A DNA stretch of 16,588 bases from Promethearchaeota archaeon. GTDB lineage: Archaea > Asgardarchaeota > Lokiarchaeia > Sigyniarchaeales > SOKP01. The notes beneath the pieces were generated by a model. It saw nothing but the letters and a program-made list of their open reading frames with translations, was not told where the DNA came from and searched no databases. The position numbers were made by a program, and so were the translations under genes. Where the stretch lies: assembly GCA_016930515.1 (NCBI GenBank), contig JAFGGO010000001.1:1-16588 (forward strand), given 5' to 3'. Numbering within the stretch: the first letter of the stretch is position 1; the number at the start of each line of letters is the position of its first letter. Below, in pieces: positions 1 through 16,588 of this stretch.

Positions 1-493
1 AAAAATTTATTTTAAATTGGCGGATTTTAATAAAATCGTCGAAATGTTTTTGTTCGAAATAATCCTCAAAAGTTTGTTTGAATATTTCTTCCATTATATT
101 AATTCCTGAATTCAAACCATTCATGTCTTTAGCGAGCAAGAGCATGTATTTTGGAGTTGATATTAAATAAAATTTATTAGGTGATATATCTATATTTATG
201 TGTTTATTGAGTATTTCGTTAGTGTTTTCAACTTGGTCTCCCGTAGTAAAAAGCAAGATTAAATAGTTTTCTGAATATTCTTCCTTAAGGTATGTATCTC
301 TTATACCAGAAGCAACAAGAGAGTTTTTTGTGTATTTCTTAAAGATGTTTTGAAGTCGAGTTATTTCCTTTCTGAATTTATTTTTATTGTGATAAAAAAT
401 GAATTTTTCACTAAGAGCAAGAGGCTCACCATCTTGATACTCGAATTTCCCAATATCCTTCTCGAATTTAAATTCTCTAAGATAATCGTACAT
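1..493 (-). CDS. Hypothetical protein, partial (open off the left edge); weak resemblance to the GH20 N-terminal 'domain 2' fold
   Basis: Not in the ORF track. Manual translation from ATG 493 gives 164 stop-free codons (MYDYLREFKFEKDIGKF...KFYLISTPKYMLLLAKDMNGLNSGINIMEEIF...). An SD-like GTGAGG lies just upstream. Confidence 0.8.
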   Translation of the reverse strand, partial: MYDYLREFKFEKDIGKFEYQDGEPLALSEKFIFYHNKNKFRKEITRLQNIFKKYTKNSLVASGIRDTYLKEEYSENYLILLFTTGDQVENTNEILNKHINIDISPNKFYLISTPKYMLLLAKDMNGLNSGINIMEEIFKQTFEDYFEQKHFDDFIKIRQFKINF

Positions 494-690
494 AATTAAC
501 CTCACTTATTCTATAAATTTTAACGATAAATAATTATTATAAAATAGGATTCCTAATTAAAGTTCCTTCTTATGTAATAAAAATTCAGTCTTTCAAGGCA
601 TCTAAATCATAAAAAAAGCTAAAGGATATGAAACATAAATTAAATCAGATATTAATAATCGATTTACACTCTCCAAGATGAATAATTGAG

Positions 691-1674
691 ATGAAACTTT
701 TTCGCGATAATCCTGGAAAAAATCTCTTTTTAGCACCCTTGCAGAATGTAACAACCGCTCCTTTTCGAAACTTTTGCAGGCAATATTTTAACATCGGCTT
801 GGTTTGCACACCAATGATTTACATGAAAAGACTTTCAAAAAGCCCAAAATCCGTGAGTCATGAATTACATGGAATCGAAAAAGAGAGGCCCATAAGCGTT
901 CAAATCATTGGTAATGACCCGAAAGATTTAATCGCTTCAATTGATTTTTTAGAGAGTTATAAATTTGACATATTAGATATTAATGCCGGTTGCCCGTCTA
1001 AAAGAGCCCTTAATTCGAAGGAAGGAGGGTACCTTTTAAAAAATCTTCCCGTTCTTGAATCGTTACTAAATCTTGCCGTGAAACATTCTTCAAGACCCAT
1101 TTCTCTCAAAACAAGGATTGGTTTTGATAATACAAATATTATTGAAAAACTAGGAAGAATTATTAACGAATCGGGTATAATCTTTGTTACCGTTCATGCA
1201 AGAACTGTTTTAAACAAATTTGACGATAAGAGATTAGACCTTGAAAAAATTAAAAATCTTAAAAAAATCATCAAAATCCCCTTGATTGGTAATGGAGATA
1301 TAAACGACCCAGTTTCCGCTAAAAAATTCCTAGAAAAAACTAATGTGGATGGGCTAATGATAGGAAGAGGAGCCATGGGACGACCAGAAATATTTACACT
1401 CATTCACGATTATCTGATAAATGATAAATTACGAGAATTTAACAACAATTTAAAGCATTTTAAGCACCATATGGCCCTGTACGAGATAATGATTAACGAT
1501 TTCTTGGAGGGTGCTCCATTGAGATATTCGTCCGAGCATTATAAATTCGCAGAACTAAAGAGAAACGCAATATGGTTCACAAAATACATCGAAGATTCTT
1601 CCTCAATGAGAGTCGAATTTGGAAAAGCAAAAATTCTAAACGATCTCAAAACTACTTTAGATTTATTCGTTTAA
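691..1674 (+). CDS. dus: tRNA-dihydrouridine synthase (Dus family, FMN-dependent)
   Basis: Motifs LAPLQNVT, QIIG, DINAGCP (catalytic Cys), LKTRIG, VHART, GNGDI and MIGRGA. Confidence 0.93.
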   Translation: MKLFRDNPGKNLFLAPLQNVTTAPFRNFCRQYFNIGLVCTPMIYMKRLSKSPKSVSHELHGIEKERPISVQIIGNDPKDLIASIDFLESYKFDILDINAGCPSKRALNSKEGGYLLKNLPVLESLLNLAVKHSSRPISLKTRIGFDNTNIIEKLGRIINESGIIFVTVHARTVLNKFDDKRLDLEKIKNLKKIIKIPLIGNGDINDPVSAKKFLEKTNVDGLMIGRGAMGRPEIFTLIHDYLINDKLREFNNNLKHFKHHMALYEIMINDFLEGAPLRYSSEHYKFAELKRNAIWFTKYIEDSSSMRVEFGKAKILNDLKTTLDLFV

Positions 1675-1739
1675 ACTTAAATTTAAATGCCCAAAAATAT
1701 TTATATTTCATTAAGGAGAGAAAATATTGAGATGAAGAA

Positions 1740-2405
1740 ATGAGACATAAAATGATAATAGGATGGGCTTTTGTTCTTATAATCGTGTCATTATTAGGGT
1801 TAATATTCATTGAATACCCCTTAATCGTCAACACGATGATTCCAGTTGAGGTAGTAGTAGCTTCTTCGATAATTCCATTAGTTTATATAGATAAACGCTT
1901 GGATTCAAATGGAACCCTTAAATTAAAGAAAAAAATTGGAGCTAAAGAGAAGAAAATCCCTAAAAGGAAAGATCATATTCGTGCCGAAGAAATTGAACTC
2001 TTAAATAACAAAAAAAAACGCATATTTAAACAGCCACCCATAGCAACGACCGAATCACTTGCTAAATTTGAAGAAGATATTGACTTGAATTTAGAGGAAG
2101 TAAAGTTTTCAGAATCAATAAAGAGATCTAAGAGTGCACTTGATATTCTTAAAATTGGTTTTCCTAATGAGCAAGCTCTTGAAATTGTGACAAAAGAGGA
2201 AAGTTTAGAAGACATTATTAGTGAATTGAACGATCTTGAATTAAATTTCTTTTCAAGCGAGTTCTTTGAATCTTTAGACGAATTTAAATGGAAAGACGAT
2301 AATGAACTCATAGATTTTGTCAAAGATATGATGTGTTTTTCACAGAGCGAAAGACGCGCTATTATTAACGACATGAAAAATAAAAACACATTAAAATTAA
2401 TTTGA
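1740..2405 (+). CDS. Hypothetical membrane-anchored protein (1-2 N-terminal TM segments, basic linker, acidic helical C-terminal region)
   Basis: Hydrophobic IIGWAFVLIIVSLLGLIFI and IPVEVVVASSIIPLVYI, then a K-rich stretch and an acidic tail. It ends 16 bp before the next gene. Confidence 0.75.
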   Translation: MRHKMIIGWAFVLIIVSLLGLIFIEYPLIVNTMIPVEVVVASSIIPLVYIDKRLDSNGTLKLKKKIGAKEKKIPKRKDHIRAEEIELLNNKKKRIFKQPPIATTESLAKFEEDIDLNLEEVKFSESIKRSKSALDILKIGFPNEQALEIVTKEESLEDIISELNDLELNFFSSEFFESLDEFKWKDDNELIDFVKDMMCFSQSERRAIINDMKNKNTLKLI

Positions 2406-2421
2406 AAGATCTAGAGCAAAA

Positions 2422-3081
2422 ATGACAGTATCCATATCCAAGCAACAAGACATCGTGTTAAAAGTAATTCAAGATTATTTGGATAATAACAGGGCTCTAA
2501 ATCTCGAAAAAGTGATTCCCTATATACGTAATATCCTCTCGAAGAAAAAAATCAATATAAACAGCAACGGTATAAAATTAATTATTAAAAACCTTGTCGA
2601 ACAACGCCATATCATTCAAGGTTCGAAGTTAACAAGAGATGATGTGTTAAACAACGAAAATAGGAGAAACACATACGAAACGATAAAAAATAATCCAGGA
2701 TGTTATTTTAATTTCCTTAGAAAACGACTCAATCTTTCAAACCACATCATTGCATGGCACCTCAACATCTTAATGAAATTCGAATATATAAAAAAAGCTA
2801 GCTTGGACAATCACGACATCTTCTTCAGCACCGAAGTTAAAAGCAAGGATTACGAAAAACTCTACTTGTTATCAAAAAAAAAATGCAAGAGAATGCTCTC
2901 ATTCATGAAAGATTTTGATGATGGTATAACGAAAACAATGGTTTCGACTAATCTTGGCATTCACTATAATATCGTTTCAAAATACTTTGAAAAATTGTTG
3001 AAAGTGGGAATAATCAATAAAAAATCTTTTTCTAATAAAACAACCTACTTTTTAAAACAAAAATATATTTCACTCGTTTAA
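2422..3081 (+). CDS. Multi-winged-helix transcriptional regulator, archaeal type (paralog 1)
   Basis: wHTH pattern VLNNENRRNTYETIKNNPG...LNLSNHIIAWHLNILMKF, and a second HTH GITKTMVSTNLGIHYNIVSKYFEKLLKVGII. Confidence 0.8.
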   Translation: MTVSISKQQDIVLKVIQDYLDNNRALNLEKVIPYIRNILSKKKININSNGIKLIIKNLVEQRHIIQGSKLTRDDVLNNENRRNTYETIKNNPGCYFNFLRKRLNLSNHIIAWHLNILMKFEYIKKASLDNHDIFFSTEVKSKDYEKLYLLSKKKCKRMLSFMKDFDDGITKTMVSTNLGIHYNIVSKYFEKLLKVGIINKKSFSNKTTYFLKQKYISLV

Positions 3082-3296
3082 AATTCGAATTTTTGGATTG
3101 ATTTTTTAAATTTCCTTTTATCAAGACTAAATTTTAACGATCTCTCATTTTCATATGTTCTTATATTTGGATCTATCAAGGATATATTTTTATCAATGAA
3201 TGACTATTCACATATATTCTTCGAAACATTTATATATCCCGTTATATATGATCAAATAACAAAATATATAGAAATATATGATGTTTAGATAAAAAA

Positions 3297-3950
3297 ATGT
3301 CGTCATTGATATGTTTGAGCAAGGAAGAAGACGTGATTCTTGAATTGATACAAGATTACATGGAAAACAATAGGGCGTTCAAGTACGAAAAGATAGTTCC
3401 TTATATAAGAAACAATTTCGCCAGAACTTCAAGAAACATCAACGAAACGGGAATTATGAACATTTTGGAAGCGTTGGTGCAAAAAAGAGTAATTATTCCC
3501 GGTTCAAAGCTTACGAAAAGAATCGTACTTCAAAATCTAAACAGGCGAAAAATTTACGATTTCATCAAGAACAATCCGGGCTTGTATCTTAATATTATCA
3601 TTCGCAGGTTGAACATGCCAAATCACGTCATTACATGGCACTTAGATATATTAGTCAAATTTGGACAAATTAAAAAAGTCTTCTTGGATAATCACGATGC
3701 ATACTTTCATCCAAAAATAAAACCTTCTAATTATCTTTCTACTTACTTACTTTCCAATCCAAAATGCCAAAAAATTATATCTTATATAAAACAAGAAACG
3801 AATAAAAACAACACGACAAAAACTGGAATATCTAGAGCTCTCAAGATCCATTACAACACTGTATCGAAATATCTATTGAAATTAGAAAAACTTGGATTAG
3901 TCAAAAAAGAAATAATGAACCATCATAAAACATATTATAGAGTCGATTAA
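3297..3950 (+). CDS. Multi-winged-helix transcriptional regulator, archaeal type (paralog 2)
   Basis: Same motifs as 2422-3081 (GSKLT, NRR..Y..IKNNPG, NH...WHL.IL.KF, LDNHD, IHYN.VSKY..KL). Confidence 0.8.
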   Translation: MSSLICLSKEEDVILELIQDYMENNRAFKYEKIVPYIRNNFARTSRNINETGIMNILEALVQKRVIIPGSKLTKRIVLQNLNRRKIYDFIKNNPGLYLNIIIRRLNMPNHVITWHLDILVKFGQIKKVFLDNHDAYFHPKIKPSNYLSTYLLSNPKCQKIISYIKQETNKNNTTKTGISRALKIHYNTVSKYLLKLEKLGLVKKEIMNHHKTYYRVD

Positions 3951-3955
3951 AAGCT

Positions 3956-4011
3956 ATTTTTTTCTAATTTTCTAATTTTTCTCATACTTTTAAATATTAA
4001 TATAAAAAAAA
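3956..4011. terminator. Probable bidirectional oligo-T termination region between convergent genes
   Basis: T-tracts with a TTTTCTAA duplication on + after the wHTH stop, and an A-run (T-run on -) right after the mtnA stop. Confidence 0.45.
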
Positions 4012-4013
4012 GT

Positions 4014-5036
4014 CTATTTGTATTTTCTTAAGAGTTCTTCGGGAGTGAAAACGCCATCCTCAGTTATTATACCCGTCACCAGTCTGAATGGCGTGATGTC
4101 AAACGCGTAATTCAAGCATTCAACGCCATCGGGCGTAATTTGAACCTTACCAAGCACATTGCTTACTTCTTCGGCATTTCTTTGTTCAATGGTTACGTCT
4201 TCTTTCGTTTCGTGAAGCGACAAGGTCGATGTCGGTGCTGCAACATAAAAAGGAATGTTGTTATCCTTTGCGGCAAGGGCTACCATATAGGTGCCTATCT
4301 TATTAAAAACGGCATCAGAAGTAACCCGATCGGTTCCAACGATGATTTTGTTGATTTTTCCCAACATCATTAGGAGTCCAGAAGAATTATCTGAAATGAC
4401 TTTAACGGGAATATTATCGTAATGACATTCATAAGCTGTAAGCCGAGCACCTTGTAATCTTGGCCTCGTCTCATCGGCAATAACGCTAATTTGCTTTCCA
4501 GTTTCAATTGCAGCACGAATGGGTGCCAGAGCCGTTCCATATTGAACAGTTGCCAGAGAGCCCGCGTTGCAATGCGTGTGGACCACATCGCCATCATCAA
4601 GCAACTCGGCTCCATGTTTTCCTATGCTTTTATTCACATTGATATCTTCTTGGGCCATTAATTTTATTTCTTCTATGACCAGTTCTGAAATAGATGTAGG
4701 ATCGTCATAAAGGGAATTAACGATTTTCCAAATGCGATCGATTGCCCAAAAAAGATTTGATGCTGTGGGGCGCGTGCTTCGAATCTGATTAGCGGCTTGT
4801 GTCATAGATTCAAGGAATTTCTCCTTAGAGAGATTTTTGTATTCTAAAGTAGCTAGAGCCATTGCCATTGCCGCAGCAACGCCTATTGCGGGGGCACCTC
4901 GAACATTCATTACTTTTATCGCCGTTGCTACGTCTCGGTAATCATCAATTATTAGAAATTTAAGTTCATGAGGTAGGATCGTTTGGTCAATCATTTTGAC
5001 CTTATTATCTTTCGTCCATTCAATCGAAGGAATCAT
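4014..5036 (-). CDS. mtnA: S-methyl-5-thioribose-1-phosphate isomerase (eIF-2B alpha/beta/delta family)
   Basis: Motifs IDQT.LP, VRGAPAIG, RPTA.NL, THCNAGSLAT..YGTAL, DETRP.LQGARLT, NKIGTY, IEQR and FDITP. Confidence 0.92.
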   Translation of the reverse strand: MIPSIEWTKDNKVKMIDQTILPHELKFLIIDDYRDVATAIKVMNVRGAPAIGVAAAMAMALATLEYKNLSKEKFLESMTQAANQIRSTRPTASNLFWAIDRIWKIVNSLYDDPTSISELVIEEIKLMAQEDINVNKSIGKHGAELLDDGDVVHTHCNAGSLATVQYGTALAPIRAAIETGKQISVIADETRPRLQGARLTAYECHYDNIPVKVISDNSSGLLMMLGKINKIIVGTDRVTSDAVFNKIGTYMVALAAKDNNIPFYVAAPTSTLSLHETKEDVTIEQRNAEEVSNVLGKVQITPDGVECLNYAFDITPFRLVTGIITEDGVFTPEELLRKYK

Positions 5037-5235
5037 GCTATTTTTAAATGAAATAAACCTTATAAAAAAAATCGATCTCGTATAAATCCAAAAACATCCA
5101 TTATATAACTTTAAATAATTATTATAAAATTTAATCGTGAATTATTTCAAAATGCTAATTTAGAAAAGATAAACGATTAGGATTATTTTGAAAACACATA
5201 ATTTTTTTATCTTTTTTTTTTATTCCATATATGTA

Positions 5236-6120
5236 ATGTTAGATAAAAATTTGTTAAAAACTATTAAATCTCCAATAATTTCTTGTTCTCGAAGGACAGA
5301 TGCGCCAGCTTTTTTAATGGACTGGTTGATTAAAATAATAAAACAGGGTTTTGTAGATGTAGTAAATCCTTTTAATAAGAAACAGGTATCTCGCATTTCA
5401 TTACAATCCGAAGACGTGAAATGTTGGGTTTTTTGGAGCAAAGATTATAAGAATTTCATCAAATATTACAAATCGAACGCATCGCTCTTTGATAAATACG
5501 ATGGTATTTACTTTCAATTTACCATTAATTCTCCTTCCGAAATGGAGTCTTTAATGCTGAGTCCTCTTGATATTCGCTTAGAACAATTAGAGTGGCTTAT
5601 TAGAGAGTTTGGGATCGATGCGGTGAGTTACAGATTTGATCCCATAGTAATATATAAAAAAAAAGGCTCTGATAAGATATTAAGTAATTTGGATAAATTT
5701 GAATATATAATTGATAAGGTAGCAAAAATGGGCGTTGAAGAAATGATATTCTCGTTTTGCACTCTATATCCTAAAGTCATAAAACGAATGAAAGCTAGGG
5801 GAAAATGTCCCATCAATCTGGATTTAACCCAAAAGAGAAATATCTTATCGAAACTTCTCGAGATTACTAATAAGTATGGTGTGAGAATGAAAGCGTGTTG
5901 CCAACCCGAACTACTTGATATTAATACAATTAAACAAGCTCATTGTATCGATGCAAAAAGGATAGAAAAAATAACGGGAAATAAAATAGTTCAAAAAAAA
6001 GATACGGGACAAAGGAGTGATTGTGGTTGTACTGTTTCTAGGGATATAGGGGGATACGAAGGAATTTTTAGGTGCAAGCATAATTGTGATTATTGTTATG
6101 CATCTCCCATAAAAAAATGA
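5236..6120 (+). CDS. DUF1848 family protein with a C-terminal CX3CX2C Fe-S motif
   Basis: IISCSRRTDAPAF, VFWSKD, FQFTIN, YRFDPI, QRSDCGC..SRDIG.Y and CKHNCDYCYA. ATG 5236 is preferred over the track's TTG 5188, whose extension is a T-rich low-complexity stretch. Confidence 0.85.
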   Translation: MLDKNLLKTIKSPIISCSRRTDAPAFLMDWLIKIIKQGFVDVVNPFNKKQVSRISLQSEDVKCWVFWSKDYKNFIKYYKSNASLFDKYDGIYFQFTINSPSEMESLMLSPLDIRLEQLEWLIREFGIDAVSYRFDPIVIYKKKGSDKILSNLDKFEYIIDKVAKMGVEEMIFSFCTLYPKVIKRMKARGKCPINLDLTQKRNILSKLLEITNKYGVRMKACCQPELLDINTIKQAHCIDAKRIEKITGNKIVQKKDTGQRSDCGCTVSRDIGGYEGIFRCKHNCDYCYASPIKK

Positions 6121-6229
6121 ATATTTAACAGATTATTTCAATGAAAAAGACGATGATTTATTTAATTTCTTATCATTAAATTTATATTTATGATAATGTA
6201 TTTATCTTCTAAGTAAATAAATTTAATAT

Positions 6230-7075
6230 TTGAAGGAAACCGTGTCAGATTCAGAAAAAACGGAAGAAATGGAAAAATACGAGAAAGAAACAGGAAAGTT
6301 TGCAATATGGCGCGGTGTGGTCACCGAAGGATTTAAAAAATGGCAGAAAGGAGAGAAAATATACGAACAGGATAAGGAAAGAATCACAATACTGGTTTCA
6401 GAAGAAAAAAAAAACAAATGGCAAAATTTTGCAAAAAAAGGAGAATTTTCTTCCATTTCAAAATTAATTAGGGTCGCAGTTGATTCTTATATTGAAGCTC
6501 AATTTCATCAAACTTCCTTTAGAACAATATCAAAAATAACCCATGGTCTTAAAGAACCACTCACATTGATTAAAGGATTTTCCCATATTATATTGGAAAA
6601 TTATAAAGACGATTTAAAGTGGGATGTTCTCGTTAAAATTAACGATATATTCGATCAAAGCCAAATTCTTGAAAAAAGGATAAATGAGATCTCCAAACAA
6701 CAAGAACCAGAAAATGAAAATTACGAAATTCTCATTGTTGATGACGATATATCTACAATAAAGGTATTAGCTAATTTTTTTCAGATTAAAGGTTATAAAT
6801 CTAAATCTATCAATTCGGGGGCGGGTGTGCTCGGTGAAATAATTCGAAATAATCCTCAAATCATACTACTTGATATAATGTTACCTGATATTAGCGGTTA
6901 TGAAATATGCAAGCAGATAAAAAGAAACGATAATTTAAAGACTAAGCGAGTTTATTTTATCTCTGCTATTCCAAGAGACGATATTGAGAAAAAAATGGAT
7001 GAAACTAAAGCAAATGGTTATTTTCTTAAGCCATTTAATTTTTCAGAACTTAAAGAATTGTTTAAATATCTCTGA
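6230..7075 (+). CDS. Response regulator-like fusion: N-terminal motif + ribbon-helix-helix + HisKA-like segment + receiver domain
   Basis: Receiver: ILIVDDD, LLDIMLPDISG, ISA, KPF. H-box-like THGLKEPLTLIKG. RHH-like ERITILVSEEKK..W...A......ISKLIRVAVDSYI. Confidence 0.85.
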   Translation: MKETVSDSEKTEEMEKYEKETGKFAIWRGVVTEGFKKWQKGEKIYEQDKERITILVSEEKKNKWQNFAKKGEFSSISKLIRVAVDSYIEAQFHQTSFRTISKITHGLKEPLTLIKGFSHIILENYKDDLKWDVLVKINDIFDQSQILEKRINEISKQQEPENENYEILIVDDDISTIKVLANFFQIKGYKSKSINSGAGVLGEIIRNNPQIILLDIMLPDISGYEICKQIKRNDNLKTKRVYFISAIPRDDIEKKMDETKANGYFLKPFNFSELKELFKYL

Positions 7076-7213
7076 TTTTCAACATTAATTAGACTAAGAA
7101 TTTTCACCCAAAACTCTATTTGAAAGCGTTTAATACTTTAATTAATATAATTCGTAATGTTTTTATAAGTATATTTATTTGAAGTTGTTACCGCAGAAAA
7201 AAAGCAATAAATC

Positions 7214-8653
7214 ATGAACGATAAAATCAAATACGGCGTTGGAGCTTTTATCGTCGTGTTATTTCAAACCACCTTAAAAGCTATTGGCATCGTTATTACG
7301 GGGAGCTTAAGTTTCCTAAGCGAAGCCATAGATACTTTTATTGACATTGGTTTCGTATCAATCTTACTCTACTCAATGATTCAGAGCCAGAAACCCGCAG
7401 ATTACGAACACATGTATGGACACTCTAAAATAGATCCAATTGGAGCCTTGGTTCAGGGACTTGTGCTCATCATGGTTTATATAATCCTCGTTTTTAACGC
7501 CTTTCAGGCCTTAATAAGAAGAGATTTTGGAGTGGAAAACCCAGGTTTTGGTTTGATCTTGTTGATAATTTCATTATTGGTAAATATAATTTTTTCTCGT
7601 TTCCTTATGTGGAAGGGAAAGAAACAAAAAAGTATTTCTCTCCAAATTCAAGGGTTAAATTTGTTCCAGGATTCTCTAAGGGCGATATTAGTCTTAGTAA
7701 GTTTTTGTTTTGCCCTGTTTGGAATCGTGTTCTTAGATCCCATTTTTAGCATTATATTATCATTATGGATTATTTATGGAGCTTTTAAATTGTCAAAAAA
7801 GGGAATAAAAGAACTCACGGACGAAAACCCCATTAACTCATTATTACTCGAACAACTTCGTGAAAACATTTTTTACTTAGAACATGTTAACGGCATTGAA
7901 GACATTCGAGTTCGAGCAAGTGGAGATAAATTATACTTAGAAATACGCTTGGCAGTCGAAGACCATATTTCAGTAATCCATGCCAACGAAATCACCAAAT
8001 CGATTAGATCAATTGCCAAAGAGTTGATTCCTTATTATGAAATAGAATGCTTAATTGAAATGAATCCTTTAGGGGGAGAAAAATCCATTAGCGATAACTT
8101 GACCAACTTGATTTATTCTATATATACTGAATATAATCAAATCCTTAACATTAAGGATGTGAATATTTTTAGCATTGAAAAAGATCATTTTTTATCCCTA
8201 GTAATCGTTGTGGATAATACGCTTACATTAAACGAAGCTCATGAGATTTGTACTTCTTTTGAAAACGAAATTAAAAAACAGGCACCATATTTAACCAGAA
8301 TTATTTCTCACATTGAATCTTCCTCGATATTAAAAATAATCAAACCGAAACCACTCTCTTGCCGTCCTGTCGACGAAGATAGAATGAGTGAAATCAGAAC
8401 CGCAATTGAAAAGATCTTGAGAATTCACGGCGACATAAAAGGATATCACGGGTTAGAATTTTGGACAGCTGTTGATTATTGCGTGCTCGAAATTCATGTT
8501 TTTTTTGATAATGACTTAAATATTGCAGATGTCCATAAATCTCTCACGATAATAGAGGAAGAGATCAAAACTATTCTGAAGATCGAAAATTTAAAAGAGG
8601 TTATTTTGCACTCCGAACCTATAAAAGGAAGGACCGATGGTATATTTTTTTAA
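7214..8653 (+). CDS. Cation diffusion facilitator (FieF/YiiP-like) with three tandem C-terminal dimerisation domains
   Basis: TM domain with TGSLSFLSEA, KPADYEHMYGHSK and LDP. Three repeats of the CTD pattern (S/T/N)..(A/V)H...(I/H)xE. Confidence 0.9.
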   Translation: MNDKIKYGVGAFIVVLFQTTLKAIGIVITGSLSFLSEAIDTFIDIGFVSILLYSMIQSQKPADYEHMYGHSKIDPIGALVQGLVLIMVYIILVFNAFQALIRRDFGVENPGFGLILLIISLLVNIIFSRFLMWKGKKQKSISLQIQGLNLFQDSLRAILVLVSFCFALFGIVFLDPIFSIILSLWIIYGAFKLSKKGIKELTDENPINSLLLEQLRENIFYLEHVNGIEDIRVRASGDKLYLEIRLAVEDHISVIHANEITKSIRSIAKELIPYYEIECLIEMNPLGGEKSISDNLTNLIYSIYTEYNQILNIKDVNIFSIEKDHFLSLVIVVDNTLTLNEAHEICTSFENEIKKQAPYLTRIISHIESSSILKIIKPKPLSCRPVDEDRMSEIRTAIEKILRIHGDIKGYHGLEFWTAVDYCVLEIHVFFDNDLNIADVHKSLTIIEEEIKTILKIENLKEVILHSEPIKGRTDGIFF

Positions 8654-8662
8654 TTTGAATAT

Positions 8663-9793
8663 TTAGAAAGGAAACGAATATTTCGAGAGATCAAGCTCGT
8701 TTTGCATTGTTTTTATATCGGCCTGCAGGCTTTTATTCAATGGTATGCCTGTTTTTATTCTCTCAAGAGTAGTATAATGTTCCTTTTCTCCTGCCGTATA
8801 TATACGATCTTTTCCAGGCGCTTTTTTAGAGTTTCTCAAGTTTCGCATTATGCTACCGGTGGTTTTTTTAAACGCGCTTAATGGCGTAAAACTTTCAATG
8901 TTTATCGCTAAAAAAAAATGACCTACTTTCAACCTCATTTGACCATCTTCAACTACTCCTGCTGTGTCCTTTAGAAATACGCCATTTTGAAGGGCAGAAG
9001 ATAATATTTCAACCAATGTGGCATAACCATACCCTTTATATCCCGAGCCAGACTCTCCTTTTCCTCCTAATGGTAACAATGCCGCATTATTGTTAACCAA
9101 ATCTTTAAGAATATCATCGGGATTAGTTTCTGTATTACCATCAAAAGTGATCACGACGTCTTCAGGAAGAAGCCTGTTAGTCCGGTTATAAACCTCAACT
9201 TTTCCCCTCTGAATGATTGATGTGGCACAATCGAGCAGGAAGGGCATTCCTTCATCAGTTGGAGCACCAGAAGTAAGTGGATTTGTTCCCAACATCGGCT
9301 CAACACCGAATGTAGGAGGAATTGCGGGTCGAGCGTTTGTTGTGGTTATTCCAATCATCCCTTCTTTTATGGCCATCAAGGAATAATAACCAGCTATTCC
9401 AAAATGGGTTGAATTTCTGACTGCTACGGCTCCAAGACCATATTTTTTTGCCTTTTTTATAGCTAATTTCATTGATTTATAAGCAATAACCGGACCAAGC
9501 CCATTCTCTCCATCTATTACTGCCGTTGTTGGACCTTCTTTTACAATATTAAAGTGTGTTTTAGTATTGTAGATACCTGCCTTGATCCTATCATAATACA
9601 TCTTGCAACGTTGAATCCCATGTGAATCGACTCCTCGCAAATCAGCACTTATAAGAACATCTGCGATAACTTCGGCGTCTTTTTTTTTAACATTTAAACC
9701 AATAAACACATCTCTCATATAATCCCTTAAGATTTTCGCATCTACAAATACTTCGTCTTTAGATAACGAAAGTACCTCGTCTTGAATAGTCAT
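8663..9793 (-). CDS. Ldh_2 family NAD(P)-dependent oxidoreductase (malate/L-lactate/sulfolactate dehydrogenase type)
   Basis: Motifs ADLRGVDSHG, DG.NG.G, HFGIAGYY, GTNP, D.ATS, LLPLGG, GYKGYG and HFFLAI. The substrate cannot be assigned from sequence. Confidence 0.9.
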   Translation of the reverse strand: MTIQDEVLSLSKDEVFVDAKILRDYMRDVFIGLNVKKKDAEVIADVLISADLRGVDSHGIQRCKMYYDRIKAGIYNTKTHFNIVKEGPTTAVIDGENGLGPVIAYKSMKLAIKKAKKYGLGAVAVRNSTHFGIAGYYSLMAIKEGMIGITTTNARPAIPPTFGVEPMLGTNPLTSGAPTDEGMPFLLDCATSIIQRGKVEVYNRTNRLLPEDVVITFDGNTETNPDDILKDLVNNNAALLPLGGKGESGSGYKGYGYATLVEILSSALQNGVFLKDTAGVVEDGQMRLKVGHFFLAINIESFTPLSAFKKTTGSIMRNLRNSKKAPGKDRIYTAGEKEHYTTLERIKTGIPLNKSLQADIKTMQNELDLSKYSFPF

Positions 9794-9820
9794 ATTAGGT
9801 CTAAAAAATAGCTAATTTTG

Positions 9821-9854
9821 TGGTGTTACCAATATGGTCGTAAAAGTATATAAA
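9821..9854 (-). promoter_or_regulatory. Putative promoter of the Ldh_2 gene: TATA box plus TGGT-N3-ACCA palindrome
   Basis: TTTATATA on - at 9854-9847. TGGTGTTACCA at 9821-9831 covers the expected start site. Confidence 0.4.
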
Positions 9855-10005
9855 TTTATTCAAACGAATGTTTATTTTAATAAAAAAACTGTTAAATTTT
9901 ATTAATTTTTATTCTTTTACTTCTCATTTATTTGAAAATAAAATATGGGAGGATATTATGGGGATGTTATCTTCATTTTTGAGATTGAAATACTAATTAA
10001 TTTTC

Positions 10006-10179
10006 ATGCGAATAAATGATTTGGATAAAAAAGTAAATAGGATTATTTTTTCGATGGAAATGACGATCGAAGATGATGGAGATGGCTTTACTTATATCTT
10101 CCCAGATACGAAAGAATTCATCGCAATGGCAAATAGGAAGTTTATAAATCGAGAACTGGCTTCAGAAGAAAAAACATAA
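10006..10179 (+). CDS. Small hypothetical protein, 57 aa
   Basis: Absent from the track (shorter than any ORF listed). MRINDLDKKVNRIIFSMEMTIEDDGDGFTYIFPDTKEFIAMANRKFINRELASEEKT. It fills an intergenic gap and is followed directly by a T-tract. Confidence 0.55.
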   Translation: MRINDLDKKVNRIIFSMEMTIEDDGDGFTYIFPDTKEFIAMANRKFINRELASEEKT

Positions 10180-10199
10180 TTTCTTTTTTTCTCTCTTTT
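10180..10199 (+). terminator. Oligo-T terminator candidate
   Basis: TTTCTTTTTTTCTCTCTTTT immediately after TAA 10179. Confidence 0.45.
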
Positions 10200-10270
10200 A
10201 ATCTAATTCATCTAAAATAATTTTTCAGTTAACTTAATTATCAAGTAAAAATAAAACTTAAGTTATATAA

Positions 10271-10580
10271 AGAGAAAACCTATATCTTGATTCCAATCCT
10301 ACTGATAAGACCAAGGTTATCGTACGCCTCCACGCCCGCATCAAGATGCGTGAACTACTAACCTTACGATTGCTCTGTCCCCAGCCTGATCGAGTTTGGT
10401 ATTACGAGCTTATGACTTTCCTACAAAAGGCACTGCCCTGCAACCCACCATCCTGACCGGCGCTTCGCCGGAATACGATAGTGGCTATCAAGTACTCATG
10501 AAACCTTAATATAGGCATTTTCCGCTAAGAGCATTTTACGGTCTGTCGAGCGAGCGACTTCAAGCAGGCCCTAGCTGCCC
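10271..10580 (-). ncRNA. ffs: Signal recognition particle RNA (archaeal 7S)
   Basis: GC-richer 310-nt island. Helix 8 SRP54 site CGAU-CAGG-CUG-GGGA-CAG-AGCA-AUCG. Helix 6 GGGC-AG-UGC-CUUUU-GUAG-GAAAG-UCAU-AA-GCUC with a GNAR loop. Long helix 5 pairings CCUAUAU/AUAUAGG, GGUUUCA/UGGAAUC, UAUCGUA/UACGAUA, CAGGAUG/CAUCUUG and GUGGGUUGC/GUAGUUCAC. Ends are approximate. Confidence 0.92.
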
Positions 10581-10601
10581 ATTAAGGATAATACTTCTAA
10601 C

Positions 10602-10609
10602 TATTAAAA
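10602..10609 (-). promoter_or_regulatory. TATA box candidate for the SRP RNA
   Basis: TTTTAATA on - at about -29 to -22 relative to G10580. Confidence 0.5.
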
Positions 10610-10680
10610 CATGATGATTTTGTAAGTAGAAAGGAATGGAAATGCTTCCGAGTTTAACCCTTCAATCGGGAGATAAAACA

Positions 10681-11076
10681 TTATTTTATTGTTGCTTTGA
10701 TGTAATCAATTATTTCTGAAACCATTGCACCCGGACCAAACACATTTGAAACTCCAATTTCTTTCAAGATTTTGAAATCTCTTGTTGGGATGACCCCACC
10801 AACGAGGATGATAAAATGTCCAAACACGCCTTGTTCCTTTAGAAGGTCGATGACCTGTTGAGAATAAGCAATATGTGCTCCAGAGTGAATGCTGAGCCCA
10901 ATTACATCCACGTCTTCTTGAATGGCCGTTTCAACGATCTGTTCGGCGTTTTGAAACCCTCCGAAAATAATCTCCATTCCAGCGTCTCTTAAGGCCCGTG
11001 CCACGACTATTCCCCCTCTATAATGTCCGTCCAATCCGGGTTTTGTTATTAACACTCTAATTTTTTTATCTATCAT
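10681..11076 (-). CDS. Cobalamin-binding small subunit of an acyl-CoA mutase
   Basis: KPGLDGHYRGG (DxHxxG), A.QEDVDVIGLS and VGGVIP. An AGGAG SD lies in the 18-bp gap after the large subunit. Confidence 0.93.
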   Translation of the reverse strand: MIDKKIRVLITKPGLDGHYRGGIVVARALRDAGMEIIFGGFQNAEQIVETAIQEDVDVIGLSIHSGAHIAYSQQVIDLLKEQGVFGHFIILVGGVIPTRDFKILKEIGVSNVFGPGAMVSEIIDYIKATIK

Positions 11077-11094
11077 TGATTTCTCTCCTTTTGA

Positions 11095-12768
11095 TTAAAT
11101 TGCTAGGGGAGGATCCCATATACCAAACACTTCCCGGTAAATATCACAAATCTCGCCGATGGTAGCTCCAGCCTTGGTCACTTCCATTATTATCGGCATT
11201 ACATTTTCTTCCTTTTCGCAAACATTTCGAAGCTTATCTAAAAGAGATACAATTTTGGCGTTATCCCTTCTTTCCTTGAGCATTTTAATACGACGAACTT
11301 CAATCTCGATTGCGTCCTTGTTGGTTCGAAACACATCGGTACAATCATCGTAGGAAACCTCGTACTTATTAACGCCCAACATAATTTCTTCTCCATTTTC
11401 AATACGCTTCCTTCTTTTATGGAAGGCATCTCTCATTTCCTTGTATAACCAACCCGAGGATAGGGCTTTATCGATGCTCCCAATCTTTTCGATTTTATCT
11501 ATATAATCCCACACTCGATCTTCGATTTCGTCTGTTAACCATTCCACATAATAGGATCCGGCCAATGGATCAACCGTATTCGTGATGCGCGTCTCCTCGG
11601 CAATTACTTGTTGGGTCCGTAAAGCAATTAAAGCAGCTTCTTCGGTTGGAAGACAAATTGCCTCGTCGTAAGAATTAGTATGAAGTGACTGGCACCCCCC
11701 AAGGTTAGCTTCTAGTGCTTGAATGGCAGTACGCACTATATTTACTTTTGGGGTCTGAGCTGTTAAAGAACTACCTGCTGTTTGCACGTGAAATCTAAAC
11801 TGTAAGGAGTGAGGATCTTTGCAATCGTACCTATCTCTCATTAGTTTCGCCCATATCCTTCGAGCAGCACGGTATTTTGCTATTTCCTCAAAGAAATCTT
11901 TATGAGCTGCCAGGTGGAAGGCTAATCTGTTTACAAAATCATCGGCTTTCCAACCCCTCTCCACTAAATTATCGATATGAGAGCATGCGCTTGCGAATAC
12001 GAATCCTAACTCTTGAATTGCACTTATACCCCCTTCACGGTAATTATATCCCGTAAAATTTATGGGGTGCCATTTTGGAACATTTTTTTGTGGTACGGTC
12101 CATTCGATAAAATCACAGGCTAATCGAAGAAGGTGATTCGGGGGCGAGTTTTTATAAGGAATATATCCAACCGTCATTGTCAAGATATCGTTTTGAGTCG
12201 TTCCTATGAGTTGCTTTATATCATATCCGCGCATCTTAGCAGCATTGAAATACATCGCACTCACAGGTGCACAAGTAAAAGGCTCAACAACCAATGCTAC
12301 ACTAATTTTATCGATAGGGACGCCTTCAGTTAAAGCTAGCAAGCTATCGACGCAATAAAGAGGAACTCCAGAGGTACCTACTTCAGGAGCACCATCTTTA
12401 TTTGTAGGATCAATACCATTAAAGGTTAAAGTATCAACAGCCGCACTAAAACCCGTTTCTCCGTTCTTATAGAGATATTTCCAACGCAAGTTCGTTTCTT
12501 CAGGCGTGCCATGGCCACTAAAAAGTCGCATTGTCCACAATCGACCTCTGTACATCGAGGGATAGACACCTCTAGTATAAGGAGGCGCACCAGGAAAACC
12601 AATCTCTTCCAAGTAATCTCCCTTGACATCTAATGGGGTATAAACTCTTTTTATCGGAATTTCCGAATCAGTGACGAATTTTCCGTCGTTTTCGTTATTT
12701 TGATTAAATTTAGAATCCCAATTTTCTTTTTCTTCTTTAATCTTATCCAAATAATTTTTATCAAACAA
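11095..12768 (-). CDS. B12-dependent acyl-CoA mutase large subunit (MCM/ICM superfamily) with atypical specificity residues
   Basis: Motifs PG.PPYTRGVYP.MYRGR.WT.R, GT.QNDIL, FFEEIAK.RAARR, HVQTAG.SL, GGCQSLHTNSYDEA, ALRTQQ and DPLAGSYYVE. TTG start. Confidence 0.92.
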   Translation of the reverse strand: MFDKNYLDKIKEEKENWDSKFNQNNENDGKFVTDSEIPIKRVYTPLDVKGDYLEEIGFPGAPPYTRGVYPSMYRGRLWTMRLFSGHGTPEETNLRWKYLYKNGETGFSAAVDTLTFNGIDPTNKDGAPEVGTSGVPLYCVDSLLALTEGVPIDKISVALVVEPFTCAPVSAMYFNAAKMRGYDIKQLIGTTQNDILTMTVGYIPYKNSPPNHLLRLACDFIEWTVPQKNVPKWHPINFTGYNYREGGISAIQELGFVFASACSHIDNLVERGWKADDFVNRLAFHLAAHKDFFEEIAKYRAARRIWAKLMRDRYDCKDPHSLQFRFHVQTAGSSLTAQTPKVNIVRTAIQALEANLGGCQSLHTNSYDEAICLPTEEAALIALRTQQVIAEETRITNTVDPLAGSYYVEWLTDEIEDRVWDYIDKIEKIGSIDKALSSGWLYKEMRDAFHKRRKRIENGEEIMLGVNKYEVSYDDCTDVFRTNKDAIEIEVRRIKMLKERRDNAKIVSLLDKLRNVCEKEENVMPIIMEVTKAGATIGEICDIYREVFGIWDPPLAI

Positions 12769-12979
12769 TATAATTCACGAATTTATTATGCTATCTTAAT
12801 AAAGAGAAATACCTATTATTTCTTCTATATTGTTAAATTAAACAAAATAAAAATATTTGACCTAAATTATTCAGATTGTCGCGAACAAACTAATAAAAAT
12901 ATTTCATACATTTATTTTTTAACCTTGGTTTTTATTGTTATAATATTAGAAAGGAAAAAGGAATATTATTCAATAAGAG

Positions 12980-14786
12980 ATGAAAAAAAATTACAGAAAT
13001 CGATTTTAATCCCATTAAAGAAGAGATTCGAGCGGGTAATTTTGAAAAAGCGCTAGATGGCCTAGTTAATCTCATAAACGACGATAATTACTCTTCGTTA
13101 GAATACATTTTTCAAGGCATCCTAGAAATTCAAGAAAACGGACATTATCTAACAAAAAATCAATTAAAAAAAGTGAAACCATTATTAGACTCATATGATG
13201 ATAATGTACAGGAAATGGCTACTAAAGTTTATACGAATGCCATAATCCGAAATATGTCTTCGTTGCAAAACGAAGTGGGAGATATCTTGTTTAAAATGAG
13301 ATATTTAGAGCCCGTGGTTAGAGAGAAAGTTATTGATTTCATAATCAATGTTTATAGCGACATTTCTAATTTCGAAAAACAAATATTGCATGGGTTAATA
13401 TCAGGATTAAAAGACGATTTATGGAACATCAGAAAGAGGATTATCGAATTTTTTAACGATATTTTCCTGGATAGACCAAAACTAATTAATGAATTTGACG
13501 AAAAGCTCCAAGTACTTCTCGAAGAAAAGGATATTGATGTCATGAGGGAGGGATTAGATTTCTTGCTTAGGATTTACACTAAATCATATTCAAGCGAAGA
13601 TTTGGAGAAGCTTTTAAAATCATTTCTCCAGAAAGATTGGATTGCTCAAGAGAAAATCTTATTTCTAATTGAAAAGCTAGCTATTAAACGAAAGGAGCTT
13701 ATAAAACCAATTACATCAGATTTAGTGCGCTTGCTTGACCACGACGACTATTTGGTAAACAAGGCTGTGAGGAAAACCATCGAAGATATCATGGAGCACA
13801 ATATAGAAATATTTGATGATGTATTCTTCTCGTTCATAACCGAAGACCAAATCGATAATTTGGAATCTATTGAAATTCTCCTGAGACATTCAATTCTAAA
13901 GTTTGGATTTAATAGATTTTATAACATCTATTCAAAATTTTCTGTTGAGGATGATCAAATTAAGAAAAGTCTAATTAATATCATAAGAAAGATTAGCACG
14001 AATAATCCTAAAATTTCAGAGAAGATCTTTTCTCAACTGATAAAAAAAGTTTTGGAAAACCTTGATTTAACAAATTTTAATAAATTAAAGGGGCTACTTA
14101 GTCGCAACAACCAATACCCCTTTTACCTTACATGTTTAAACGCTTTAAAAGATAGTATTCCCTTACTGAATCCCGAACAGGAGCAGAGAAGACTTGAACT
14201 TATAAAATTCTTATCAGATTCAATACCACAAATCAATATCAACGAATTGAGTGATTGGTTAAGTTCAAGTCTTCAAAATGGTCCAATTCAAATAGACACG
14301 ATCTGTTCACATTTTAATATTCAAAAAATTCATCTAATAGAAATTTTAAAGAAATTAATGGAAGACGGCCAGCTTCGGGCAATAATACATGACGATACAA
14401 TAAAACCAAAAGAAAGTATTGTTGAACCAATTACGGATATTCAATTTTTCAAACAATGGAAGGTGTTTCAAAACCCTGGAGAAGAAGAATATCGGATCAA
14501 GTTATCCGTTCAATTGAAAAATATGTCTGGGAAAAAAATCACTGATTTAAAAATCGTCTTGGATGTGCCTCAAGTACTCTTAGTTGAAGAGAAATCAAAG
14601 GAAGAAATTAATAATATACCAAGCATTTTAGATGAAAATCAACAACTTGTTATAACTTGGATGTTTAAGAAATATTACGAAAGAGAGAGTCGTCCTATAT
14701 CAAGCAGGATTAAGGTTATAATAATTTACCAAAAGGAAGACAAGGCATTCAGTATAAAAAAGAGGTTGGATGTACTCTTATTATAA
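12980..14786 (+). CDS. HEAT-repeat protein with a PCI-like winged helix and a C-terminal Ig-like (adaptin-ear-like) domain; 5' end frameshifted at an A8 run
   Basis: The track ORF 13173-14786 stays open upstream to 12984. HEAT-like units LISGLKDDLWNIRK, LQVLLEEKDIDV and LVRLLDHDDYLVNK. ATG 12980 is one base out of frame. Confidence 0.75.
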
Positions 14787-14794
14787 AAAAAAAA

Positions 14795-16507
14795 TTAATT
14801 TAAAGATTTGTTAGGAATTCTAAGATCCTTGTAAAGCGAGATCTTACCTTCCTCTATTTCATCCTGTTCTCGACTGAGAAAACCAATATAAACCCATTTT
14901 ATCATATCTTGAAGGAGGTAATGACCGTCCCAAGGCATACCAACAGGTTGAATATTGTGTTCGCCGATCCTAGGAAACCTATAAGCCCCTATTAAAGAAA
15001 ATTCCTCGGCAGTATTTTTAATGAACTCTTCGGAACCAAATAAAGAAATAGTTTGTAAATATTGCTGCAAGTTTTCCGTTCTTATTTTATGGATGAGATC
15101 TTGAATACTCGAAATCCTCGTGACGATTATAAATCTATCTTGACACATATCCATTTCCATCATTGAGGGCAGGTTTCTCAAGTAAACAACTGTCCAATCT
15201 AACCCATTATTTGGTGGATTGATGATGGTTGCGTTTTTTTTTATTGCGTGATTCATAAAAAAATATTCACGTTTTTTAGCAATTTGAAGTCCGTCAGCTT
15301 GTGTGAGGTTTGCTCTAGGTAACATTTGGTCAGTGGTTTTCAATCCCCTTGCCAACATTTTTGCGAATCCTAATGGAGATAATTCCGTTATTTTATTTCT
15401 CAAGCCTTTAATGGAGCGTTTCATAAGAGCTTTCATATCAAATCCATCAGAATGACTTTCTTGAAACATTTTATCTAGTGAACCATTAAATGATTTGATG
15501 GGATCTGAAGTTTTTTCAATGTCAGATCCATTACTAAAGTAGTCACCCATTGCATCTTGAAATATAGTAGACTGTTGTGGTTTATCGACAACATACAATA
15601 CTCGTGGGCTTAAACAAGCTTTTTGATTCCAACATACCACATCTATGGCAATTCTCTGTGCTATCTCTTCCATCTTATGTTCATCTGCGAATATATCTTC
15701 AGAAATCACGCTGAAAGATAATTTAGGCCCATTATCGATTATCTTGATACCATAACGGTACCCTCTTCTTCTTATGTCTTCGATGGACTGAATACCCCCC
15801 CAAGCTAATACGCAATTAATATTTCCTGAAGAAAATAAATCGTCATATATATCTCCACGACTTCCCTTCCAATAAAGAGCAGCTATTTCTTTTGAAATTT
15901 TTTTATCCACATCGGCAATAGATTCACATAATTTTATCGTCATATATGGATCTTCATGTGAAAGTTTTATTAAATTAACATTTTTCGTTATCAAGCCATA
16001 AAATACGGTTAATAAACCTAAGTTAAATGCGTTTCCCGCAAGATTGTGAAGAACAACACCCCTTGGCTGTGCATGAATGCGCGTGTTTAATTTGGGAACC
16101 CAATCTTCTAAATAGTGTTTTCCTCCGATTTCACCGAGTAATTGTCCTTCTGCGGTTTTTTTTTCCCATAAAAAAAGTGTTCCCATTAGTTCTATTTCAC
16201 ATAATTGTTTTGATTGTCCCGTCATCATAGGTATTATTTCCAAGGCTTCTTTTCTTATGTCATAATTAGGATCACGCCATCGATCACCCACTTGGTCGAT
16301 AACATTGAGAATATCGTCAATATGCCTGTCGTGAGCCCTTCTTTTTTTCAAGGAAAGATTTTTAGCAGTTTCCAAGATAAATTCCTTATCAAATACTGGA
16401 AACTCGATCTCTAAAACATCTTCTTGTCGCTTAATGGTTTCAATCGTGGTGTTTTCAGTATAAACTGGTTTAAAAATAAAGCCAGGTATCTTAATATGTT
16501 TATTCAA
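14795..16507 (-). CDS. LuxC-like acyl-CoA reductase (ALDH superfamily)
   Basis: PRGVVLHNLAGN, NLIKLS, LAWGG, GPKLSF, DV..WNQKACLSP (catalytic Cys), YLQTI, GAYRF and PWDG. TTG 16507 after GGGGT is preferred over the track's GTG 16558. Confidence 0.85.
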   Translation of the reverse strand: MNKHIKIPGFIFKPVYTENTTIETIKRQEDVLEIEFPVFDKEFILETAKNLSLKKRRAHDRHIDDILNVIDQVGDRWRDPNYDIRKEALEIIPMMTGQSKQLCEIELMGTLFLWEKKTAEGQLLGEIGGKHYLEDWVPKLNTRIHAQPRGVVLHNLAGNAFNLGLLTVFYGLITKNVNLIKLSHEDPYMTIKLCESIADVDKKISKEIAALYWKGSRGDIYDDLFSSGNINCVLAWGGIQSIEDIRRRGYRYGIKIIDNGPKLSFSVISEDIFADEHKMEEIAQRIAIDVVCWNQKACLSPRVLYVVDKPQQSTIFQDAMGDYFSNGSDIEKTSDPIKSFNGSLDKMFQESHSDGFDMKALMKRSIKGLRNKITELSPLGFAKMLARGLKTTDQMLPRANLTQADGLQIAKKREYFFMNHAIKKNATIINPPNNGLDWTVVYLRNLPSMMEMDMCQDRFIIVTRISSIQDLIHKIRTENLQQYLQTISLFGSEEFIKNTAEEFSLIGAYRFPRIGEHNIQPVGMPWDGHYLLQDMIKWVYIGFLSREQDEIEEGKISLYKDLRIPNKSLN

Positions 16508-16588
16508 GTGATTTACCCCTAATCGCTTAATAGCTATATAATATAAAACAATATTCACTATTTAAACAAAGGTAAAAAAAAAAAAAAA

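Follow-up and report, generated by a model that had tools for sequence, protein, structure and literature searches.

The stretch of DNA analysed here, referred to as the window (16,588 nucleotides, contig C174 of a 4.0-Mb genome), encodes a protein whose single chain begins with a HEAT-type solenoid, continues with a winged helix and ends in a beta-sandwich of Ig-like fold and adaptin-ear type. With modest confidence, we are inclined to regard it as a lokiarchaeial scaffold for protein interactions, soluble and without enzymatic function, that serves, presumably through binding, a linked gene cluster encoding Roadblock, gelsolin, FIST, LuxE and LuxC proteins. A first-pass annotation of the DNA had suggested an undescribed scaffold, which is a fair description, the domain combination being apparently undescribed in the literature searched. 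The features that matter for the argument are listed below, with residues numbered as in P0001 (residue 1 at window position 12984).

12977..12983, + strand: GAGATGA, a putative ribosome-binding-site-like stretch similar to GGAGGTGA, 6 nt upstream of the ATT
12990..14786, + strand: scaffold gene, 598-aa HEAT–winged helix–ear protein (clade A short form), probable ATT start
12990..14228, + strand: HEAT-type alpha-solenoid, residues 3-415, about 11 helix pairs (AF2 model; structural matches Z 12-15)
14229..14411, + strand: winged helix of PCI/UFL1-DDRGK1 type, residues 416-476 (structure matches, Z 8.6-9.0)
14433..14783, + strand: Ig-like beta-sandwich of adaptin-ear (GAE) type, residues 484-600, without platform subdomain (Foldseek, VIA)
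14795..16558, - strand: gene for a LuxC-like acyl-CoA reductase, convergent with the scaffold gene (Pfam LuxC, E 1e-74)

The gene lies in a 600-codon open frame (12984-14786, + strand) that is coding throughout and not a chance opening, since more than 20 distinct homologues are conserved over its entire length at 30-83% identity; the named ones all come from Promethearchaeota, that is, from Lokiarchaeia. Standard gene calling places the start at least 61 codons late. The first-pass annotation had instead begun the protein at an ATG (12980) brought into frame by removing one base from a run of eight A, which is probably wrong: that ATG is out of frame, lies within the GAGATGA stretch, and the orthologues favour the ATT at 12990. 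When 14 genome copies were aligned at the first conserved residue, the start position was occupied by ATT, ATA or ATC in 12 and by ATG in two; nine of the 12 ATH-start copies had no upstream in-frame ATG, GTG or TTG, and in two ATH-start copies a stop codon directly preceded the ATA. Most orthologues also carry a purine-rich G-run at a comparable distance from the start, and a relative of 83% identity (L066) keeps the same 10-base spacing from a purine-rich stretch to the ATT with the homopolymer absent. Judging from this comparison of sequences, translation probably begins at the ATT at 12990 and gives 598 residues without frame correction, with GAGATGA as a candidate ribosome-binding site. 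One relative (L067) has an in-frame ATG three codons upstream of the start position, which leaves some room for the corrected-frame version. A programmed frameshift at the A8 run was rejected as unnecessary, given that relatives do without such a run. Genome-wide, a crude ribosome-site score revealed a modest excess of ATT (12% vs 7%, p 0.007 uncorrected) and none of ATA, so that it is the orthologues that carry the argument for the ATT start. This probable start explains why database entries of the protein miss 60-80 residues. Apparent Ile-codon starts where relatives have Met were also seen in the second roadblock gene of the same genome (G000 C85:2032-3000, L034) and in a gelsolin gene (L016:9547-10107), and these fit ATH starts. 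Promoter, repeat and tRNA scans of the scaffold locus gave nothing above chance.

The luxC gene next to the scaffold gene closes a Roadblock–Roadblock–gelsolin–FIST–LuxE–LuxC run, and the window contig ends there. The first four cluster genes of this genome were located on another contig (C85:119-3421), and luxE was not found by blastp in the assembly. Scaffold proteins of the type found in the window belong to a clade, called clade A, that is present in 17 of the 161 genomes of the class. A LuxC orthologue (at least 53% identity) occurs in all 17 carriers, and scaffold gene and luxC are adjacent in 15 of them, the others being G013, with a rearranged double locus, and G282, in which both genes lie at contig ends. 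A single genome (G004) has the LuxC orthologue without clade A, on a contig that ends 34 bases beyond luxC. Adjacency is kept after an orientation flip (G035, L054) and in long clade-A forms of the protein (L053 and the P0034 contig), and in G037 two dissimilar scaffold copies each have their own luxC. The pairwise identities of scaffold and LuxC co-vary (Mantel rho 0.86, n=17), a value that is inflated by kin and overstates the link, because genes that are linked have a common past even if their products never interact. Clade A is inherited together with the cluster, and the link between them is genetic. Instead of coat or GTPase genes, the steady neighbours are Roadblock, FIST, LuxC and LuxE genes.

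Several loci showed further peculiarities. In L053 (6989-12889), from a GC-rich genome (GCA_054681365.1), two long clade-A genes stand in tandem next to luxC, preceded upstream by a TPR/longin-like gene and a DO-GTPase1 gene. G013 carries two partial cluster copies about 18 kb apart (C14:36215-58510; L005, L014, L017, L047), and in one of them an intact scaffold gene adjoins a luxC fragment, while in the other luxC is intact and the adjoining scaffold gene a fragment. In the present genome, six tandem paralogs of about 180 aa (L034:3884-8017, G000 C85) lie immediately upstream of the gene for the first Roadblock protein. The second Roadblock protein has a long acidic linker and a C-terminal helical bundle, and a similar bundle occurs in two other proteins of the genome (C122, C23); its identification as Vps28-C found no support in PDB, Pfam, Atlas or hhalign comparisons. 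A TPR gene near a more distant cassette in G168 was considered as a scaffold homologue and rejected, as it is not one.

A genetic link could also arise if the short protein were a passenger, that is, a redundant, shortened duplicate of a core scaffold that rides with a mobile cluster and does not work with it. The scaffold gene is usually on the strand opposite to the cluster, and is therefore not co-transcribed with it in those loci; it diverges faster than LuxC (mean identity 35% vs 57%); a frameshift within the winged helix splits it in the G016 assembly (C314:1887-3520, L010), and fragment copies exist in G013. Moreover, no scaffold gene was present within the 20 kb fetched around the G168 cassette (Roadblock–FIST–LuxE–LuxC, from another order), meaning that the cassette can exist without the scaffold. 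We nevertheless hold a passenger to be unlikely, for nearly all carriers retain an intact frame at 30-50% identity, adjacency survives both inversions and the change from long to short form, and no carrier genome is without its LuxC orthologue.

The origin of the protein could be followed within its own family. A profile search retrieved long relatives of 910-1000 residues (a family of about 970 residues) with the same trunk and tail, between which lies a helical rod of about 360 residues. The trunk is collinear over 345 columns (hhalign 99.3%) with that of one long form, paralog B, which is present essentially as a single copy in 142 of 154 genomes of one lokiarchaeial order and in 0 of 246 other Asgard genomes, two candidates per genome having been scored at E<=1e-40. 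The copy of the present genome, at C161, is cut by the contig end. The survey of Asgard genomes suggested in the first-pass annotation places the family in Lokiarchaeia, within a single order. In a tree of 55 sequences the short proteins form a single clade (support 100) nested among the long clade-A forms, namely P0034 and the L053 tandem pair (support 93 for the short clade plus P0034), and every short form lacks the same 362 columns, at residue 415. The root was set on the divergent f4 group, and any root outside clade A likewise gives rod loss. As far as alignment and tree can tell, the window protein is a rod-less derivative of the ~970-residue family, produced by a single deletion.

The tail has a kinship of its own. 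It aligned over both of its domains with a zinc-finger/UFL1-PCI/GAE/Vps28 protein of 796 aa encoded in the same genome at C67:17170-19557 (hhalign 91.7%, E 8e-7, 146 columns), and the first-ranked Atlas match of the tail belongs to the Asgard UFL1/PCI–appendage–Vps28 family, multidomain proteins that unite winged helices of the UFL1/PCI kind with an appendage of adaptin/COPI type and with Vps28-C (Liu et al., bioRxiv 10.1101/2020.10.19.343400; Makarova et al., 10.1101/2024.02.06.579148). On this profile evidence the winged-helix/ear tail is homologous to that known family. As in its members, a homologous winged helix directly precedes the Ig ear; unlike them, the scaffold protein has a HEAT solenoid at its N-terminus and a single winged helix where they have an array, and lacks platform and Vps28-C, all scaffold family members ending after the last Ig strand. 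Overall, the evidence leans towards domain shuffling within Lokiarchaeia over an inherited trunk-ear layout.

Paralog B has no link to the Roadblock–LuxC cluster. It directly precedes selD in three families and in most of the loci read (L021, L022, L024, L026-L029, L032, L033), and in one family it is head to head with aIF2-gamma (L022-L024), which may be plain synteny. A member of the f4 family (L057:1-9882, G033) has Vps4 and two ESCRT-II genes about 4 kb away, an arrangement that is not found in the related G027 locus.

The AF2 model of the scaffold protein (mean pLDDT 85.9, pTM 0.66) has 23 helices in residues 9-413, arranged in about 11 HEAT-like pairs, followed by a three-helix plus beta-wing unit (residues 419-475) and a beta-sandwich (residues 486-599). 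The same layout had been proposed by eye, at the same places: the segment then taken for a winged helix (14280-14405, the quoted letters starting at 14283) coincides with the modelled one, and the strand quoted from the beta-rich end (14496) falls within the modelled sandwich. The AlphaFold prediction recommended at that time returned a confident, three-part model. The protein is soluble, with no transmembrane stretch (maximum 19-residue hydropathy 0.85); invariant residues of the family are mostly hydrophobic or HEAT-motif positions, and no enzyme family matches were found. The first-pass annotation had named an architecture common in bacteria as a ground for rejecting its proposal; no bacterial protein combining HEAT repeats, winged helix and ear was found among 1.84 billion representatives. 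In an ESM Atlas feature search with the whole protein all scores were below 0.8.

By analogy of layout, the protein may be said to resemble an adaptor large subunit. In AP-1 to AP-5 and COPI large subunits a HEAT trunk likewise comes first and an ear-type Ig sandwich last (ear Z 9.3-11.5), and the absence of a platform is shared with gamma-adaptin. The protein might accordingly descend from AP/COPI large-subunit ancestry and operate on membranes in an AP-like half-complex with small subunits of longin/roadblock fold, a proposal to which we give little credence. In its favour, ear domains lead both fold searches, the trunk profile matches AP-1 beta-1 best among PDB sequences (E 0.0024, positions 22-288), gamma-COP holds rank 6 in the full-length Foldseek search, and the linked cluster contains two roadblock genes. 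The layout would in addition fill a gap reported by Eme et al. 2023 (PMC10307638), who record Adaptin_N in many Asgard lineages with no appendage right downstream. The trunk, however, points elsewhere. PP2A-A ties with beta-adaptin in the same profile search (E 0.005), and with the paralog B profile it scores far above it. By structure the trunk is closer to TSC2 (Z 15.2), importin-alpha (15.0) and CAND1 (14.9) than to beta-COP (13.3) or the AP beta chains (11.7-12.2), adaptin chains occupying ranks 19-49 (Z 11.7-13.3, vs 15 for unrelated solenoids). Across the homologues, Pfam matches in the trunk are weak but consistent (HEAT, Cnd1, Adaptin_N), and Adaptin_N matches 2 of 21 family members (best E 3.7e-6), no better than Cnd1 or PP2A-A. 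Trunk conservation is highest in residues 100-300, and the nearest HEAT matches outside the family include NACHT/STAND-HEAT proteins that lack a winged-helix/ear tail. With 415 residues, the trunk is also shorter than the 570-590 of solved AP trunks. It is a generic HEAT solenoid with no specific likeness to adaptin trunks.

Nor is the trunk joined to the ear as in adaptins. The place of their flexible, unstructured hinge is taken by the winged helix, a folded domain (416-476), together with a linker of six residues modelled at low confidence (478-483), to which the long forms add the helical rod. Lacking both a trunk specifically related to Adaptin_N and such a hinge, the protein should not be filed as an AP/COPI large subunit. 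A Pfam match to the sigma-type longin (PF01217) was not found in this genome, and the control was likewise without a match anywhere.

The sandwich itself is of the C-terminal ear (GAE) type at the level of fold. Its Foldseek ranks 1-10 are all gamma-adaptin ears or GGA GAE domains (E about 1e-4), and in VIA the alpha-ear comes with Z 11.5 (rmsd 1.9, 101 aligned) and GGA2 with 11.0. These values are followed by TRAP-beta (10.3), BBS9 (10.2) and bacterial alpha-2-macroglobulin (10.1-10.4), so the lead of the ears over the macroglobulin and TRAP-beta domains amounts to about 1 Z, and specific kinship to ears is weakly indicated. Structures of CARDB or DUF11 were absent among the best 50 fold matches listed for the sandwich. 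Pfam, run on 33 Ig domains of the family, returned Alpha_adaptinC2 in 7, GAE_BBS1 in 5 and DUF11 in 1. An Ig-only profile met no ear domain at E<=10 among PDB sequences, and the only Ig match outside the family in the 1.84-billion-protein search was P0075, a CARDB-repeat protein (E 1.7e-4). The adaptin-ear reading of the first-pass annotation therefore stands as to the top structural matches, adaptin and GGA ears, and narrowly so against generic Ig folds. A part of the R/K-x-Y ear motif read there also held: Y582 is invariant in the family, but R575 and K577 vary (commonest residue 25% and 45%, respectively), and surface basic residues of the penultimate strand of the ear are not conserved. 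R575 and K577 are the putative counterparts of the basic residues with which the gamma-ear binds peptides.

CARDB, NEW3, DUF11 and alpha-2-macroglobulin Ig domains of prokaryotes share the same broad sandwich, but none of these proteins has a HEAT–winged helix part, and P0075 differs further in its signal-peptide-like start and repeated Ig domains. The genome itself encodes three DUF11-type Ig-repeat proteins of 690-730 aa (C186:22350-24551, C115:11350-13416 and C157:15455-17584; L060-L062), with a partial match to the adaptor mu C-terminal model and a weak one to Alpha_adaptinC2; one of the three sits inside a chemotaxis-like gene cluster.

With a generic trunk, an ear lead of this size, a family limited to a single lokiarchaeial order, with no member found in the remaining Asgard genomes covered by the search, and a tail from an already described Asgard family, the coat component entertained in the first-pass annotation is unsupported. 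It is similarly improbable that the family is an archaeal relative of the adaptin/COPI trunk-plus-ear ancestor, in which clade A and the roadblock pair would form an adaptor-like complex tying a self-made lipid-aldehyde signal to membrane/actin remodelling.

The winged helix supports another comparison. In PCI subunits of the proteasome lid, CSN and eIF3, and in UFL1/DDRGK1, a solenoid is also followed by a similar winged helix (Z 8.4-9.0), and the protein could be a PCI-complex subunit forming a horseshoe of the lid/CSN/eIF3 kind with paralog B and the multi-winged-helix protein. The best structural match is a COP9 signalosome chain (9efq_B; Z 9.0, rmsd 1.8, 62 aligned), Pfam PCI matches weakly in 11 of 37 family tails, and two long copies stand in tandem in L053. 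Still, UFL1/DDRGK1 (Z 8.8) and the bacterial regulator NiaR (Z 8.6) tie with the COP9 chain, so that the PCI type assigned by eye is best stated as PCI/UFL1-like, and the window protein itself has no Pfam PCI match. PCI subunits contribute a C-terminal helix to a helical bundle; here the solenoid is of the HEAT type and the chain ends in an Ig sandwich, with no helix to join a bundle. Only three proteins with such a winged helix were seen in the genome. A PCI complex seems quite unlikely.

Very improbable, finally, is a relative of the Integrator subunits INTS4 and INTS7, which would scaffold an RNA-processing or phosphatase complex: these subunits share HEAT repeats followed by a terminal beta-sandwich and are the top natural full-length Foldseek matches (INTS4 at ranks 2-4, 7 and 11, INTS7 at rank 10), but the INTS4 superpositions (TM 0.21-0.28, rmsd >20 A) indicate, as those of gamma-COP and INTS7 (all with TM <0.3), shared layout only as far as the model goes, the scaffold differs in having a winged helix, INTS4 is absent among the matches listed for the isolated tail, and no gene for an INTS9/INTS11-type beta-CASP nuclease lies beside clade A in the loci read. 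A 2026 preprint (PMC13734099) describes an Asgard-eukaryote structural cluster of INTS4 with 57 sequences, most of them from Lokiarchaeia; judged by size and taxon, these may be paralog B, and the authors caution that repeat folds converge.

For the scaffold of the Roadblock–LuxC cluster that we prefer, homology and tree outline the following history. A HEAT solenoid with a helical rod was fused to a winged-helix/ear cassette akin to the Asgard UFL1-PCI/appendage/Vps28 family, and the fusion product of about 970 residues was retained as the near-universal single-copy gene of the order, namely paralog B. A further copy, that of clade A, came to be associated with the Roadblock–Roadblock–gelsolin–FIST–LuxE–LuxC cluster, and later rod loss gave the 598-residue form. 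Each of the three domains belongs to a type through which known proteins contact other proteins, and a mode of action can be proposed on this basis. The conserved trunk would hold at least one cluster product, either a roadblock/FIST sensor or the LuxCE reductase. By analogy with PCI and UFL1/DDRGK1 winged helices, the winged helix could mediate homo- or hetero-oligomerisation. Ear-type domains are known to bind peptide motifs and to pair with another ear (PMC7018513), and the ear of the scaffold may do either, by analogy with adaptin and BBSome GAE domains. The sensing or aldehyde-making function of the cluster would in this way be assembled and coupled to the winged-helix/appendage adaptor network of the cell.

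What appears new is the HEAT–winged helix–ear combination, and what is known is the Asgard class of shuffled eukaryote-like interaction proteins to which it would be added; no paper was found on the short form or its cluster. Since the family unites a HEAT trunk with an ear-type domain in the same chain, it offers a natural test of whether eukaryotes inherited this layout or whether it arose on two occasions through domain shuffling. The fixed six-gene cluster of the short form supplies a short list of candidate partners. Paralog B is apparently present in single-contig genomes of the order, presumably including those of cultured strains, and is thereby amenable to localisation and pull-down.

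Other features were noted in the window. A split B12-dependent acyl-CoA mutase (large and B12-binding subunits; 10681-12768, - strand) is divergent from the scaffold gene, a neighbourhood shared with the two closest relatives only. A protein encoded at 6230-7075 (+ strand) combines ribbon-helix-helix-like and HisKA-like segments with a receiver domain, with no match to a kinase ATPase domain. Two tandem paralogous winged-helix regulator genes are found at 2422-3081 and 3297-3950 (+ strand), the first matching HVO_0163-like HTH. At 10270-10598 (- strand) lies a divergent archaeal SRP RNA gene, single-copy in the genome, which matches Rfam Archaea_SRP over the whole model with 56.8 bits (E 5.6e-12; below the gathering score of 96.5).
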